In this document: positions 1 through 64,000 of the stretch, piece after piece
How positions within the stretch are numbered: position 1 is the stretch's first letter
Layout of the letters: every line of letters starts with the position of its first letter
DNA from: Bacteroides uniformis
GTDB taxonomy: Bacteria > Bacillota_I > Bacilli_A > RFN20 > CAG-288
Reading direction: 5' to 3'
NCBI GenBank assembly: GCA_963600815.1
Contig: CAVCCX010000001.1
Coordinates: 39,001 to 103,000 of the forward strand
Length of the DNA stretch: 64,000 bases
Program-made: the position numbers and the translations under genes
The notes under the pieces: model-generated
Told to the model about the DNA's origin: nothing
Databases searched by the model: none
The model's input: the letters and a program-made list of their open reading frames with translations, nothing else

Positions 1-1008
1 GTCTTCCAAGACAGAATAGATCTGGATGGTCAGGGAGACACCGCGGAGAGAGAAACTCTTCAGATTGTCCAAGGAAAGATCCTTGACCAAATATCTTGAT
101 TTTGAAACACCCTGCTTGATTGTCTGGCTCGAGGTGATGGAGAAATCATTGATGCTGATTTCCTCGATTGTCCCGTCATAGTATTCGAAACGGAAATAGG
201 CTGTCTGAACATTGGTGATGGCGGATTGGATTACAGACTTACCCGCAGTGATATCTTCTTCATTCTTCTTATAGATGCTGGCTTTTTTCTCCTGATACAA
301 TTCGGCAGTCGTATTGTTGTAGGTGACATCGAAGGTTGTATAGGGACCATAATTGTAGATGCCATCCAACGTCGCACTGAAATAGGGTTCAACATCCACA
401 CTGTTCGTTTTGGATAAATTGATTTTGCATTTATAGTTTTTATCCTTATCAATCGTCAGCTTTTTGTTTTCATCCGTCTTATAGCCGAAGATATTGTAGA
501 TGGTCAGATAATCGTTGCAGAATTCTTCTTCATCAGAAAAAACGAAATCAAAAGAGATTGTGATATACGTCTGTCCCATTTCCGTTCCGATGCCGTCAAA
601 AATATCGGTCGCGGATTTCAGGGGCAGTTCTTCTGCAACTTCCATGATTTCGTTTGTCGCCTTATCCTTTAAATTGTAAACTGCAACCAAAGGATAATAC
701 ATATCCTCATCCTTCGAACCATGATAACCTAAAATATAGCTTTCTTCGCTATCATCAACGTTGAAAGTGATGGTGAAGGACTGTGAATGATTTGTCTTTG
801 TCGGGTTTGTGATCTTGACGATGAAAGCATCATCGATATCCTTGATTTCCTTTGCTGAAGAATCATATATATCTTTTTGGGCATAGCGTACATTCTTGCC
901 ATCCTTCATTTCAAGGGCAGTGGAAGTTTGAGGAAGGCCCAATAAGATGCCAGAACAAAAACCTAACAATACACTCGTAAACAGTGTCCAAATCTTTCTC
1001 ATTTTCAT
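1..1008 (-). CDS. Hypothetical secreted protein or putative lipoprotein. It is partial in the window: the N-terminus is present and the C-terminus runs past position 1.
   Basis: An unbroken minus-strand frame runs from the ATG at about 1006-1008 to the window edge. It is absent from the ORF track because there is no stop in the window. The N-terminus MKMRKIWTLFTSVLLGFCSGILLG looks like a signal peptide with a Cys. An AAGGA RBS sits about 10 nt upstream. Confidence 0.5.
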   Translation of the reverse strand, partial: MKMRKIWTLFTSVLLGFCSGILLGLPQTSTALEMKDGKNVRYAQKDIYDSSAKEIKDIDDAFIVKITNPTKTNHSQSFTITFNVDDSEESYILGYHGSKDEDMYYPLVAVYNLKDKATNEIMEVAEELPLKSATDIFDGIGTEMGQTYITISFDFVFSDEEEFCNDYLTIYNIFGYKTDENKKLTIDKDKNYKCKINLSKTNSVDVEPYFSATLDGIYNYGPYTTFDVTYNNTTAELYQEKKASIYKKNEEDITAGKSVIQSAITNVQTAYFRFEYYDGTIEEISINDFSITSSQTIKQGVSKSRYLVKDLSLDNLKSFSLRGVSLTIQIYSVLED

Positions 1009-1173
1009 CGGTAAGTTATCCTTTTCGAAAAAATATCAGATTCATCCCGTCTCATTATTCTACCAAGAAGAAAAGTAGAACACAAATAAATATACTTGGT
1101 GAGCCCTTTCTTCATCTTTATTATACATTTTTCTTACATTTTTCAGCCATTTCGCATGAAACAGATTTCAGAA

Positions 1174-2205
1174 TCACTCATCCAGTCTGCTTTCGGAGAC
1201 AAACAAATGACTCACCCGTTCATCTTTTTCACGTTCGAGAGCAATCTCTGCAAGGGAGAAATAGATTTTGTCGTTCGTGATATCCAGATCATAGAGTTGC
1301 AACATATATTCCGGGAATGTCTGCTTCCCCTTGGTGAAGATCATCATCGTTGCCGAGACAAGAAGCGGAACACCCAGGGTGAAGAAAGACAGAAGAAGAA
1401 TGCCAAGAATATAGATTGCCTCATAAGCAAGAAAGCGTCCGGTCTTGATGGAAAGAAGAGAGGAATCCGCTTTTCCAATATGATAGATCAGCATGCCGAT
1501 GGTCTGTCTGTTTCTTCTGAAGATCAAAGGAGGGACAAGAAAGACAAGCACGGCAGCTAAGACAACGGCGACAGGCAATTCAACAAAGACCACCATATTC
1601 GACATGAACTTCGTCGATTCCATATATTTTGGAAAGCAGGAAAGAAGATAGCTTCGGCACTGATTATCCAGAAACGGCTGATAACAGACCTCATTATATA
1701 TTTTGTAGCTATCCGTCTGATTGAAACTAGGATTCAATATGATTTCCTCTCCCTCTTGGACAAAAAGGAAAACCCCATCCTTTTTCACTTCCAGTCGGAA
1801 GGAATCATAGGAGGCCTGAACAACCCTTCCATTCTCTATATTCTCCTCTTTCACAAAAGCGATGAAGGCAGAAATGATATCCTGATAGGTCGTCATCTTC
1901 TCTTTTGCGGAGATATCCTGGTTCGAATAGTAGCTGACCACATCATATCTCTCCTGATTGCTTTCGAGATATAGTCCGCTGTCGAGCATGATATGATCGA
2001 CATATTCCTTTCTTTCCTTATAGAAGGAAGTCGAGCTGATGATTCCTCTCATCATCAGAAAAAAGAGCAAGCCAAAAACGATGGCCAAGAGAAAATCGAC
2101 GAACTTGGAAAAGATTCTTCGCGACATCAAGGCTTTTTTGTATTGAATATGAATTCCTTCTTCTTTTTTTTCTTCCTTCATCGAATAAAGATCTTTTTCA
2201 GGCAT
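1174..2205 (-). CDS. RDD-family-like polytopic membrane protein with an insert of about 170 aa, probably extracytoplasmic, between TM1 and TM2.
   Basis: N-terminal R..FVD..L motif in the first TM helix (RRIFSKFVDFLLAIVFGL). C-terminal RQTIGMLIYHIGKAD...TGRFLAYEAIYIL resembles the RDD-domain core GQTLGK...R. Its stop overlaps the start of the upstream gene by 8 nt. Confidence 0.45.
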   Translation of the reverse strand: MPEKDLYSMKEEKKEEGIHIQYKKALMSRRIFSKFVDFLLAIVFGLLFFLMMRGIISSTSFYKERKEYVDHIMLDSGLYLESNQERYDVVSYYSNQDISAKEKMTTYQDIISAFIAFVKEENIENGRVVQASYDSFRLEVKKDGVFLFVQEGEEIILNPSFNQTDSYKIYNEVCYQPFLDNQCRSYLLSCFPKYMESTKFMSNMVVFVELPVAVVLAAVLVFLVPPLIFRRNRQTIGMLIYHIGKADSSLLSIKTGRFLAYEAIYILGILLLSFFTLGVPLLVSATMMIFTKGKQTFPEYMLQLYDLDITNDKIYFSLAEIALEREKDERVSHLFVSESRLDE

Positions 2206-3298
2206 GATCCACTTTGTATCCTTTTAATGTTGCGAGTTTTTCCAAATCGCCTTTCTTAATATAGCATGTTTTCGTCAATCGGTCTGATAAACCGATGCCA
2301 TAGGAATCAAAACAGAGATAGACGAATGAAATAAGAGACAGCACAGAACCGACAAGAGAACAGGTCAGAAGTCCGGGAATGGAGAAGAGGGTAGCAAATT
2401 CAATGAATAGCATCGGTAAGAAGATCATCAAAGAAAGGTTGAAGAAGAAATAAAAGAAGAAAGGAAGAATCCTCTCTTTTCTTTTCAGGACCTTCAGATT
2501 GTCCAATCCGACCTTCTCATATCCAAGTGCCATCATTGAGATTGTTTTCCCTCTTCTGGAGAGCATCGGAATCAAAAGAAAATAAACCAAGCAGCCAAGC
2601 GCATAAGAAATATAACAGTCAACAGAGAGAATCCCTCGATTCGTCTTCTCCAGTTTCGTATTCTCTTCCTTATAGGCGCGATAGGGATAAACAGGAGAGG
2701 AGGAATCCACTTTTTCATTTTGGAGAATATCTTCGATCATAGCGGAATAGAAATTTGGAAAGATAGAATTGATCAATCGTCGATAAACAGTTTCCCCTTT
2801 TGAGGAAAGAGTATCCTTGCTGTCCAATAATGGAGAAAGAAGATTCTGATATTCTTCCTTCAAGAAGACATCCTTGGAAATCTCGAAATAACCGTTTTTG
2901 TCATTCTTTTTATAAAAATCCAGGTAAGTCTGGTTCTCTTCTTTCATAATATCGACAAAATAATGATAAAAATAGTCATGTTTTTTTTCATGATTAAGAA
3001 AAGAAAGGACGAACTGATTTCCAGAATAGGTCAGAGAGGAGGTGAAGCTATCCTCTTCATTCTCTTTTTCGAGAAGCTGATTCTCAAAAAGGACATCCAC
3101 CATCCGCACCTGATTGTCATTGATTTTCTTTTCGTTCTCATCATATCCGGCAGCACTTCTTGATATCGGAAAAAGAAGGACAGAAAAAAAGAAAAGGGCA
3201 AGGAAGAAGTTCAGAAACAGGTCACAAAAATGAAGAAGGACTCTTCCTCCTTTTTTCAGCGGATGGATTTCGACATATTCAGGATTCATTTGACTCAT
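2198..3298 (-). CDS. RDD-family-like polytopic membrane protein, paralog of the 1174-2205 gene.
   Basis: Same architecture as its neighbour: an N-terminal TM helix (R..LLHFCDLFLNFFLAL), a long insert, then RRGKTISMMALGYEKVGLD plus further TM helices. It overlaps the SIR2-like gene by 4 nt. Confidence 0.45.
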   Translation of the reverse strand: MSQMNPEYVEIHPLKKGGRVLLHFCDLFLNFFLALFFFSVLLFPISRSAAGYDENEKKINDNQVRMVDVLFENQLLEKENEEDSFTSSLTYSGNQFVLSFLNHEKKHDYFYHYFVDIMKEENQTYLDFYKKNDKNGYFEISKDVFLKEEYQNLLSPLLDSKDTLSSKGETVYRRLINSIFPNFYSAMIEDILQNEKVDSSSPVYPYRAYKEENTKLEKTNRGILSVDCYISYALGCLVYFLLIPMLSRRGKTISMMALGYEKVGLDNLKVLKRKERILPFFFYFFFNLSLMIFLPMLFIEFATLFSIPGLLTCSLVGSVLSLISFVYLCFDSYGIGLSDRLTKTCYIKKGDLEKLATLKGYKVDHA

Positions 3299-4596
3299 AG
3301 TTGTTCAAGATAGGAACCGATTTCGCTGTATTCATCAATCCAGATGACAATCAGATCGAAGGTGAAGAAATAGGCTGTCAGATCCTTATAGACCGTCTCG
3401 GAATAGCCTTCGATCTTCTTTAGGAAGATGAAGTTGAATTTCATATAGTTGTTCGCCAGTTCGAGCAGTCTCTTCATATCCGGATCGGTCAATGAGATGC
3501 CGATGAAGATGCAGACATTGAACTTAAAGTCATGCAGCTGCTTGCTGATCGACCAGCTATAGGGATTATTATAGAGATAATAGTATTCGGATTCATTGAA
3601 AATCAAAGAATCCGTATATTTCTTCTCATCGTATTTGTCAAAAGGAAGAAGTCCATGCACATGATAGATATCCACTTTGGCTTCCTTGTCGACAAAGGAA
3701 TTGTCATCATAGACGACCGTATATCGTATCTGTCTCTTCTTGAGCAGGTATTCGAGATTCGTATCGTAATTGTAGGTGATGACACTCGTCTTGTTCTTCT
3801 TCTGAAGATAGTCGACCAATCGGTAGAGTGTCGCATCAGGATCGTCGAATCCTTTCGCTTCCTTGAAGAGATAGAGTTCCCGGTTTAAAGACTTATAGGA
3901 ATCAAAGCCCGATGTCTTCATAATCATAGAGGAGGTAAAGAGTTCCTTTCCGACATAGGTCTGGATTTCTTGGGCAAATTTGTAGTCTCCCTTATAGAAA
4001 TCATTGTTGAGGGAATCGAGCAGTTCCTGCCAGTTCTTGGCTCCATAATCCTGATTGATGCCAGCACCTAAGACCAGATCGACATTCAGTTTTGTCGTAT
4101 AAAGCCGGATCAGCCACAAGACAAAGGAAGAAGCCGAATCATTGATATTCTCATTCTTCTTGTCATGGGAAAGATGATAGAGAAGATCATCCGTCACGGA
4201 TGTCTTCTTCAAGTTGTAGCGATAGGAAACTTTCACACCTTCCATGAATCCGATGGCATAGAAATCCGAAGAGGAGAAATAGATATTCAGACTCGCCTCG
4301 GGAAGATAGAAGTCATAGTCCATGTTCTTCACCTTGACGATGTTGACATTGCCCATGACATCCATGTTCTCGGGATTGAACCTCGCCAGGGAAGGATAGA
4401 TATGCGCCACATATTTATGGATATGATCTTTCTTTGACCGCACGATGGCCTTGAAATTGCAGGTCGGGTCAAAATGGAATCCAAAAGACCGTAGCACAAT
4501 CGAGTCATAGGAAACATTGGAATGATAAAAAAGGAAGAGAAGAACCAAAAGTGCTTTTTTCTGAAAGATGTATTCGTCTTTTTTTGATTTGTCCAT
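3295..4596 (-). CDS. SIR2-like domain protein (SIR2_2/PF13289-like) with an N-terminal hydrophobic anchor.
   Basis: Three ordered motifs at appropriate spacing, typical of defence-type SIR2 domains: DLVLGAGINQDYGAKNWQELL (GAG), VITYNYDTNLEYLL (TNYD) and IYHVHGLLP (HG). The N-terminus ALLVLLFLFYHS is a signal/TM-like segment. This is the first gene of a three-gene overlapping operon. Confidence 0.5.
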   Translation of the reverse strand: MDKSKKDEYIFQKKALLVLLFLFYHSNVSYDSIVLRSFGFHFDPTCNFKAIVRSKKDHIHKYVAHIYPSLARFNPENMDVMGNVNIVKVKNMDYDFYLPEASLNIYFSSSDFYAIGFMEGVKVSYRYNLKKTSVTDDLLYHLSHDKKNENINDSASSFVLWLIRLYTTKLNVDLVLGAGINQDYGAKNWQELLDSLNNDFYKGDYKFAQEIQTYVGKELFTSSMIMKTSGFDSYKSLNRELYLFKEAKGFDDPDATLYRLVDYLQKKNKTSVITYNYDTNLEYLLKKRQIRYTVVYDDNSFVDKEAKVDIYHVHGLLPFDKYDEKKYTDSLIFNESEYYYLYNNPYSWSISKQLHDFKFNVCIFIGISLTDPDMKRLLELANNYMKFNFIFLKKIEGYSETVYKDLTAYFFTFDLIVIWIDEYSEIGSYLEQL

Positions 4597-4637
4597 AGAA
4601 AAGATCCCTTCAATATTATAAAAGGAAAGATAAAAAA

Positions 4638-4672
4638 ATCCTACCCCTTGATCAGAGAGGTAGGATAATTTT
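4638..4672 (-). terminator. Rho-independent terminator downstream of tuf.
   Basis: Hairpin ATCCTACCTCTC..GGGTAGGAT followed by a T-tract on the minus strand, immediately 3' of the tuf stop. Confidence 0.5.
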
Positions 4673-4693
4673 CAAAATCTGGAAATCTCGAGA

Positions 4694-5878
4694 TTAGTCG
4701 ATGATTTCGGAGACAGTTCCGGCACCGACGGTGTGACCACCTTCACGGATAGAGAACTTGGTCTGGTTTTCCAAAGCGATAGGATGGATGAGTTCGACAG
4801 TGAGCTCAACGTTATCACCAGGCATAACCATCTGAACATCAGCAGGAAGAGTGACAGTTCCAGTGACATCGGTTGTACGGAAGTAGAACTGAGGTCTGTA
4901 GTTGTTGGTGAAAGCAGTATGACGTCCACCTTCTTCCTTCTTCAGGACGTAGACCTGACCCTTGAACTTCTTGTGTGGAGTGACGGATCCAGGTTTGCAG
5001 ATGACCTGACCACGGACGATCTGATCACGATCGACACCTCTCAACAAGGCACCGATGTTATCACCAGCCTCGGCGAAGTCAAGGATCTTACGGAACATTT
5101 CCATAGAGGTGCAGACGCACTTTCTGGTGTCCATGATACCGACGATTTCGACTTCATCATTCGGCTTGAGCATACCACGTTCGACTCTACCAGTGGCAAC
5201 AGTACCACGGCCAGTGATGGTCATGACATCTTCGACAGCCATCAAGAATGGCTTATCGTTGTCACGGACAGGATCCGGGATGTAGGAATCAACAGCATCC
5301 ATCAATTCCATGACGGAACCTTCCCACTTTTCTTCGCCATTGAGGGCGCCCAAAGCGGAACCACGGACGACAGGGAGTTCATCTCCAGGGAAGTTATACT
5401 TGTTGAGCAATTCACGGACATCCATTTCGACAAGGTCGATCAATTCCGGATCATCGACCATATCGCACTTGTTGAGGAAGACGACGATGTAAGGAACACC
5501 GACCTGACGGGCAAGCAAAACGTGCTCTCTGGTCTGTGGCATAACACCATCCGTAGCGGCGACAACAAGGATAGCACCATCCATCTGAGCGGCACCGGTG
5601 ATCATGTTCTTGATGTAGTCAGCATGGCCTGGGCAGTCGACATGGGTGTAATGTCTTGTAGCAGTATCGTATTCGATGTGAGCAGCATTGATGGTGACAC
5701 CACGAGCTTTCTCTTCTGGTGCGGCATCAATCTGAGAATAGTCCATAGCCTGGGAAAGACCCTTCTTGGCAAGGACGTGGGTAATAGCGGCAGTCAAAGT
5801 GGTTTTGCCGTGATCGACGTGACCGATTGTACCGATGTTGACATTCGGTTTGGAACGGTCGAACTTCTGTTTAGCCAT
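4694..5878 (-). CDS. tuf: Elongation factor Tu.
   Basis: [32 protein letters not shown]..., full-length 394 aa with canonical G-domain motifs. Confidence 0.97.
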
Positions 5879-5956
5879 AATTTAAATTTCCTCCAAATTT
5901 GATTCTAAATGACTATACACTTTTTGATTCTTATTTTCAAGAAGAGAGGAGGTGTT

Positions 5957-8089
5957 TTAACCTCTCTTCTTGATAATTTCTTCCTGGACAGATGCCGGAA
6001 CTTTCTGATAATTCGAGAATTCCATGGTGTAGATACCTCTACCCTGGGTCATGGAACGAAGATCAGAAATGTAACCGAACATGTTGGCGAGCGGAATCTT
6101 GGCAGTGATGACCTGGGCATTGGCCTTCTGGACCATGCCTTCGACCATACCACGGCGAGACGAGACATCGCCCATGACAGTTCCGACGTAGTCGAGAGGT
6201 GTCGTGATTTCAGCCTTGACGATTGGTTCAAGGATGATCGGATGGCACTTCTTGGCAGCGACTTTCAGGGCTTCCTGGGAAGCGAGCTTGTAGGCAGCTT
6301 CGGAAGAGTCGACATCATGATAGGAACCATAATGCAAGGTGGCCTTGACATCGATGACTGGATATCCGGCAACCATACCACGCTGGAAAGCATCGTTAAG
6401 ACCATCGATAGACGGCTTGATGAATTCCTTGGGGATGACACCACCGGTGATGGCATCGACAATTTCGTTGCCCTTTCCAGTGTTGGGTTCCATCTTGAAG
6501 ACGACGTGACCATACTGACCATGACCACCGGACTGCTTGATGTACTTACCTTCGCAGTCAGCGGCCTGCTCGATGGTTTCACGATAGGCAACCTGCGGAG
6601 CACCGACTCTGGTTTCGATGCCGAAGTCATTCTTCAGACGGGTGACATTGACATCCAACTGGAGTTCGCCGACACCGGCGATGATGCCCTGACCGGTTTC
6701 CTGATCGGTGTAGTAATGGAAGGTCGGATCTTCTTCGGTGAACTTGACAAGCAAGGCAGCCATTTTGTCCTGATCGCCTTTCTTGACAGGTTCGATGGCT
6801 TCGGAGATGACCGGTTCCTGGAACTTGATGGACTCAAGCTGGACAAGCGGATCGCCTTCGCCGACAATCGTATCACCGGTACGGGTGGCCTGGAAGCCGA
6901 CAGCAGCGGCGATTTCACCGGCCTTGGCTTCGGTGATGTTCTCGTGGGAATCGGCATTGACCAATTCGAGACGGGAAACTCTTTCCTTCACGCCCTTACG
7001 GACGTTGTAGACATAAGAACCGGACTTGACAGTACCGGAATAGATTCTGAAGAAGCAGAGGGTACCAAACTGGTCGGTGGTCAATTTGAAGGCCAAAGCG
7101 ACGAATGGAGCCTTTGGATCGACAGAGAGGACAACTTCGCCACCCTCTTTGTTGAGAGCGACCGGAGCCGGGACATCGAGCGGGGATGGGAGATAGTCAC
7201 GGACAGCGTCCAAGACATACTGAACACCCTTATTCTTGTAGGCGGAGCCAGGGATGGCCGGGAAGATCTTGCCGGCGATGACTTCCTTACGGATGGCGGC
7301 CTTGATTTCTTCGACTGTTGGGGTCTCTTCCATCAAGAGCTTCTCCATCAAAGTATCATCGTTGTTGGCAAGGTTTTCGATCATGATCTGATGATAGACC
7401 TTGGCCTGTTCGACATCGTGCTGGAAATCAGCAAGGAGCGGACTATCCAGATCAACGATGTTTGGCTGCATCTGTTCAGACTTTTTCGGATCGTGATCCC
7501 AGAGCCAGGCCTTCATTTCGACCAAGTCGATAAGACCGAGCAAAGTCTGGGAAATACCGACTGGGTAGGCGATGGCGCAGCCATTGGCACCCAATCTCTC
7601 CTTGATGGAAGCGACGGACATTTCATAGTCGGCGCCGGTGGCATCAAGTTTGTTGACGAAGACAATACGTGGAACGTTGTACTTGTCGGCCTGTCTCCAG
7701 ACAGTTTCGGTCTGCGGTTCAACGCCGTTCTTTCCGTCGAGAACGCAGACAGCACCATCGAGAACACGGAGAGATCTTTCAACCTCAGCGGTGAAGTCGA
7801 CGTGTCCAGGAGTGTCGATCAAGTTGATACGATAGTCCTTCCACATACAGGTGGTCGCAGCGGAGTAAATGGTGATACCACGCTTCTGTTCCTGTTCGTT
7901 GAAGTCCATAGCGGAAGCGCCGTCGTGGGTTTCACCGATCTTGTGGGTTTTTCCAGTATAGAAGAGAATACGCTCACTCGTCGTGGTTTTACCGGCATCG
8001 ATGTGAGCCATGATACCGATGTTTCTAACTCTTTCAAGCGGGGTAGCTTCGTACTTGGCTACCATCGCCTGGTCGTTATCCATTGCCAT
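5957..8089 (-). CDS. fusA: Elongation factor G.
   Basis: RNIGIMAHIDAGKTTTSERILFYTGK... over 710 aa. The first ATG is preceded by AAAGGAGA with a 7-nt spacer. Confidence 0.95.
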   Translation of the reverse strand: MAMDNDQAMVAKYEATPLERVRNIGIMAHIDAGKTTTSERILFYTGKTHKIGETHDGASAMDFNEQEQKRGITIYSAATTCMWKDYRINLIDTPGHVDFTAEVERSLRVLDGAVCVLDGKNGVEPQTETVWRQADKYNVPRIVFVNKLDATGADYEMSVASIKERLGANGCAIAYPVGISQTLLGLIDLVEMKAWLWDHDPKKSEQMQPNIVDLDSPLLADFQHDVEQAKVYHQIMIENLANNDDTLMEKLLMEETPTVEEIKAAIRKEVIAGKIFPAIPGSAYKNKGVQYVLDAVRDYLPSPLDVPAPVALNKEGGEVVLSVDPKAPFVALAFKLTTDQFGTLCFFRIYSGTVKSGSYVYNVRKGVKERVSRLELVNADSHENITEAKAGEIAAAVGFQATRTGDTIVGEGDPLVQLESIKFQEPVISEAIEPVKKGDQDKMAALLVKFTEEDPTFHYYTDQETGQGIIAGVGELQLDVNVTRLKNDFGIETRVGAPQVAYRETIEQAADCEGKYIKQSGGHGQYGHVVFKMEPNTGKGNEIVDAITGGVIPKEFIKPSIDGLNDAFQRGMVAGYPVIDVKATLHYGSYHDVDSSEAAYKLASQEALKVAAKKCHPIILEPIVKAEITTPLDYVGTVMGDVSSRRGMVEGMVQKANAQVITAKIPLANMFGYISDLRSMTQGRGIYTMEFSNYQKVPASVQEEIIKKRG

Positions 8090-8125
8090 AGTGTTTCTCC
8101 TTTAATTATGGTTACGTAACTTCAA

Positions 8126-8599
8126 TTACCAACGATAGTGGGCATAAGCCTGGTTGGCCTGTGCTGTCTTGTGCATATCTTCCTTACGCTTGACAGCCTG
8201 ACCAGTGCCATTGGCAGCATCGATGATTTCTTCAGCGAGCTTGTCAGTCATGGTCTTGCCCGAGCGAAGACGGGCGAAGGTAACCAACCAACGGAGACCG
8301 AGGGTGACCTTTCTTTCCGGTGTGACTTCGACAGGGACCTGATAGTTGGAAGCACCGACTCTTCTAGCCTTCAATTCGACTTCAGGCATGATGTTGCCCA
8401 AAGCGATTTCGAAAACTTCGAGAGCTGGCTTTCCGGTCTTCTTTTCGACCTTTTCGAAAGCACCATAGAGAATGGTCTGGGCAGTGCCCTTCTTACCATC
8501 GAGCATGATGCGGTTGATCAATCTGGTAACCAACTTGGAGTTATAGATTGGATCGGGTAAAACGTCTCTTTTTTCAACTGAACCGTTCTTTCTAGGCAT
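8126..8599 (-). CDS. rpsG: 30S ribosomal protein S7.
   Basis: [38 protein letters not shown]..., 157 aa. Confidence 0.95.
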
Positions 8600-8612
8600 T
8601 GTGGTTTACTCC

Positions 8613-9038
8613 TTACTTCTTCTGGATGCTTCCATCTTTCTTGGTTCCGTATAAGGATCTACCCTGTTTACGGTTCTCGACGCCAAAGCATTCCATAGCG
8701 CCACGGACGATGTGGTATCTGACACCTGGAAGGTCGCGGACACGGCCACCACGGATCAAGACAACCTTGTGCTCCTGAAGGTTATGACCTTCACCGCCGA
8801 TATAGGCTGTGACTTCATAGCCATTGGAGAGTCTGACTCTGGCGTACTTACGAGCAGCAGAGTTCGGCTTCTTCGGAGTCATCGTACCAACACGGGTGCA
8901 AACACCCTTCTTCTGAGGAGCAGCAATAGACTTCTCCTTTTTGTTAAGAGAATCGAATCTCTTTCCGAGAGCAGGAGCCTTGGATTTGTAAAGCGGGTTC
9001 TGTCTCTCTTTTCTGACCAACTGGTTAATAGTAGGCAT
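8613..9038 (-). CDS. rpsL: 30S ribosomal protein S12.
   Basis: [13 protein letters not shown]...[35 protein letters not shown], 141 aa. Confidence 0.95.
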
Positions 9039-9141
9039 TTTCTTCCCTCCGGATTTTTTATAAATAACCTATCCACATTACCGGGTGTTTCCAACTCTTC
9101 CCATAAAAAGAGCGGGCTTGGCCCGTAACGTGACGTTATGA

Positions 9142-9170
9142 ATTATACTCACCTGAAATCCACTTGTCAA
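9142..9170 (-). promoter_or_regulatory. Consensus sigma-A promoter of the str operon (rpsL-rpsG-fusA-tuf).
   Basis: On the minus strand, TTGACA, a 17-nt spacer, then TATAAT (TTGACAagtggatttcaggtgagTATAAT). Both hexamers are perfect. It lies about 100 nt upstream of rpsL. Confidence 0.6.
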
Positions 9171-9221
9171 AGGTTTTTTTCACTTTTTGACACGCCCGGT
9201 CTTGTTGACCATATTCCAGGC

Positions 9222-9248
9222 AAAAGAAAAGGTGGCCGGATGGCCACC
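9222..9248 (-). terminator. Rho-independent terminator after the BI-1-like gene.
   Basis: GGTGGCCATCCGGCCACC hairpin followed by TTTTCTTTT on the minus strand, just 3' of the stop at 9253. Confidence 0.55.
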
Positions 9249-9252
9249 CTAT

Positions 9253-10026
9253 TTAGTTTCTGTTCTTGGCAAGAAGAAGATAGTAGACGATGCGGATGAA
9301 GAGCCAGATGAAGTCAACATAGATTGTGAAGGCGCAATAGACGGCAAGATTGTTTCCATTGTCGAAGCCACCTTTCTCGGCAATCCTATTGATATTATGC
9401 ATATCGAGGATGGTCGAGATGATCATCACGCCGAACAAGACGAAGTCGAGAATCAGATAAATCGTATTCGAGCCGATGAAGATATTGACCAAGGAAATGA
9501 CAAGAATGCCAGCGAGAATAGAGAAGAGAATCGGATAGACGATCTTCAGATTCGAATTCTTCGTCAAGGCGCCGATCAATCCACAGACTAAGAAAATTCC
9601 GCCGGTGATGAAGAAGGCAAGATAGATGGTGTTGAGTCCTTCACCCGAGCCGATGAAGAGCAGGATGAGGGAAGAGAGAAGAACGCCCATGCATAAGGAA
9701 TAGATGATATAGGATGTGATCATCACAGGGAAATTCTTTCTGAATCCCTGCACATTGATGATGATGAAGGCGGGAATCATCAGCACGATCGAACCGATCA
9801 ATAATCCGACATAGACATTGGCTAGAGCATCCACCGATGCACCATCCTTTGCCGCAAGTGCGCCGAAGAGATAGGGCAAGGCGAAGGAAACGACACCGGT
9901 GATCAATAATCCAAGAGCAAACCACAGATAGACTTTGACAAGAGACAGGGTCGTCGACTGCTTTTCATTTGGCATCGCCTTTTCCGTCTTTGTTGTTTTG
10001 TCAGGCTGAAACGAAAAATGTTCCAT
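9253..10026 (-). CDS. Bax-inhibitor-1/YccA-family membrane protein.
   Basis: About 7 predicted TM helices, 257 aa. N-terminal VYLWFALGLL and a C-terminal YVDFIWLFIRIV motif typical of the BI-1/YetJ family. Confidence 0.55.
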   Translation of the reverse strand: MEHFSFQPDKTTKTEKAMPNEKQSTTLSLVKVYLWFALGLLITGVVSFALPYLFGALAAKDGASVDALANVYVGLLIGSIVLMIPAFIIINVQGFRKNFPVMITSYIIYSLCMGVLLSSLILLFIGSGEGLNTIYLAFFITGGIFLVCGLIGALTKNSNLKIVYPILFSILAGILVISLVNIFIGSNTIYLILDFVLFGVMIISTILDMHNINRIAEKGGFDNGNNLAVYCAFTIYVDFIWLFIRIVYYLLLAKNRN

Positions 10027-10102
10027 AAAAGAGTACCTCCTTTTCGAGTAGAACCATTATATACAAAATCACCTCGAAAATATATATTTGTGCAATATTT
10101 AG

Positions 10103-10127
10103 AAAAAAACTGCCCGAAGGCAGTTTT
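10103..10127 (-). terminator. Rho-independent terminator after tpiA.
   Basis: AAAACTGCCttcgGGCAGTTTTTTT on the minus strand, immediately 3' of the tpiA stop. Confidence 0.55.
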
Positions 10128-10132
10128 GCAGA

Positions 10133-10894
10133 TCAGATATTTTCGAGCAATTCCTTGAAGGATTCGCTCTTGAGGCTCGCTCCGCCGACCAGGGCGCCAT
10201 CGACGTCCTCGGCCTGGAGATAGTCATGGATGTTGTTCGGCTTGACGCTTCCGCCATAGAGAATCTGGATTTTCTGGGAGGCGACCTTGCCGAAGAGTTC
10301 CGAGATCAGATCACGGATATAGGCACAGATGTCTTCAGCGATTTCCACCGAAGCATTCTTTCCCGTGCCGATGGACCAGACCGGTTCATAGGCCAAGACG
10401 ACATAGGGAATCTCATCCTTGGAAAGGTTCATCAGACCAGTGACGACCTGCTCGCGGATGACATCCTTGGTGATGCCGGAATCATATTCCTTGGCTGTTT
10501 CGCCGACGCAATAGATGACATGCATTTCCTTGGAAACAAGCGTGCGGATCTTGCGATTGCAGATGAAGGAAGTTTCTCCTTCATAGGTTCTTCTTTCGGA
10601 ATGACCGATGATGGCCCAATTGACATCGATCTCCTTGAGCATATCAGCGGAGACATTGGAGGTATAGGCTCCATGATCCATATAGTGGCAGTCCTGACTC
10701 GCAACGATGAGTCCGTGGGCATGCTTTTTGACGGCAGCAAGAGAAAGGTAGGTCGGTGCAACGCCCAACATGACGCCCTTGGATCGGGCTATTTTGACTA
10801 AGGAAGCGTCCTTGACATCCTCGCAGAACTGATTTGCCTCTGCGATGGTGTGGTTCATCTTCCAGTTGCCCATCAAAAACTTTTTTCTAGACAT
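10133..10894 (-). CDS. tpiA: Triosephosphate isomerase.
   Basis: MSRKKFLMGNWKMNHT...AYEPVWSIGTG..., 253 aa. Confidence 0.93.
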   Translation of the reverse strand: MSRKKFLMGNWKMNHTIAEANQFCEDVKDASLVKIARSKGVMLGVAPTYLSLAAVKKHAHGLIVASQDCHYMDHGAYTSNVSADMLKEIDVNWAIIGHSERRTYEGETSFICNRKIRTLVSKEMHVIYCVGETAKEYDSGITKDVIREQVVTGLMNLSKDEIPYVVLAYEPVWSIGTGKNASVEIAEDICAYIRDLISELFGKVASQKIQILYGGSVKPNNIHDYLQAEDVDGALVGGASLKSESFKELLENI

Positions 10895-10896
10895 AA

Positions 10897-12183
10897 TTAC
10901 TTGTCCTCGATGACATCGATGCCAGGGAGTTTTCCATCAAACTGAATGAGTTCCAAAGAGGCACCGCCGCCTGTGGAGACGTGGCTGAATTCCTTGGTGA
11001 AGCCGAATTTCTTGGCTGCAGCGGCAGAATCGCCACCGCCAATGACGGTGAAAGCACCATTCTTGGTCGCTTCCGCGCAAGCCTGGCAGATGGCCTTTGT
11101 GCCTTCCTGGAGGTCGGCATTCTCAAAGACGCCCATCGGGCCGTTCCAGAAAATGGTCTTGGCCTTCTTGATGTAGTCGATATAGAGGTTGATGGTCTTC
11201 GGGCCGATATCGGCACCTTCATATTCGCTCGGGAAGTCCGTGGAATTGCTATCGGCAAGAGTCTGGATATCTTCAGCCTTCAAAGAAAGATCATCGAAGT
11301 TCAGTCCCTTGGCAAGGACATTGTCGACAGGAAGAACGATTTTTCCTGTTTCATAGCACTTCTTGGCATAGTCGAGCTGATCATCCTCGCATAAGGACTT
11401 TCCGACATTGATGCCATAGAGAGCCTTCTTGAAGGTGTAGGACATGCCACCGCCGATCAGGATGTAATCGCACTTCTTGAGCAGGGAGTCGATGACTTCG
11501 ATCTTGGAGGAAACCTTGGCACCGCCCAAGATGGCGATATAAGGAAGTTCTTCCTTCTTCGGAGCAACGCATCTTCCCAGAGCGCTGATTTCCTTTTCCA
11601 TAAGGAAACCGACAGCCGTTTCCTTGCCGTCCTTCTTCATCTCATCCGGAATTCCGAATGTGGAGGCATGGGCTCTATGGGCAGAGCCGAAGGCATCCAT
11701 GACGAAGGCATCGCCAAGGCTGGCCCATTCTTTGGCCAAAGCGGCATCATTCTTTTCTTCACCGGCTTCATAGCGGGTGTTCTGCATGACAAGGACATCG
11801 CCATCCTTCAGGGAAGCGACAGCAGCCTTGAGAGCATCGCCATGGGTATCTTTGGAAAAAGAGACCTTGACATCTTTTCCAAGAGCTTCATCAAGATATT
11901 TCTTGAGCGGATCGATGACGATGGAGAGGTCATTCTTCTTCATCTGCTTTTCGATATCTTCCATTGTGGCTTCGCCCTTCTTGAGCTTCTTCCAGGCGAC
12001 TTTGCCCAAATGGGACATCAAAACGACTTTGGCGCCATTCTTCAGAAGTTCGACGATGGTCGGAATGGCTGCACGGATACGATTGTCGTCCGAAATGTCG
12101 GCGCCCTTGTGCGGAACGTTGAAATCGACACGGACAAGAACGGTTTTGCCGTTGACTTTCAAATCAGTAACTGTTTTTTTCAT
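10897..12183 (-). CDS. pgk: Phosphoglycerate kinase.
   Basis: VLVRVDFNVP...GGGASLELI... over 428 aa, 2 nt upstream of tpiA. Confidence 0.95.
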   Translation of the reverse strand: MKKTVTDLKVNGKTVLVRVDFNVPHKGADISDDNRIRAAIPTIVELLKNGAKVVLMSHLGKVAWKKLKKGEATMEDIEKQMKKNDLSIVIDPLKKYLDEALGKDVKVSFSKDTHGDALKAAVASLKDGDVLVMQNTRYEAGEEKNDAALAKEWASLGDAFVMDAFGSAHRAHASTFGIPDEMKKDGKETAVGFLMEKEISALGRCVAPKKEELPYIAILGGAKVSSKIEVIDSLLKKCDYILIGGGMSYTFKKALYGINVGKSLCEDDQLDYAKKCYETGKIVLPVDNVLAKGLNFDDLSLKAEDIQTLADSNSTDFPSEYEGADIGPKTINLYIDYIKKAKTIFWNGPMGVFENADLQEGTKAICQACAEATKNGAFTVIGGGDSAAAAKKFGFTKEFSHVSTGGGASLELIQFDGKLPGIDVIEDK

Positions 12184-12268
12184 GGTATGTATTCTCCTTA
12201 CTAATGAATTTTTTTAATAAATAAGGCGACAGGATAAACCTGCCGCCTTAGAAAATGCTTGTAAGAAA

Positions 12269-13294
12269 CTACTTGGAGAGGATTTCGCCGTAGAGCTTAG
12301 CAAGTCTCATCATCTGGCAGGTGAAGGAATATTCGTTATCATACCAAGAGGCAACTTTAACGAATGTGACATCGCCAGCTGGAATGAGCATGGTCAAGGT
12401 TGCATCGAAGATGGAGCCTTCGGTTCTTCCAAGGATATCAGAAGAGACAACTTCGTCTTCGGTATATCCTAAGATACCCTTCAATTCGCCTTCGCTGGCC
12501 TTCTTCATGGCAGCATTGATTTCTTCGACAGTGGCAGCCTTCTTCAAGAGAAGTGTGCAGTCGCAGATGGAACCATCGGTGACTGGAACACGGATAGCAT
12601 TGCCGTTGAGCTTGCCGTTGAGTTCAGGGATGACCTTGCCGACAGCCTTGGCAGCACCAGTGGTGGTTGGGACGATGTTGGCAGCGCCAGCACGGCCTCT
12701 TCTGAGGTTGTTGCCAGCCAAATCCAAGATTCTCTGATCATTGGTATAGGCATGGACAGTGGTCATGGTTCCGCCGACGACACCGAAGGTATCGTTGAGA
12801 ACTTTCATCATTGGGGATAAGCAGTTGGTTGTGCAGGAAGCACCAGAGATGATGGTCTGGGTCTTGTCGAGCTTATCGGTGTTGACACCATAAACATAGG
12901 TTGGAATATCTTTGGAAGAGGATGGAGCAGAGATGATGACGCCCTTGGCGCCATTTTCCATATGAACATCGCCATCTTCATGGGATTTCAGACGGCCAGT
13001 GCATTCCAAGACAACATCAACACCGAAATCCTTCCAGTGAAGATCGTGTGGATCCTTCTTGCCGAGAACAGGGATCTTGTGGCCATCGAAGATGAGGTTG
13101 TTTTCATCATCGGCGGAAATCTTGTCGGCATTCCAGGTTCTGTGGGTGGTGTCATACTTGAGCAAGTAGGCCAAAGTCTTTGCATCAACCAAATCGTTGA
13201 TGGCAACGACTTCGAAGCCGCCCATTTCATAGGCTCTTCTGAAAGCCAAACGACCAATACGTCCGAAGCCATTAATAGCTAATTTAATAGACAT
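12269..13294 (-). CDS. gap: Glyceraldehyde-3-phosphate dehydrogenase.
   Basis: INGFGRIGRLAFRRA...SCTTNCL..., 341 aa. Confidence 0.95.
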   Translation of the reverse strand: MSIKLAINGFGRIGRLAFRRAYEMGGFEVVAINDLVDAKTLAYLLKYDTTHRTWNADKISADDENNLIFDGHKIPVLGKKDPHDLHWKDFGVDVVLECTGRLKSHEDGDVHMENGAKGVIISAPSSSKDIPTYVYGVNTDKLDKTQTIISGASCTTNCLSPMMKVLNDTFGVVGGTMTTVHAYTNDQRILDLAGNNLRRGRAGAANIVPTTTGAAKAVGKVIPELNGKLNGNAIRVPVTDGSICDCTLLLKKAATVEEINAAMKKASEGELKGILGYTEDEVVSSDILGRTEGSIFDATLTMLIPAGDVTFVKVASWYDNEYSFTCQMMRLAKLYGEILSK

Positions 13295-13317
13295 TTTATT
13301 ATGTCCTCCTAGTACGC

Positions 13318-13352
13318 CACTATTATACTAACAAAAACGGAAAAATAAACCC
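13318..13352 (-). promoter_or_regulatory. Candidate gap promoter, -10 element only.
   Basis: TATAAT hexamer on the minus strand about 30 nt upstream of the gap ATG. The -35 is weak (GGTTTA-like). Confidence 0.3.
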
Positions 13353-13550
13353 TTTTTTATTATTTTTTCGATTTTTTTACTAGAAAAGCCATTTCTTGCA
13401 CTCTTTTAGCGTGTTTTTTGCGTGTTTTCGTCTTTCTGCGTGCGAAGTTGTCATCAAAAAAGCCTCATCTCGTCTAAAACTATCATTTTCAGCTTTCATT
13501 CATCGTATATCACGCGTTTCAGAGAAGAAAAGATGCTCAAAATACGCAAA

Positions 13551-14555
13551 TCAGGATTCTTTTGGTTTTTCAGCCTGTTCGCTTTCTTTTTCGATCGCCT
13601 CGGCCTGTGTGCGGATATTCCTCAAAATATGGACAACACCCGACTTCGTGATCGAGATATTGTCTGTCTCATTGATATATTCTGCCAGTTCACGGTAGTT
13701 GGCTTCGTTGAGTTTCCTTCTCGCTGAAATCACCGCCTTGGTCTTGTCATCAAGAAAATCAAAATTTCTTCTCGTCAGGAAAAGATCGATCGCATGAAGA
13801 TCCTTTTGGGAAGTCATGCGCGTCTTGTTGTAGTTGGCGGCATCGCAGATGTTGAGTCGGTTGATGGTATTGCTATCATCCTTCATCATTCTTGCATTCT
13901 CAAACTCGAACATGGATTCCGTCGCCCCGAGATAGGAAAGGAAGACAGCAATCTGATCCGATTTCTTCAGATAGAGGACATGTCTGTTCCTTCTTAATAT
14001 ATAGCGGAAATTCATCGTCTTCTCATCCTTGAAGGTATCGAGTTTATGGACGATGGCCAAGGCATCGTTCTTATCCGAGAATGCCATCTCCGCAAAATAG
14101 GACGTCTTGTTGGAATTCGGATTGTTGACCGATCCGTTTGCCAAGAAGCAGCCGATCAGAAGAAACTTCAGATTCTTCCTTCTGAGTCCCTCCTTCGGCG
14201 GGATGCGGAAATAGCCATCCTGAAGGATTTCGAGATCTTCCATCATATGGTTGATCTTCTCATCCTTGACACGGATGACATAGACAAGCCCTCGTCCAAA
14301 TCGGGTCACTTTCTCATATTGGATTTCCGGAGTGAGCGAATAGCATTCCTTCAGACACGCATAGATGAATTTGGCAATCAATCCATCTTCCGTATGGAGC
14401 TGGAGATCTGTCGTCTGACCAAAAAAACCACCTGAAATGATGCCCCCGTTTCTGACAAACCCAGAGAGAATATATTTCTTCTCTTCGGTCGTGTAGGTAT
14501 TGGTGGTCAGTTCTTCCTTGATCTGCCTTGCAAAGGACAATGTCTTCTCAACCAT
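13551..14555 (-). CDS. whiA: DNA-binding protein WhiA.
   Basis: 334 aa. The N-terminal half carries a LAGLIDADG-like degenerate homing-endonuclease repeat (LIGCFLANGSVNNP). The C-terminal HTH (ISARRKLNEANYRELAEYINETDNISITKSGVVHILRNI) matches the WhiA domain order. CggR, the alternative, has an N-terminal HTH instead. Confidence 0.65.
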   Translation of the reverse strand: MVEKTLSFARQIKEELTTNTYTTEEKKYILSGFVRNGGIISGGFFGQTTDLQLHTEDGLIAKFIYACLKECYSLTPEIQYEKVTRFGRGLVYVIRVKDEKINHMMEDLEILQDGYFRIPPKEGLRRKNLKFLLIGCFLANGSVNNPNSNKTSYFAEMAFSDKNDALAIVHKLDTFKDEKTMNFRYILRRNRHVLYLKKSDQIAVFLSYLGATESMFEFENARMMKDDSNTINRLNICDAANYNKTRMTSQKDLHAIDLFLTRRNFDFLDDKTKAVISARRKLNEANYRELAEYINETDNISITKSGVVHILRNIRTQAEAIEKESEQAEKPKES

Positions 14556-14556
14556 A

Positions 14557-15480
14557 TCATCCCCTCTGGCTCTTCAGATGGATCATGCTGGCCGCAAGGG
14601 CTCCATCTCCAACGGCGGTGGAAACCTGACGAAGAGGTGTATTCCTGCAATCGCCGATGGCAAAAAGATTTTGGATATTCGTCTCCAGTGAGGAATCCGT
14701 CTTGATATATCCGTTTTCACTTTCCAGCATCGGAAGGTCGACAAAACCCGTCGATGGGATTTCACCGACATAGAGGAAAAGTCCCTGGATGGATAAGTCG
14801 ACTTTCTCCATGCTTTCCTTATTCTGTATCTGCAATACGGAGATGGAATCCTTCCCGTCACAGGAGAGGACATCATAGGGTGCATAAAGAGACGTGTTCT
14901 TCTGACCCTTGAATTTCTCCACGACGCTTTCCTGGGCACGGAAGACATTTCTTCTGGCAATCAGGGAAACATGATGGCAGATATTCGAAAGATAGATAGC
15001 TTCCTCAAAGGCCGCATTTCCTCCGCCAATCACTGCGACATCCTTTCCCTTATAGAATGGACCATCGCAGATGGCACAGCGTGAGATTCCTTTTTTCTGA
15101 AATTTTTCTTCCCCGGGAATCACAAAAGGCTTCTCAGCCAAGCCGTTTGCCAAAATGACGTAGCGGAAATCGGAAGAAAAATGCTTTCCATATTCGATAT
15201 GGAATGTCGAATCCTCATTCAGGGAAAGTTTTTTCACTTCCTTATAGATCGGCTGGATATCGAAAGAAGAAAGCTGTTCCTCAAGAAGGTTTCCAAAAAC
15301 AGGTCCCTGGATTTCTTTCACTCCGGGATAATTCTCGATTTTTTCTGTCTTATTCACTTTTCCGCCGATCAGTTCCTTTTCGAAACAGACTGGCTTCATG
15401 CCATAGCGTTTCAGATAAATCGCAGCACTCACCCCACCAGGGCCCATGCCGATGATTGCCACTTCCTTCTCATCCATCAT
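14557..15480 (-). CDS. trxB: Thioredoxin-disulfide reductase.
   Basis: VAIIGMGPGGVSAAIY (FAD GxGxxG), redox-active CAICDG, a second GGGNAA NADPH site, 307 aa. Confidence 0.85.
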   Translation of the reverse strand: MMDEKEVAIIGMGPGGVSAAIYLKRYGMKPVCFEKELIGGKVNKTEKIENYPGVKEIQGPVFGNLLEEQLSSFDIQPIYKEVKKLSLNEDSTFHIEYGKHFSSDFRYVILANGLAEKPFVIPGEEKFQKKGISRCAICDGPFYKGKDVAVIGGGNAAFEEAIYLSNICHHVSLIARRNVFRAQESVVEKFKGQKNTSLYAPYDVLSCDGKDSISVLQIQNKESMEKVDLSIQGLFLYVGEIPSTGFVDLPMLESENGYIKTDSSLETNIQNLFAIGDCRNTPLRQVSTAVGDGALAASMIHLKSQRG

Positions 15481-15492
15481 AAGAGCCTCCCC

Positions 15493-16536
15493 TTATCTTC
15501 GAATCTCTTTTTCCATCTGCTGCAGTTTTTCCAAATCGGAGACATCGTCTTCCTTCTTTTCTTCCGTCATCTCTTCTTTTTTGACTTCGACGACACAAAG
15601 ATCCTGCAGATAGAGATTCTTGATGAACGGATACTTCTCGAACTTGTTTTTCCTCGAAAGGTGATAGAGGATATGATTGCCGACAATCAAAAGGACACCG
15701 ACAACGATGAAAGCAATCGCCATGAAGAAGGACTTGTAGTTGGAATGGGACGAAGTCACATTCTCCGTTCCCATGATGAAGGCTGGGTTTCTTAAGGGTT
15801 CAAGGACAGCACGGATGATGCCATAAGCGATAAAATAGCCAAAGGCCTGATCACCATTGACATATCGATCTCTTTCGATGGCCGGAATTCCCTGGGTCAG
15901 AATGAAATAGAAAAGAATATTCACGACCCCTTCGACAAGGAAAAGCGGGGCGGCAACGCTTCCAGAAGGAAGCTTCACGCCTGAGAGCATGCTCGATGTT
16001 CCATTCTGCATATTGTTCATGATGAAGGAAGGGAGGAAATTCCAGGCTTCCGGCGAGACAGCATGGCCAAAGACTTCCTGATTGAAGAAATTTCCCCAGC
16101 GGCCAAACATCTGGGCGACAAAAATCGTCGGGACGGCAAAGTCCATCGCCTGGAGAATCGAAACGCCTTTTCTTCTGAAGAAGACGACCAGGACTCCGGA
16201 AAGGACACCCAATATGACGCCACCCTGTATGGCAAGTCCGCCATTCCACATGGCAAACATATTTCCAAAGCCAGCCCAGAAGCCACGGTTCTGGAACACA
16301 GGGAGGAATTCTGCCTTGAAGGAGGCAATCACATACCAGATTCTCGCTCCGACGATGCCAAGCGGAAACGCCACAAGAAAAACGGTATCGAAGAAATTCC
16401 AGTTATAGCCGGCCTTTCTGGCACGGTAATTTGATAAAAAGAAAGCGACGCCTGCTCCAAAAAGAATGAACAAGGCATAAAATCGCACAATCGGATTCGA
16501 AGTCGGGAATCCATTGACATAGGCTAGTGAATTCAT
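15493..16536 (-). CDS. lgt: Prolipoprotein diacylglyceryl transferase with a charged C-terminal extension of about 70 aa.
   Basis: Polytopic. An Lgt-signature region MFAMWNGGLAIQGGVILG is present. The tail KKEEMTEEKKEDDVSDLEKLQQMEKEIRR lies beyond the usual Lgt length. Confidence 0.8.
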   Translation of the reverse strand: MNSLAYVNGFPTSNPIVRFYALFILFGAGVAFFLSNYRARKAGYNWNFFDTVFLVAFPLGIVGARIWYVIASFKAEFLPVFQNRGFWAGFGNMFAMWNGGLAIQGGVILGVLSGVLVVFFRRKGVSILQAMDFAVPTIFVAQMFGRWGNFFNQEVFGHAVSPEAWNFLPSFIMNNMQNGTSSMLSGVKLPSGSVAAPLFLVEGVVNILFYFILTQGIPAIERDRYVNGDQAFGYFIAYGIIRAVLEPLRNPAFIMGTENVTSSHSNYKSFFMAIAFIVVGVLLIVGNHILYHLSRKNKFEKYPFIKNLYLQDLCVVEVKKEEMTEEKKEDDVSDLEKLQQMEKEIRR

Positions 16537-17598
16537 TTAGTCTTCCTTCTCTGGTGTGACAACATTCGTCTCTTTCTTCGGATAGGGTTCTGATTTGAGC
16601 TGGACATTTGATTCGTTCATGGCAGCTAAGGCATTCAAGACTGAGGCATTGATCGAATTCTGTCTTCTGGCTCTCTGATGCAGTTCGCTCAATCGCTTCT
16701 GGAATTCATAGCCGGTGTCATAGCCGAAATCCTTCAGTTTGAAGTTCGTGACGGCGGTCTCTACAATCTCCGACATGCTTCTTGCTGCCGAGACAGGGAG
16801 TTTGATCAGAGGAACGGTCTCACCGAGAATCTCATACTGATCCGTCTTCATGCCGATTCTTTCCAGCGGCTCTTCCTTCTTGAACGGCACAAGATGGATG
16901 ACAAGACGGATGCGGCTTTTATCAGCAAGGGAATTGACGCCAAACATTCTTTCGACATTGATGATGCCGATACCGCGGACTTCCATCATGCCGGAAATGC
17001 TCTCTGGGCAGCTTCCAATCAGGCTTCCGCGCACATTGGAAATATCGACGCGATCATCGGCAATCAATCGATGTCCTTTTCGGATCAGATCGAGAGAAAT
17101 TTCACTTTTTCCGATGCCGGATTCTCCCAAAAGGAGAACGCCGATACCATAGATTTCCATCAAGACGGCATGAAGGGCTGTCTTCGGAGCCAAGACTTCG
17201 GAAAGATAGACATACATATCCGAAGAGAGGGTCGAAGTATCCTGTCCAGAAGAGAATAAAGGCGCATTCATCTTCTTTGCGGCGCGCAAGACCGGTTCCG
17301 GACACTGATTTCCTTGGGTGATGATGCAGCATGGGCATTCCGGATCGAAGATTTTCAGACAGTTGTGATAGACAAATTCGGGATCCGAATCGTTGATGAG
17401 GGCAACTTCCTTGTTGCCGATCAGCATGATGCGATCTTTTTCATGGAAATGGAAAATACCGAGCAGTTCCACGCCTGGACGGTCCAATTTCGCATATTTG
17501 ACCGGACGGTGCAAAGCCTGCAAGTCTCCGTTGATGACATTGAAGCCGAAATGATTGGCTAATTCTAAATTTGTGAGCATATGAAAATCCTCGTTCAA
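16537..17598 (-). CDS. hprK: HPr kinase/phosphorylase.
   Basis: Walker A GESGIGKSE and IADDRVDI, with the conserved hprK-lgt adjacency. 353 aa, with a C-terminal extension of about 40 aa. Confidence 0.9.
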   Translation of the reverse strand: MNEDFHMLTNLELANHFGFNVINGDLQALHRPVKYAKLDRPGVELLGIFHFHEKDRIMLIGNKEVALINDSDPEFVYHNCLKIFDPECPCCIITQGNQCPEPVLRAAKKMNAPLFSSGQDTSTLSSDMYVYLSEVLAPKTALHAVLMEIYGIGVLLLGESGIGKSEISLDLIRKGHRLIADDRVDISNVRGSLIGSCPESISGMMEVRGIGIINVERMFGVNSLADKSRIRLVIHLVPFKKEEPLERIGMKTDQYEILGETVPLIKLPVSAARSMSEIVETAVTNFKLKDFGYDTGYEFQKRLSELHQRARRQNSINASVLNALAAMNESNVQLKSEPYPKKETNVVTPEKED

Positions 17599-17673
17599 CC
17601 ATGAACATTATAACAAATCAACATTTATTTTTTACCCCAAATGACGGGGAATCCCATACAAAATACGTCAGAA

Positions 17674-20514
17674 TCACTTCTTGGAGTACTTTTCTTTTTC
17701 AAGTTCTCTCTTCAGATAGTACCCGGTATAGGACTTCTCACAATGAAGAAGATCATCGACGCTTCCCTCAAAGACAAGATTTCCGCCTTTGTCGCCACCT
17801 TCCGGACCTAAGTCGATCACATAATCCGCGCACTTGATGACATCGAGATTGTGCTCGATGACAACGACGGTATTTCCGCTATCGACCAAACGGTCGAGGA
17901 CAGCAATCAATTTATCGATGTCATAGGGATGAAGTCCCGTGGTCGGCTCATCGAGGATATAAAGCGTCCGGCCATCGCTTTTTCTTTCCAGCTCATAGGC
18001 CAATTTCACTCTCTGTGCCTCTCCGCCGGAGATGGTCGTCGAGGACTGGCCAAGCTTCATATAGCCAAGTCCGACATCGACAAGCGTTTCGAGTTTCTTC
18101 TTGATGGAAGGAATCGCCGAGAAGAATTCCAGTGCATCCTCTGCACGCATATCCAGGACATCGGCGATGGATTTTCCTTTATATTGAACAGCCAGAATAT
18201 CATCCGAATATCTCTTTCCATGACAAACATCGCATTCGACATAGACATCCGGGAGAAAATTCATCGAAATGCGTCTTACACCATCGCCCTGACAGGCTTC
18301 GCAGCGTCCGCCCTTCATGTTGAAGGAGAACATGGACTTATCCATGCCCTTGATTCTGGCTTCCTTCGTCGAGGCAAACAGTTCACGGATATCGTCAAAG
18401 ACTTTGATATACGTTGCCGGGTTGCTTCTTGGCGTTCGTCCAATCGGTTCTTGGGAAACATTGATGACTTTCGAAATCAAATTAACGTTCTCAACACTCT
18501 CGCATTCGCCTTTTTCCGTCTTGAATCCCAGTTCGCTTTTCACCGTCTTGTATAGACAGTCATCGATCAGGGAAGATTTTCCGCTTCCCGAGACACCCGT
18601 GACACAGGTGAAGCAGCCAAACGGAATATGGACATCGATGTTCTTCAGGTTGTGGCAGTGTGCATGATGAATGGTCAAAGTCTTGGTGTAGTTTCGATGG
18701 AGGGCAGGCTTGGCAATCATCTTTCGTCCGGAAAGATAGTCCGCCGTGAGGGAATTCTCATCCCTCATCAATTCCTCTGGCTTTCCAGCAAACACGACGT
18801 TTCCGCCATGTTCGCCAGCCCCTCTTCCGATATCGATCACATAGTCGGCAGCCAGGATCGTATCCTCATCGTGTTCGACCACGATGAGGGAATTTCCCAG
18901 ATCCCGCATCTCCTTCAGGGTATTAATCAGTTTATCATTGTCTCTTTGATGAAGACCGATGGAGGGTTCATCCAAGACATAGAGAACACCCGTCAGCTTC
19001 GACCCGATCTGGGTGGCAAGGCGGATACGCTGGGATTCGCCGCCGGACAGTGTGCTTGCCTGACGAGAAAGGGTGAGGTAGTCCAATCCGACATCGATCA
19101 GGAACTTCAGTCGGTTCTTGATTTCATTGATGATGAGATCGGCGATCTGATGCTGGGTCGGGGTCAATTGAAGATTCACAAAAAAGTCATAGATATTTGC
19201 CAATGACTTGTTGCACAATTCGTCGATGTTCAGTCCTCCGACCAAAACGGAGAGGACCATCTTATTAAGTCTTGCACCATGGCAGGTCGAACATTCATGT
19301 TCGGCCATGAAGGAACCATACCACTGCTTCATCCATTCGGATTTCGTCGTATTGTAGAGTCGGTCGATTCTTCCCTTGAGGCCTTCACTCACATATTTGT
19401 TGATCTTGGAGCCATTGGAAGATTCATAGACATAATGAACCGGTTCCGGCGGTCCATAGATGATGATGTCTTTCTGTCTCTGAGAGAGCTTATTGAATGG
19501 AGTCGTCGTCGAAATCTTGTATTTGTCCAAGACAGCATAGAAATCATTCCATTCGATGGTATCGTGATTGTTTTTCGGAAGACAGGCCAAAGCCCCATCA
19601 TCGATGGATTTCGATGGGTCGGCAATCATGAGATTCGGATCAGCTTCGATATTCACACCTAAGCCGTGGCAATCCGGACAGCATCCCAAAGGATTGTTGA
19701 ACGAAAAGAGTCGCGGCTCCAAAGGCGGAACACTGAACCCGCAGATGGGGCAGGACTGATGTTCGCTATACAGTGTCTCTTTTCCGTTGACGTCGATCAA
19801 GACATAACCCTTGGCAAAATCCAGGGCGGTTCTCAAAGAGTCGAAAAGTCGGCTCTTATTTTCTTCAGATAAGATGATTCGATCGATGGCAAAGGAAATG
19901 GTATGCTTGAGATTCTTGTCGAGAACCGGAACAGAATCATATCTCTTCAAGGGCTGATCATCGATCTTCGCTCTGGAAAAACCGGCCGCAAAGAATTTCT
20001 CCATCGTGGCGGCATGCGTTCCCTTTTCGTTCTGGACAATCGGAGCATAGATGGTCACCTTGCTCGAAAGAGCGTTCTCATAGACGGCATTGAAGATCTG
20101 CTGCAGGGAGGTTGCCTGAATCGGAACATGATGCTCCGGGCAATAGCTCACGCCGATTCTCGAATAGAGAAGTCGAAGATAATCATAGATTTCCGTCACC
20201 GTTCCGACCGTAGAACGGGGATTGTGGCTCGTCGTCTTCTGGTCGATGGAAATCGCTGGGGCAAGTCCGTCGATGGAATCGACATCCGGCTTGGAAAAAT
20301 CACCCAAGAACATTCTTGCATACGAAGAGAGCGATTCGACATAGCGTCTTTGCCCTTCGGCAAAGATGGTATCGAAAGCAAGCGTCGATTTTCCGCTTCC
20401 GGAGACACCGGAAAAGACAACCAGCGCATTCTTCGGGATGGTGACATCTACGTTCTTCAGGTTGTTTTCCCTTGCACCCTTGACGACAATATAGTCCTTA
20501 TAATTTTCATTCAT
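17674..20514 (-). CDS. uvrA: Excinuclease ABC subunit A.
   Basis: 946 aa, two ABC cassettes (GVSGSGKST twice), zinc-finger cysteines. Confidence 0.95.
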   Translation of the reverse strand: MNENYKDYIVVKGARENNLKNVDVTIPKNALVVFSGVSGSGKSTLAFDTIFAEGQRRYVESLSSYARMFLGDFSKPDVDSIDGLAPAISIDQKTTSHNPRSTVGTVTEIYDYLRLLYSRIGVSYCPEHHVPIQATSLQQIFNAVYENALSSKVTIYAPIVQNEKGTHAATMEKFFAAGFSRAKIDDQPLKRYDSVPVLDKNLKHTISFAIDRIILSEENKSRLFDSLRTALDFAKGYVLIDVNGKETLYSEHQSCPICGFSVPPLEPRLFSFNNPLGCCPDCHGLGVNIEADPNLMIADPSKSIDDGALACLPKNNHDTIEWNDFYAVLDKYKISTTTPFNKLSQRQKDIIIYGPPEPVHYVYESSNGSKINKYVSEGLKGRIDRLYNTTKSEWMKQWYGSFMAEHECSTCHGARLNKMVLSVLVGGLNIDELCNKSLANIYDFFVNLQLTPTQHQIADLIINEIKNRLKFLIDVGLDYLTLSRQASTLSGGESQRIRLATQIGSKLTGVLYVLDEPSIGLHQRDNDKLINTLKEMRDLGNSLIVVEHDEDTILAADYVIDIGRGAGEHGGNVVFAGKPEELMRDENSLTADYLSGRKMIAKPALHRNYTKTLTIHHAHCHNLKNIDVHIPFGCFTCVTGVSGSGKSSLIDDCLYKTVKSELGFKTEKGECESVENVNLISKVINVSQEPIGRTPRSNPATYIKVFDDIRELFASTKEARIKGMDKSMFSFNMKGGRCEACQGDGVRRISMNFLPDVYVECDVCHGKRYSDDILAVQYKGKSIADVLDMRAEDALEFFSAIPSIKKKLETLVDVGLGYMKLGQSSTTISGGEAQRVKLAYELERKSDGRTLYILDEPTTGLHPYDIDKLIAVLDRLVDSGNTVVVIEHNLDVIKCADYVIDLGPEGGDKGGNLVFEGSVDDLLHCEKSYTGYYLKRELEKEKYSKK

Positions 20515-20544
20515 ACCTATTCCCTCGACATAAAAAAGAAGAAA

Positions 20545-21753
20545 TCAGAGCTTCAGCAATCCGTCCGTATCCAAAGCGATGGCATTTCCCTTGATCAGAG
20601 GTGCAACAAAGGAGATATAGGAAGGGTTGATGTTGTCCATGGCTTTGTTGATATATTTCTTCGGCAACGTGACGACTTTGTCGGAGACTTCCTCCAATTT
20701 GATTTTCGTATATTTCGGCGCATATTTGATGGAAGTCTTTCTTCCCAAGGCAATCATGATTCCTGTTTCGCCTTTCTTGGCAGCCTCATAGGCCTTCAGG
20801 GAGACTTCCTTGGATTCCTTGATATCGACCAAGGAAGGAAGGAAGCCGCTCGAACGATTCAAGACGGAGAGTTCGATGGCACGGTTCTTGATGCCTTCCT
20901 TGTCTAAAAGAGCAGCAAGATATTTTCCGACACCACCCACGGTGACATTGTTGAAGGCATCTTTGGTTCCGCTGTCCGTGGCAATCAGGACACCATCCTT
21001 ATCACGGATACCTTCCGAGACAACCACAAGGCAACGGCCTTTCTTCTCATAGGTCGCCTTGACCTTCGTTAAGAAGTCCTGAACAGAGAACGGAACTTCA
21101 GGAACAAAGATATAGTCCGGCTTCTGGCCTCTCTGACTGGCAAGAATGGCACTGGCGGCCACAAAGCCGGAGTCCCTTCCCATCGTTTCGATGATGTTGA
21201 CTCTGCCCTTTTGGTAGGTCTTGTCATCGATGGAGGTCGCAATGACGGCATTGGCCACATATTTGGCGGCCGTTCCGAATCCCGGCGTATGATCACAGCC
21301 ATAAAGATCGTTATCGATTGTCTTTGGAATGCCGATGACCTTCAAGTCCATGCCAGAATCCTTGGCATACATGGAGATGCGATAGGCGGTGTTCATCGAA
21401 TCATTTCCGCCATTGACGAAAAGATAGCGGATCTTGTTCTTCTGAATGTTCTTCATCAGCTGCTTGGCAACTGGGTCGCTGCTTTCAAGCGGAAGCTTTC
21501 TTCTCAAAGAACCGAAATAGGATCCTGGACGATAATCCAGAAAGGGAAGATCTTCTTTCTTCACCTCGACAAGCTTGTCATTAAGAAGACCTGTCAAGCC
21601 ATAGGGGGAGACAAAAAATTTTCCTTTTTCCTTATCCTTCAGATACGCATCAAAGAGTCCCTGAAACGTCGCGTTGATGACAGCGGTCGGACCGCCCGAC
21701 TGAAAATAGCAGACATTGTTCTCACAGTTCGTTTTCGAAGTTGGCATAATCAA
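20545..21753 (-). CDS. pfk: 6-phosphofructokinase family protein, about 400 aa clade. ATP- or PPi-dependent cannot be decided.
   Basis: GGPTAVINA, a variant catalytic loop GGNDS, ETMGRDSG, PKTIDNDL. Confidence 0.8.
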   Translation of the reverse strand: MIMPTSKTNCENNVCYFQSGGPTAVINATFQGLFDAYLKDKEKGKFFVSPYGLTGLLNDKLVEVKKEDLPFLDYRPGSYFGSLRRKLPLESSDPVAKQLMKNIQKNKIRYLFVNGGNDSMNTAYRISMYAKDSGMDLKVIGIPKTIDNDLYGCDHTPGFGTAAKYVANAVIATSIDDKTYQKGRVNIIETMGRDSGFVAASAILASQRGQKPDYIFVPEVPFSVQDFLTKVKATYEKKGRCLVVVSEGIRDKDGVLIATDSGTKDAFNNVTVGGVGKYLAALLDKEGIKNRAIELSVLNRSSGFLPSLVDIKESKEVSLKAYEAAKKGETGIMIALGRKTSIKYAPKYTKIKLEEVSDKVVTLPKKYINKAMDNINPSYISFVAPLIKGNAIALDTDGLLKL

Positions 21754-24700
21754 TTCTTTCCTTTCTTATGGCATCTTCCATATCTTTTTCTAAAGAGATC
21801 TCATCATCGAATCGATGACGATAGCGATTTCTGAGTGTAAAGTAGACCAGTGCGAGGAAGGTGATGAAGAGTCCCATCATGGTCAGCATCATTCCGATTT
21901 TGAAGTTCGGAGAGGAATATTCTAAGACATAGTGGTGTTCACCCTCCAATCCCTCAAAGGAGATGAAGCCTCCCTGTGCCTTATAGGTCTTCACCTTTTC
22001 CTTCTTGCCGTTCTTGTATTCATACAAGGACCAGCCATCCGCAACCGGGTAATTCAGCACAACGAATTTATCTTTTGAGTAATTCGTGGTGAAATCCACT
22101 TCGTCATCGACACGGCTATTGATGGTGACTTTCTCTTTTCTGAGATTGTCGATGGCTTCCTGATAGTCTTTGTTTCTCTGCACATAGAGTGTCGGAGCGG
22201 AGAATCGGACCGGATCAGACTTGCTTCCGGACTGAACGATACCGAGAATCTTATAGACCGGACGATCGGCATAGTAGCCATGCGCCTGCTTATATTCCGC
22301 ATAGGAATGCTTGGCAAAGGAGATGCATTTATCATCCTTGTCGAAGAATCTCCATTCGATGTTCTGCTGGTTGAAGATGGAGATGTAGCCTCCTGTGGAT
22401 GGGTCATTTGGATCAGCCTCCGGAAGAATCGGCGAGACGTTGCCCTTGTTATCCACTGGGATGATGACAATCTTGGAATTGTAGAGAAGATCGACGGACG
22501 TTCCGATTTCATGTTCGATGAGGGTATCGCCCTGGGTGATGGAATTGGCTGCTTCCCATGGATGCTGTTTGGCAAATTCTTCTTCACAGCCGTTCACCTT
22601 GGCATCATTGGCATCGCAGACAGCGTATTCACCAGACGGCGTTTCTTTGGTTGCCGGCCAGTTTGCACTATAGACGATCATCTTATAGCGGGATGGATGA
22701 ACTTCATTCTCGGAATAGATCTGAATGGCTCCTCCGCTTCCCTGATGGTACTTGTTGACGGTTCTCTGGGCGGCACGGAAGACATTGGCCTGTCCGGACA
22801 AGGTCTTCGAGGCGTTTTCGATTTCGACATTGTGTCCGTTGATATAGTAGTTTCCGGCATTGTACTTTCCCTGCTTGAGGAAGGTCTTGTAGTCGCTGTT
22901 GGGAAGCATGGCGGCACGGAGAAGCGGATATTCATTCTCATCTTCATAGAGATTGTAGGTCGGTTCCTTCTCATCCAGGAATCCGCTCGAACCGAGCCAG
23001 TATTCATTGATGACCTGGTCATAGGCAAAAGCGAAATCGACGAAATTGGTATTCACATACAAGGAGCGATTGCACTTGTCCGACTTGAGATAGTCAATCA
23101 GCTCGGAAGAATAATTCACGCCGAGTTCCTTCATCTCCTCAGAAGTCAAAGTCGTGACATCCTTATAGCCATACGGGATATCATAATCGCTTGCCCAGAC
23201 CTTGCTTTGGTTGTAGGGATAGGCACGCGGCGTTCCAAGATGGGTATAGTTTTCCCGGTCATTGACATAGCTCGGATCGACGCGGTCGACGATGTAATAC
23301 TTCGTTCCTAAGAAGGTTTCGAGATTGTATCGTCGATTGTGGACACCCATCGACCAGTTGTGAGACGTATAGGGGATGCGGCTGCGGTCGAGAAAGTTCT
23401 GTGCCTGGTAGGCATAGACGGAATGGAAAGCCCCCAATCCCTGATAGCCTTCTCTCAGAGAAAGGTTGATGTTTCCACGATCAGCCGAGGTATTGTAGAT
23501 ACGATAGTAGTCATTGTTGTTCTCATCGCTCTTGAGCATCTCGACAATTTTGCTTTCCACCGAGATGTTGGAATTCTGGCTTGCGGAGGAAAGTCCCTGT
23601 CCCTGAATCGTGAGGTTGGCCATCACGATGATGTCGATGCTCGAAAGAATAAACATCACCTTGGAAAATTTCCGTTTGTGATAGAAATGGCGGAGGACAA
23701 AATAGCAGACGACGACCCAGACGAGACTTCCCGGGATGAGAATCATCTTGTAATCCCATTCCGAAGAAGAGAAGTGGCTCGGATAGAGATTGACTTCATA
23801 GATCATCAAGAAGCAGGAAACCGCCATCAGAAGCGTCGTGATGACAAAGGAGAGGTCGAGATAGGTTCTTGGAATCTCTCTTCTCCGTTCGATGCTTCTT
23901 AAGTCATAGACGATCATCCATGCGATCGGAATGATGAACCATCGCGCATAGGCGACCGTGAATCCAGAGAAAAGATAGAAACCTAACGGCGTGAAAAGAA
24001 GCAGAAGCGTCAAGGCAATGCCGATGAGATGAGAATATTTTCTCTGCTTGATGGAATCCACCAAGGAGACAAAGAACATCAGAAGAAGCGGTGTCGTGGC
24101 ATAAAGGCCGGCTGCGAGATTGTCATACCAATAGACGTTGAGCAGGTTGGAATAATAGCAGCCGTCATAGAGGAAAAGGAAATTCAATAAAGGCGTCACC
24201 TGATTGTGGGCATTGCTGCTCGAGAAGGTAAACAAGGCATCCAATTTCGCCTTGAAGCCTTCGGCCGAGAAGAAATTCTCAAGATAACTTGCCGAAGAGA
24301 CTCTTGGCATCTGTGTGGCCATCGCCATACCTGGAAGAAGGGTGAAGCAGCCAAGCAGAACCGCAACGACGAAGCTTAGAATGCCAATGCCCAGTGTATC
24401 CCAATTCTGTTGGGCATCCCGCGTCTTGATGGTCTGAAAATAGCGGAAGATGCTATAGAAGAAGGCACCGAACATATATTCGACAAAGAAGAAATAGCTC
24501 GTCATGGCATTCAAGAAGAACCCGACAAGGAAGATTCTTGGATCGCGGTCTTTCAGGATTCTTTCCACACCTAGGAAGACCAAAGGCAAAAAAGCGACCG
24601 AATCGATGAAATGGAACCAGAGATAGGAAAAGGAATAGGCACTGAAGCCAAAGCAGAGGGCACCGATGCCTCTCGTCTTATCCGAATAGCCAAAAGAACC

Positions 24701-25159
24701 AAGATACCAGTAGAAGAACATGCCGGCTATGACCATCTTCGGAACAAAGCTCAGTCCCTGAAGGACAAGGAGCCAATCACGTGGGAAGATCAGATAGAGC
24801 AGGAAGAAAGGATCGAAAAGATAATAGAAACTATTTCCGCCGATATTGTCGATTCCCAAGAAGATGCTTCGATCCCATGTCGGAAAATGACCGGTCCTGA
24901 AAAAGGTGTGCCAGTCATCGTATCCGTTGAAAAGGAAGGTCATTTCCTGAAGGGTGTAGTCGCCTCCAAGCGGAATGGTGAAAGAATTCGTTGCCCAGGT
25001 ATAGCCAAAGCAGAGAAGAGAAACCAAAACAAGCAGATAGAAAGTCAGCATGGCATGGGAGGGGTGGATGAATTTATTCTTGAGTCCTTGCAAACGATTC
25101 TCGAACCATTCGCCAAGTGAATGGAGAACCTTGTTTCCGTTATAGTAGACTGAGTTCAT
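21722..25159 (-). CDS. YfhO-family-like giant membrane protein (1145 aa) with a long extracytoplasmic C-terminal region.
   Basis: The N-terminal 450 aa or so is polytopic, with a YfhO-like IPLGGDYTLQ...W..G.DNIGGNSFYYLFDPFF region. The C-terminal 600 aa or so is hydrophilic, followed by a final TM helix. Confidence 0.5.
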   Translation of the reverse strand: MNSVYYNGNKVLHSLGEWFENRLQGLKNKFIHPSHAMLTFYLLVLVSLLCFGYTWATNSFTIPLGGDYTLQEMTFLFNGYDDWHTFFRTGHFPTWDRSIFLGIDNIGGNSFYYLFDPFFLLYLIFPRDWLLVLQGLSFVPKMVIAGMFFYWYLGSFGYSDKTRGIGALCFGFSAYSFSYLWFHFIDSVAFLPLVFLGVERILKDRDPRIFLVGFFLNAMTSYFFFVEYMFGAFFYSIFRYFQTIKTRDAQQNWDTLGIGILSFVVAVLLGCFTLLPGMAMATQMPRVSSASYLENFFSAEGFKAKLDALFTFSSSNAHNQVTPLLNFLFLYDGCYYSNLLNVYWYDNLAAGLYATTPLLLMFFVSLVDSIKQRKYSHLIGIALTLLLLFTPLGFYLFSGFTVAYARWFIIPIAWMIVYDLRSIERRREIPRTYLDLSFVITTLLMAVSCFLMIYEVNLYPSHFSSSEWDYKMILIPGSLVWVVVCYFVLRHFYHKRKFSKVMFILSSIDIIVMANLTIQGQGLSSASQNSNISVESKIVEMLKSDENNNDYYRIYNTSADRGNINLSLREGYQGLGAFHSVYAYQAQNFLDRSRIPYTSHNWSMGVHNRRYNLETFLGTKYYIVDRVDPSYVNDRENYTHLGTPRAYPYNQSKVWASDYDIPYGYKDVTTLTSEEMKELGVNYSSELIDYLKSDKCNRSLYVNTNFVDFAFAYDQVINEYWLGSSGFLDEKEPTYNLYEDENEYPLLRAAMLPNSDYKTFLKQGKYNAGNYYINGHNVEIENASKTLSGQANVFRAAQRTVNKYHQGSGGAIQIYSENEVHPSRYKMIVYSANWPATKETPSGEYAVCDANDAKVNGCEEEFAKQHPWEAANSITQGDTLIEHEIGTSVDLLYNSKIVIIPVDNKGNVSPILPEADPNDPSTGGYISIFNQQNIEWRFFDKDDKCISFAKHSYAEYKQAHGYYADRPVYKILGIVQSGSKSDPVRFSAPTLYVQRNKDYQEAIDNLRKEKVTINSRVDDEVDFTTNYSKDKFVVLNYPVADGWSLYEYKNGKKEKVKTYKAQGGFISFEGLEGEHHYVLEYSSPNFKIGMMLTMMGLFITFLALVYFTLRNRYRHRFDDEISLEKDMEDAIRKERIDYANFENEL

Positions 25160-25252
25160 ATGTGCATATCCTTATATATAAGACACTATATTTAAGCACG
25201 AAAAAGAAAGATAATCTACTTCCAACGAAAATGTTTTGTATATAATAATCTT

Positions 25253-26635
25253 ATGCGGATATCTTCATTTATTACTCGGGTTCAGCGATTCGTCGAAAGC
25301 CTCTTCTTTCCTCTTTTGATCGGATTGTTTTCTTTCATGTGCTGGCTCATCCCCATGCAATATTCTTTTCCGTTTTTGGTTCTCTATGCCCTTTTTTGCA
25401 TTCTTCCGCTTTTTTGCCCGAACGGAAAGGGATATTTCCCGCTCTTCTTTTTCCTGATTATCGTCAGCAACCAGGATATCCATTTCAAGGGTGGCATTTC
25501 TCCGGTGTTCATCATCGGACTATCCTTCGCCACCATCTCATTGATTACCTACATAATTGTTCATAAGCCAAAATTCTCATCCGGAAGCATTTTCTTCTCC
25601 TTGCTCGGTCTCTATTGCGTCTTTCTTCTTTCCTTTTTCGTCGCCAGCCTGAACAATGCAAGCGTCGGAAGAACGGGCATTCTCTATCTGATTGGCTTCT
25701 TCACGCTCTTGATGTTCCACGCGCTCATGAATACGGTCTTAGGACAGGAGGAAAGCCTTCAGTATTTCTCCATGACCTATGGCCTGTTTGCCGTCTACGC
25801 CGCTCTGGAAGTCTTTTTTTTCCTACTGAAAGATTCCTCATTCTCCCTGGCTGGCAACAATTTTTCTCTGGGATGGTCCTACACGAGAGAAACCGTTTCC
25901 AGTTTTCTAACCCTCTCCCTCCCCTTTTTCTGCAATCTCATCCATGAGAAAAAGCCTTTCTGGCTCTTGCCGATGGCCTTTGTCTTCGTGGCTTTGCTCT
26001 TCCTTTCGACGGACTCCGGACTCTTATCCATCATTCTCTTTGTCATTCCGCTTGTCATTCTGACCCTGAAGGACTATTCGAAATATTCGCCTTTCTTCAT
26101 CATGTTTGTCCTTCTTCTGATCGGTTCTGTCTTCGGCATTCTTTTTGCAGTCAACATGGATTTCAATCAGAGAATCTTCACCGCTGTCCAAAGGCTGAAT
26201 TTCTTTTCTGATTTCTCCAAAAACTTCTATTCTCCCTATCTTGAAAAATTCCTATCGAATCTGCCGCTTGGTTCTTCCATCATCAGCCTAGTCAATGAAA
26301 ATGGAACCCTGAGCCTAGCCAATTCCAGCATTCTCTCGACAGCCGTCATGGGCGGAATCCTCGGGTTGGCAAGCTATCTCGTCTTCAAATTCTTCCTCTA
26401 CTGGAATTTCATCCAGAAGCAGCTGGAAGGAAAGAGTTTCTATCTCATCTTCCTATTGAATATCGAATTGATCGGCTTGGTCGACAATACGCTCTACAAT
26501 CTCGCCATCCTGACCATCTTCCTATTGGCCACCAGTGCCTTCTTGCAATCGAATAAGCCGGATGATGTTCTTATCCATGACGACTATTTCAGAAACAAGG
26601 ATCTGCCAAGAATCGATCCGACAGCAAGATTCTAA
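25253..26635 (+). CDS. Polytopic membrane protein, possibly O-antigen ligase/Wzy-like.
   Basis: 460 aa, more than 10 hydrophobic helices, divergent from the YfhO-like gene. No catalytic motif verified. Confidence 0.35.
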   Translation: MRISSFITRVQRFVESLFFPLLIGLFSFMCWLIPMQYSFPFLVLYALFCILPLFCPNGKGYFPLFFFLIIVSNQDIHFKGGISPVFIIGLSFATISLITYIIVHKPKFSSGSIFFSLLGLYCVFLLSFFVASLNNASVGRTGILYLIGFFTLLMFHALMNTVLGQEESLQYFSMTYGLFAVYAALEVFFFLLKDSSFSLAGNNFSLGWSYTRETVSSFLTLSLPFFCNLIHEKKPFWLLPMAFVFVALLFLSTDSGLLSIILFVIPLVILTLKDYSKYSPFFIMFVLLLIGSVFGILFAVNMDFNQRIFTAVQRLNFFSDFSKNFYSPYLEKFLSNLPLGSSIISLVNENGTLSLANSSILSTAVMGGILGLASYLVFKFFLYWNFIQKQLEGKSFYLIFLLNIELIGLVDNTLYNLAILTIFLLATSAFLQSNKPDDVLIHDDYFRNKDLPRIDPTARF

Positions 26636-26652
26636 GAAAAGGAGAAAGACAA

Positions 26653-27057
26653 ATGAAGAAAGAATATAGCTATGGTGCCGTCGTCTACAAAAAAGAAAAG
26701 GACGAAATCTATGTCTTGATCGAGCATATGGCTTTAGGCCATATCTCTCTTCCGAAGGGACATATCGAAGAAGGGGAGACACCCTATGAGTGTGCCCTAA
26801 GAGAAATCAAGGAAGAAACCAATCTGAATGTCGATCTCGACACAACATTTTCCTATACCATCACCTATTCTCCAAAGGAAGGTGTCAGCAAGGATGTCAC
26901 TTTCTATCTTGCCACCGTCAAGAATGAAGAACTCATTCCACAGCTGAGCGAAGTTACCTCTCTGGAATGGATGGAAATCAAAAAGGCGATTAAGGCTGTC
27001 ACCTTCCAGACAGATAAGGATACCTTATTATCAGCCTACAGCCATCTAATGGAATGA
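26653..27057 (+). CDS. NUDIX hydrolase.
   Basis: Nudix box GHIEEGETPYECALREIKEETNL, 134 aa. Confidence 0.8.
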   Translation: MKKEYSYGAVVYKKEKDEIYVLIEHMALGHISLPKGHIEEGETPYECALREIKEETNLNVDLDTTFSYTITYSPKEGVSKDVTFYLATVKNEELIPQLSEVTSLEWMEIKKAIKAVTFQTDKDTLLSAYSHLME

Positions 27058-27485
27058 AAACAGAAAAGCAGATTCATGACAACATGTCGAAAATCAAGGG
27101 AAAGGACACCTCCATCGAACTTCTTTTGAGAAAGGCACTCTATCATGAAGGATATCGCTATCGAAAAAACGTCCGCTCCCTGCCGGGATGCCCGGATATC
27201 GTCCTGACAAAATACAAAATTGCCATTTTCTGTGATGGCGATTTTTTTCATGGCTATGATTTCGCAAAGATAAAACAGAATCTGAAGCGAAACAAGGAAT
27301 ATTGGGAGAAGAAAATATCCGACAATCAAAAACGAGACATGAGTGTCGACGAAAAACTCGTCAGCCTTCATTATCTCGTTTATCGTTTCTGGGAACATGA
27401 GATCCGAGAAGACCTATCCAAGGTTCTCCATGAGATCGAAATGGGTATCCTCTCTCAGGAAAGAAAATTAGAGTTCAAGGAATAA
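27054..27485 (+). CDS. vsr: Very-short-patch repair endonuclease (Vsr-like).
   Basis: TSIELLLRKALYHEGYRYRKNVRSLPGCPDIVLTKYKIAIFCDGDFFHG matches the Vsr core (LPG.PD.V, AIF.DG.FWH). It overlaps NUDIX by 4 nt. Confidence 0.75.
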   Translation: MKTEKQIHDNMSKIKGKDTSIELLLRKALYHEGYRYRKNVRSLPGCPDIVLTKYKIAIFCDGDFFHGYDFAKIKQNLKRNKEYWEKKISDNQKRDMSVDEKLVSLHYLVYRFWEHEIREDLSKVLHEIEMGILSQERKLEFKE

Positions 27486-28097
27486 GGCAAACTTGAAGTC
27501 CGTATCCGCATAGATGGCATGAAGTCCGCCTTTTGCAAATGCGAAATTGTCTCCCGACTGCAAGAGGTAGTCCTTCCCTTCATAGGTCAAAGTCGCTTTT
27601 CCGTCCAAAACGAAGAGAAGAGCCTCTCCCGGTGCCTGATGCTGATCGAGCGCACAGCCTTCCGACATGGAAATCAAAGACAATTTGGATTTCTCGGAAT
27701 GGAAAATATCCAAGTTGATGATTTTTCCTTTCTGGTAAGGAAGCATCTCCTTCAACTGAAAAAGATTTCCAGGTTTTATCAATTCTGTCATTCTTGTTTT
27801 CTCCTTTGTGAATTGGAATTCGACATAAAGAATACCATCATCCGTTTCCTTTTTTGCCATTTCATTTTCTTCAAGAAAAAGCACATCTCCTTGATGGACT
27901 TCCTTAGAAGAGATCACACCGCTTCCCAACAGGACATAGAGCAAAGTCGGATTCGGATAGCTCTCTTTGGAAATATCCGTCTTCTTCCCTAAGGAAAAGA
28001 CTTTGACCTGCGGCATGATCGCCATCGAGATTGTCAGTTCATCGATGGGTGGATTCTCTTTAGAAAAAGAAAAAATTTCGCCTTTGATAATATTCAT
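27468..28097 (-). CDS. Cupin-domain protein, probably a bicupin.
   Basis: 209 aa with two beta-barrel-like halves (G.V....G...F.). Convergent with vsr, with an 18-nt overlap. Confidence 0.45.
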   Translation of the reverse strand: MNIIKGEIFSFSKENPPIDELTISMAIMPQVKVFSLGKKTDISKESYPNPTLLYVLLGSGVISSKEVHQGDVLFLEENEMAKKETDDGILYVEFQFTKEKTRMTELIKPGNLFQLKEMLPYQKGKIINLDIFHSEKSKLSLISMSEGCALDQHQAPGEALLFVLDGKATLTYEGKDYLLQSGDNFAFAKGGLHAIYADTDFKFALFLEL

Positions 28098-28171
28098 CGC
28101 AAAGATTATAACAAAACAAAAGAGAAATTGTGAACAAATATGTAAAAAAGGGCAAACGCCCTTTTTTAAGC

Positions 28172-28957
28172 TCAGAGAACTGCATCGAGGAATTGCTTGG
28201 TTCTTTCCTCTTTCGGATGCGAGAAAATTTCTTCCGGTGTCCCTTTTTCGGCGATTTTTCCACCATCGAAGAAGAGAATCGTATCGGAGACATCCTTGGC
28301 AAAATTCATCTCATGGGTGACAACTACCATCGTCATGCCAGAAGAGGCCAAGTTCTTCATGATGGAAAGAATCCCCTTGACCATCTCTGGATCAAGAGCG
28401 GAAGTCGGTTCATCAAAGAGAATGACATCCGGCTTCATGGCCAGAGTTCTGGCAATCGCCACTCGCTGTTTTTGTCCACCTGAGAGTTTGACTGGATATT
28501 CCATCGCCTTACTCTCCATTCCGACCTGGCTCAAAAGCTTCATCGCCTCTTCTTTGGCTTCCTTCTCATCGTGATTTTTCAAATCGACAAGTCCCATCGT
28601 CACATTTTCCAGGACTGTCTTGTTCTGAAAGAGATTGAACGTCTGAAAGACCATTCCAACGCGCATGCGCATCGCATTGAGTTCCTTCTGGGAAATCAAG
28701 ACATCATAGATTTCTTTTTCTTTCTTGATTTTCTTCACACCAAAGATCTGTTTGCCTTCAAAGAATATCTTTCCGCTTGTCGGCTTCTCAAGAAGATTGA
28801 GGCATCTTAAGACCGTCGATTTTCCACCGCCGGAAGGTCCGATGATGGAATAGACTTTTCCTTTTTCGACATCAAAGGAGATATCATCCAGAACAAGAAG
28901 GTCGCCAAAGGATTTTCTCAGGCCTTCAACATGAAACAGGATATTATTTTGTGACAT
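28172..28957 (-). CDS. Polar amino-acid ABC transporter ATP-binding protein (GlnQ/ArtP-like).
   Basis: [37 protein letters not shown], 261 aa. Confidence 0.9.
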
Positions 28958-29624
28958 AGTTATTCAACCTCTTTTCGACAAAGCGAATCAAAAGAGTCAA
29001 CAATGTCGTGATGACATAATAGATCAAAGCAGCCACAATCAAGGCCTCGAAGACACGATAGGTGCTCGCTTTGACCGCATCGGCGATATGCGTGATATCG
29101 GCAATGCCGATCAGGGAAACAATCGAGCTTTCCTTGACGAGAGTGACAAATTCATTGCCGATAGCCGGAATGATGTTTCGGAATGCCTGCGGAAAGACCA
29201 CATGCCGCATGGAATAGAATTTCGAAAAGCCCAGAGAACGGCAGGCTTCCATCTGTCCTGAATCGACAGAGGAAATGCCCGAGCGGAAGATTTCTGCCAC
29301 ATAGGCCGAAGAATTCAGGGATAGAGCAATCAATCCAGCCGTGAAGGCACTGACGTTCCATCCCAAAAGAAGCGGAACCCCATAGAAGAAGAGATAGAGT
29401 TGGATCAAGGATGGCGTGCCACGGAAGATGGAAATGTAAAAAGCAGATAGGGATCTCAGCCATCTCTTGTCAGAAATTCGTCCAAGATTGATGATAAATC
29501 CGATCAGGGTTCCTAAAAGAACCGTGAGGATTGAAAAGCCCAGAGTGACTAAAGAGCCTCTTAAGAATCTTGGAAACTGATCAAGGACAGGCTTGAAATC
29601 CAAGGAATAGCCAAGGACAAACAT
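28944..29624 (-). CDS. Amino-acid ABC transporter permease. The start is uncertain: the ORF extends to 29723 with a TTG.
   Basis: Polytopic with an EAA-like loop; typical His/Gln permease. An internal ATG at 29624 avoids overlapping the binding-protein gene. Confidence 0.75.
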
Positions 29625-29646
29625 AAACGATTTCTTCGAAGAAGGA

Positions 29647-30453
29647 TTAGGAAGCAGACTTGGCTGCTTCGGCGGCATCGTTATACAAAAAAGAAAGCGT
29701 GCCGTCTTTCTTAGCATCCGCAATCACTTCATTGACCAACTTGATCAAGGAAGAGCCGGTTTCAAGCTTGCTTGCGATTCCATAGCTGGCCTGATCTTCG
29801 AAATCCACGGTGGTCAATTTCTTCAAGCCGGTGGTTCTTGTGATGATGGCATCGGCAACAGAGGATTCCACAACCAAGGCGTCAATCTGTTTGGCCTGAA
29901 GAGCCAGAGTGAGATCGGCAACCGAAGTCACCACCATATTGGACGAATTCCATCCTTTTTCCTGGATGTAGTCTGCCTGGACTGTGCCTTGCTGGGCACC
30001 GCATTTCTTGGTCTTCAAGACATCCATCGATTCGATAGTAGCGGAATCCTGGACAAGAACAGCGGTGGTCGTATCATAGTAGCCATCCGAGAAAAGAACC
30101 GATTTGCTTCTTTCATCGTCAATGGTCATCGCCGCAGCGACAAGGTCGATCTTATCCGTCTGAATCGCACCAATCAGGCTGTCAAAGGACATATCTTTCC
30201 ATTTGACCGTGAGTTCGATGTTATAGTCTTTTTCGATTTTCTTCTCGACAAGTGAGACAACATCCACATCAAAACCGACGATGTTTCCGTTTGTGTCCGT
30301 ATATTCGAATGGAACATAGGTGGCTTCCGTACCGACTGTCAGAATTTTTGTCGAAACGATTTTCGAAAGAACATCTTCCGACTTTTTGCAGCCCGTCATG
30401 GAGAGAAGAGAAAGAAGAGAAAAAACGACTTTGAACGACTTGGACAGTTTCAT
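29647..30453 (-). CDS. Amino-acid ABC transporter substrate-binding lipoprotein.
   Basis: Lipobox LSMTGC, SBP_bac_3-like periplasmic domain, 268 aa, first gene of the transporter operon. Confidence 0.75.
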   Translation of the reverse strand: MKLSKSFKVVFSLLSLLSMTGCKKSEDVLSKIVSTKILTVGTEATYVPFEYTDTNGNIVGFDVDVVSLVEKKIEKDYNIELTVKWKDMSFDSLIGAIQTDKIDLVAAAMTIDDERSKSVLFSDGYYDTTTAVLVQDSATIESMDVLKTKKCGAQQGTVQADYIQEKGWNSSNMVVTSVADLTLALQAKQIDALVVESSVADAIITRTTGLKKLTTVDFEDQASYGIASKLETGSSLIKLVNEVIADAKKDGTLSFLYNDAAEAAKSAS

Positions 30454-30459
30454 GATAAT

Positions 30460-30770
30460 ACCTCCTTGCTGGTGAATGAAACTTTCCTTTTAAGAGTTAA
30501 AAAAAGTCCTCAAACTCCTAAAAAGAAGTCTAAGGACGCATGACACGTGGTACCACCTTAGTTCATCATCTACTATCAACCGTCATAGATGACCTTCAGA
30601 ACCTTTTCAGATTCCTAGCGATAACGGGCTTCCCGGCAATCATTACTTTTGATTTCCTGATTGCAGCTCCAAGGCTCGTTCCCAGTCCTTAATCACCGTC
30701 CTCCCATCAACGACGGCTCGCTTTGGATGTATCTACTGGTACTACTCCTCTTCGTAGCTTTGCTCGAAAG
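30460..30770 (-). promoter_or_regulatory. Probable T-box riboswitch leader controlling the amino-acid ABC transporter operon.
   Basis: The minus strand carries AACUAAGGUGGUACCACGUG, which matches the T-box consensus AAUUAGGGUGGUACCGCG. The matching sequence is about 85 nt upstream of the start codon, at about 30545-30564. A hairpin GUCCU...AGGAC plus UUUUUUU follows at about 30499-30537 as the terminator. An AGUA-containing stem and a CCGUC/GACGG distal hairpin lie upstream. Confidence 0.45.
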
Positions 30771-30928
30771 TATAATGACATTTCGTGGAAAAGTAAAGAC
30801 TGAAAATGAAAAATATTTACGAAACCGAAGTGAAAGGGCATTCGAAAGAAAAGACGCCAAAAAGTGAAAAGGAAAGAAGAAAGTTCATCAAACTTTCCTA
30901 TATTGTATGAAATCGTTATTTTTTCAGG

Positions 30929-30957
30929 CGTAATAAAAGGCTGCCATAAGGCAGCCT
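30929..30957 (-). terminator. Rho-independent terminator after eno.
   Basis: AGGCTGCCttatGGCAGCCT hairpin with a T-rich tail on the minus strand, directly 3' of the eno stop. Confidence 0.5.
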
Positions 30958-30978
30958 CGTGATTGTCGATAGAAGCGA

Positions 30979-32361
<1,383 letters not shown>

Positions 32362-32420
32362 TTATCATACATAGTATGATAGATAGAGGTCCAGCAGGAT
32401 ACGAAAACAGCTCGATTTCC

Positions 32421-32963
32421 TTACACAATCGGAGGAAGAGACAAAAGAATCTTTCGAAGATCGGAATAGAGGGGATGGATTTCACATGGCGTATATTTTT
32501 TCCATTCCTCCATCCTATCCTCGATCATGTCTTCTCTCAGTTGGGAGGCTGAAATCAGAATATCGCTCCGATCCACTCTATGGATAGTGAGATTCTTTTT
32601 TCTTACCGGAGAAAACCAATTCTCGATTTTCTCTTCTTTTCCGGAAACAAAGAGATCCGGTTCCTTCTTCTCAGATTCGAGGATGGTCTTAAAAAGATAT
32701 TCACCCCATTGCGGAACATTCCCGACACCGATATCCGGAAGAGGAAGAATCTGGACATTCTTCGGATACACAAGGGATATCATCTTCTTTCTTTCCTCGA
32801 AAGAAAATGGGTTCTCCTTTGTTCGCATCTTGTCGCTCGAACCGACAAGGACAATAGTCTTCTTTGCGAATTTTATGGAATCATCGATCAAAGACTTATG
32901 TCCGTTATGAAAAATCTGGAATCTTCCAACCACGAATCCAAGGTCAAAAACTTTGTCTTCCAT
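32421..32963 (-). CDS. nadM: Nicotinamide/nicotinate-nucleotide adenylyltransferase, NadM (archaeal-type) family.
   Basis: LGFVVGRFQIFHNGH matches the NadM GRFQPFHxGH nucleotidyltransferase motif. About 180 aa. The stop of the upstream pncB abuts the start. Confidence 0.65.
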   Translation of the reverse strand: MEDKVFDLGFVVGRFQIFHNGHKSLIDDSIKFAKKTIVLVGSSDKMRTKENPFSFEERKKMISLVYPKNVQILPLPDIGVGNVPQWGEYLFKTILESEKKEPDLFVSGKEEKIENWFSPVRKKNLTIHRVDRSDILISASQLREDMIEDRMEEWKKYTPCEIHPLYSDLRKILLSLPPIV

Positions 32964-32964
32964 A

Positions 32965-34167
32965 TCAAAAATGCTCTTTGTCCCTCTCAAGTCGGAAAGC
33001 AATCGATCTCTTCAGATAGGAAAGATATTCTTCATTGTCTGACATCGTCTTTCCAGGAGCATCTGAGACCTTGGCAACCGGTCTTCCGTTGACATACTGC
33101 AGCTTGATGACGATGTTCAGCGGTGGGATCTTCGTATCATTGGTGATGAAGGTTCCGATGCCGAAATTGACTCTCGCCTTGTCATTGAAATAGTCATAGA
33201 GTTTCTGCGCCTTGTCAAAATTCAGGGAATCCGAAAAGAGAAGCGTCTTTGTCTTCGGATCGACCTGGTATTTCTTATAGTGGGCAATCATCTTTTCTCC
33301 CCAGACATAGGGATCACCGGAATCATGGCGGACGCCATTGTAGTTGTTGACCATGGAACGATTGAAATCAAGAAGGAAAAGATCGGTCGTCAAGGTATCC
33401 GTCAGGGCCGTTCCATTGTCTCCCTGATATTCGCTATACCAGTCCTTGAGGGCACAATGATTCGTATAGGCAAGAGGAATCGAATCGATGCCCTGATACA
33501 TCTGGACGAATTCATGGGCATAGGTTCCGATCGGCTTGAGATGATATTTATAGGCAAAATAGACATTGCTCGTTCCGATCATATTGGGGCATCTTTCCTT
33601 GAGCTGAGAGATGACGTAGTCCATCCATTCCCTGGAAAGCCTTCTTCTGGCACCGAATTCAGCAAAAGAGAACGTATAGACTCCATCCTGGAATTTCTTG
33701 ATTTTCTCTTCCAATTTGATTTCCGCACTCTTTCTCAGTTCGTCATAGTCGTATTGGAAACGGAAATAGACTTCCGAGATGATTTCCAGAAGATAGATTT
33801 CGAACTGCATGCTGGAAAACATCGGTCCGCGGACAACGACCTTCAGGTCCCCTTTTTCATCCAAGGAGGTGGTGACATAGTCACGGATCGGATGATAGAG
33901 TCGGAGGAATTCCACATAGTCGTTCTTGATGAAACGGATGCTTCTAAGATAATCCAGTTCATCCTTACTGAAAGAAAGAGTGCAGAGATGATCAATCTGT
34001 TCATTGATTTCCTCGAGCATCTCTTTCGTGAAGACAATGTTCTCATTTCGACACTTGAAATGATATTCTCCCGTCAGGTCCGTATGCTGATGGAAGATGA
34101 CTTGATCCATATTGAATTTGTACAGATCGGTATCCAATAAGGATTCGACAATCGGCTGTAACTTCAT
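32965..34167 (-). CDS. pncB: Nicotinate phosphoribosyltransferase.
   Basis: MKLQPIVESLLDTDLYKFNMDQV (PncB N-terminal LLDTDLYK motif), about 400 aa. The start is trimmed from the ORF-track start at 34371. Confidence 0.7.
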   Translation of the reverse strand: MKLQPIVESLLDTDLYKFNMDQVIFHQHTDLTGEYHFKCRNENIVFTKEMLEEINEQIDHLCTLSFSKDELDYLRSIRFIKNDYVEFLRLYHPIRDYVTTSLDEKGDLKVVVRGPMFSSMQFEIYLLEIISEVYFRFQYDYDELRKSAEIKLEEKIKKFQDGVYTFSFAEFGARRRLSREWMDYVISQLKERCPNMIGTSNVYFAYKYHLKPIGTYAHEFVQMYQGIDSIPLAYTNHCALKDWYSEYQGDNGTALTDTLTTDLFLLDFNRSMVNNYNGVRHDSGDPYVWGEKMIAHYKKYQVDPKTKTLLFSDSLNFDKAQKLYDYFNDKARVNFGIGTFITNDTKIPPLNIVIKLQYVNGRPVAKVSDAPGKTMSDNEEYLSYLKRSIAFRLERDKEHF

Positions 34168-34348
34168 ATATTTATACCTCAAACTTTTCCTAGGGGAGGT
34201 TATTCTACCATTTTTATTCACGGAGGTATAGCAATGAAAATCAAGAGAATTGTCATTGATTCTAAGAGATGAACAAAGATCAGATAGAAAATTTATTTGT
34301 TCTAATATCATTTGATATAATGGTATAGGCAAGGAATGATAGGTCATC

Positions 34349-35203
34349 ATGAACAAACTCATTAAAAACATAAGACTGAGCGCAAAAATGAATCAGGAGC
34401 AGTTCGCCAAGGCTCTCGGAACGACTCCACTATCGATCAATCGCTGGGAAAACGGAAAAACGACACCGAACAAAATGGCACAGAAGCAATTGTTCCAATT
34501 CTGCAAGGAATATAGAATAGACCTTGCCGATTCGATTGCAGAGCAGTTTATCCCAGAGAAGGACGATGAGAGTCTGATTGTTTTCCATGGATCAAAAAAA
34601 GGAATCACAGGAAACATCGCACCGATCAGCCGTTCCGCCTGTGACTTTGGCAAAGGATTCTACCTAGGAACGAATCCAAGTCAGCCTTTGACTCTCATCT
34701 GTGACGAAGAAAAACCGATTCTCTATACGGCAAAATTCGATTTATCTGACCTTCGAGTCCTGAAAATTGATTTCGGTATCGAATGGGCTATGCTGATTGC
34801 CTATTATCGCGGATATATGGAAGAGGCAAAAGGATGTGAAATCTATCGAAAATACGAAACTCTTGCAGATGGATATGATGTGATTGAAGGCTATATCGCG
34901 GATGATCGGATGTACAAGGTCATGAAGAGTTTCTTCGAAAAGAACATTACCGATTCCGCATTGATTCATAGCCTTTCCGCATTGGATCTTGGGCGACAAT
35001 ACGTCTGCAAGACGGAGAAAGCCTGCAATCAGATCCGAATCATTGACAAAAAAGAATTGATGCCCCTTGAATTGGAAATCCTTCGAGAAAAAAGCATTGC
35101 AAAAAGACAGGAGGGAATCAATCTCACAGAAGAAATATTGATAAAATATCGTCGAGAAGGAAAATACTTCGATGAGATTCTAAGAGGTGACGACTATGAA
35201 TAA
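34349..35203 (+). CDS. HTH (XRE-family) domain fused to a DUF3990-like domain.
   Basis: N-terminal LSAKMNQEQFAKALGTTPLSINRWENGKTTP is an XRE HTH. LIVFHGSKKGI...CDFGKGFYLGTNPSQ matches the DUF3990 N-terminal signature (YHGS...DFGKGFYLT). Confidence 0.55.
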   Translation: MNKLIKNIRLSAKMNQEQFAKALGTTPLSINRWENGKTTPNKMAQKQLFQFCKEYRIDLADSIAEQFIPEKDDESLIVFHGSKKGITGNIAPISRSACDFGKGFYLGTNPSQPLTLICDEEKPILYTAKFDLSDLRVLKIDFGIEWAMLIAYYRGYMEEAKGCEIYRKYETLADGYDVIEGYIADDRMYKVMKSFFEKNITDSALIHSLSALDLGRQYVCKTEKACNQIRIIDKKELMPLELEILREKSIAKRQEGINLTEEILIKYRREGKYFDEILRGDDYE

Positions 35204-35621
35204 AACCTTACAATCCGCTCTATCGGATATGCAGGGACAGCTCTTTGAGATGTCGATTGAAAAAGGATTGGATAGTGAATCCTTTCTAAAAGCATTTATG
35301 CTTTCAGACATCGCAAAAGACCTCGATTCCGAATTCAACCATATGCAATGGGCTGGCAAAGAATATATCATGGAACGTATCCTTGATGAACTGAAAGCCG
35401 AAATGAAAATAGGTGGCGAAGTCTATGATCAGGAAATAATGTATTGGACAGGATATGTCTATCGAAGATGGCATTTCTATACAGGGGAATCAAGCAAGGA
35501 AATCTATAAGCAAGCCCCAGCAAAAACAATGCGAGCAACCTATTATGCCTATCATACCATGAGTGTCGAAATGGCTATCGATCGACTCAAGGAATCCTAT
35601 CAGGAAAAACATTCAAAATGA
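35196..35621 (+). CDS. Small partner protein, possibly DUF3791-like.
   Basis: 142 aa. Its start overlaps the stop of the XRE-DUF3990 gene (ATGAATAA). The FLKAFMLSDIAKDLDSEFNHMQWAGKEYIMERILDEL region resembles the DUF3791 family, which usually pairs with DUF3990. Confidence 0.4.
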   Translation: MNKTLQSALSDMQGQLFEMSIEKGLDSESFLKAFMLSDIAKDLDSEFNHMQWAGKEYIMERILDELKAEMKIGGEVYDQEIMYWTGYVYRRWHFYTGESSKEIYKQAPAKTMRATYYAYHTMSVEMAIDRLKESYQEKHSK

Positions 35622-35635
35622 AAGGATGACAAAGT

Positions 35636-36346
35636 ATGACAGAAAAAAGTGCCAAAAAGATCATCAACGAGAAATTGCGACAGAAAAACATGTATAGCAA
35701 GAAGTTTGCCACTGAGCTTTATTCCTCCTACGTAGACGAAGTAGACTCACTTCTCGACAGTGGACTGAAACAGGAAGAGGCCGAAAAGCAGGCTTTCAAC
35801 TCCTTAGAAAACGCCTTAGACAGTCTTCCAGATGTCAAAGAAAATAAGCATTTATTTTCCATATTGGTTTCCGTCTTCTTTTTCGTTCTCGCTCTAATGG
35901 AACTTGTCATATCAGGCACAAACACCTCAATCATCAAACCAATGGAAATCTACGTGAACATCGAATGTTGTCTTTCTATATGTGCCCTCATCTATCTTTT
36001 ATGCACAAGAAAAAAGAGAACGGTGGAAGATTACATAATTGTCTTATCTATCCTCATCTCATTGGTCATTTCTGTCATTGAGACAATGGTTGCTGGCTTG
36101 AGCAGCAGTTCTCCTGACAGAAAACACACTTTCACCTATACTTATCCCTGCTTGCTCACTGATACGCTGAATGTTCTCGACAGAGCAACTAGCGTAATGA
36201 CGCCTGTCAGCCAATCCGTCTATTTTTATCCACAATCCATCGTTTCGTTGATTTGTGTTTTGGTATCTTCAATATTCTTCACGGCATCAAAATTAAAAGA
36301 CAAGAAAGCAATGAAACAAAAAGATTTCATGAATGACAATCAGTGA
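35636..36346 (+). CDS. Hypothetical membrane protein.
   Basis: 236 aa, 4-5 hydrophobic helices, Cys-rich segment NIECCLSICALIYLLC. Confidence 0.4.
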   Translation: MTEKSAKKIINEKLRQKNMYSKKFATELYSSYVDEVDSLLDSGLKQEEAEKQAFNSLENALDSLPDVKENKHLFSILVSVFFFVLALMELVISGTNTSIIKPMEIYVNIECCLSICALIYLLCTRKKRTVEDYIIVLSILISLVISVIETMVAGLSSSSPDRKHTFTYTYPCLLTDTLNVLDRATSVMTPVSQSVYFYPQSIVSLICVLVSSIFFTASKLKDKKAMKQKDFMNDNQ

Positions 36347-36401
36347 TAATCAAACAAAAAATTCTACTCATTGCCTTCATACCAGTCAAAAAACAACTCC
36401 A

Positions 36402-39400
36402 TTACGAAAGCAGGAAACGAAGATCTTCCGTGTTGATGTTCATGATGGCGCTATCGCCTTCCTGAATGACACTGGAAAGATTTTTTTTCTTTTGTTGAAG
36501 CTGGATGACTCTTTCCTCGATGGTATCCTTGCTGATCAGTTTGAACACCGTCACATTTCTCTTCTGGCCGATACGATGGGCTCTGTCTGTCGCCTGATCC
36601 TCCGCTGCCAGATTCCACCATGGATCAAGATGGATGACAATATCCGCTCCGACAAGATTCAGTCCGGTTCCACCGGCTTTTAAGGAAACAAGCATGACAG
36701 AAATATCATCCTTCGTATTGAAGGCCTCACCCTGGATGAGTCTCTCCTTAGCGGAGGTCTCTCCCGTGATGAGATAGCTTTCGATCTGATTTTCCTTTAG
36801 GATTTCCTTCATATGTTCAAGCGTCTTGGCAAAAAAGGAGAAAATCAGGACTTTATGTCCATTGAGGATGGCCGACTTTGTCATTTCAAGACAGGAAAGA
36901 AGTTTTTCACCGACAGAAGGGAAGTCGGTTAAGAACATGTTCGGATCGACACAGATTTCCCTGAGTTTGGTAATCTGGGCTAGAATCGAAATCTTGTTTG
37001 TGTTCGTATCAAGGCTTTCTCTCGCCTTTTGGATATAGGCGTCATAGAGTTCTCTTTGTTTCTCATTGAGGTTGATCGTGAGGACCTGTTCTTCCTTCTT
37101 GGGAAGATCCTTCAGGACATCCTCCTTCTTTCTTTTCAGCACGAAAGGAGCAATCTTGTTCATCAGGTCCTGTTTCTGATAGGGATCATCGATGGAAAGT
37201 TTTCCATAGATTTCCTTGAAGGAAGAATACCCCATGAGATAACCTGGCATGAGGAAATCAAAAATCGACCAAAGATCGGCCAAGGAATTCATGATTGGCG
37301 TACCGGTGAGGACAAACTTGTGTTCGGCATAGATCTCCTTGACTGCCTTCGTCTTCTTGGCATAGACATTCGAAATATTCTGTCCTTCATCCAAAATGAG
37401 ATAGGAAAAAGCATATTTCTCAAATTCGTCGAGGTCGTTTCGCAAAGAATCATAGGAAACGATGAAGACTTCCTTCCTATTCGGATCAATTTCAGAAAGA
37501 AGCGTTTCCCTCGTCGTCTTATTGCCGTCAAAGACATAGACCTTCTGTGACTTATCCCATCGAGCGAATTCATTTTCCCAATTGTAGATCAAGGCCTTCG
37601 GCGTGACAATCAGGATTGGTTTTTCTTTCTTGCAAAGGGAAAGAAGAGCAATGATCTGCAATGTCTTTCCTAAACCCATGTCATCAGCCAAGATGCCACT
37701 GAGATTGTGCTTGGAAAGAGTATAAAGCCATTTGATGCCGTCTTCCTGGTAGGGTCTGATATTTTCCTTCAGGAAAGAAGAAAGGGGAATCTCCTGGTTC
37801 TTGAAATTCTTAATTTCATCAAAAAGGTCTTTCACCTCCTTCGAATAAAGAAGACTTACTTCATCACTCTGATAGGTCGAAAGCTTCAGTGCTTCATAAA
37901 GAGGCAATCGTTCCTTTGTCAGAGACGTCAAAGAGAATTCGTCGGCAATCTTCTTGAAGGAAAGAGAATCCTTTTCCTCAAAGGAGATGAAGGAATCCTT
38001 CATGCGGACATATTTCTTCTTTTCACGATAAGCAGAAAGAATCTTTTCCATCTCATCCTTGGAGAAACGGTCCGAGCCGAAATCCATATCGAGCCAGTCG
38101 ATATTGTTCTTCAGCTGAATGCGGATATTTCCAACCCCGTTCACTTTCCGATGGACGAGATTTTCACTGAGGTACAAGGAGCAAGTTTTCTTCAGAGGAT
38201 AAAGGTCTTCCTTCAGAAAGGAAAGAATCCTTTCCTGGGATTCGAGCTTCCCATTTTCAGGCAACTCGAAAAAGGAAAGGGCCGAAAGGAAATTTTCCAC
38301 TTTCTTTTCTCCGATAGGAAGAGTCTTGAATTCCTCGAGGCTCACCTTGTTTCCATCCGAATAGAACTCCGTCGAGAAGGAAAGTACATCCTCTTCGAGA
38401 TAGGTGATGAAATATTTGATTTCACATTGACGGATTTTGTGTTTTTTCTGATATTCTTCTTTTCCATTCACCTCTTCAAGGCAAGGGAGAATATCTTCAG
38501 AAATTTCCTTGACGAAAAGAGAATACGGAAAATCGGAATGATTCTGAATGAAGGAAGAGAGAATCGCTTCTCTTTCATTCCTAAAGAATACAAGATGGAT
38601 TCTTCTTTCATTCTCCCGAATCAGGATGGCTTGCGATTTTTCAGATAGAAGAAGACCTTTCAGTTGCGGAACAAGACTCAGATTTCCTTCTTCATCCACC
38701 TGGACTGTGACCTTTTCTTCTTCTTTTTCGATAAGATAGAGTTTCTCATCCAAATGGACTTCTCTTCCTTTCATCAGGAAGAGAAAGGCAACCACTTCCT
38801 TTTTACTCATAGGAAGTGCCACATCCTCTTTTTCCTCATGGAAAAGAAGACATCCCTGAAGGAAAGCGATGATTTCCTTATCTTCATCCCTTATATTTTC
38901 CATCGATAGGGAAAGAACATCCTTGTAGAAAGCAATCCTCCCCTTGGTTTTCAGGCTCTGAAGAAATTGCGGGGTGCTTTTTGCAAAATATTGTCGGTTA
39001 TGGATTCCGACCTTGATGCGTAGAGAGTATTCATCCTCGTTCTTTCCAAGGAAATAGGAAAGATCGATTTTCTCAGGGGTCTTGATGATCGTATCTTCCT
39101 CAGTCTGAATCAATTGCTCGGACAGTTTTTTGACCAAAGGCAGATACTTGTTTCTCAAAAGGACATATTCACTCGAAAGACTTGCCAGGGAGGCTATGTC
39201 ATCATAATAGAGCGCGTACTTCTTCTTTATTTCCTCATCGGTCATCTTCTTTTCTTTTTCATGAATGTAGCAGGCTAGGCAAGAAGAATAAATATCTTCT
39301 TTTCCCATGACATTCTTGATTTTCCGATCATTGGAAACTTTCAATGAATGGTAGATTCCTTTTTTTGCATCGATGGCTTCATAAAGAAGACAAGAGGAGG

Positions 39401-39527
39401 CTTTGTCAAAAGAAAAGACAATCAAAAAATCATCCAGGCTCTCATAGAAAGTCTTGGCAGATGGATTCTCATCGATTTTCTTTTTATAGAGTGCGATTTC
39501 CTCTTCTGCGATATCAATCAGAAACAT
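36402..39527 (-). CDS. SNF2-family helicase (YwqA-like) with an N-terminal extension of about 550 aa.
   Basis: ILADDMGLGKTLQ (motif I), DEGQNISN (DEGH box), C-terminal helicase GGTGLNLVGADIVIHLDPWWNLAAEDQATDRAHRIGQ, 1041 aa. Confidence 0.85.
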   Translation of the reverse strand: MFLIDIAEEEIALYKKKIDENPSAKTFYESLDDFLIVFSFDKASSCLLYEAIDAKKGIYHSLKVSNDRKIKNVMGKEDIYSSCLACYIHEKEKKMTDEEIKKKYALYYDDIASLASLSSEYVLLRNKYLPLVKKLSEQLIQTEEDTIIKTPEKIDLSYFLGKNEDEYSLRIKVGIHNRQYFAKSTPQFLQSLKTKGRIAFYKDVLSLSMENIRDEDKEIIAFLQGCLLFHEEKEDVALPMSKKEVVAFLFLMKGREVHLDEKLYLIEKEEEKVTVQVDEEGNLSLVPQLKGLLLSEKSQAILIRENERRIHLVFFRNEREAILSSFIQNHSDFPYSLFVKEISEDILPCLEEVNGKEEYQKKHKIRQCEIKYFITYLEEDVLSFSTEFYSDGNKVSLEEFKTLPIGEKKVENFLSALSFFELPENGKLESQERILSFLKEDLYPLKKTCSLYLSENLVHRKVNGVGNIRIQLKNNIDWLDMDFGSDRFSKDEMEKILSAYREKKKYVRMKDSFISFEEKDSLSFKKIADEFSLTSLTKERLPLYEALKLSTYQSDEVSLLYSKEVKDLFDEIKNFKNQEIPLSSFLKENIRPYQEDGIKWLYTLSKHNLSGILADDMGLGKTLQIIALLSLCKKEKPILIVTPKALIYNWENEFARWDKSQKVYVFDGNKTTRETLLSEIDPNRKEVFIVSYDSLRNDLDEFEKYAFSYLILDEGQNISNVYAKKTKAVKEIYAEHKFVLTGTPIMNSLADLWSIFDFLMPGYLMGYSSFKEIYGKLSIDDPYQKQDLMNKIAPFVLKRKKEDVLKDLPKKEEQVLTINLNEKQRELYDAYIQKARESLDTNTNKISILAQITKLREICVDPNMFLTDFPSVGEKLLSCLEMTKSAILNGHKVLIFSFFAKTLEHMKEILKENQIESYLITGETSAKERLIQGEAFNTKDDISVMLVSLKAGGTGLNLVGADIVIHLDPWWNLAAEDQATDRAHRIGQKRNVTVFKLISKDTIEERVIQLQQKKKNLSSVIQEGDSAIMNINTEDLRFLLS

Positions 39528-40686
39528 GATTCTCTCCTTGATAGATCACAAGACTCGATTCCTTCATCAGATTTTCCTTTATCAGCATAAGAAGATAATC
39601 CTTTCTTTTCTCTTCACTCTTAAAGGAATATTCCTTTAAGGAAGGAGAAAAAAGAAGTTCTTTTTTCATCTCCGGATAGCAGAATATGCATAGATCGATA
39701 TCCTTGGAATCCATTGTTTCTCTCTGGCATCTTTTTTCCAATGCCGAAAGAAGATAGTCGGCATATTCATTTTTGTATTTTTCCTTGATGAGAGAGGAAA
39801 GAGAGGCAAATTCATCCAAGGCGAGATATTTGAGAATGTCTTTCTTGCTTTCCCCGCCCTGAATCAATAAATAAGGCTTCTCAAGGTGATTCGCTTCCAC
39901 GACGCGCAGGAGATAATTTTCCTGTTCCTCTTTTTCTTCATCGAAAAGAAGGGAATAGTACTGATAGAACGTAGAGAAGTTCACACTGTTGGCAAAAAGG
40001 AAGTTGTGATAGGCGAATTTCAGCAGGGAGAAAAGTTTTTCTTTCTTGGCAAAGGAAATGATCTTCTCATAGCATTCCTTGCTGATGAGAATATTCTTGT
40101 TCTTCAGAAAGGCGATGAGAATCGCTTCCTTCTTTCTTTTGAGAAGAGCATAGATGACCATATCAAAAAGAGTGTATTGGTCCAGGCTATTCTCCGCGAT
40201 ATAAAGAAAAGTCGAGTCGGATAGATAATCCGCGATCTGCTCGATTCTTGAAGCAAAGATTTCCCGTAAAAGAGGATTTTCAGCAGAATTGTATTCTTCT
40301 ATGAATTCCTCATTGACACCCGAGGTGAAATGCTCATCCTTGATGGCCTTGACCAGGAAAGAAGCGGCTTCCGGTCTTTTCCGCATCAAAAGCCAGAAAC
40401 TACCGAAAAGCCTCGAAAATTGCTTCTCTTCCATCTTGATCGGACGAGTGAAAGATAAAAAGCGGTCTCCGAGTTTTTTTCTCTCCGCAATCGGATAGGC
40501 CCGATAGGCATCACGGAAGAGATTGGCAATCGTCCGTACCTTCTCCATGCCAAGCCAGGAGAGATAATTCTCCAAGTAGATTTTTTGGGCCATTGAAAAG
40601 AATTCATCCGGAGAATCATACATCTTGACGATAAGAGAAGTCATCTTTTCAGAGTACTTGTAGGAGGTTATTTTTTCAGAGTCCAT
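39514..40686 (-). CDS. Hypothetical protein, partner of the SNF2 helicase.
   Basis: 390 aa, no recognisable motif, overlaps the helicase start by 14 nt in an operon arrangement. Confidence 0.4.
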   Translation of the reverse strand: MDSEKITSYKYSEKMTSLIVKMYDSPDEFFSMAQKIYLENYLSWLGMEKVRTIANLFRDAYRAYPIAERKKLGDRFLSFTRPIKMEEKQFSRLFGSFWLLMRKRPEAASFLVKAIKDEHFTSGVNEEFIEEYNSAENPLLREIFASRIEQIADYLSDSTFLYIAENSLDQYTLFDMVIYALLKRKKEAILIAFLKNKNILISKECYEKIISFAKKEKLFSLLKFAYHNFLFANSVNFSTFYQYYSLLFDEEKEEQENYLLRVVEANHLEKPYLLIQGGESKKDILKYLALDEFASLSSLIKEKYKNEYADYLLSALEKRCQRETMDSKDIDLCIFCYPEMKKELLFSPSLKEYSFKSEEKRKDYLLMLIKENLMKESSLVIYQGENHVSD

Positions 40687-40755
40687 GTTTCTTTTTCGCC
40701 GAATGCATCGGACATTTCATTATAAGTCAATTTTTTGGAAAAAAGCTACGAAATA

Positions 40756-42750
40756 TTACTTTTCCAAACTGGCCTTGAGTTCGAGGATTTCATCGCGGAG
40801 CTTGGCTGCGGATTCGAAATCAAGATTCTTCGCCGCCTTGTTCATCTCGGAAGTCAGATTTTTGATCAGAAGCTGTGTCTGCTTTATGGTCATCTTGCTG
40901 TTCTTGTTCTTCTCATGCTTAGCTCCATTTTCATCATCGATCATATGAAGAGGTGCCTGAATCGGCTTGAGAATCGTTTGAGGCGTGATGTTATGCTCCG
41001 CATTGTATTTTTCCTGGAGAGTTCTTCTTCTCTTAGTTTCCTTGATGGTCGTATTCATGGCGTCGCTGATTTCATCACAATACATGATGACTTTTCCAGA
41101 AGCATTTCTTGCCGCACGTCCGGCAATCTGGGTCAGGGAACGGGCCGAACGCAAAAAGCCCTGTCGATCCGCATCGAGTATGGCAATCAAGGAGACCTCA
41201 GGAATATCCAATCCCTCACGAAGAAGATTGATGCCGACAAGGACATCATAGATGCCTTTTCTCAGCTTATAGATGATTTCGCTTCTCTGCAGGGTGAGAA
41301 TCTCATGCTGGAGATAGGCCACCTTCAGATCTTTGCTCTTGAAGAAATCCGTCAGATTCTCGGCATCCTTCACCGTGAGGGTGACCACCATGACTCTCTC
41401 ATTCTTTTTGATTCTCTCCTGAATCTCGTTGAGAATATCATAGACCGGGTTGTTCGTATTGAACCGCACTTCGATGACAGGATCCAGAAGTCCGGTCGGA
41501 CGGATGATCTGCTCGACACATGCCTGATTCACCTTTTCGAGTTCATAGTCCCCTGGTGTCGCCGAAGTACAGATGACATTGTTGATTTTCTTTTCGAATT
41601 CCTCGAATTGCAGAGGCCTGTTATCCAGTGCGCTGGGAAGTCGAAAGCCATATTCCACCAGTGTCTTCTTTCTTGCCCGGTCTCCATTGAACATGCCACC
41701 GATCTGCGGAATGGTCACATGGGATTCATCGATAAAAAGAAGAAAGTCCTTCGGAAAATAGTCAAAAAGGGTATAGGGTGTCTCTCCCTCGTTTCTTCCA
41801 TCGAAATGGCGTGAATAGTTCTCGATGCCCGAGCAGATTCCAAATTCGCTTAATGAATCCAGGTCATGCTCGGTTCTCTGCTTGAGACGTTCGGATTCCA
41901 GAAGCATTCCCTTCTCATCGAAGAATTTCAGCCGTTCAATCAATTCAGCGCGGATCGTCTTGCAGGCTCTCTGGATTCTTTCATTTCCCGAGGCGTGTTC
42001 ATGAGCTGGGAAGAACGGGAAATAGTCGATCGTATGGAGAAGTTCCCCCGTCGTCGGACGAAGCTGATCAATCTCGCTGATTTCGTCAAAATCAGAATAG
42101 ACACGGATGAAGAAATCATCCCCATTCGGAGGATAGATATCCATCACATCGCCTTTGATGGAAAAGCATCCCGGCTTAAGATCCATGTCGTTTCTTTTAT
42201 ACTGGGCCTGGATGAGCTTGTTGGCAATATCATGTGGAGAAAAAGGTTCTCCGACATGAAGGGTGAAAGCCAGATCTCGGTATTCATCCGGATCGCTTAG
42301 GCCATAGATGGCGGCGACCGAACAGACGACAATCGTATCTTTTCTTTCCAAAAGGGAATTGACGGCACTTGCTCTCATCATTTCGATTTCGTCATTCATG
42401 ACGACTTCCTTATCGATGTAGGTATCCGTTTTTGGAATATAGGCTTCCGGCTGATAGAAATCGAAGTTCGAGATGAAATATTCGACTCGGTTGTGTGGAA
42501 ACAATTCCTTGAATTCACCATAAAGCTGAGCCGCCAATGTCTTATTGTGCACCAAGACCATGGTCGTTCTCTGTGCCTGGGCGATGATATTGGCCATGGT
42601 GAAGGTCTTTCCGGTTCCGGTTGCCCCTTTCAGGACCTGCCATCGCTTATTCTCCTTCAGTCCTCTGACCAGCTGTTCGATGGCCTGTGGCTGATCGCCT
42701 GTCGGCTTGTAGGGTGAAGCGATTTCGAATGGATGTTCTTTGTCCGTCAT
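40756..42750 (-). CDS. uvrB: Excinuclease ABC subunit B.
   Basis: GATGTGKTFTMANIIAQ, helicase motifs, C-terminal UVR domain (FESAAKLRDEILELK), 664 aa. Confidence 0.95.
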   Translation of the reverse strand: MTDKEHPFEIASPYKPTGDQPQAIEQLVRGLKENKRWQVLKGATGTGKTFTMANIIAQAQRTTMVLVHNKTLAAQLYGEFKELFPHNRVEYFISNFDFYQPEAYIPKTDTYIDKEVVMNDEIEMMRASAVNSLLERKDTIVVCSVAAIYGLSDPDEYRDLAFTLHVGEPFSPHDIANKLIQAQYKRNDMDLKPGCFSIKGDVMDIYPPNGDDFFIRVYSDFDEISEIDQLRPTTGELLHTIDYFPFFPAHEHASGNERIQRACKTIRAELIERLKFFDEKGMLLESERLKQRTEHDLDSLSEFGICSGIENYSRHFDGRNEGETPYTLFDYFPKDFLLFIDESHVTIPQIGGMFNGDRARKKTLVEYGFRLPSALDNRPLQFEEFEKKINNVICTSATPGDYELEKVNQACVEQIIRPTGLLDPVIEVRFNTNNPVYDILNEIQERIKKNERVMVVTLTVKDAENLTDFFKSKDLKVAYLQHEILTLQRSEIIYKLRKGIYDVLVGINLLREGLDIPEVSLIAILDADRQGFLRSARSLTQIAGRAARNASGKVIMYCDEISDAMNTTIKETKRRRTLQEKYNAEHNITPQTILKPIQAPLHMIDDENGAKHEKNKNSKMTIKQTQLLIKNLTSEMNKAAKNLDFESAAKLRDEILELKASLEK

Positions 42751-42760
42751 GTTTTCTTCC

Positions 42761-44212
42761 TCATTTGATGGTCTTTATGACATCATCTTCATATTCGAGA
42801 TATTTGTCGTAGGCTTCCTTGTTGAGAATGTCATTGAGCGATTTGAGCATTCCACCTTTTTCATTGAATCCGACAAGAAGGGATGCATCCTCATATTTCA
42901 CAGCCATATTTTTGGCATAGTCTTGAATAGCCGAGGTGAAATGATAGTCTTTGGAATATTCACTCGGATACGCATCCGGATAGATGGCATTGAGAACCTT
43001 CAGAAAATGATTCTGCCCATATTCGGAAATGCCGATGGAGGAATAGTCCATCGAGGAACCCAGGAAAGAATAGTCAAAGGCATATGGATTTGTCGGCGTA
43101 ATTCCCTTCTTATGGATGCAGATTGTATCCTCTCCATTCGGCCCATAGACATACGCATAGGTATAGCGGAGAACCGAACCATCCGAGAACGTCTTGAAGC
43201 TCTGGGCGATTCCTTTTCCATAGGACTTGAGTCCATAGGATTGGCAATTGGTCAACGAAAGCATGGCAAGAGCGAAAATTTCACTCGCACTGGCCGTATT
43301 TCCATCCATCACGATCTTATAGTTTTCAATCTGGAATTCCGGATCTTTTTTCTGCGTCATCTGCTCGATGATTTCATCATTCTTATTTTTCAGCTGGTAG
43401 ATGAGCGTATTTTTTTTGACAAAGAGCTTGGCCATCTCCGCAGCCTGGGAAACATAGCCTCCGCCATTGCCTCTCAAGTCCAGGACAAGGTTCTTAATCT
43501 TTGTGCTGCTGCTCTTCAAGATGCCTTCAAGTGCCAAGGCTGGCTTTCCTAGGAAGGTATTGATTTTGATTGTCATCGTATAGTCGTTTTCGACATTCGG
43601 AGTCGAGACAAGGGTCACATAATCCTCTTCATAGTCTCCCCTTGTCATATCGATAGAGATTTCCGTATAGGAAGAATCCTTGTTCTTTCTTTTTCCTGTG
43701 AAAAGAAAATGGGTTGTCGTGTCTTCGACCGAAGAAAGCTTCTTATTGATTTCATCCAGAGTATGCTCCTTGAAGGAAAAAGTCTCCTCATCTCCGATTC
43801 TCACCGAATAGAGGATATCTCCAGCACGGAGATTGGCCTTATAGGCTGTCGAATTGGTGTAGACTTCACGGACATAGATGCCCCCATCATAGTAGTGGCT
43901 TGTGAAGCCAAATCCTTTTCCATCCGTGGCAAGTCCCTGTCCTGCATAGGTCGATGTATAGAATGTATAGGGATCATTCAGACTGTTCGAAGCGGAAAGA
44001 ACGACACCCTGAGCTGCCAGTTGATCAAGATATTCCGCCTCATTTCCAAAAAGCCATTCCTCTTTCAGAAGCCGATATTCATCGACAATCTTCTGCTCAT
44101 CATCTGGAAGCTTTGTGCTAAAGCGCCCGATGGCAAAGCCGGCGCCAACGCCAACAGAGAGAAACAGAACAGAGGAAAGGATTGCAATCCATCGATTTTT
44201 TCTTTTTTCCAT
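42761..44212 (-). CDS. S41-family C-terminal processing peptidase.
   Basis: N-terminal TM anchor, a PDZ-like region, LVLDLRGNGGGYVSQA, and catalytic-Ser region GNTASASEIFA. 483 aa. Confidence 0.8.
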   Translation of the reverse strand: MEKRKNRWIAILSSVLFLSVGVGAGFAIGRFSTKLPDDEQKIVDEYRLLKEEWLFGNEAEYLDQLAAQGVVLSASNSLNDPYTFYTSTYAGQGLATDGKGFGFTSHYYDGGIYVREVYTNSTAYKANLRAGDILYSVRIGDEETFSFKEHTLDEINKKLSSVEDTTTHFLFTGKRKNKDSSYTEISIDMTRGDYEEDYVTLVSTPNVENDYTMTIKINTFLGKPALALEGILKSSSTKIKNLVLDLRGNGGGYVSQAAEMAKLFVKKNTLIYQLKNKNDEIIEQMTQKKDPEFQIENYKIVMDGNTASASEIFALAMLSLTNCQSYGLKSYGKGIAQSFKTFSDGSVLRYTYAYVYGPNGEDTICIHKKGITPTNPYAFDYSFLGSSMDYSSIGISEYGQNHFLKVLNAIYPDAYPSEYSKDYHFTSAIQDYAKNMAVKYEDASLLVGFNEKGGMLKSLNDILNKEAYDKYLEYEDDVIKTIK

Positions 44213-44456
44213 ACAACACCTCCAACGCAGTCAAACGAATTTATTATACCCATATTCCCTTTCTTTTCCTATAAAGAAATCTTTCTTGAAAAAGAAAAGA
44301 AATTCTCAAAATATGAAAGAATCTTTCCACTCTATGCCAATCTTATAAAACATTCAAAAAAGGAGAAAGAATATAGATGAAACCTCTTTCTTGAAAATAT
44401 TGTTAAGCAAGCCCCCTCACTATGATAAACTAGCAGTGTCGTTTCACAATCATCGA

Positions 44457-44527
44457 TTCTTATATAATAGCTTTAATAAGGTAAGCAAGTTTCTACCTCC
44501 GGACCGTAAATCTGGAGACTATGAGAT
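44457..44527 (+). ncRNA. Purine (guanine-type) riboswitch aptamer upstream of the pur operon.
   Basis: CUUAUAUAAUAGCUUUAAUAAGGUAAGCAAGUUUCUACCUCCGGACCGUAAAUCUGGAGACUAUGAG. P1 is CUUAUA/UAUGAG. P2 and P3 hairpins are present. The conserved J2-3 AAGUUUCUACC and the P3 loop CCGUAAAU are present. The discriminator is C (..GAGACUAUG), indicating guanine/hypoxanthine specificity. Confidence 0.8.
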
Positions 44528-44650
44528 CAAAAGAAAATATCTTTTTTCTTTTGGTTATCATCTTAAAAAGGTGGTACATCCATGACAGAACAACAATTTA
44601 AGCCGTCCATCAATTTGTCGAACCCCCTTTTTTCGAGCAGGCATTTTCCA

Positions 44651-44682
44651 GGCAGAGATTGAACTCTGCCTTTTTTCGTGTT
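44651..44682 (+). terminator. Riboswitch expression-platform terminator, 20 nt upstream of purE.
   Basis: GGCAGAGattgaaCTCTGCC followed by TTTTTTCG. Confidence 0.6.
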
Positions 44683-44703
44683 CACAAAAAATAGGAGGAA
44701 CGT

Positions 44704-45174
44704 ATGATTCAGGTAGGCATCATTATGGGAAGCAAAAGCGATTATGAGGTGATGAAGAAGGCCTGTGAGGTCTTCGACGAATTTCAGGTGGAATACGAAA
44801 AGAAGATCGTCTCCGCCCACAGAACTCCGGAATTACTCTATCAGTATGCCAAAACAGCCAAGGAAAGAGGCATCAAGGTCATCATCGCCGGAGCCGGAGG
44901 AGCCGCCCATCTTCCAGGCATGGTCAGTGCCATCACCACTCTTCCTGTCATCGGCGTCCCGGTCAAGTCGAGCAATCTGAGCGGATTGGATTCTCTTTTA
45001 TCCATCGTCCAGATGCCTGGCGGGGTTCCAGTCGGCACGATGGCAATCAACGGAAGCAAGAATGCTGCACTCTACGCTTTATCGATTCTTTCCTTGCAGG
45101 ATGATGTGATTGCCAAGAAGCTCGAGGATTTCCGAAAGAAGCAAACGGAGGAAGTCTTGCAAAGTGAACTATGA
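44704..45174 (+). CDS. purE: N5-carboxyaminoimidazole ribonucleotide mutase.
   Basis: [17 protein letters not shown]...[14 protein letters not shown]..., 156 aa. Confidence 0.95.
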
Positions 45175-46258
45175 TATCGGCATCATCGGCGGCGGACAAT
45201 TAGGCATGATGATGGTCGAAGAACTAAGGAAGCTGAATTCTTCTTCCATTGTCCTCGATCCGAATAAGGACTGCTCGTGCAGTTTCGTCAGCGACAAAAT
45301 TATCGAAGGAAGATATGATGATATCGAAAAACTCGAAGAACTCGGAAGACAATCCCATGTCCTCTCCTATGAATTCGAGAACGTTCCCGGTGAGGCACTC
45401 AAAAAACTGCATGGCCAATTCTCCATCCCACAAGGAATCAATCCTCTCTTGGATTCACAAGATCGCCTGATCGAAAAAAACAATGCGACAAAGCATGGTT
45501 TGCGCTGTGTTCCCTATATGGACTGCAAAGATACCAATGACCTTCTGAAGGCCATCAACACGCTCAAGTTCCCTCTCATCTATAAGACAAGAAGGGAAGG
45601 CTATGACGGACATGGCCAGGTCATCCTGAAATCCGAAAATGATCTAGAGAAACTTCAGCCCTACTTAGGAAAAGTCGATGGCATCATCGAAAAGAAGATC
45701 GACTTCGACTATGAATCCTCTCTGATTCTCATCCGGGACAAAGAGAAAATCATCCACTTCCCGATGGGAAGAAATATCCATAAGGATGGCATACTCGATT
45801 TGACGATCACCCCTTATGAGCCTCTCAAAGAGACTGAACAGGAAATCATCAAAAAAAGCGAAGAATTCATGATTTCAGCCGGCTATTATGGAATACTGAC
45901 CATCGAATTCTTCATCAAGGGAAAAGATTTCTTCTTCAATGAAATGGCACCCCGTCCCCATAATTCCGGACACTACACCATCGAAGGATGCACCACCAAC
46001 CAATTCCTCGAGTTGGATAAATTCCTTTTAGGGATTCCCCTTGAGGAACCGAGGCTCAAATCACCCACCATCATGAAGAACATTCTCGGAAGAGACATGA
46101 AGAATCTTGAGAAATATCTTCAGATTCCATCCCGCCATCTCCACATGTATCACAAGAAGGAAGAAAGACCTTTAAGAAAACTTGGACACATCACCTATGA
46201 GAATCTGACTTATGACGAATATCTTGACTGGAAAAACAGACTGAACATTGAGGATTAA
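45164..46258 (+). CDS. purK: N5-carboxyaminoimidazole ribonucleotide synthase.
   Basis: ATP-grasp. [17 protein letters not shown] directly follows. The GTG start overlaps the purE stop; the ORF-track start at 45110 lies inside purE. Confidence 0.85.
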
Positions 46259-46262
46259 ACAA

Positions 46263-49200
46263 ATGAAAAAAAGAATCTTTGTCGAAAAGAAAGCCGCCTT
46301 CCAAGTCGAAGCCGATTCCTTATCAGAAGATCTGAAAAGAAATTTCGATCTGAAAGACAATTCGATCCGTCTGATCAACGTCTATGATGTTTTCAATATC
46401 CAGGAAGACCTGTTGGAGAAATCCCTCTACACTGTCTTCGGAGAAAAAGTCACCGACAATGTCTTCTTTGACTTGGACACGAAGGATAAATCCTATCTTG
46501 CCGTTGAATATCTTCCAGGGCAGTATGACCAGAGAGCCAGCCAGGCCGAAGCCTGTCTGCGCCTGATCGATACTGGATGCAAAGCGAGAGTGAAAAGCGG
46601 CCATGTCATCCTTTTTGAGAAACCGATTGAGGAAGAACTTCTCAAGAAGATCGAAGCCTATCATGTCAATCCGGTCGAATCGAGAATCAAGGACCTTTCC
46701 ATCCTCAAGGAATTCACAAAGGCCGAGGCAAAGCCAGTCAATCTCATCGATGATTTCCGCAATTTGGAAGACCTCGATGGCTTTATCGCAAAATATGGCC
46801 TCGCCATGAATAAGGATGATCTAGCCTGTGTCATCGACTACTTCCGAAACGAAGGAAGAGATCCCTATGAGACAGAAATCCGCATCCTGGATACCTATTG
46901 GTCCGATCATTGCCGCCATACAACCTTCACAACCCAGCTTGACAATATCACCATCAAGGATGGCTATCTCTCCAAGGAGATGAGTGCAGCCTATGATCTT
47001 TATCTCGATATGAGAAAAGACCTCCAGAGGGAAGAGAAGAAAATCTGCCTCATGGATATGGCCACCATCGCCGCCAAATATCTTCAGAAGCATGGCTATC
47101 TCGATGATTTGGAAGTCAGCGAAGAAAACAATGCCTGCTCCATCTATGTGAACGTCAAAGAAAACAAGAAAGAAGAGAAATGGCTGCTTCAGTTCAAGAA
47201 CGAAACCCATAACCATCCAACGGAAATCGAACCCTTTGGCGGTGCGTCCACCTGTCTTGGGGGTGCTATCCGCGATCCGCTTTCTGGAAGAAGCTATGTC
47301 TATCAGGCCATGCGTGTCACTGGCAGTGGCGATATCTATCAGCCCTACAAGGATACCTTGGAAGGGAAACTTCCCCAGAGAGTCATCTCCATCAAGGCAG
47401 CCCAGGGCTATTCGAGCTATGGAAACCAGATTGGACTTGCCACGACCCACGTCAAGGAAATCTATCATGATGGCTATGTTGCCAAAAGATTGGAAGTCGG
47501 TGCCGTTGTCGGTGCCGTCCGTGCCAAGGATGTGAGAAGAGAAGCCCCGGTTCCAGGGGATGTCATCTTGATGCTGGGCGGAAAGACCGGAAGAGATGGA
47601 ATCGGCGGTGCCACCGGAAGCAGCAAGAAGCACAACATCCATTCCATCGAAACCTGTTCGAGCGAAGTCCAGAAAGGAAATGCCCCAGAGGAAAGAAAAA
47701 TCGAGCACCTCTTCCGCAGAGAAGAAGTCACGAAGCTCATCAAGAAGTCCAATGACTTCGGTGCCGGAGGCGTCTCCGTCGCTATCGGCGAATTAGCTCC
47801 CGGCTTAGCTGTCTATCTTGACAAAGTCCCTGTGAAATACAGCGGACTCAATGCCACGGAATTGGCGATTTCCGAATCACAGGAAAGAATGGCCGTTGTC
47901 ATTTCTCCCGATGATGAAAGAAAATTCATCCGCTATTGCAAAGAGGAGAATATCGAAGTCACCCATGTGGCCGACGTCATCGAGGAACCGCGCCTTGTCA
48001 TGTACTTCAAGGGAATCAAATATGTCGATCTCAAGAGAAGCTTCATTGATTCTGCCGGGGCGAAGCATCACACAGACTGCACCGTCCTGCCCTTGGAAGA
48101 AAAAGATATCTTCCATCGCGAGTGCAAGGATCTAAAGAAAGATACCCTTGCCCTTCTTGCCGATAAGAACGTCGCTTCCCAGAAAGGCTTGGTCGAGATG
48201 TTCGATTCCACCATCGGACGCTCCACCGTCTTGATGCCCTATGGCGGAAAATACCAGCTCAGTGAGACACAGGTCTCCTGCCAGAAGCTTCCTGTCGGAG
48301 ATAAGAAGACCACAACCTGCTCCATGATGAGCTTTGGCTATGATCCGTTCATCAGTGAGATTTCTCCATTCTTAGGTGCTCAATACGCCGTGATCGACTC
48401 CATCAGCAAAGTGGTCGCCGCTGGCGGAAAATACGAAACGATGCGTTTCTCCTATCAGGAATATTTCGAAAAGATGACTTGTCCCGAGACATTCGGAAAG
48501 CCATTCTCCGCTCTTCTTGGTGCCATCAAGATCCAGAATGATTTCCATCTTCCAAGCATCGGCGGAAAAGATTCCATGTCCGGAAGCTTCGACAATATCC
48601 ATGTTCCACCCATGCTGATGGCCTTTGGCATCACACTAGCCGACACCAGCGAAGTCATCTCGACAGATTTCAAGAAAGCCGGTCATCATCTCTATCTCAT
48701 CAAGCACGATCCGCTTGCGTCCCAGATGCCGAATATCGACCAGCTGAAGAAGAACTTCGACTTCATCCATGAAAAGATCCTCGATAAGACAATCGTTTCT
48801 GCCTTCGCTTTGGGCTTTGGTGGATTGATGGAAGCCTTGGTGAAATGCTCTCTTGGATCCAGGATTGGATTCGAGGTGAACTATCCAAGCGAAAAAGCCT
48901 TGGATAAATCCATCGGAAGCATCCTTGTCGAGACAACAGAGAAACTCGATTTCGAGAATGCCATCTATCTTGGCGAGACAAAGAAAAATCAGTATCACAT
49001 CAACGATGTCCGCTTCCGCTATCAGGAACTCTATGATGCCAACTTCCTTGGCTATAGCAAGGTCTATCCGATTTCGACAGACAAGACGAATGTAGACTAT
49101 ACAAAGAGTGTCGAAAAGGAAGTTCCTTCCTATCCATACGAAAAGAAGGAACATCCGCTAGTCTATATTCCTGTCTTCCCGGGAACCAACTGCGACTATG

Positions 49201-49952
49201 ATTCCAAGAAAGCCTTCGTGAAGGCTGGAGCCAAAGTCAAGACGACCGTCTTCCGCAATCAGAACAGCGTCGACGTGAATAAATCCATCCAGGAAATGAA
49301 GAAATGGATCGATGAATGTGACATTCTGATGCTCGCCGGCGGTTTCTCAGCCGCGGATGAACCAGACGGTTCTGGAAAATTCATCGCCAACATCCTCAAC
49401 AACGAAACCATCCGCCATGCAATCGAAGAACTTCTGAAGAGAAAAGGTCTGATTCTTGGCATCTGCAACGGATTCCAGGCCCTCATCAAATGCGGTCTTC
49501 TCCCATACGGAAAATTCAATTGCCTGAACGAAGAATCGCCGACCCTCTTCAGAAATGACATCAACCGCCATATTTCCCATATTGCCTCCACAAAGGTCAT
49601 CAATACGAATTCCCCATGGCTGAGCGGATTTAGGAAAGACGAAGTCTATCAGGTTGCCATCTCCCATGGCGAGGGAAAATTCACCTGCGATGAGAAAATG
49701 GCCATGTCTCTCTTCGACAAAGGCATGGTTGCCTTCCAGTATTGTGACCCTTCTGGCAAAATCGCCACGGATTCCACCTATAATCCGAATGGATCGAGCT
49801 ATGCGATCGAGGGCATCACTTCCGAAGATGGACTCATCCTCGGAAAGATGGGACATAGCGAAAGATACGAAGAAGACAACTTCAAGAACATCTACGGAAA
49901 CAAAGACGAGAATATTTTCAGAAACGCTGTGAACTATTTCAGAAAAAAATAA
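46263..49952 (+). CDS. purL: Phosphoribosylformylglycinamidine synthase, large single-chain form.
   Basis: About 1230 aa, containing the FGAM synthetase domains and a C-terminal glutamine amidotransferase (GICNGFQAL). GAGGA RBS before the ATG at 46263. Confidence 0.93.
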
Positions 49953-49965
49953 AAAAAGGAGATCA

Positions 49966-50685
49966 ATGATCATGAAACAGTTAGACATGTTGTATGAAGG
50001 AAAAGCCAAGCAGGTTTTCGCCACAGATGATAAGGATCTCATCGTCATTCACTACAAGGATGATGCCACCGCCTTCAATGGCATCAAGAAGGCCCAGATT
50101 TCCAAGAAGGGCATTCTGAACAACTCGATTACCACCATCCTCTTTGATGAACTTATCAAGGAAGGTGTTCCTACCCACTTCGTCAAGAAGCTCAATGACC
50201 GTGACCAGCTCTGCAAGAAGGTCAAGATTTTCCCACTGGAAGTCATCGTGAGAAACATCATCGCCGGTTCGATGGCCAAAAGACTCGACATTCCCGAAGG
50301 AACCAAGATCAACAACACCGTCTATGAACTCTGCTACAAAAATGACAAGCTCGGCGATCCGCTCATCAACGAACATCACGCCGTCGCCTTGGGCGTTGCC
50401 AGCTATGAGGAACTCAAGACGATCTATGACCTCACAATGAAAATCAACGAGATCCTCAAGAAGATTTTCGCTTCCATCAATATCACCTTGGTCGATTTCA
50501 AGATTGAATTCGGAAAGACCAGCGATGGAGAAATCGTCTTGGCGGATGAAATCTCTCCGGATACCTGCCGCTTCTGGGATGCGACCACCAATGATAAGTT
50601 GGACAAGGACCGCTTCCGCAGAGATTTAGGCAAAGTCATCGAAGCCTACGAAGAAATCCTCTCCCGCCTTCAGAATCGAAAATAA
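49966..50685 (+). CDS. purC: Phosphoribosylaminoimidazole-succinocarboxamide synthase.
   Basis: [14 protein letters not shown]...; an alternative start two codons downstream at 49972 is possible. Confidence 0.93.
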
Positions 50686-50689
50686 GGCT

Positions 50690-52102
50690 ATGGATAGCAT
50701 TTCAGTTGTCAAAGGATTGCATGAGGAATGCGGTGTCTTCGGCGTTTTCCAGGTGGAGAACGCCAGCCAGAACATCTATTTCGGATTGCATTCCCTGCAG
50801 CATCGAGGCCAGGAAGGATGCGGAATTGTCTCTGTGGATGAAAACGGCCATCTTTCGAGAATCAAAGGCGAAGGATTGGTCAGCGAAGTCTTCACCACGG
50901 AAAAGCTTCTTTCCTTAAAAGGCAATACCGGCATCGGGCATGTCCGCTATGCCACCACCGGCGGAGGCGGCATCGAGAATGTCCAGCCATTCCTCTTCCG
51001 TCATCACGGCGGCGATTTTGCCTTAGCCCACAACGGAAACCTTGTCAATTCGAAGGAACTAAGAAGTTATCTCGAAGACCAGGGTTCCATCTTCCAATCC
51101 ACATCAGATTCGGAAATTCTCGCTCATCTCATCAAGAAGGACAATCCGGAAACAAAAAGAATCGATGTCATCATCAACGCTCTAAATCTTCTAGAAGGGT
51201 CTTTTGCCTTCCTGATCGTCACAAAAGACCGTCTTTATGCCTGCAGAGACAAATACGGCCTTCGTCCTCTTTCCATCGGAAAGCTTCAGAATGGCTATGT
51301 CTTCTCAAGCGAAACCTGTGGACTGAACGCCGTCGGCGCAAAATTCTACCGCGACGTCAACCCGGGCGAAGTCGTCATGGTCGACAAGGATGGTCTTCAT
51401 TCCTATGACTATTCCATCTACAAAAGACACCATATGTGTGCCATGGAATATATCTATTTCTCCAGACCCGACAGCGATATCGAAGGGCTCAATGTCCATG
51501 CCTTCCGCAAAGAATCCGGACGTATGCTCTATCGTGAGGCTCCGGTGGATGCCGATATTGTCATCGGCGTTCCCGATTCTTCCCTCTCGGCTGCCATCGG
51601 CTATGCCGAGGAAAGCCATATTCCCTATGAGCTCGGCTTAGTGAAGAACAAATATGTCGGACGTTCCTTCATTCAGCCAAACCAGGAGATGCGAGATCTC
51701 GCGGTGAAGATGAAACTCTCTCCGGTTGTCAGCATCGTCAAGGACAAAAGAGTCGTCCTGATTGATGATTCCATCGTCAGAGGGACCACCAGCAAGAGAA
51801 TCATCCGACTTCTCAAGGAAGCCGGTGCCAAGGAAGTCCATATGCGCATCGCTTCTCCGCAGATCATCTCCCCTTGTTTCTATGGCGTGGACATCTCCAC
51901 CTATGACGAACTCATCAGCGCCCATCATTCCATCGAGGAAGTCAAGGAAAGAATCGGTGCCGATTCCCTTGCCTTCCTTTCCGAGAAAGCCCTCTTCGAG
52001 GTGGCCAAGAGAAATCAGCTCTGCACCGCCTGCTTCACCGGAAAATATCCGACCGAACTCTATTCTTCCATCTTTGACGCCAATAAAGATCATAAATTTT
52101 AG
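50690..52102 (+). CDS. purF: Amidophosphoribosyltransferase.
   Basis: N-terminal CGVFGVF (Ntn Cys), PRTase motif [13 protein letters not shown], 470 aa. Confidence 0.95.
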
Positions 52103-52113
52103 AGGTAACCATT

Positions 52114-53151
52114 ATGGCAATTGATTATGAAAAAGCCGGAGTCAGCCTTGAGGCTGGCTATGATGTCGTCAGAAGAATCAAGAAACATGTCAACTCGACG
52201 AAAAGACCTGGATGGATGTCCGGAATCGGATCGTTCGGTGGCATGTTCGATTTGGCTAGCTTAGGATACAAGGAGCCGATTTTGGTCAGCGGAACCGATG
52301 GCGTCGGAACCAAGCTGAAACTCGCTTTCGAGCTCGATAAGCATGATACGATCGGCATCGATGCTGTGGCCATGTGCGTCAATGACGTTCTTGCCCAGGG
52401 TGCAGAGCCTTTGTTCTTCCTTGACTATGTTGCGGTCGGAAAGAATGAGCCCGCGAAAGTGGAAGCCATTGTCCAAGGTGTGGCAACAGGCTGCAGGATC
52501 GCCAACTGTGCTCTCATCGGCGGTGAGACCGCCGAGATGCCTGGCATGTATGGAAATGGCGAATATGATATCGCCGGATTCACCACCGGTGTCGTCGAAA
52601 AAGCGAAACTGATTGATGGAACCAAGGTCAAGGAAGGCGATGTCCTTCTAGGCATCGAATCCAGCGGTGTCCACTCCAATGGTTTCTCTTTGGTCCGCAA
52701 GATTATCAAGGATGCTTCCCTCGATCTGAAGAAAATCTATCCGGAACTCGATGAAGAAAAGACATTGGGCGAAGTCCTCCTGACCCCGACGAATATCTAT
52801 GTCCAGGAAGTCCTCAAAGTCATCCATTCCCTTCCTGTCCATGGCGTTGCCCATATCACCGGTGGCGGATTCGATGAAAATATCCCTCGAATCCTTCAAG
52901 AGGGCCAGGGAATCTATATCAAGGAAGGTTCTTGGCCGATTCTCAAGATTTTCTCTTTCCTGGAGAAACAGGGAAAGATCGACCACCGCGAGATGTTCAA
53001 TATCTACAACATGGGTATCGGCATGGTTCTTGCCATCGATGAGAAGGATGTCCAAAAAGCACAGGCTATCCTTTCCAAGGCCAACAGAAAGAGCTATGTC
53101 ATCGGCAAAGTGACCAACAAGCCCGGTGTCGAAATCGAATTGCTCAAATAG
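52114..53151 (+). CDS. purM: Phosphoribosylformylglycinamidine cyclo-ligase (AIR synthetase).
   Basis: [11 protein letters not shown]...DGVGTKL..., 345 aa. Confidence 0.95.
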
Positions 53152-53155
53152 AAAT

Positions 53156-53731
53156 ATGAATCTTGCTATTTTTGCCAGCGGCAATGGAACAAACTTTCAG
53201 GCGATTGCCAATGCCATAAAAGAAGGAAAAATCCAGAATGCCAAAATCAAAATTCTCATTGTCGACCATGAAGATGCTTATGCCATCAAAAGAGCGGAAT
53301 CTCTCCACATTCCATACAAAGTCTTTCTTCTGAAAAACTATCCAGGCAAGAAGGAATATGAGGAGGATATCCTTTCGACATTGAAGGAAAATTCCATCGA
53401 CCTCATCTGTCTGGCCGGCTATATGAAGATCATCTCCGAGACCCTTCTTTCCGACTATGAAAACAAGATCATCAACATCCACCCTGCCCTTCTTCCATCC
53501 TTCAAGGGTGCCCATGGCATACAGGACGCCTTCGATTATGGATGCAAGGTCTTCGGCGTCACAATCCATTATGTCTCCAAAGAATTAGACGGTGGAAAGA
53601 TCATTGCCCAAAGAGCCTTCGAATATGACGGAGATGATGTCGAGGAACTCGAAAAGAAAATACACGAAGTCGAACATGTTCTCTATCCAGAGACCATCAA
53701 TCGTTTGATAAACAAGGAGGAAAAACGATGA
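53156..53731 (+). CDS. purN: Phosphoribosylglycinamide formyltransferase.
   Basis: MNLAIFASGNGTNFQAI...INIHPALLP..., start trimmed to the Met after the purM stop. Confidence 0.9.
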   Translation: MNLAIFASGNGTNFQAIANAIKEGKIQNAKIKILIVDHEDAYAIKRAESLHIPYKVFLLKNYPGKKEYEEDILSTLKENSIDLICLAGYMKIISETLLSDYENKIINIHPALLPSFKGAHGIQDAFDYGCKVFGVTIHYVSKELDGGKIIAQRAFEYDGDDVEELEKKIHEVEHVLYPETINRLINKEEKR

Positions 53732-55263
53732 AAAGAGCCCTGATCAGTGTCAGTGATAAGTCGGGTATCGTCGAATTCGCCAAGGAAATTTCTTCTCTTG
53801 GCTATGAAATCATTTCGACGGGAGGAACAAAGAAGATTCTCGATGAGAATGGCGTCAAGACCATCTCCGTCGAGGACGTCACCTCCTTCCCGGAGATTCT
53901 CGATGGACGAGTGAAGACATTGAACCCCTTCATCCATGGCGGTCTACTTGCCAGAAGAGATGTCAAGGAACATATGGAGACACTTGAGAAATTCAAGATC
54001 ACTCCGATCGACCTTGTCGTCGTCAACCTCTATCCATTCAAGAAAACCGTCGAAAAAGGAGCTTCCCTGGAAGAAGTGATTGAGAACATCGATATCGGCG
54101 GTCCATCCATGGTCCGCAGTGCAGCCAAGAACTATCAGTCCGTCACGATTTTAAGTGAGCCTAATGATTTCCCGGCTGTCCTAAAAGAACTCAAGGAAGA
54201 CGGAAATACCACCTTGAAGACAAGAGAATATCTTGCTGCCAAGGCATTCCGCATGACGGCAAACTATGATTCCATGATTTCCTCCTATCTTTCCAAATTG
54301 ACCGGAGAGGAATTCCCCGAGAAGCTCACCCTCACCTATGAAAAGAAACAGTCTTTGCGCTATGGTGAGAATCCGCATCAGAACGCCGCCCTCTATCAGG
54401 GACCCTATACCAGCTATTCCATCGTCCACGCCAAGCAGCATCAGGGAAAGGAACTTTCCTACAACAACATCCAGGATGCCAATGCCGCCTTGTCTTTGAT
54501 GATGGAATTCGAAAAACCGACGGCTGTCGCTCTCAAGCATATGAATCCCTGTGGTGTTGCCTCAGGAGAGAATATCGTCGATGCCTGGGAGAAAGCCTAT
54601 TCTTCCGATCCCGTCTCCATCTACGGTGGAATCGTCTGCTTCAATTGTCTCTTAGATGAAATGCTTGCTTCTTCCATCATGGAGAAGAAAGTCTTTCTGG
54701 AAATCATCATGGCTCCAGGATATACCAAGGAAGCCTTGGAGATTCTGAGCAAAAAGAAGAATTGCCGTATCATGGAAGTTGACATGTCCACTCCGTTCAA
54801 GGATAAAAAGATGGCTATCAGCGTCAGCGGCGGCCTTCTCTATCAGGACCTCGACATGGAATTGCTCCATATGGATGAACTGAAAGTCGTCACCAAGAAG
54901 GCTCCCACAAAAGAAGAGATGGAAGATCTTCTTTTTGCCATGAAGTGCGTCAAGCATGTCAAATCCAATGCTATCTTGGTCGCTTCCCATCAGACCACGT
55001 GCGGTGTCGGTGCCGGACAGATGAATCGAGTCGGTGCAGCCAAACTGGCTCTCGACTGGGCAAAAGAACATGGAAAGAATAGCCTCGTCTTAGCAAGCGA
55101 TGCCTTTTTCCCCTTTGATGATACAATCACGCTTGCCAGCCAATATGGTGTCACAAGCATCATCCAGCCAGGCGGTTCCATCCGCGATGAGGATTCCATC
55201 AAGAAGGCTGACGAACTTGGCATTTCCATGGTCTTCACCAACATGAGGCATTTCAAGCACTGA
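53728..55263 (+). CDS. purH: Bifunctional AICAR transformylase/IMP cyclohydrolase.
   Basis: MKRALISVSDKSGIVEFAK...GGT..., 511 aa, with a 4-nt overlap to purN. Confidence 0.95.
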   Translation: MKRALISVSDKSGIVEFAKEISSLGYEIISTGGTKKILDENGVKTISVEDVTSFPEILDGRVKTLNPFIHGGLLARRDVKEHMETLEKFKITPIDLVVVNLYPFKKTVEKGASLEEVIENIDIGGPSMVRSAAKNYQSVTILSEPNDFPAVLKELKEDGNTTLKTREYLAAKAFRMTANYDSMISSYLSKLTGEEFPEKLTLTYEKKQSLRYGENPHQNAALYQGPYTSYSIVHAKQHQGKELSYNNIQDANAALSLMMEFEKPTAVALKHMNPCGVASGENIVDAWEKAYSSDPVSIYGGIVCFNCLLDEMLASSIMEKKVFLEIIMAPGYTKEALEILSKKKNCRIMEVDMSTPFKDKKMAISVSGGLLYQDLDMELLHMDELKVVTKKAPTKEEMEDLLFAMKCVKHVKSNAILVASHQTTCGVGAGQMNRVGAAKLALDWAKEHGKNSLVLASDAFFPFDDTITLASQYGVTSIIQPGGSIRDEDSIKKADELGISMVFTNMRHFKH

Positions 55264-55265
55264 TT

Positions 55266-56528
55266 ATGAAAGTACTCGTCATTGGAAGTGGCGGAAGATG
55301 TCACGCCATCATCGATAAGATTTCCGAATCAAAGAAAGTCGATCAAATTTTTGTTGCCCCAGGAAACGACGGGATGTGTTCTCTTGCCACCCGCGTTCTC
55401 ATTCCCGTGGAAGATAAGGAAGCCCTCTTGAAATTTGCCTTGGAAGAAAAAATCGATCTGACCATCGTCGGACCGGAAGCCAGTCTTGCCACTGGCATCG
55501 TCGATCTGTTCACGGAGCACGGACTTGCCATTTTCGGACCGACAAAGAAAGCCAGCCAAATCGAGACCAGCAAGGAATTTGCCAAGAATCTGATGAAGAA
55601 ATACAAGATTCCGACTGCTGACTTCATGAGTTTTTCTTCCTATGGGAAGGCCTTAGCCTATATCCAGGAAAAGAAGACACCCATCGTCATCAAATATGAT
55701 GGACTCGCCGCCGGAAAAGGCGTTGTGGTCGCTATGGATATGTCTCAGGCTGAGAATGCCCTAAAAGAGATGCTTGTCGATGACAAGTTCGGAAAAGACA
55801 AGGTCGTCATCGAGGAATATCTAGAGGGTGTGGAATTCTCCTTCCTCTGTTTTGTCGATGGAGAGAACGTCTATCCTCTTGAACTCTCTCAGGACCATAA
55901 AAGAGCCTTCGATCATGACAAGGGAGAGAACACCGGTGGAATGGGTGCCTATTCCCCGCTTCCGTTCCTGACGGAAGAAGATAAGAAGGAAGCCTTGGAA
56001 AAAATCATGATTCCAACGGCCAAAGCCATGAAGAAGGAAGGTGTTCCTTTCCAGGGCGTCTTATACGGTGGATTGATGAAAACCAAAGATGGCATCAAAG
56101 TCATCGAATTCAACGCCCGCTTTGGTGATCCGGAGACCGAGGTTGTTCTTCCTCGACTCAAAAGCGACCTCTATGAAGCCTTCCTTGCCATCGTGAATCA
56201 TGAAAAGCCGATTCTTGAATGGGACGAGGAATATCATCTTGGCATCGTCATGGCGAGTCGTGGCTATCCAGGACATTATGAGAAAGGCCATCTGATCACA
56301 GGTCTTGAAAATGTCGAAGGAAAGATATACTTTATGGGAGTCAAGAAAATCTCAGGTCAGTATTACACCGATGGAGGAAGAGTCCTCATCCTTGTCGAAA
56401 AAGGAAAGACACTCAAGGAAGCCCAAAAGAAAGCCTTGGCTGAAATCGAAAAGATCCATTGCGACAACCTCTTCTATCGAAGAGATATCGGTCATTACGC
56501 CTTGGAGAACGGAGAAAAACATGATTGA
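55266..56528 (+). CDS. purD: Phosphoribosylamine-glycine ligase.
   Basis: MKVLVIGSGGRCHAI..., ATP-grasp, 420 aa. Confidence 0.95.
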   Translation: MKVLVIGSGGRCHAIIDKISESKKVDQIFVAPGNDGMCSLATRVLIPVEDKEALLKFALEEKIDLTIVGPEASLATGIVDLFTEHGLAIFGPTKKASQIETSKEFAKNLMKKYKIPTADFMSFSSYGKALAYIQEKKTPIVIKYDGLAAGKGVVVAMDMSQAENALKEMLVDDKFGKDKVVIEEYLEGVEFSFLCFVDGENVYPLELSQDHKRAFDHDKGENTGGMGAYSPLPFLTEEDKKEALEKIMIPTAKAMKKEGVPFQGVLYGGLMKTKDGIKVIEFNARFGDPETEVVLPRLKSDLYEAFLAIVNHEKPILEWDEEYHLGIVMASRGYPGHYEKGHLITGLENVEGKIYFMGVKKISGQYYTDGGRVLILVEKGKTLKEAQKKALAEIEKIHCDNLFYRRDIGHYALENGEKHD

Positions 56529-57813
56529 ACGTTATTCTAGAAAATGCATGCGTGACATCTGGACGGAAGAAAACAAATTCCAGGCCTATCTGAAAGTCGA
56601 ACTTCTCAATGCGAAAGCCTGGTCCAAGCTCGGCGTCGTCCCTGAAGAAGATCTTCCCAAGCTGGAAAAGGCAACGTTCACCCTTGAGAGAATCAAGGAA
56701 ATCGAAGCCGTGACCAAGCATGATGTCGTCGCCTTCACCCGTGCTGTGGGTGAATCCCTCGGTGAAGAAAAGAAGTGGATCCATTATGGTCTTACTTCGA
56801 CGGATGTCGTCGATACCGCCAATGGCTATCTTCTCAAATGTGCGGATGAAATCCTTCTCAAGGATATCGACGATCTTCTTTTGGTCATCAAAAAGAGAGC
56901 CATCGAATTCGAAAACACACCCTGCATCGGAAGAACGCACGGCATGCATGCCGATATCACTTCCTTTGGTCTGAAATGGGCTTTGTGGTATTCCGACTTG
57001 AAAAGAATCAGAGAGGAATTCGTCCTTGCCTGCAAGAACATCGAAGTCGGAAAACTCTCCGGTGCGGTCGGCAACTTTGCCAACATCCCTCCGCAGATTG
57101 AAGAATCTGTCTGTGAGGACTTAGGCATCTCCTATGCCAACATTTCCACCCAGGTCATCCAGAGAGACCGCCATGCTGCCTATATGTCTTCCCTTGCCTT
57201 GATTGCAAGCGAACTCGAGAAGATGGCATTGGAAGTCCGTCATCTTGCCCGTCAGGAAGTCAAGGAAGCCGAAGAAGCCTTCAGCAAAGGCCAGAAAGGT
57301 TCCTCGGCGATGCCGCACAAGAGAAATCCGATTTCCAGCGAGAATATCTGTGGCTGTGCAAGAGTGATGCGTGGCTATATGCTCACCTCCTATGAGAATA
57401 TCGCCCTCTGGCATGAAAGAGATATCTCCCACTCCTCAACGGAAAGAATCATCCTTCCCGATGCAACAGAGCTCTTGGACTACATGCTTGTCCGCTTCAG
57501 AGGAATCTTGGAGCATCTTGTCGTCTATCCTGAGAAGATGCTTGAGGATATCTATCTTACAAAAGGTGTCATTTTTGCTCAGAGAGTCCTTTATGCCCTC
57601 ATGCAGAAAGGATTGGTCAGGGAAGAAGCCTATGATACGATTCAGCCACTGGCAATGAAAGCCTTGGATGAAAAAAGAAACTATCAGGAAATCCTGAAGC
57701 AGGATAAAAAAGTCTCCTCGCTTCTCACTGAAAAGGAAATCGACGACTGCTTCACGCTCGACTACTACATGAAGAATGTCGACTATATCTATAAGAGAGT
57801 CGGAATCCGATAA
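56521..57813 (+). CDS. purB: Adenylosuccinate lyase.
   Basis: MIERYSRKCMRDIWTEENKFQAYL... The start is trimmed to the Met that overlaps the purD stop by 8 nt. The ORF-track start at 56305 is inside purD. Confidence 0.93.
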   Translation: MIERYSRKCMRDIWTEENKFQAYLKVELLNAKAWSKLGVVPEEDLPKLEKATFTLERIKEIEAVTKHDVVAFTRAVGESLGEEKKWIHYGLTSTDVVDTANGYLLKCADEILLKDIDDLLLVIKKRAIEFENTPCIGRTHGMHADITSFGLKWALWYSDLKRIREEFVLACKNIEVGKLSGAVGNFANIPPQIEESVCEDLGISYANISTQVIQRDRHAAYMSSLALIASELEKMALEVRHLARQEVKEAEEAFSKGQKGSSAMPHKRNPISSENICGCARVMRGYMLTSYENIALWHERDISHSSTERIILPDATELLDYMLVRFRGILEHLVVYPEKMLEDIYLTKGVIFAQRVLYALMQKGLVREEAYDTIQPLAMKALDEKRNYQEILKQDKKVSSLLTEKEIDDCFTLDYYMKNVDYIYKRVGIR

Positions 57814-57821
57814 GAGAAAAC

Positions 57822-57848
57822 GGGCTTTGCAATAAGGCCCGTTTTTTT
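57822..57848 (+). terminator. Rho-independent terminator ending the pur operon.
   Basis: AACGGGCtttgcaataagGCCCGTTTTTTTG immediately after the purB stop. Confidence 0.7.
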
Positions 57849-57878
57849 GTGGTTCGAATCAGAGCATTCCATTCAATC

Positions 57879-59534
57879 CTATTTCTCTTTCGGCATTTCC
57901 TTTGACCATGTGAACCCGAACAAGGCTTTCTCATCATTTCCAAGTTTGACGACCTCATGTTCCTTTATGATCTGCTGAATCTCTGTGCTGAATACATTGA
58001 TTCGGTCGATGGCAATGAAAATCTGCTTTTCGGATTTACTGTAGAGCCTAAACAGTCCTTCCACTGGTTCATCCCATATGTTCTTGAAAAGCATGGAATC
58101 GTTGATGATGAAGGGAAGAGAGGTCAGTTTTAGAATGGCAAGGTCAAACAGGATGAGGCTTTTATATTCCGTTCCTGTCCCTTTGTCTTTTGGAGTCTTA
58201 TAGGTATAGTTAGTAAAATCCGGAATGGAGATTGTCGGAGGAATTCTCTTCTCAAGATAGATGCTGTCATTCAGTTCTTCCAGTTTGGAATTGATTGCCT
58301 TTTCCATCTCAGATAAGACATATCCGAAGTCATCATTCATTTGTTTGCTGATGTCTCCAACTTTTCTCTTGATGGATTTTGTCTTCTCGTATATGGCAAT
58401 CTGGTTTTCGAGATTCTTTATTTCGCTTCTCTTGCAATAGACTGCATCCATGAACGTCTTTGGAATCCTTGGAGAGATATTATTTTCCAATAGAGTGCGA
58501 TTGATTTCATCGATTCTCTTTTGGATTTTATCGATCTTATCAGACAGTTCCTTTTTCTCGTTCTCGACTTCCTGGTTGACGTTTTTGCTCAATTGTTTTT
58601 GGAATTCGTTGATTTCCATGATGGACTTCAAATCGATTTCAGGAAAGAAGGTCGAGATTTTTTCTCTATCCGTTTCATCCATCAGCAGGGAATCTCCGGT
58701 CATATCCTGCAATGTCTTCAGCCGTATGGATAAAGATTTTCTTTCCCTGAAAAGACAGATCTGTTCTGATTTGAGATCGATATCCTTTTGTGAAAGGCTT
58801 TCGTCGATAGCGATGGAAGCCTGGTTTTGGTTCTTTATCAGAGAGTCGAGTTCATCCTTCAGCCTCTGTATTTCCTGCTTTGCGGATTCCATAGCAGACT
58901 CATTTTTTATCGGTGAATAGACAATGTTGTATTTCTGTGCCGCATCCATGGCCTTCTTTGCGTTCTTTGCTTCGGTGACTTTCTTGAAATCATCGTCAAC
59001 AATGCCAGTTTTTCCAAAGAGGTCGACCAGAACCCTGATTCCATTTTCAGCGCTCGAATCATTCTCGTATGTCTTCAATGGCTTTTTGACATCATAGTTG
59101 TTTTTTCCATATACCCTTGAAAATCCTTCAACCAACGCACGGAATGATTTCATGGCTGAAGATCCGAAATATCTCTCTTTGAGAAAATCATGCAAGCCAC
59201 TTATCGGCTTTTTTTCACCGATTGAACTGTAGGAAGCATCACATTCGAAATAATGGCTTGCATCAGCCGTGTCTCTGCGGAAATGATATTCGACCGCATC
59301 GAATTCAAATGTGAAATAGATGGTATGGTCACCGACATTTTCCCTCACGTCGGAATCACTAGCACCATAGGTTTTTCCACCAAAGCAAAAATCGACAATC
59401 ATCAATAGGCTTGATTTTCCAATCGAGTTCAGGGCGTCATCAGCACCCACAACACAGTTCAAACCGGAAGTGAAATGAATCGTCTTGTTTGGAATATTGT
59501 CAGAGAATCTGTCGCATCTTATTTCCTTCAGCAT
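57879..59534 (-). CDS. SMC-like coiled-coil ABC ATPase, LmuB-like (Lamassu/ABC-3C-type), third gene of the cassette.
   Basis: 551 aa. The N-terminal MLKEIRCDRFSDNIPNKTIHFTSGLNCVVGADDALNSIGKSSLL has a RecF/SbcC-like strand-plus-Walker-A layout with an extended P-loop ending GKS. The central 300 aa or so is Lys/Glu-rich coiled coil. The C-terminus carries Walker-B-like PFIINDS and QIFIAIDR. Confidence 0.6.
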   Translation of the reverse strand: MLKEIRCDRFSDNIPNKTIHFTSGLNCVVGADDALNSIGKSSLLMIVDFCFGGKTYGASDSDVRENVGDHTIYFTFEFDAVEYHFRRDTADASHYFECDASYSSIGEKKPISGLHDFLKERYFGSSAMKSFRALVEGFSRVYGKNNYDVKKPLKTYENDSSAENGIRVLVDLFGKTGIVDDDFKKVTEAKNAKKAMDAAQKYNIVYSPIKNESAMESAKQEIQRLKDELDSLIKNQNQASIAIDESLSQKDIDLKSEQICLFRERKSLSIRLKTLQDMTGDSLLMDETDREKISTFFPEIDLKSIMEINEFQKQLSKNVNQEVENEKKELSDKIDKIQKRIDEINRTLLENNISPRIPKTFMDAVYCKRSEIKNLENQIAIYEKTKSIKRKVGDISKQMNDDFGYVLSEMEKAINSKLEELNDSIYLEKRIPPTISIPDFTNYTYKTPKDKGTGTEYKSLILFDLAILKLTSLPFIINDSMLFKNIWDEPVEGLFRLYSKSEKQIFIAIDRINVFSTEIQQIIKEHEVVKLGNDEKALFGFTWSKEMPKEK

Positions 59535-59743
59535 TTTCTTATCCTCCCATCATCGACAAAATCAATCTTTCGGATGGCAAACAGGACGCTCATGCCATCA
59601 GAGAATTCCTTGGCATTCATTTTCGAGGAGACTTTCATGTAGATTTCCGTGATAAGCATATCCTTATCGATGGCGTTCAAAATCTCTGCCATCTGATAGA
59701 TGATTGTCGTCTTGTATCGGTTTACCTTATTCGGAAATTTCAT
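59528..59743 (-). CDS. Small middle-component protein of the three-gene cassette (LmuC/ABC-3C MC-like). The start is uncertain; the ORF extends to 59833.
   Basis: About 71-101 aa. It overlaps the upstream effector stop by 17 nt and the downstream ATPase start by 7 nt. No motifs. Confidence 0.45.
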   Translation of the reverse strand: MKFPNKVNRYKTTIIYQMAEILNAIDKDMLITEIYMKVSSKMNAKEFSDGMSVLFAIRKIDFVDDGRIRKC

Positions 59744-60839
59744 GGAACACCTCACAGCTTTGGATGAAATAGGAAACGATGATTTCAGCGATTGATTTCT
59801 CACAGCAGGCTGCATTTGCAACTTGGTCGACAAGACAATTGAAGACAGCTTCTTTATTATCGGATGATTGCTCTGCCTTTATGCAGGCTATCTTGATTGA
59901 TGCAGAAAGAAGTTCGTAGGAACGCTGTTCTTCTCCATCCAATTTGCCGAACATATCAAAAAGCGTCGAGAAATAAGAGGTGACATTCATCCTGACCTTG
60001 GCATAAAGGGCAAAGTCTGCTTTCTTATCGATCTTTTGATCGATTCTCAGACTCTTCATACTCAGCTTCACTTTGGTGACATTCTCGCATCTCAGAAGAT
60101 TATCGATCGCGTTCATCAGCTTTTCGTTCATTTCGATAGACCCAATCTGCTTTCTAAGTGAATTCTTTTCCTCTAGGGAAGCTTTTATCTTGAGAATGTC
60201 TTTTCCTAGTTGCCTATTTCGAAGCTTTTCGGCGCATTTCCGACAAAGCCCGATTGTTTTCGATTGTTCTTTCGGCGATGTGCCATCCAACGCAATTGCG
60301 ACAATTGCGTTCTCTTTGGACGAATCCAGATCGAGATGACATCCACAGCCCGGACAGATTCCTTCATCTTCCTGAAACAATTCAGAGCGAAGAGTCGCTG
60401 TTCCTTCAAGTTGAGCACTTCGAAACAGCGATGAATTATCCAATAAGATCGTTCGAAGCTGGTCAGAGACCTTCCTTGCAAAGTTGGTTTCATCAACACT
60501 CTCATCATGAAAATGAAACGTCTCGACAAAATCATCGACAGCATAGCCTTTGATTTCGTCATTCAATATTTCAGTCAGATTTGTCGTATCCAAAAATGGG
60601 TATATCTTTTGCGCTATCTTGGAAATCGAGCTTCTGCCTTCGCAAAGATTCCTCTTTTGCTTTTTCGTCATTTGAGCGATTTCTTCCTTCAGTCCTTCAT
60701 TTTCTGATCTTATTGAAGCCAATATGAGCAAATCGAAAAGCTCGGCCATGCTCTTGCATCGGCCCTTTAGAAAGGGATAGAGCAGCGTACACAAATCCGA
60801 AAATGTCATGATTCGAAATTTCCCCCGATTTCTCTCCAT
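59727..60839 (-). CDS. Putative effector of the cassette (LmuA-like position) with an HNH-like/zinc-ribbon motif.
   Basis: 370 aa. A central ICPGCGCHLDLD...(30 aa)...GLCRKCAEK has the paired CxxC spacing of an HNH or treble-clef nuclease. GAGGG RBS upstream. It is the first gene of the translationally coupled trio. Confidence 0.5.
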   Translation of the reverse strand: MERNRGKFRIMTFSDLCTLLYPFLKGRCKSMAELFDLLILASIRSENEGLKEEIAQMTKKQKRNLCEGRSSISKIAQKIYPFLDTTNLTEILNDEIKGYAVDDFVETFHFHDESVDETNFARKVSDQLRTILLDNSSLFRSAQLEGTATLRSELFQEDEGICPGCGCHLDLDSSKENAIVAIALDGTSPKEQSKTIGLCRKCAEKLRNRQLGKDILKIKASLEEKNSLRKQIGSIEMNEKLMNAIDNLLRCENVTKVKLSMKSLRIDQKIDKKADFALYAKVRMNVTSYFSTLFDMFGKLDGEEQRSYELLSASIKIACIKAEQSSDNKEAVFNCLVDQVANAACCEKSIAEIIVSYFIQSCEVFHEISE

Positions 60840-60966
60840 TTCCCTCGTTTCCCTAAGTGAAAAAACTGATTTTGTATTCTATTCGCGCTTCAGGAAAGTC
60901 TCTGGGTCCGGTAACAATATTGTACCAAAGATTTTCTAAATGCCAATTACATTAGGAGGTTTTTCA

Positions 60967-61635
60967 ATGAGAAAAACAATTTTTGACGACGGCTTCCAAG
61001 ACTACTTGGTCGAACAGGCTGATTTTGAAGGAAATGATGGCATTCCAATGCTGCTTGATTGCGACAATGCTGAGATTCCATCGAGACTTGTTCCTTTCAA
61101 CAAGGCGAGAACGGATTCCCTGAAAACTGGATACGTCCATTTCTACATTCATGATCGCCAATATGGCGAGATTCTGACGAATACCAAAAGGTATGTGCCG
61201 TTGCTGCGACAGTTCGATGGCGTGATAACGCCTGATCCGACGATTATCATCGGAAAGTCGAGATGTCTCCATACCATCAGCACCTATATGAACAGAGCCA
61301 TCGGATTCTATTTGCAGACCCAAGGCATCCCCATCATCCCAAACATACGATGGGGTGACCCATCGACATATGATTTCTGTTTTCTAGGAGTTCCAAAGAA
61401 TTCCCTTGTCAGTATCAGCACGCATGGCGCGATCAAAAAAGACAAATCGAATGGAAATCTTTTGAGAACATACTTCCGGATGGGTTTGAAGGAAATGCTT
61501 CTGCGCATAAAGCCATCGGATGTCATCGTCCATGGCTTCATGCCTGAGGACATATTCGGTGATTTTATGGAACAAACAAGATTCCATCGGTATCCATCTG
61601 AATTCGAACAGACTCATAAGAAAGGAGGTGAATAA
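60967..61635 (+). CDS. Hypothetical protein, DUF4417-like.
   Basis: AGGAGG RBS 7 nt before the ATG. The VHFYIHDRQY...NRAIGFYLQTQGIPIIPNIRWGDPSTYDFCFLGVPKNSLVSISTHG region resembles the DUF4417 family. Divergent from the Lamassu-like cassette. Confidence 0.45.
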   Translation: MRKTIFDDGFQDYLVEQADFEGNDGIPMLLDCDNAEIPSRLVPFNKARTDSLKTGYVHFYIHDRQYGEILTNTKRYVPLLRQFDGVITPDPTIIIGKSRCLHTISTYMNRAIGFYLQTQGIPIIPNIRWGDPSTYDFCFLGVPKNSLVSISTHGAIKKDKSNGNLLRTYFRMGLKEMLLRIKPSDVIVHGFMPEDIFGDFMEQTRFHRYPSEFEQTHKKGGE

Positions 61636-61637
61636 AG

Positions 61638-62006
61638 ATGGGCGTCACAATCAGAAGAAATTCCAAGCCGGTAAAAGCAAATCCCTTTTATCATTTCGAT
61701 ACAGAAAGCGGTTATTTCGGGATCCATAAACCATCGAACAAGGAAACCACAAGGACGATTTATACCAAAGGCGATCCAGAAGAAGAAGCAAGAAAGCTGT
61801 TCGAGCAGTTTACTTCCGGTGGTAAAATAGAAGTATTAGTCGAAGGCCACATGTGGGGCTGTTCTTTGGATGATGGCACATATGTCACGCTTAGAATTAA
61901 TCATCCACCAGGACATGCTCCAGCAGTCGAACTTTCGGTGAGACAATCGAAAGACCCTGCCGGAATTGTCGGACAAAAAATACATTTTGAAAAGGAGCAC
62001 AAATAA
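61638..62006 (+). CDS. Hypothetical protein.
   Basis: 122 aa. It starts 3 nt after the upstream stop. No motifs. Confidence 0.4.
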   Translation: MGVTIRRNSKPVKANPFYHFDTESGYFGIHKPSNKETTRTIYTKGDPEEEARKLFEQFTSGGKIEVLVEGHMWGCSLDDGTYVTLRINHPPGHAPAVELSVRQSKDPAGIVGQKIHFEKEHK

Positions 62007-62008
62007 TC

Positions 62009-62656
62009 ATGAAAATATTAGACAATTCAATAAATGGCGAAGGCCTTGAGCATCTAAAGTCAATAATCGGGAACAAAATCATTTCGTTTTCTCATAGGGC
62101 GCTTGATATGAGATTCCCAAATTCGAATGTTTTCTTCATGCGCTTAGGACTTATTTGCTCGAATGGAGTCTTTATCCTCGATAACCGAGTCGACTGGGAG
62201 GATGATTGGTTCTGCTCCCCTGACTACACGCCTCATTTTGTTTTCAACAAAATTGAAAATGAAAAGCAGTTTCCCAATTATGATGGATTCAATCTTGAAG
62301 GAATGGCAAAGTTCCCTGTCAATGAGACTGTCATTGATATCCTAATGGTTCATGATGAGGTTTTAGTTCTTAAATCCGATGAACCCTATGAAGAAATCCT
62401 AAGCACGGAAGGCGTTGTTTTCGTGACTGATAAAAGACAATATGCCTTCTATAAGGAAACCACATGGCTAAATGAAATCACTCTTGAATACAAAGGGCAT
62501 GATGTGCTTTCGAAGCTCGAGGAAATTAAGAAGCATTGGAATGTGTTTGCAAAACCATATGATGGGAAAATCAAAAGAAAACTTATTCATCTTGCTTCAG
62601 GCAAAGAAGAAGTCATCGAAGAAGATACGATCATCGGCGACGTTTACGATGACTGA
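62009..62656 (+). CDS. Hypothetical protein.
   Basis: 215 aa. It starts 3 nt after the upstream stop and is followed by a terminator. Confidence 0.4.
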   Translation: MKILDNSINGEGLEHLKSIIGNKIISFSHRALDMRFPNSNVFFMRLGLICSNGVFILDNRVDWEDDWFCSPDYTPHFVFNKIENEKQFPNYDGFNLEGMAKFPVNETVIDILMVHDEVLVLKSDEPYEEILSTEGVVFVTDKRQYAFYKETTWLNEITLEYKGHDVLSKLEEIKKHWNVFAKPYDGKIKRKLIHLASGKEEVIEEDTIIGDVYDD

Positions 62657-62707
62657 ATGTACATTCTGACTTTCTATGAAATCAGAAACATCGGCTTATA
62701 CGAGAGG

Positions 62708-62745
62708 GAGAGGTCAGCCCACAAGGCTGGCCTCTCATTTTGTTC
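62708..62745 (+). terminator. Rho-independent terminator after the three-gene plus-strand block.
   Basis: GAGAGGTCAGCCcacaaGGCTGGCCTCTC followed by ATTTTGTT. Confidence 0.55.
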
Positions 62746-63442
62746 GTTCTAATTTTCAAATCCACGCATGGCCTTTCAGAGAGTACATTTGCTTTTCTCA
62801 TCATGATTTCTTCTCTTTTTCACAATTTCATAAAGAACTGAAACATCTGGAGAAGAACCAAACATATCATTCTCATACATGTTCAATGGAGAGACATTAT
62901 TTCGGTTCTCCAATTCAAACAGGAATTCTATATTTTCTTTTAAGTCCCGATTTGCACATGCGTGGTTTTTGTAGGCTGCTCACAGTTGTTCTTGTAGTAT
63001 GTTTTGGCCCCTGAAGAGTCATATCAAAATCAGATTCGTTGCACTTCCAATCGTTTTCTGGAGTGCGAATCGGTAGGATTAAAATAAATGCTTTTTACAA
63101 ATTCTTAATGAATTTCATTTCGAAACAATTCTTATGCAATAGAGCATATCCAGTCATGATATAAAGATTTTCAGAATCCTATTCAACCCATAAGGGAGTA
63201 CCGGCAGAATTGATGAAAGTTTCATGAAAGTGAGGGCTTTAGTCAAAAAATGGATGAGCTATTGTGTCGAATTGTCGGAAAAGCCCGAAATCAAGGGACT
63301 TTTCACCACGCATCTGCAAATCGGGAATTTTTCTTTTTTTTGAATTTGTCTTTTTCTATATCATTCAAAGTCATACAAAAAGCAGCCACAAAGAAACTTT
63401 TTACGATCTATTCATGGCAGCGATGGTTCGAATGATTTATCC

Positions 63443-64000
63443 CTACAACTTGATATGCCACGGCGTACCGCAGACATAAATCGGCGTCAATTCAGCCTGG
63501 ATGAGAGGCAAGGCATATTCGATGAAGTCCTTGGTCATCTGCATATGATCCGGTGTCATCCAATCAAGCGGAACCTTCTTTTCATAGTTGGCGACAAGAT
63601 GGATATCGACCAGTTTGGTCGTTGCCTGATATGGGGCATTGGAAAGTCTTTCGATGGCGACAAATTTTCCAGTCTCGCCTTCGAATGCGGCTTTGACGGC
63701 AGCACCACCGACCTGATAGGCTTCCGTGATATCGGTTCTGGATGTCATATGTCCCGCACATCTCTGAAGAATGGAAAGTTCGATGGAACGTGTCTTGGTC
63801 GGAATGCTCTTTCGGACCAGGTTGGCAAGATAACGGGCAGTCCCCGTCAGCTGCTTATGTCCGAAGGCATCCTCATCATGGCCATCATCATTCAGTTCGC
63901 AGACATATCTTCCATCCGGAAGCTTCACACCTTCCGAGACAGCGATGACGATGCTCTTCTTCTGTGCCTTCAGGGCAGCGACTTTCTTCAGGAATCCTTC
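63443..64000 (-). CDS. PFK-family paralog. Only the C-terminal part lies in the window; the gene continues past 64000.
   Basis: The C-terminus IELSILQRCAGHM...GETGKFVAIER... is colinear with the C-terminus of the 20545-21753 PFK (IELSVLNRSSGFL...GETGIMIALGR). The reading frame is open to the window end. Confidence 0.6.
   Translation of the reverse strand, partial: EGFLKKVAALKAQKKSIVIAVSEGVKLPDGRYVCELNDDGHDEDAFGHKQLTGTARYLANLVRKSIPTKTRSIELSILQRCAGHMTSRTDITEAYQVGGAAVKAAFEGETGKFVAIERLSNAPYQATTKLVDIHLVANYEKKVPLDWMTPDHMQMTKDFIEYALPLIQAELTPIYVCGTPWHIKL

Follow-up and report, generated by a model that had tools for sequence, protein, structure and literature searches.

The locus lies at the beginning of the window, i.e. 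the whole stretch of 64,000 nucleotides that was analyzed, and consists of the following features:

4638..4666, minus strand: intrinsic-terminator-like hairpin, an 11-bp stem followed by TTTTTTT (terminator scan and sequence reading)
4620..4615, minus strand: candidate -10 box TATAAT (consensus match only)
4610..4605, minus strand: candidate ribosome-binding site AAGGGA (consensus match only)
3295..4596, minus strand: SIR2, soluble SIR2_2-family protein of 433 aa (open reading frame, Pfam, conservation, and fold)
4093..4596, minus strand: SIR2 N-terminal domain, aa 1-168 (domain model)
3298..4089, minus strand: SIR2 Rossmann-type catalytic domain, aa ~170-433 (Pfam, invariant columns, and Foldseek)
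2198..3298, minus strand: RDDa, divergent RDD-family membrane protein of 366 aa (open reading frame, TM segments, and profile comparison)
1174..2205, minus strand: RDDb, divergent RDD-family membrane protein of 343 aa (open reading frame, TM segments, and profile comparison)
1..1008, minus strand: 5' part of the gene for a signal-peptide membrane protein with a large extracytoplasmic domain (cut by the window edge)

The open reading frames at 4596..3295, 3298..2198, and 2205..1174 confirmed the three-gene operon described in the first-pass annotation, with the start of RDDa overlapping the SIR2 stop by 4 nt, and an overlap of 8 nt between RDDa and RDDb. Reading of the sequence upstream of the SIR2 start codon (4596..4594) gave the candidate -10 box and ribosome-binding site, and no -35 element was identified upstream of this start in the window. 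The hairpin at 4638..4666, upstream of SIR2, closes the rpsL-rpsG-fusA-tuf operon. SIR2-RDDa-RDDb is its own transcription unit, separate from the tuf operon, and since a strong terminator lies between tuf and SIR2, their adjacency is positional only. The flanking genes in the window are tuf, RDDa, RDDb, and the membrane protein gene, and the genes out to 22 kb are housekeeping genes; neighbors in this housekeeping surrounding are pgk, tpi, gap, whiA, trxB, lgt, hprK, uvrA, and pfk.

The assignment of the 433-aa protein to the SIR2_2 family passed the profile check, since PF13289 matched residues 271-386 with 48.7 bits against a cut-off of 24.5, and this domain was present in all of the best 120 of 308 homologs. 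In an alignment of 39 sequences, G177-A-G179, N276, and H314 are invariant. The motifs that had been listed earlier as GAG, TNYD, and HG were present and invariant in the 39 homologs (G177-A-G179, T274-Y-N276-Y-D278, and H312-V-H314-G315), but the middle motif reads TYNYD. In the alignment to KomC (8zsi), the counterparts of the GAG loop, Asn, and His are the GAG, TTNYD, and (H)G positions. The top Foldseek matches of the catalytic domain were ThsA, KomC, and DSR2, with a probability of 1.00 and target-normalized TM-scores of 0.6-0.71. Based on these profile and alignment data, the protein is a bona fide SIR2_2 ("SIRim"-type) protein, with an intact NAD-binding loop and catalytic Asn and His. 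CxxC pairs are absent, the only conserved cysteines being C46 and C362, and the protein is a sirtuin fold without the zinc-binding module. A canonical sirtuin deacylase identity was rejected, as PF02146, the profile of these enzymes, was not matched (PF13289 alone was reported at E ≤ 1) and there are no CxxC motifs for a Cys4 zinc module.

The model of the N-domain (aa 1-168; pLDDT 88.7, pTM 0.85) comprises a helix at residues 3-25, a seven-stranded beta region, and two helices. Foldseek searches against PDB and BFVD gave no fold relatives at E ≤ 0.001, a profile search returned nothing beyond fragments from the protein's own family, and comparison with the N-termini of SIR2_2 relatives outside the family gave an hhalign probability of 1.4%. 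The N-domain that had been called uncharacterized, about 168 aa in length, is a family-specific alpha/beta domain without a detectable relative. The N-terminal hydrophobic anchor that the first-pass annotation proposed could not be maintained: the hydrophobic run, A15-Y24, is 10 residues long, Kyte-Doolittle scores over 19 residues reach at most 1.39, under 1.6, and the insertion energy summed over 19 residues is +6.6 kcal/mol, compared to -2.2 to +1.0 kcal/mol for the RDD helices. L16, L17, and Y24 in this helix are invariant, which would be more expected of a helix that is packed or lies at an interface than of one facing lipid. SIR2 has no transmembrane helix and is soluble.

RDDa and RDDb had been described as two paralogous polytopic proteins, and this was borne out, with 3-4 TM segments in the two proteins (4 in RDDa and 3 in RDDb). 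In RDDa, TM1 (~22-48) is followed by an insert of ~175 aa and 3 TM segments, and in RDDb, TM1 (~33-57) is followed by an insert of ~140 aa and 2-3 TM segments; the first-pass annotation had given about 170 aa for each insert. These inserts between TM1 and TM2 are predicted to face outward. BLASTP did not detect the paralogy (E = 1.9), and a profile-profile comparison gave a probability of 99.4% (E = 7.5e-22, 292 columns), by which RDDa and RDDb are true but very distant paralogs within the RDD family. The RDD-type Arg before TM1, the conserved Asp, and ~3 TM segments are present in both. The motifs are R29/R30, the invariant D37, and R231-Q-T-I-G with R231/T235/G237 invariant in RDDb, and R20, D26, G250-K-T-I-S with G250/T252 invariant, and S-D-R near the C-terminus in RDDa. 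RDD-like motifs are found in both proteins as had been noted, but the window copies score 23.3 (RDDb) and 13.8 bits (RDDa) against the PF06271 cut-off of 24.1. PF06271 was matched at E ≤ 0.01 by 18 of 19 RDDb relatives (best 5.6e-12) and by 4 of 7 RDDa relatives (best 1.1e-7). In common with this family, both have the Arg before TM1, the Asp in TM1, the G-x-T-(I/L)-(G/S) loop after the next TM segment, and the C-terminal (S/P)D motif. They differ from it in that the domain is split by an insert of 140-175 aa, that they form a conserved tandem pair of distant paralogs, and that the window copies score under the Pfam threshold.

We surveyed about 80 related loci, which were fetched by SIR2 similarity, so the counts given here hold for this SIR2-selected set. 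The co-occurrence check showed the three genes to be syntenic in 50 of the 69 informative loci, with a SIR2-to-RDDa spacing of mostly -56 to +6 nt. In 45 loci, RDDa was the next gene 3' of SIR2 and had the same orientation, and a -19 nt overlap recurs across many lineages. This adjacency was kept despite rearrangement: the ABC genes had moved upstream in L009 and L057, and the RDD-ABC block was inverted in L011 and L065. The window and L002, which have near-identical backgrounds, carry different cassette types beside SIR2, and their homology breaks off at window position 3317. On the SIR2 tree, which matches synteny, both the RDD and the tuf linkage look ancestral. No RDD gene was found near SIR2 in 19 loci. 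SIR2 was found in at least four different gene contexts, including a HAD-SIR2-PsuG-PfkB kinase operon in 8 loci (in L058, SIR2 and HAD overlap by 14 nt) and a P-type ATPase-SIR2-MalQ context in 5 loci.

The window stops after the first gene downstream of RDDb, and the importer cluster is known from orthologous loci. This first gene, the next member of the "type I" cluster after RDDb, is the further same-strand secreted-protein gene noticed before: it has a signal peptide and is cut by the window edge (1008..1), and its ortholog of 500-503 aa has 3 C-terminal TM segments as well. In the orthologous loci, it is followed on the 3' side by an ABC ATPase, two permeases, an SBP, a 477-aa protein, and an SNase. 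Full clusters (L082/L083 and L080/L081) contain a lipoprotein SBP, an SNase nuclease, an ABC ATPase, and two BPD_transp_1 permeases; the binding protein of L080 is an MG185/MG260-like lipoprotein, and the importer components resemble UgpCAE/B. The ABC ATPase was found within 2.6 kb downstream of RDDb in 41 cases, and the three apparent exceptions all fall within importer-cluster loci. Where the sequence reaches far enough, the RDD pair either precedes such a Ugp-like importer or is clustered with it. RDD-ABC cassettes also occur without SIR2, with extra ones at L040/41 and L023, and L078 has the order tuf-RDDx3-ABC and no SIR2, indicating that the RDD pair exists independently of SIR2. These 41 cases and SIR2-less cassettes, and the 19 SIR2 loci without RDD genes, speak against the earlier suggestion that the RDD proteins are dedicated membrane partners of SIR2; instead, the pair appears tied to the neighboring importer. 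The tight SIR2/RDDa overlap and their adjacency through rearrangements would be equally expected of a true SIR2-RDD partnership.

A related arrangement is found in Mycoplasma (M. agalactiae MAG_5030-5070; MG185-189 type), in which a lipoprotein-SNase-ABC cluster is co-transcribed and has been proposed to take up nucleic-acid precursors (PMC3585158). Common to both are the SNase, the lipoprotein binding protein, and the sugar-type ABC ATPase with two permeases, and the importer substrate is putative on both sides. The gene order differs, and the cluster described here has SIR2 and the RDD pair at its head, neither of which is mentioned in the gene map and text of PMC3585158. Against a salvage function, the importer components look like sugar or glycerophosphodiester transporters.

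The best 120 of the 308 SIR2 homologs are 59-100% identical and nearly all full length, and the family forms a single 50% cluster, after which there is a gap from 585 to 134 bits. SIR2 identity correlates with tuf identity (r = 0.88), and vertical inheritance spans the range where tuf drops to about 72% identity. The dN/dS of SIR2 is 0.014-0.017, compared to 0.012-0.025 for tuf (fusA alike) and 0.09-0.12 for the RDD genes, which is 6-8 times the SIR2 value. The whole SIR2 surface is strongly conserved in the 39-sequence alignment, with a mean column identity, including the N-domain, of 70%. Searches of phages and plasmids gave no close homologs. Judged from these sequence comparisons, SIR2 is a vertically inherited, lineage-core gene of Candidatus Enterosoma-like Bacilli, and under housekeeping-grade constraint. 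The defence framing of the first-pass annotation agrees with the catalytic fold, but not with the vertical inheritance, the dN/dS of 0.014-0.017, the lack of phage or plasmid relatives, and the housekeeping neighbors. The picture of a typical anti-phage defence gene, i.e. patchy, transferred, and located in a defence island or mobile element, does not fit the r of 0.88, the agreement of tree and synteny, the dN/dS of 0.014, the lack of close phage or plasmid homologs, and the housekeeping neighbors.

All biochemically characterized bacterial relatives from the fold and HMM searches (ThsA, KomC, and DSR2) are anti-phage NADases. SIR2 shares with them the catalytic fold, the GxG loop, the Asn/His positions, and the lack of a zinc module, but it is only 15-18% identical, has no SLOG/STALD domain, no TIR, HerA, HAM1, or pAgo partner, and no large C-terminal sensor, its N-domain is unrelated to anything found, and the gene is not patchy or mobile. 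The PADLOC match to ThsA (27 bits) covers the SIR2 part only, at profile positions 107-273 of 478. Thoeris was rejected, because the SIR2 domain forms the C-terminal part and is not followed by a SLOG/STALD domain before the protein stops at residue 433; also, there is no adjacent TIR-domain ThsB, the genes out to 22 kb being housekeeping. DSR1 and DSR2 are ~1000 aa with an N-terminal SIR2 domain and a C-terminal sensor, and were rejected for a 433-aa protein with a C-terminal SIR2 domain. SIR2-HerA, SIR2-pAgo/SPARSA, and KomABC were discarded, since no HerA, pAgo/APAZ, or HAM1/deaminase Pfam domains flank SIR2 in the window or the surveyed loci. Stand-alone Firmicutes proteins of ~450 aa with an N-domain and SIR2_2 (P0130-P0269) share length, domain order, and 30-36% identity over the SIR2 half, but no homology was detected between the N-terminal halves (hhalign probability 1.4%), and the Firmicutes proteins have no RDD pair. 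Their contexts vary, and one adjoins IS110 and a type I R-M system.

The reading that we prefer, and to which we give somewhat less than an even chance, is that of a vertically inherited chromosomal unit of genome-reduced gut Bacilli, in which SIR2 is a soluble enzyme heading an importer-linked RDD cluster, and not a mobile defence module. SIR2 would then be a soluble SIR2_2 enzyme fused to a family-specific N-terminal alpha/beta domain, and RDDa and RDDb would be ancient RDD paralogs that probably form a heteromer, with fast-evolving inserts predicted to face outward. This pair may work with the downstream cluster, i.e. the ectodomain membrane protein, the Ugp/CUT1-like ABC importer, the lipoprotein binding protein, and the SNase, an arrangement that would match the supposed scavenging of nucleic-acid precursors in Mycoplasma, with a putative importer substrate. 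SIR2 itself would most likely act on the N-glycosidic bond of NAD+ or a close nucleotide, as a regulated cleaving enzyme or transferase, and might serve the cell's nucleotide/NAD economy or its control, because it is co-expressed here with precursor uptake and, in another subclade, with a HAD phosphatase, the pseudouridine-5'-phosphate glycosidase PsuG, and a PfkB-type kinase. Against this reading, the salvage link consists of two operon contexts and a putative importer substrate, and constitutive cleavage of NAD by a housekeeping enzyme would come at a high cost.

We consider it unlikely that the locus is a fixed chromosomal abortive infection system, in which an RDDa/RDDb heteromer senses phage adsorption, DNA entry, or membrane damage, upon which the cytoplasmic SIR2 NADase depletes NAD+. 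The ThsA/KomC/DSR2 fold with its intact catalytic residues would suit such a function, as would the conserved effector beside fast-evolving predicted surface components, a sensor-effector pattern (6-8 times higher dN/dS, and the cassette swap between the window and L002 at 3317). Also, translational coupling of SIR2 and RDDa is widespread, their adjacency withstands rearrangements, and an outside relative adjoins IS110 and a type I R-M system. However, RDD pairs track ABC importers rather than SIR2 and occur without it, SIR2 conservation is unchanged in the 19 loci without nearby RDD genes, and a gene-wide dN/dS of 0.09-0.12 for the RDD genes reflects purifying and not diversifying selection. 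A dN/dS of 0.014, vertical inheritance (tuf to about 72%), and the lack of defence or mobile neighbors are atypical for defence. This abortive infection model equals the interpretation of the first-pass annotation minus the anchor.

Constraint and vertical inheritance argue in the same way against SIR2 being an autonomous sensor-effector for defence or stress suicide (the N-domain as sensor and SIR2 as NADase) that became fixed in the lineage, which we regard as improbable. The neighboring genes would then be irrelevant, and synteny would reflect descent in slowly rearranging small genomes. In line with this, the tuf adjacency equals the RDD adjacency in age and spread, yet is clearly non-functional given the terminator, SIR2 occurs in at least four gene contexts, and the closest relatives outside the family, which stand alone and measure ~450 aa, combine another N-domain with SIR2, a modularity typical of defence proteins. 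Yet the operons are tightly packed in both main contexts (4-19 nt with RDDa, and 14 nt with HAD in L058), which argues for co-expression with the neighbors and not for indifference. Very unlikely, in our view, is a role of SIR2 as regulator of the importer cluster, whereby the N-domain reads NAD+/energy status or a ligand, and SIR2 then modifies an RDD or ABC component, e.g. by ADP-ribosylation. SIR2 is the leading gene of the cluster and is transcribed with it, its whole-surface conservation including the N-domain (mean column identity 70%) suggests conserved protein partners, and other sirtuin subfamilies (SirTM) catalyze protein ADP-ribosylation (as cited in PMC12700824), but protein-modifying sirtuins have a zinc module and peptide-binding features that SIR2_2 proteins lack (PMC12700824), CxxC pairs are absent from this protein, and SIR2 is retained in loci where it does not adjoin the cluster.

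It is conceivable, if rather doubtful, that an order of gut Bacilli with reduced genomes has domesticated a sirtuin of the bacterial "immune" subfamily (SIR2_2) as a core, near-essential nucleotide/NAD salvage or control enzyme, with a previously unseen N-domain and co-expressed with precursor uptake or pseudouridine catabolism. A domesticated lineage-core SIR2_2 enzyme is a more interesting reading than a membrane-anchored defence SIR2 with dedicated partners, for which the support is only partial, and if true, it would be the first housekeeping role for SIR2_2 in bacteria and a bacterial counterpart of vertebrate FAM118, whose proteins form a strongly conserved SIR2_2 clade apart from phage defence in bacteria (PMC12700824). 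By analogy, SIR2 resembles FAM118A/B as a lineage-specific SIR2_2 clade with whole-surface conservation that is not mobile defence (PMC12700824). Domain architecture and kingdom differ, and the likeness is one of pattern and not of a specific sequence relationship. The activity of FAM118 depends on filament formation (PMC12700824).

The three genes form a compact minus-strand unit with overlaps of 4 nt between SIR2 and RDDa and 8 nt between RDDa and RDDb, and rpsL, rpsG, fusA and tuf lie upstream of SIR2 on the same strand. The features are as follows.

4596..3295, minus strand: ORF of SIR2, 433 aa
3298..2198, minus strand: ORF of RDDa, 366 aa
2205..1174, minus strand: ORF of RDDb, 343 aa
4666..4638, between tuf and SIR2: terminator-like hairpin with an 11-bp stem and a T-run
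from 1008 to beyond the window edge, same strand: signal-peptide gene, ~165 nt downstream of RDDb

Past the hairpin and before SIR2, sequence matches to a TATAAT box and an AAGGGA ribosome-binding site were found, which together with the hairpin indicates that the trio opens its own transcription unit and that its proximity to tuf is merely positional. The operon recognized in the first-pass annotation is real. Beyond rpsL, 13 kb of further upstream sequence carry the genes for Bax1-I, TpiA, Pgk, Gap, WhiA, TrxB, Lgt, HprK, UvrA and Pfk, and contain no mobile or defence genes; the window holds no further SIR2 or RDD gene. The gene for the YccA/BI-1-like membrane protein Bax1-I (9253-10026, minus strand) lies between tpiA and rpsL, and the pgk-tpi-Bax1-I-rpsL order is kept in the related loci L082 and L084. 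Two long antisense ORFs, one of 389 aa opposite tuf (4733-5902, plus strand) and one of 736 aa opposite fusA (5909-8119, plus strand), are most likely shadow ORFs arising from the codon composition of highly expressed genes, and not genes.

The 433-aa protein matched Pfam family SIR2_2 (PF13289) with 48.7 bits against a cut-off of 24.5, with weak matches to the PADLOC ThsA and SIR2 models and none in NCBIfam. An AlphaFold2 model, calculated with 39 homologs as input (pLDDT 81.9 and pTM 0.84 at full length), consists of a long helix at residues 3-25, a seven-stranded beta region at 33-127 and, beginning near residue 170, a Rossmann-type domain. When this model was compared to the PDB using Foldseek, EcThsA, KomC, BcThsA and DSR2 were retrieved with a probability of 1.00, at 15-18% sequence identity and target-normalised TM-scores of up to 0.71. 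Residues G177-A-G179, N276 of T-Y-N-Y-D and H314 of H-V-H-G do not vary within the family and line up with the equivalent positions of KomC, indicating that the predicted catalytic machinery for NAD cleavage by an SIR2_2 enzyme is intact. The protein is a genuine SIR2_2 enzyme-fold protein, in agreement with its initial assignment.

The N-terminal membrane anchor that had been proposed for SIR2 did not hold up. We applied two hydropathy scales, using the RDD helices of the same operon as positive controls, and this ruled out a transmembrane helix: the hydrophobic run spans ten residues, the highest Kyte-Doolittle mean over 19 residues reaches 1.39, and the insertion free energies sum to +6.6 kcal/mol, versus -2.2 to +1.0 kcal/mol for the RDD helices. 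The run is uniformly hydrophobic, without an amphipathic pattern, and includes the invariant residues L16, L17 and Y24; it is better explained by a buried or oligomer-interface helix, or at most by a peripheral contact with the membrane. Modelled alone, the first 168 residues reached a pLDDT of 88.7. The resulting fold gave no Foldseek match at E <= 0.001 against the PDB or viral models (BFVD), the domain has no Pfam match, and the full-length SIR2 alignment, run as a sequence profile against the PDB, found nothing. A profile of the N-domain run against 5.8 billion proteins returned only fragments of its own family, and homology with the N-termini of the nearest outside relatives was rejected (hhalign probability 1.4%). 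Weak matches to YaeQ raise the possibility of a degenerate restriction-endonuclease-like core, which we take as a lead only.

At E <= 0.001, 308 SIR2 homologs were found, the best 120 of which are 59-100% identical and nearly all full length; named sources were Candidatus Enterosoma, 'Bacilli bacterium' and similar metagenome-assembled genomes. The family forms one cluster in a 50%-identity library, after which scores drop from 585 to 134 bits. The relatives beyond this drop are ~450 aa long, have only the SIR2 half in common, and are encoded by stand-alone genes, one of which adjoins an IS110 transposase and a type I restriction system. Phage and plasmid collections contained no close SIR2 relative. 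Identities of tuf and SIR2 were correlated (r = 0.88) over the 22 loci with both genes. Comparison of the window with two close relatives gave dN/dS values of 0.014 and 0.017 for SIR2, 0.012 and 0.025 for tuf, and 0.022 and 0.021 for fusA, thus SIR2 is constrained like a translation factor. The values for RDDa (0.117), RDDb (0.091) and the downstream membrane protein (0.121) indicate that the membrane proteins evolve 6-8 times faster than SIR2, yet under purifying selection. The best supported interpretation is that SIR2 is a lineage-core gene rather than a mobile defence gene.

The genomic neighbourhoods were compared by annotating ~80 related loci with family HMMs. These were retrieved mostly via SIR2, so the counts reflect SIR2-based sampling. 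In 45 loci the RDD pair is found behind SIR2 in the same orientation, mostly with a spacing of -56 to +6 nt, and a 19-nt overlap between SIR2 and RDDa recurs in many lineages. The pair is divergently adjacent to SIR2 in 5 loci, and was not found within 1.5 kb in 19. On the SIR2 tree, the state linked to both RDD and tuf looks ancestral, and loci without this linkage fall into two or three nested subclades in which SIR2 occupies other housekeeping contexts. The SIR2-RDD arrangement is ancient and vertically inherited. One alternative context, in 8 loci, is a tightly packed operon of a HAD phosphatase, SIR2, PsuG (pseudouridine-5'-phosphate glycosidase family) and a PfkB kinase, which resembles a pseudouridine-catabolism operon. 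In locus L058 (8346-12128) the HAD_2 phosphatase gene overlaps SIR2 by 14 nt, with PsuG and the PfkB-family kinase on the other side, and the same packing occurs in L059, L060, L062-L064, L070 and L073, all of one subclade. In 5 other loci, SIR2 lies between an ArsR/P-type ATPase pair and MalQ.

RDDa and RDDb showed no relation in BLASTP (E = 1.9), but profiles of their orthologs aligned over 292 columns with 99.4% probability (E = 7.5e-22), which makes them ancient paralogs and bears out the earlier description of a paralogous RDD-like pair. The window copy of RDDb scores slightly under the Pfam RDD threshold and that of RDDa far under it; 18 of 19 RDDb-family and 4 of 7 RDDa-family members do match, and the RDD signature residues are found in both proteins. 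In each, an insert of 140-175 aa separates one TM segment from the two to three that come after it, and the distribution of basic residues suggests that the inserts face outward. Matches to Cas8f/Csy1 and Csm1 (E 0.014-0.08) were set aside as noise.

An ABC ATPase gene lies within 2.6 kb after RDDb in 41 cases, and the three seeming exceptions are all at loci with the importer cluster. The importer resembles UgpC/A/E/B, and a large insertion separates the N-terminal ABC_tran half of its ATPase from the half with the signature and Walker B motifs. This nucleotide-binding-domain insertion measures ~270 aa in the 643-aa UgpC-like ATPase of locus L001 (13111-15042) and ~120 aa in the 506-aa one of L002 (11713-13233). 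The cassettes come in several paralogous types. That of the window (type I) includes an additional 500-aa membrane protein and has an ATPase of 640 aa; in that of L002 (type II) the ATPase is 500 aa long and the last gene encodes a small two-TM protein. The latter, 105-135 aa long and without a Pfam match, closes the cassette in L002 (16823-17230), L009 (7651-8004) and 13 further loci, and in L002 it has an N-terminal CxxC...CxxC zinc-ribbon-like motif. The window and L002 are 99.5% identical in tuf and 98% in SIR2, versus 21-30% in the RDD proteins, and their DNA homology (93% over 8.7 kb) ends abruptly at window position 3317 (L002 9280), ~20 nt before the SIR2 stop codon, because a different RDD-ABC type follows SIR2 in L002. 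A hypervariable allele beside a conserved SIR2 had been considered for this break, and was dropped in favour of paralogous cassette types. The exchange may have come about by deletion, insertion or recombination; a test for tandem cassettes gave no support, because in L082 and L084 type I simply sits right behind SIR2.

Additional RDD-ABC cassettes occur without SIR2 in L040/41 and L023. L078, in which tuf is 74% identical to that of the window, lacks SIR2: behind rpoC-rpsL-rpsG-fusA-tuf come three RDD genes and then the importer. Its RDD-family genes (6345-10059; 524, ~330 and 352 aa) lie between tuf and the MalK-like importer, with the 524-aa protein in the slot held by SIR2 elsewhere. In L082 the full window-type cluster reads, after tuf, SIR2, RDDa, RDDb, membrane protein, ATPase, two permeases, binding protein, a 477-aa protein and an SNase nuclease, and L080 has an MG185/MG260-like lipoprotein together with SNase. 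The apparent rarity of SNase (two loci) was an artefact of the ±9 kb flanks, as it lies at the far end of the cluster in L082. These clusters resemble the co-transcribed lipoprotein-SNase-ABC cluster of mycoplasmas, proposed to import nucleic-acid precursors (PMC3585158). The best supported view is that the RDD pair is part of an importer module and not a dedicated SIR2 partner. In the literature, we found no description of an SIR2-RDD association and nothing relevant on RDD with ABC proteins.

Bacterial SIR2_2 proteins are now read almost automatically as anti-phage NADases. The family studied here has kept the catalytic machinery, behaves like a housekeeping gene (vertical inheritance, EF-Tu-like dN/dS), and is part of operons for uptake and salvage in uncultured gut bacteria with reduced genomes. 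Judging by its two operon settings, one with precursor uptake and one with pseudouridine catabolism, we suggest with modest confidence that SIR2 may act in the nucleotide/NAD economy or its regulation. The widespread translational coupling of SIR2 and RDDa could also reflect a fixed abortive-infection system with the RDD pair as surface sensor, which we consider unlikely, and an autonomous SIR2 sensor-effector, with its neighbours as inherited baggage, seems improbable too. Both would agree with the fact that every characterised bacterial relative found by fold or HMM search is an anti-phage NADase. Vertebrate FAM118 proteins are a precedent for an SIR2_2 clade with strong conservation outside bacterial phage defence (PMC12700824). 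If the role is physiological, as we favour, it would broaden the known biology of this enzyme class, advise caution against defence annotation from the domain alone, and point to an unrecognised nucleotide/NAD-handling step in auxotrophic organisms. Should it instead be a fixed suicide system coupled to surface proteins, it would represent a lineage-wide defence architecture of an unusual kind. Whichever reading applies, the tandem RDD pair, which is invariably accompanied by a Mycoplasma-like importer, offers a concrete, testable context for the poorly understood RDD family.

Some loci deviate in or directly behind SIR2. In L080 (2787-4159) a frameshift divides the gene into ORFs of 397 and 56 aa, either by an assembly error or as a pseudogene, and several shortened family members of 231-253 aa are present in the protein database. 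A small lipoprotein gene (205-247 aa) directly follows SIR2 in L066 (2381-2998) and L006 (9340-10083). In L072 (581-1312), and also in L019, this slot is taken by ~730 nt without an ORF of at least 50 aa, possibly a decayed gene.

What the first reader, a model, noticed from the sequence alone, without database searches (positions are those of the whole stretch)
57879..60839. Translationally coupled three-gene Lamassu-like (ABC-3C-type) cassette with an unusual HNH-like effector
Three minus-strand genes overlap by 17 and 7 nt. They encode, in order, a 370-aa protein with a central paired-CxxC HNH/treble-clef-like motif, a 71-100-aa protein, and a 551-aa SMC-like ABC ATPase. The ATPase has an extended N-terminal P-loop (G-x9-GKS), about 300 aa of coiled coil, and a C-terminal Walker B. 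This effector, small protein, SMC-ATPase order matches type II Lamassu (DdmABC-like) and ABC-3C conflict systems. However, the effector does not show the usual Cap4/Mrr/SIR2 domains, so it may be an undescribed effector variant. The cassette sits directly after the pur-operon terminator in an accessory patch.
Basis: partly seen in the sequence, partly recalled or inferred. Interest (0 to 1): 0.85.

Follow-up and report, generated by a model that had tools for sequence, protein, structure and literature searches.

The report
Lamassu defence operon, dead HNH effector
This is a real three-gene Lamassu (ABC-3C) anti-phage operon of a known kind, unusual because the nuclease domain of its effector protein has lost all its catalytic residues yet is strongly conserved, and it sits behind an extra N-terminal domain of unknown function.

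Summary
Three minus-strand genes (57879-59534, 59528-59743, 59727-60839) overlap by 7 and 17 nt and each has its own ribosome-binding site.

How the system acts on its target is unknown. My inference is that the N-terminal domain has replaced the nuclease.

A divergent DUF4417 three-gene module accompanies every close relative. That module also occurs widely without Lamassu.

Verdict: a new variant of a known kind.

The parts
57879..59534 (-). LmuB-like SMC/Rad50-type ABC ATPase, 551 aa. It has Walker A N36-S-I-G-K40-S, a helical/coiled-coil insert at about residues 162-425, a signature-like D450-x-G-T-G454, Walker B I-I-N-D479-S480, and no CxxC zinc hook.
59528..59743 (-). LmuC / ABC-3C middle component, 71 aa, basic (pI 9.4).
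   Evidence: Pfam MC7 PF20292 4.2e-12, over the whole length. phrog_6259 1.4e-12. RBS GAGGTG. Found between LmuA and LmuB in most of 80 loci. pI.
59727..60839 (-). LmuA-like protein, 370 aa as the longest ORF. The probable true start is Met11 at 60809, giving 360 aa.
   Evidence: Pfam CTD11 only. AF2 model pLDDT 81.
60390..60809 (-). LmuA N-terminal all-alpha domain (NTD, residues about 11-150), function unknown.
   Evidence: No Pfam, NCBIfam or PADLOC hit. Only 24 clusters among 1.84 billion representative proteins. Homologous to the N-terminal domain of other long CTD11 LmuAs (hhalign 97.5%, E 6.5e-12; HMM). In those proteins the domain matches positions 1-150 of PADLOC LmuA model PDLC03857. 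Only weak, generic helical matches in PDB. dN/dS 0.10.
60210..60389 (-). Degenerate HNH (beta-beta-alpha zinc) module, residues about 151-210. C162, C165, C199 and C202 are kept. The catalytic His is lost (I182/A183 at that position), Asn is replaced by K194/T195, and the last His by A203.
59745..60155 (-). CTD11, the ABC-3C C-terminal docking and oligomerisation domain of LmuA (residues 229-365).
60919..60946 (-). Promoter-like site upstream of LmuA: TTGGCA, 16-nt spacer, TG-extended TACAAT (10 of 12 matches).
   Evidence: This is a consensus match only, and the total number of such sites in the region is no higher than in shuffled sequence.
57814..57850 (.). Hairpin flanked by an A-run and a T-run, between the purB stop and the ATPase stop. 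It is a likely bidirectional terminator.
   Evidence: Read by eye (AAAAAAACGGGCCTTATTGCAAAGCCCGTTTTCTC on the minus strand). The scan did not report it.
60940..62656 (+). Divergent three-gene module: DUF4417 protein (60940-61635), a 122-aa protein (61638-62006) and a 215-aa protein (62009-62656). It accompanies this Lamassu lineage. Whether it is part of the system is unresolved.
   Evidence: Pfam DUF4417 3.4e-38. Present next to LmuA in all close relatives, with different outer flanks in each. Widespread without Lamassu. A terminator-like hairpin follows at 62708-62736.

Best explanation
The cassette is a short-type Lamassu (ABC-3C) defence operon of the CTD11 / MC7 / DUF2326 (YydD-like) subfamily, transcribed LmuA-LmuC-LmuB.

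Shown here:
- LmuB is an SMC/Rad50-like ABC ATPase with invariant Walker A. Its Walker B is D-S, the hydrolysis-impaired type typical of short Lamassu. It has no zinc hook.
- LmuC is an MC7 middle component.
- LmuA has three parts: a roughly 140-aa all-alpha N-terminal domain, an HNH fold that keeps its four zinc cysteines but has lost the catalytic His, Asn and His, and a CTD11 docking domain.
- All parts are under strong purifying selection.

Inferred by analogy with the solved Cap4-type Lamassu complexes:
- A LmuA1:LmuB2:LmuC1 complex holds the LmuA C-terminal domain sequestered.
- LmuB and LmuC sense DNA ends or replication intermediates of an invader.
- ATP-dependent head engagement releases LmuA, which oligomerises through CTD11.

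Inferred from the comparative pattern:
- The output is not HNH cleavage.
- The N-terminal domain has taken over as the effector. It is always present when the HNH is degenerate, never present when the HNH is intact, and is shared with another recognised LmuA family.
- It probably acts non-enzymatically, because it has no conserved polar residues.
- The dead HNH is kept as a zinc-stabilised scaffold or nucleic-acid-binding module.
For: Membership:
- Pfam CTD11, MC7 and DUF2326, with the same calls on a public contig.
- The trio is co-linear in 78 of 80 loci.
- Walker B D-S and the absence of a zinc hook fit the published description of short Lamassu (motifs).

Dead HNH:
- Alignments.
- HNH fold confirmed.

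Correlation:
- 26 unique short LmuAs read C-C-H-N-C-C-H.
- All of the roughly 47 unique LmuAs with the N-terminal extension lack at least one catalytic His. L110 shows the same.

N-terminal domain:
- It is homologous across these classes.
- It matches the N-terminal half of PADLOC LmuA model PDLC03857.

Selection:
- dN/dS is 0.057 for LmuA (NTD 0.10, CTD 0.046), 0.02 for LmuC and 0.03 for LmuB.
- The HNH-like module is the most conserved segment, at 92% amino-acid identity.

Mechanistic template: bioRxiv 10.1101/2025.03.14.643221 and 10.1101/2025.04.02.646746.
Against: - No phenotype is known for this subfamily. PADLOC lists the ATPase only as an untested candidate, PDC-M68B.
- The N-terminal domain has no recognisable enzymatic or toxic fold and no significant structural neighbour. 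'Effector' is therefore an inference from architecture only.
- The window protein itself does not hit PDLC03857. The link is transitive, through relatives.
- LmuA is mildly acidic, including the HNH-like part (pI 5.7). This gives no support to a DNA-binding role for the remnant.
- A rough neighbour-joining tree of the ATPases scatters the dead-HNH lineages among active ones, so the history (one loss or several) is unresolved.
- The constant DUF4417 neighbour leaves room for an effector supplied in trans.
Confidence: 0.6

Rival explanations
1. Composite six-gene system. The Lamassu trio is a sensor and switch, and its lethal output is supplied in trans by the divergent DUF4417 / 122-aa / 215-aa operon. 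For example, the 122-aa protein could be a toxin held in check by the 215-aa protein, and released or activated when LmuA is liberated.
For: - The DUF4417 trio lies divergently next to LmuA in every close relative, while the outer flanks differ in each.
- A DUF4417 gene is also divergently adjacent in four distant dead-HNH LmuA loci (L031, L075, L076, L110). It is not adjacent in any of the 26 active-HNH loci.
- In those distant loci DUF4417 is followed by a weak PBECR1-like RNase match (1.3e-4, below Pfam's cut-off) or by a SUKH_5 immunity-family protein (2.9e-25).
- The 122-aa family has many invariant Arg, His, Lys, Asp and Gln residues.
- DUF4417 is under purifying selection (dN/dS 0.055).
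Against: - The DUF4417 trio is mostly found without any Lamassu genes. At least 14 metagenome loci with more than 4 kb of upstream flank have none.
- The large class II group of dead-HNH LmuAs has no DUF4417 neighbour.
- None of the three proteins matches a PADLOC model or a solved structure by sequence.
- Adjacency could simply reflect two cargo modules riding on one small island.
Confidence: 0.17
2. LmuA is still a nuclease. The HNH-like module cleaves DNA using substitute residues, for example the conserved E157 and D185, possibly with an active site completed across subunits after oligomerisation.
For: - The module is the best-conserved part of LmuA, at 92% identity.
- E157, C162, C165 and C199 are invariant, and D185 and C202 nearly so.
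- An Asp replaces the aromatic residue just after the lost His in both dead-HNH classes.
- In solved Lamassu, the active site forms only on oligomerisation.
Against: - All three canonical catalytic and metal-binding positions are replaced by Ile/Ala, Lys/Thr and Ala.
- The loop between the strands is shortened.
- Different dead-HNH lineages carry different residues at the His position (L, V, S, K, Q, G, M). This looks like relaxed constraint at the catalytic site, not a new conserved chemistry.
Confidence: 0.1
3. A disarmed or non-defensive derivative. The cassette could be a Lamassu-like complex that binds DNA structures for a mobile-element function such as competition, maintenance or anti-defence decoy, without killing the cell. 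Alternatively it could be an inert relic.
For: - The catalytic residues are lost.
- Related systems sit beside phage-like replication modules and in a few temperate phages.
- All three proteins match PHROG families.
- A published Lamassu clade has apparently lost its effector domain altogether yet persists.
Against: - Strong purifying selection on all three genes rules out a relic.
- ATPase motifs are invariant.
- The window copy lies between core genes, with no phage genes nearby.
Confidence: 0.1

Closest known systems
Short-type Lamassu / ABC-3C with HNH effector (LmuA HNH-CTD11, MC7, DUF2326 ATPase; PADLOC candidate PDC-M68)
   Same: - Same CTD11, MC7 and DUF2326 families and the same gene order with overlapping genes.
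- The ATPase hits PDC-M68B, and active-HNH relatives hit PDC-M68A.
- HNH is listed among short-Lamassu effectors.
   Different: - The window LmuA has an added N-terminal domain of about 140 aa.
- Its HNH lacks all three catalytic residues and has a shortened loop.
- It does not hit PDC-M68A at E <= 0.1.
Vibrio cholerae DdmABC and Salmonella LmuACB (Cap4-CTD7-MC3 type II Lamassu; PDB 9uxl, 9hqu, 9hqx)
   Same: - Three-gene order of effector, middle component and SMC-like ATPase.
- Walker A lysine at position 40.
- Non-canonical Walker B, and no zinc hook in the Vibrio system.
   Different: - No sequence-level similarity to the solved chains.
- Different CTD and MC families.
- The effector is a dead HNH plus an unknown domain, not an active Cap4 nuclease.
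- LmuB is about 80-100 aa shorter.
Bacillus subtilis YydB-YydC-YydD (DUF2326 / COG5293 ABC-3C locus; integrative model PDB 9a6c)
   Same: - The ATPase belongs to the same Pfam family, and some database homologues are named YydD.
- The YydD-YydB integrative model is the top Foldseek hit for LmuA, although not significant (E 1.1).
   Different: YydB carries a different effector domain. That statement rests on my own knowledge, not on a test here. No direct comparison with the Yyd proteins was possible.
Lamassu 'clade O' (LmuA without an effector domain; Haudiquet et al. 2025 preprint)
   Same: It is a precedent for a conserved short Lamassu whose LmuA lacks a recognisable enzymatic effector while LmuB and LmuC stay intact.
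   Different: Here the effector region is not deleted. It is a conserved dead HNH plus a conserved extra domain. Whether the two groups overlap could not be checked.
HNH / beta-beta-alpha-Me nucleases (Cap5, IscB and Cas9 HNH, McrA)
   Same: The fold and the Cys4 zinc site are shared.
   Different: The catalytic His, the metal-binding Asn and the last His are absent.

Membership tests
ABC-3C / Lamassu (LmuACB) | SMC/Rad50-like ABC ATPase (LmuB) with a coiled-coil insert between the Walker A and Walker B halves | tested here: met
ABC-3C / Lamassu (LmuACB) | Small middle component (one of MC1-MC8) encoded between the effector and the ATPase | tested here: met
   Pfam MC7 4.2e-12, over the full length. 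Its position is conserved in the other loci.
ABC-3C / Lamassu (LmuACB) | Effector protein ending in an ABC-3C C-terminal domain (one of CTD1-CTD12) | tested here: met
ABC-3C / Lamassu (LmuACB) | Co-conservation of the three genes as one operon across genomes | tested here: met
   78 of 80 CTD11 loci have the ATPase directly downstream. The other two are cut by contig ends.
ABC-3C / Lamassu (LmuACB) | N-terminal enzymatic effector domain in LmuA (nuclease, protease, Sir2, lipase and so on) | tested here: not met
   The HNH fold is present but its catalytic His, Asn and His are all replaced. The extra N-terminal domain has no enzymatic signature.
ABC-3C / Lamassu (LmuACB) | Short-Lamassu ATPase motifs: Walker A Gx4GK[S/T] and Walker B hhhhD[Q/S/T/E], with a zinc hook optional | tested here: met
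   x-N36-S-I-G-K40-S and I-I-N-D479-S480, with Ser in 44 of 45 homologues. No CxxC is present. Criteria taken.
ABC-3C / Lamassu (LmuACB) | Match to curated LmuB defence HMMs | tested here: inconclusive
   PADLOC LmuB scores only 9.7e-5 over residues 19-92. PDC-M68B (an untested candidate) scores 6.8e-12. Relatives hit LmuB PDLC03859 at about 1e-9.
ABC-3C / Lamassu (LmuACB) | Anti-phage or anti-plasmid (abortive infection) phenotype; LmuA1B2C1 complex | not testable with these tools
   This needs cloning, phage challenge and biochemistry.
HNH (beta-beta-alpha-Me) nucleases | Beta-beta-alpha fold with a Cys4 zinc site | tested here: met
HNH (beta-beta-alpha-Me) nucleases | Catalytic His (general base), metal-binding Asn and the last His | tested here: not met
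   His is replaced by Ile/Ala or a gap, Asn by Lys/Thr, and the last His by Ala. The 26 active relatives keep H-N-H.

The most novel reading that the evidence does not exclude
A lineage of Lamassu systems has given up nuclease chemistry. An all-alpha N-terminal domain, also found in another LmuA family, is a new non-enzymatic effector that is activated by CTD11-driven oligomerisation. The HNH survives only as a zinc scaffold. In several lineages this disarmed Lamassu has become genetically coupled to a DUF4417 / toxin-like / immunity-like trio, forming a six-gene composite unit in which an SMC-like DNA sensor controls a separate toxin module.
Probability: 0.2. Interest if true: 0.7.

Novelty: new variant of a known kind. 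Interest (0 to 1): 0.5.

Why it matters
Current models of Lamassu rest on Cap4-nuclease systems, where released LmuA oligomerises to build a DNA-cleaving active site. This locus shows a widespread and strongly conserved group of Lamassu operons, in gut Bacillota and on phage-like elements, in which the nuclease active site has been erased. The ATPase, middle component, docking domain and even the dead nuclease fold are all retained.

That raises a concrete and testable question: what does a Lamassu system do when it cannot cut? The roughly 140-aa N-terminal domain is the obvious candidate for a new effector or adaptor.

The result also gives annotation pipelines a rule of thumb. A CTD11 protein with the N-terminal domain should not be called an HNH endonuclease.

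The recurrent DUF4417 neighbour is a lead into a large, uncharacterised three-gene family.

Tried and rejected
- The founding ABC-3C paper (Krishnan et al. 2020, NAR) is not held in the library. I could not check whether it already describes inactive HNH versions of CTD11 effectors.
- The afdb50 fold library was unavailable.
- I tested whether the N-terminal domain is the 'SMEK' effector named for short Lamassu. No NCBIfam hit was found in the window protein or in seven relatives. That idea is neither supported nor excluded.
- Sequence searches of the ATPase (single sequence and 45-sequence profile), of MC7 and of the three neighbouring proteins against PDB chains found nothing meaningful.
- A pseudogene or relic reading was rejected on dN/dS.
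- I looked for att-like direct repeats, tRNA-type insertion marks and structured RNAs around the 5.6-kb low-GC patch. Only short chance-level repeats turned up, and Rfam gave no hit.
- The idea that the DUF4417 trio is an obligate part of Lamassu was rejected, because most copies stand alone. A facultative link remains open.
DUF4417, the 122-aa and 215-aa proteins, and the isolated N-terminal domain could therefore not be modelled.
Full report

Yes. The ORF list shows three minus-strand ORFs at 57879-59534 (551 aa), 59528-59833 (101 aa from a TTG) and 59727-60839 (370 aa).

Reading the junctions places the middle gene's start at the ATG at 59743, 6 nt after GAGGTG. That gives a 71-aa product and a 17-nt overlap with the upstream gene. 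The ATPase ATG at 59534 follows GGGAGG and overlaps the middle gene's stop in ATGCTGA, a 7-nt overlap. A public gene call on an identical contig has the same products of 370, 71 and 551 aa.

Most homologues of the first protein are 360 aa and start at its Met11. GGGGGA lies about 11 nt upstream of that ATG. The true start is therefore probably 60809.

Two numbers in the finding are slightly off. The P-loop is G30-x8-GKS, and the helical insert is about 260 aa.

purH, purD and purB are confirmed upstream, and a PPi-phosphofructokinase gene lies on the far side. GC content drops from about 0.48 to about 0.40 across 57.8-63.3 kb. A hairpin flanked by A- and T-runs fills the purB/ATPase gap.

**2. 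What the three proteins are**

Pfam places all three in the ABC-three-component families:
- CTD11 at residues 229-365 of the 370-aa protein (9e-24).
- MC7 over the whole 71-aa protein (4e-12).
- DUF2326 at the C-terminus of the ATPase (7e-19).

PADLOC calls the ATPase PDC-M68B (7e-12), an untested defence candidate. It gives only a weak N-terminal hit to LmuB (the origin of the PDC candidates is).

In 45 homologues the following are invariant or nearly so: Walker A N36-S-I-G-K40-S, the signature-like G452-T-G454, and Walker B D479-S480. There is no CxxC zinc hook. This matches the published description of 'short' Lamassu: LmuB of about 600 aa, Walker B hhhhD[Q/S/T/E], and zero to two zinc hooks.

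**3. Co-occurrence**

A scan of one genome per species found 372 CTD11-type relatives, of which 80 were fetched. In 78 of these a homologue of the ATPase lies directly downstream. The two exceptions end at contig edges. A middle-component homologue was detected between the two genes in most loci.

All three proteins also match PHROG families, and a handful of temperate phages carry related ATPases.

**4. The 'HNH-like' motif**

The paired CxxC region is a true HNH derivative:
- A family profile hits Cas9-type HNH (9k32, 1.3e-4) and McrA.

The catalytic residues, however, are gone. Compare an active relative, '...VAHIFP...NLIALCSRCH', with the window protein, '...VAIA...TIGLCRKCA'.

I aligned 73 unique CTD11 proteins. 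The result was clear-cut:
- All 26 short ones (about 250-295 aa, with the HNH at the N-terminus) read C-C-H-N-C-C-H.
- All of the roughly 47 that carry an N-terminal extension of 150-225 aa have lost the first His, the last His, or both.
- The window family is the most eroded. The His is deleted or replaced, Asn becomes Lys/Thr, the last His becomes Ala, and the loop is shortened.

The four cysteines remain essentially invariant. This is not decay. Against an 85%-identical orthologue, dN/dS is 0.057 for LmuA (N-terminal domain 0.10, C-terminal part 0.046), 0.02 for LmuC and 0.03 for LmuB. The HNH-like segment is the best-conserved part, at 92% identity. dS is close to saturation, so these ratios are approximate.

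**5. The N-terminal domain**

Residues about 11-150 are predicted as ten helices. The domain has no Pfam, NCBIfam or PADLOC match. A full HMMER pass over 1.84 billion representative proteins found only 24 clusters, all with the same overall architecture.

The domain is homologous to the N-terminal extension of the other long CTD11 LmuAs (hhalign 97.5%, E 6.5e-12). An HMM built from both groups finds it in every long LmuA, including ones left out of the model. In those relatives the domain matches positions 1-150 of a 327-position PADLOC 'LmuA' model, PDLC03857 (E 2e-18 to 5e-6). It is therefore shared with a recognised LmuA family that has no HNH.

The positions conserved across classes are hydrophobic. 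I saw no conserved catalytic-type residues.

**6. Mechanism**

What is shown: membership of short Lamassu / ABC-3C, an intact ATP-binding site with a hydrolysis-impaired Walker B, a dead but constrained HNH, and a constrained extra domain.

What is inferred from the solved Cap4-type systems: LmuA is held through its C-terminal domain by a folded LmuB dimer and LmuC. DNA ends or replication intermediates trigger ATP-dependent release. Freed LmuA then oligomerises.

The published structures show that the N-terminal effector makes no contact with the rest of the complex, so effectors can be swapped freely. Given that, the perfect association between gaining the N-terminal domain and losing HNH catalysis is best read as effector replacement, with the HNH kept as a zinc scaffold.

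I give this reading 0.6. Most of the uncertainty concerns the output step.

**7. Neighbours**

This was an unexpected result. The divergent operon comprises DUF4417 (60940-61635), a 122-aa protein (61638-62006) and a 215-aa protein (62009-62656). It is present next to LmuA in every close relative, while the genes beyond the six-gene block differ in each genome.

A DUF4417 gene is also divergently adjacent in four distant dead-HNH loci (L031, L075, L076, L110). There it is followed by different small genes, including a weak PBECR1-like match and a SUKH_5 immunity-family protein. No active-HNH locus has a DUF4417 neighbour.

Yet the trio is a module in its own right. Of 78 metagenome loci with a relative of the 122-aa protein, almost all with enough sequence have DUF4417 upstream, but only four have Lamassu genes. 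The large class II group of dead-HNH LmuAs lacks DUF4417 and sits instead beside phage-like replication genes and type I restriction-modification genes.

I therefore keep 'effector in trans' as a rival at about 0.17, not as the main reading. The 122-aa family comprises 175 proteins, has no Pfam domain and has many invariant polar residues.

**8. Comparison with the known, and verdict**

The cassette is a member of ABC-3C / short Lamassu on every structural and genomic criterion I could test. It fails one criterion, an enzymatically competent effector.

HNH-type short Lamassu is already recognised. The active-HNH relatives are PADLOC candidate PDC-M68. A Lamassu clade without an effector domain has also been noted.

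What I did not find described in the papers I could read is the architecture 'N-terminal helical domain, dead HNH, CTD11', or its link to DUF4417. The founding ABC-3C paper was not available to me, so prior description cannot be excluded.

I rate this a new variant of a known kind, with interest 0.5.

Noticed in passing
window 60940-62656 (+); L001-L008, L030, L081, L084-L086, L160, L161: A divergent three-gene operon (DUF4417, a 122-aa protein and a 215-aa protein) accompanies every close relative of this Lamassu cassette. The outer flanks differ in each, so the six genes travel as a block.
   Followed up: partly
L087-L139 (metagenome loci): The DUF4417 + 122-aa (+ 215-aa) trio is a widespread stand-alone module. 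Most copies have no Lamassu genes within 4-6 kb. The 122-aa family (175 proteins, 120-148 aa) has no Pfam domain and many invariant residues: R6, N8, K13, R39, E50, R86, H93, D106, Q113, K114 and H116.
   Followed up: partly
L031 6004-7491; L075 5479-7020; L076 6015-7542; L110 5247-6871: Distant dead-HNH LmuA loci also have a divergent DUF4417 gene, but followed by different small genes. One gives a weak PBECR1-like RNase match (1.3e-4, below cut-off) and one is a SUKH_5 immunity-family protein (2.9e-25). This pattern resembles swapping of toxin-immunity cassettes.
   Followed up: partly
L009, L010, L014, L020, L021, L039, L060, L068 (upstream 0-7.5 kb; downstream 10.5-17 kb): The larger group of long dead-HNH LmuA systems sits next to a conserved phage-like replication block (DUF2800 PD-(D/E)XK, Enc34-type ssDNA-binding protein, family A DNA polymerase, sigma-70-like factor). 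It is often followed by an HTH gene and by large genes that look like type I restriction-modification genes. That last assignment is by size and order only and was not tested.
   Followed up: partly
window 62750-63440: A stretch of about 700 bp with the lowest GC in the region (0.35-0.39). It has no convincing ORF and no Rfam hit. It contains a 25-nt inverted repeat (62942-62966 / 63305-63329, 92% complementary, 338 nt apart). It may be a remnant of an element or gene at the island's right edge.
   Followed up: partly
L161 4247-4714: A genome with 99%-identical LmuA and LmuB and the same purB neighbour has an extra 155-aa gene (no Pfam hit) between LmuB and purB. The window has only a 65-nt gap there.
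   Followed up: no
L007 11278-12290; L002 856-2522: Extra copies of DUF4417-module genes occur near the Lamassu block. L007 has a second 122-aa/215-aa pair downstream of LmuB. L002 has a second DUF4417 gene with two different small genes about 5 kb away.
   Followed up: no
window 60809-60839: The annotated 370-aa start of LmuA is probably 30 nt too far upstream. Most homologues begin at Met11, which has a better-spaced GGGGGA ribosome-binding site.
   Followed up: yes
PDB 9a6c: The top Foldseek hit for LmuA, though not significant, is an integrative cross-linking/AI model of Bacillus subtilis YydD-YydB. YydD is the DUF2326 ATPase of another ABC-3C locus and YydB is its effector. This may be independent evidence that ATPases of this family bind their effector in cells.
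   Followed up: no

Follow-up and report, generated by a model that had tools for sequence, protein, structure and literature searches.

A DUF4417 gene and two partners form a conserved three-protein module, a candidate conflict system of gut and rumen bacteria

Introduction

What is the role of three tightly packed, unrecognised genes that lie back to back with a Lamassu-like cassette, and are they a part of that cassette or a system in their own right? The question is raised by a window of 64,000 nucleotides (the whole stretch of DNA that was analysed), in which the first gene of such a trio encodes a DUF4417 protein. The DUF4417 domain is widespread in phages and bacteria, one large clade of it always occurs with two unrecognised partner proteins, and no function is reported in the literature on DUF4417 (PF14386). 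Comparison of related loci identifies the trio as a copy of a conserved three-protein module without prior description. We favour, with a probability of about one in two, the reading that this module is mobile and takes part in genetic conflict, as an inducible system of the anti-phage, abortive-infection or toxin-like type.

Results

The trio lies on the plus strand, between a control region and a terminator:

60840..60966, no strand assigned: divergent control region of 127 nt, common to the trio and the minus-strand ABC-3C operon
60967..61635, plus strand: G1, DUF4417 protein of 222 aa (Pfam PF14386)
61638..62006, plus strand: G2, 122 aa (open reading frame call; family without prior description)
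62009..62656, plus strand: G3, 215 aa (open reading frame call; family without prior description)
62708..62745, plus strand: intrinsic terminator that closes the trio operon, with a 12-bp stem at 62708-62736 and then a T-rich tail

The original prediction had the three open reading frames right in length and strand, as well as the 127-nt length of the divergent region, the clear terminator and the strong AGGAGG ribosome-binding site, which we read at 60954-60959, 7 nt 5' of the G1 ATG. Two details had to be corrected: the gaps between the genes, given as 3 nt, measure 2 nt each (61636-61637 and 62007-62008), and position 60840, taken as the start of the trio, is where the intergenic region begins and not a gene. 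By direct reading of the sequence, G2 and G3 have ribosome-binding sites of their own (AGGAGG at 61623-61628 and AAGGAG at 61992-61997). Median gaps are -1 nt and +1 nt across about 85 loci, and the trio genes appear to be translationally coupled. The terminator has 12 stem pairs (8 of them G-C), a 5-nt loop and the tail ATTTTGTT. Within the divergent region, a strong minus-strand promoter runs from 60946 to 60919 (TTGGCA, a 16-nt spacer, TG, TACAAT), and a scan of the same 127 nt for a plus-strand sigma-70 promoter gave no good match.

At least 80 bacterial species from gut and rumen have the module. Its genes keep the order G1-G2-G3 in 70 of 70 informative species-level genome loci, with G3 directly 3' of G2, and the linkage persists where G1 identity is down to 30% (L093). 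The original prediction had named a lack of linkage between the three genes and a placement in core-genome contexts as what would speak against it; when we looked for both, linkage proved to be conserved and genomic contexts to vary. The proposal of an accessory island was also borne out, as nucleotide homology to 20 other loci spans only positions 57,899 to 62,613 of the window, with unrelated flanks. Elsewhere too the flanks of the module differ between loci, at many unrelated chromosomal sites, and these differences, together with the limits of homology in the window, suggest that the module is horizontally mobile. The 117 flanking proteins include matches to AbiLi, PDC-S01, PDC-S05, PDC-M12A, capH and capP, counted without a background rate, and also resolvases and integrases, a few of them nearby. 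Many flanking genes are ordinary metabolic ones, and for this reason we consider the defence-island signal to be moderate.

A phage origin has to be weighed here. DUF4417 had been called common in phage contexts, which is true of distant relatives only: the phage members have the domain in common with G1, but in all phage records they are less than 31% identical to it and come without G2 and G3, often as a fusion to a ParB CTPase (e.g. MM1 ORF28) or beside terminase genes. By hhalign, other DUF4417 partners (phage MM1 ORF29 and downstream genes in L016) showed no kinship to G2 or G3. The proximity of phage DUF4417 to terminase genes, the few integrases and resolvases near the module, and an XRE-ImmA gene order in relatives that resembles immR-immA of ICEBs1 could mean that the trio is a decayed remnant of the regulatory region of a prophage or mobile element (ImmR/ImmA-like), that is, cargo without a host function. 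This we hold to be highly improbable, since the three open reading frames are intact in all 70 loci and G1 is under strong purifying conservation. Moreover, the families most often matched by flanking proteins include no phage-structural-like gene, G2 is found in just 2 of 2.9 million viral contigs (IMG/VR), and plasmids gave no close module copies, only 5 distant DUF4417 matches.

The assignment of G1 to DUF4417 stands on firm ground (Pfam E = 3e-38; 131.6 bits against a gathering cut-off of 28.9; profile positions 8-180 of 183), and the same family is matched by 77 of 77 aligned G1 relatives. Further matches are to phrog_8680 and, in the C-terminal half, to phrog_940. In the 83 sequences compared, conservation reaches 98% or more at 24 positions, including H58, D63, D90, R110, N126, R128, W129 and E214, and C100 and H153 are conserved in at least 90%. 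Its sequence thus presents G1 as the strongly conserved, probably enzyme-like core of the module. The AF2 model (pLDDT 92) alternates beta and alpha elements, and its best Foldseek matches in the PDB, which include AP endonuclease family 2, tRNA-guanine transglycosylase and aldolases, are TIM-barrel-like and weak (E at least 8.6e-3, TM about 0.36), too weak to be counted as family evidence. When PDB sequences were searched with profiles of G1, G2 and G3, no match had an E below 0.6. The candidate identities of G1 as a UDG-like, PHP-like or DpdA/TGT-like protein found no supporting result. ParB is a DNA-clamping domain. From the phage ParB fusions, the weak TIM-barrel-like resemblance and the invariant His, Asp, Arg and Asn that follow predicted beta-strands, we infer that G1 could be a catalytic effector acting on nucleic acid.

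G2 and G3 had been called orphans, and yet both accompany this DUF4417 clade wherever it is present; their homologues were recovered by profiles made from few close relatives. As single proteins they match no family in Pfam, NCBIfam, PHROGs or PADLOC (for G2, Pfam gives only a sub-threshold match to RpoY, E = 0.12), and Pfam likewise had no match for diverse members of the two families (61 of G2, 65 of G3). The G2 family counts 159 representatives at 50% identity (about 159 clusters), nearly all of them standalone proteins of 120-150 aa, with N8, G28, R39, D79, R86, K114, H116 and F117 conserved. A giant Ig-repeat protein (P0153) also matched the G2 profile, probably as an artefact of low complexity or repeats. 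With the AF2 model of G2 (pLDDT 89) as query, Foldseek gave nothing with E below 1e-3 in the PDB or BFVD. Most members of the family are basic, with a median pI of 9.5, and the window's copy is near neutral (7.9). G3 is acidic throughout (pI 4.3-5.3 in 85 of 85 members) and has four near-invariant positions; its identity to distant members is 17-24%, at the low end of a conservation gradient that descends from G1 through G2 to G3. No relation was detected by hhalign between G3 and G1 or between G2 and G3. Tandem G3 paralogs are present in eight loci, and L018 and L090 carry extra G2-G3 pairs.

Such features recall type II toxin-antitoxin and polymorphic toxin-immunity pairs, in which a small basic protein likewise precedes an acidic one that evolves fast and is sometimes duplicated, encoded by genes that overlap or abut. 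Toxin-antitoxin systems are classically accompanied by genes of the XRE/COG2856 type. The trio could then be a toxin-immunity or addiction module that stabilises the island, with G2 as the toxin, G3 as the antitoxin or immunity protein and G1 as a processing or accessory enzyme, a proposal that draws on the complementary charges of G2 and G3, their tight spacing, and the paralogs and extra pairs. However, neither protein has a recognised toxin or antitoxin domain, G2 has no toxin family or fold match, and the charge contrast is blunted in the window. Besides, an obligatory, larger and better conserved G1 precedes the pair and is present in every complete locus, something that a plain two-gene toxin-antitoxin model leaves unexplained. 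We therefore judge this explanation unlikely. Barnase-like and BECR-like toxins were also considered for G2, with no supporting result.

The region upstream of G1 is variable. An XRE HTH gene and an M78 (ImmA/IrrE) gene form a pair there in 27 of 68 informative loci, and in a further 4 M78 stands alone; in other relatives the place is taken by Fic, by an XRE-M78 fusion with PIN, or by nothing. The HTH_3/HTH_31 and Peptidase_M78 genes of the pair are tightly coupled and lie 150-360 nt upstream of G1, and the M78 proteins are short (about 184 aa). Going by these two domains, the pair may be, by analogy, a switch of the ImmR/ImmA, DdrO/IrrE and CapH/CapP kind. Switches of the XRE/ImmA type are not confined to immunity and also govern DNA repair genes and mobile-element induction. 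CapH/CapP-type pairs are documented as regulators of immune operons (bioRxiv 10.1101/2022.04.27.489752; PMC13228613).

In about 45 loci, the coding strand 5' of G1 carries a structured leader, located 3' of the XRE/ImmA pair where both occur. Compensatory changes affect 31 of its 35 pairs, and 75% of alignment cells are paired, versus 36-44% in slid controls. Its 3' arm is predicted to be able to pair with the G1 ribosome-binding site, and SD/anti-SD complementarity of at least 8 nt is seen in 16 of 80 loci, where 0.8 would be expected. With its covarying helices, and an anti-SD that covaries with the SD, the leader is akin to SD-sequestering leaders such as riboswitches and leader-peptide attenuators, from which it differs in that it has no relevant match in Rfam at gathering or E-value thresholds. 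The window has neither the leader nor the XRE and M78 pair: in its lineage both are missing and ABC-3C stands in their place. On the whole, the arrangement of these loci suggests that expression of the module is gated by upstream regulators.

Gated expression need not mean defence, and structured leaders are also typical of metabolic operons. The trio might be a stress- or metabolite-responsive accessory enzyme operon, with the leader as a riboswitch-like sensor, XRE/ImmA as a DdrO/IrrE-like damage switch, and DUF4417 and its helpers repairing, modifying or detoxifying DNA, nucleotides or a small molecule. The structured leader with its SD sequestration, the enzymes among the weak fold matches of G1 and the numerous metabolic neighbours all agree with this, as does the control of repair genes by M78/XRE pairs in Deinococcus (PMC10904395, PMC12828697). 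Even so, we regard it as rather unlikely, given the sporadic distribution of the module over variable sites, the company of Fic, PIN and ABC-3C, a G3 whose very fast divergence and duplication would be unusual for an enzyme helper, and the loss of the leader, with the trio kept, in the window's own lineage.

Facing the trio across the control region are the three genes of the neighbouring system:

59727..60839, minus strand: ABC-3C/Lamassu effector, 370 aa, with Pfam CTD11 at its C-terminal end (E = 9e-24)
59528..59743, minus strand: ABC-3C middle component MC7, 71 aa (Pfam MC7, E = 1.2e-11)
57879..59534, minus strand: ABC-3C/Lamassu SMC-like ABC ATPase, 551 aa (Pfam DUF2326, PF10088, E = 6.6e-19)

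What had been described as a Lamassu-like cassette is indeed a Lamassu-superfamily ABC-3C system, with the DUF2326 ATPase, MC7 and the CTD11 effector all in place. The ATPase is matched by the PADLOC models PDC-M68B (6.8e-12) and LmuB (9.7e-5) and by phrog_5467 (E = 4e-117), and the middle region of the effector has an HNH-like CxxC...CxxC pattern and a weak match to phrog_589 (HNH, E = 0.014). In contig L098, which is identical, gene calling likewise gave MC7 a length of 71 aa. In the window's lineage, the six genes of ABC-3C and trio travel as one 4.7-kb block, as nucleotide comparison indicates. A Lamassu neighbour is not the rule, though: it occurs only in the nearest subclade, with about 15 loci in which the upstream ABC-3C comes in two variants, and most relatives have no ABC-3C.

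Discussion

Genetic conflict is the reading of the module that we prefer. Several features argue for it: the strict linkage of the three genes, the varying flanks, the company of XRE with Peptidase_M78, Fic, PIN and ABC-3C, the documented role of CapH/CapP-type regulators, the structured leader, the gradient of conservation and the charges of the proteins, the persistence of the ABC-3C adjacency through recombination, and the phage fusions to ParB. Against it stand the facts that no trio protein matches any PADLOC model (G1, G2 and G3 gave zero families in PADLOC-DB v2.0.0 at E up to 1) and that no fold match gives an activity. Under this reading, G2 and G3 would be in a complex with G1, and G3, which is acidic, rapidly diverging and sometimes duplicated, could serve as an inhibitor or a specificity subunit. 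Infection or DNA damage would then displace G3 and free the activity.

A more specific version, which we put forward tentatively and consider doubtful as a whole, is that of a new three-protein anti-invader system, made of an enzyme for which no fold relative was detected and of two families that Pfam does not contain. It would possess an RNA leader of its own, of riboswitch-like or leader-peptide type, and interchangeable upstream sensors (XRE/ImmA, Fic, PIN or a whole Lamassu), and it would be wired to Lamassu in the window's lineage. As a small (2.8-4.7 kb), clonable unit from gut and rumen Firmicutes, the module is a candidate for a new system of defence or toxin type. It could also offer a first functional handle on DUF4417, including the ParB-DUF4417 fusions of phages.

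The trio and Lamassu together could provide a test case for whether adjacent defence modules cooperate. One could go further and see in the trio a functional extension of Lamassu/ABC-3C in this lineage, in other words an extra sensor, regulator or second effector and not an independent module. Every informative locus of the nearest clade pairs the trio with ABC-3C (in two variants or as a remnant), and the adjacency has been kept in spite of recombination between the two halves, whose identities are discordant between loci. Nevertheless, we find this quite improbable. The complete ABC-3C system co-migrates with the trio, but the trio is its neighbour and not a described component, with no component match to Lamassu/ABC-3C models in PADLOC and Pfam, and most trios have no adjoining ABC-3C. 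Such ABC-3C ATPases also occur in five prophages (the ATPase alone was scored there), and phage DUF4417 proteins are all distant from G1. In L014 the trio is kept with an effector remnant only, and the adjacency itself could stem from one juxtaposition in an ancestor, passed on since then as a block. Two further observations lean towards a functional tie. L016 has, besides its trio, a different DUF4417 operon opposite a second ABC-3C variant. Moreover, the common 127-nt control region contains a near-palindrome, GGTAACAATATTGTACC (60910-60926), whose core ACAATATTGT (60914-60923) L016 and L019 retain, and L008, L010 and L013 retain in part.

A conserved three-gene module

The three packed genes on the plus strand are confirmed, although the gaps of 3 nt in the original prediction are 2 nt each in the sequence. 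Every gene has a strong Shine-Dalgarno (SD) sequence, and none of the proteins contains a hydrophobic segment.

60954-60959, plus strand: SD of G1, AGGAGG
60967-61635, plus strand: G1, ORF of 222 aa
61623-61628, plus strand: SD of G2, AGGAGG
61638-62006, plus strand: G2, ORF of 122 aa
61992-61997, plus strand: SD of G3, AAGGAG
62009-62656, plus strand: G3, ORF of 215 aa
62708-62736, plus strand: terminator with a 12-bp stem, 3' of the trio

G2 and G3 had been presented as orphans, an impression that arises because word-indexed searching returns so few clusters (only 11 for G2 and 15 for G3). Scanning 185,579 species-representative genomes by alignment to G1 gave 80 loci with G1 identities of 51-78%, mainly in Lachnospiraceae, Oscillospiraceae, Acutalibacteraceae, Erysipelotrichaceae, Ruminococcus and Selenomonas from gut and rumen samples. 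HMMs built from a few close homologs show G1 followed immediately by a homolog of G2, and that one in turn immediately by a homolog of G3, distant matches having E = 1e-8 to 1e-19. The order G1-G2-G3 is kept in 70/70 loci with enough downstream sequence, so that the linkage on which the original prediction depended is indeed conserved, and the same arrangement is found on a metagenomic scaffold (MT835627, locus L093) at only 30% G1 identity. An exhaustive G2 profile search of 1.84 billion proteins yielded 159 representatives at 50% identity, nearly all of them standalone proteins of 120-150 aa; the orphan label has to be abandoned. Median gaps across the family are -1 nt (G1-G2) and +1 nt (G2-G3), which indicates translational coupling and from which we infer that the three proteins form a complex. 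One database protein, P0153 (3105 aa), a giant protein with Ig-like repeats, aligns to the G2 profile at nine distinct places, for a total of 74.7 bits, probably as a repeat or compositional artefact.

A probable catalytic core and two partners

G1 was rightly assigned to DUF4417, of which it is a full-length member (131.6 bits, cut-off 28.9). Literature searches returned no function for DUF4417 or PF14386. Its AlphaFold2 model (77 sequences, pLDDT 92, pTM 0.89) alternates strands and helices. Foldseek found no PDB match with E < 1e-3; the top matches are TIM-barrel enzymes (aldolases, AP endonuclease 2, tRNA-guanine transglycosylase; TM ~0.36), a resemblance of the predicted fold that is a lead only. 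Conservation is strong: among 83 sequences, 24 positions are at least 98% conserved, including H58, D63, D90, R110, N126, R128, W129 and E214, with C100 and H153 at least 90% conserved, and many conserved positions directly follow predicted beta-strands.

Neither G2 nor G3 has a match in Pfam, NCBIfam, PHROGs, PADLOC or PDB sequences; for G2 this holds for single protein and profile alike, and its diverse relatives have no match in Pfam or PDB sequences either. In the G2 model (pLDDT 89) a six-stranded sheet is accompanied by two helices, one of them N-terminal, and Foldseek found no match to it in the PDB or BFVD. G2 is moderately conserved (~30% identity to distant members, with N8, G28, R39, D79, R86, K114, H116 and F117 kept) and usually basic (median pI 9.5; 7.9 for the window copy). 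G3 diverges fastest, with 17-24% identity and four near-invariant positions, and all its members are acidic (pI 4.3-5.3). Duplicates lie inside the module or adjoin it: tandem G3 paralogs occur in eight loci (including L029, L031, L032, L033, L040, L051 and L077), and extra G2-G3 pairs are found at L018:3578-4590 and L090:6663-7663. The overall pattern fits, we infer, a catalytic core, a small partner and a rapidly adapting inhibitor or specificity subunit. That G2 and G3 are the toxin and immunity protein of an addiction module we regard as distinctly unlikely.

The best-supported explanation, to which we give a probability of about one half, is that the trio is an inducible conflict module, either defensive or toxin-like. 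G1 would be a nucleic-acid-directed enzyme with G2 and G3 as its bound partners, G3 acting as the variable inhibitor or specificity subunit, and a trigger would induce the module. What has been shown is the linkage, coupling and mobility of the trio and its associations with regulators and a leader. The module is undescribed and all three proteins lack a characterised relative; its architecture, in which regulators accompany an effector operon within variable regions, is of a known kind.

Transcriptional and post-transcriptional control

Upstream of G1, an XRE-family repressor gene and a protease gene are the commonest neighbours.

Genes upstream of G1 in the 68 loci with enough upstream sequence
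27/68: XRE-family HTH gene and ~184-aa Peptidase_M78 gene (ImmA/IrrE, HExxH), same strand
4/68: only the M78 gene called
7/68: Fic gene
4/68: XRE-M78 fusion and PIN gene
8/68: divergent ABC three-component (ABC-3C) system
18/68: something else or nothing

Between the XRE and M78 genes there is overlap or abutment, yet the two lie 150-360 nt upstream of G1, and the pair therefore looks like a separate regulatory unit, of the same kind as ImmR/ImmA, DdrO/IrrE and CapH/CapP. CapH/CapP is documented to respond to DNA damage and, in doing so, to control many operons of immunity (bioRxiv 10.1101/2022.04.27.489752, PMC13228613).

A conserved element of ~114 nt with three covarying helices lies just upstream of G1 in relatives, on the coding strand:

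L059:7831-7945, coding strand: leader
L026:7797-7906, coding strand: leader
L047:7830-7944, coding strand: leader
L063:7825-7938, coding strand: leader
L077:1582-1701, coding strand: leader
~40 more loci, coding strand: leader

With 16 leaders aligned by MAFFT and the structure taken from the predicted fold of L059, 73% of cells are paired, versus 34-44% with partners slid; compensatory changes affect 25/41 pairs, and no shuffle reached the observed score. On the coding strand, a covariance model of 114 positions and 35 pairs has hits immediately upstream of G1 in ~45 loci (E < 0.01), independently of which gene sits further upstream; neither the window nor any locus linked to ABC-3C gives a hit. 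In an alignment of 33 matches, itself fitted to the model, 31/35 pairs show compensatory changes. Within the long helix, part of the 3' arm is complementary to the SD region of G1: perfect complements of at least 8 nt occur in 16/80 loci (0.8 expected), and the SD and anti-SD segments co-vary, for instance GAAAGGTGC with GCACCTTTC and GAGGTATT with AATACCTC. No Rfam family matches the leader, a candidate new cis-regulatory RNA. In many loci, counted without statistics, the first helix contains the end of a short upstream ORF of 7-15 codons with a good SD (L059:~7790-7845, L062, L066, L074, L089, L069, L076, L087 and others). Its peptides are rich in Lys (MIVxxKKEK..., ...QLNKEKRP, MIVIIKKEKASM, MLIIKKNKH); the ORF may serve as a leader peptide or an attenuator, or it may be incidental to the conserved, A-rich 5' end.

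Given the XRE/M78 and leader associations, the module is normally under both transcriptional and post-transcriptional control. Such dual control is expected of a product that is harmful when mistimed, and is also compatible with a metabolite-sensing operon; that the trio is a stress- or metabolite-responsive enzyme operon seems to us rather unlikely.

Two structured RNAs were found elsewhere in the window, a T-box leader (30529-30764, minus strand, 123.5 bits) and a purine riboswitch (44440-44541, plus strand, 71.7 bits), the latter ~9 kb upstream of pur genes on the same strand (53.7-57.8 kb).

Mobility and neighbours

Flanks are unrelated from one trio locus to the next. Scanning 117 flanking proteins revealed, among others, the defence-type families AbiLi (best E = 2e-87), PDC-S01, PDC-S05, PDC-M12A, capH/capP and AAA_21, along with resolvases, integrases and many ordinary metabolic genes; with counts from the flanks alone, a defence-gene enrichment around the module is suggestive only. 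That the trio is mobile-element debris is hardly credible. A general phage context, as originally proposed, does not hold: the module is rare in IMG/VR viral contigs (2 loci), and G2 and G3 are absent beside true phage DUF4417 genes, namely a mycobacteriophage gene annotated 'nuclease' and ORF28 of Streptococcus phage MM1, which precedes the terminase genes and is annotated ParB-like in a related phage record. A plasmid search found no close form of the module. In L054, L060, L061 and L065 the module, with or without XRE/ImmA, adjoins the sporulation protease gene spoIVB (Peptidase_S55 + PDZ), which suggests a recurrent insertion site.

The ABC-3C neighbour

The minus-strand operon next to the trio is an ABC-3C system:

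59727-60839, minus strand: effector, 370 aa, CTD11 domain (Pfam E = 9e-24)
59528-59743, minus strand: MC7 middle component, 71 aa (E = 1.2e-11)
Minus strand: DUF2326 ABC ATPase, 551 aa (E = 6.6e-19; PADLOC PDC-M68B 6.8e-12, LmuB 9.7e-5)

The label 'Lamassu-like' was a fair one, since a review classes ABC-3C within the Lamassu superfamily (PMC10586767). Effector residues ~149-205, which precede CTD11, carry the pattern CxxC...CxxC and weakly match an HNH family (phrog_589, E = 0.014); the protein is probably an HNH-type nuclease effector.

Trio and operon have the 127-nt region 60840-60966 in common. The operon has a near-consensus extended -10 promoter there (60946 to 60919: TTGGCA, 16-nt spacer, TG, TACAAT), and our scan of the region found no plus-strand promoter of comparable quality. 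The near-palindrome GGTAACAATATTGTACC at 60910-60926 (core ACAATATTGT) overlaps the minus-strand -10 and may be an operator; L016 and L019 conserve it, and L008, L010 and L013 do so in part.

In the nearest G1 clade (at least 60% identity), trio and ABC-3C stand head-to-head in all informative loci (window, L002, L003, L008-L013, L015-L021); L001 and L016 have a second ABC-3C variant (faint DUF2326 match + MC6), and L014 keeps only an effector remnant. Nucleotide homology of the window to these loci covers 57,899-62,613 only, exactly the six genes; with the unrelated flanks elsewhere, this bears out the accessory island of the original prediction. In a 96%-identical relative the block likewise follows the pur operon, at the same site. 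Against the window, L016 and L019 have 70-75% identity in the ABC ATPase and only 36% in G3, while L008 has 57% and 63%, so the halves recombine while their adjacency persists. Functional cooperation or co-regulation could account for this pattern, and so, equally, could a single old juxtaposition carried as a block. Since ABC-3C is absent beside most trios, five prophage records likewise contain related ATPases, and the phage records searched contain no close G1 relative, each half appears able to stand alone. That the trio is an extension of Lamassu, for all the constancy of the pairing in the nearest clade, is highly unlikely.

Between the trio terminator and the PFK-like gene, ~700 nt of the window (62746-63442) hold only short plus-strand ORFs (longest 112 aa), no minus-strand ORF of at least 50 aa and no homology to any fetched locus; this could be a gene in decay or the scar of an island. 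The contig of L016 carries a normal trio-plus-ABC-3C block and, at 5503-10221, a further, different DUF4417 gene (282 aa), downstream of which lie two unrelated proteins (168 and 121 aa). This gene faces the second ABC-3C variant, a second case of DUF4417 with an ABC-3C partner.
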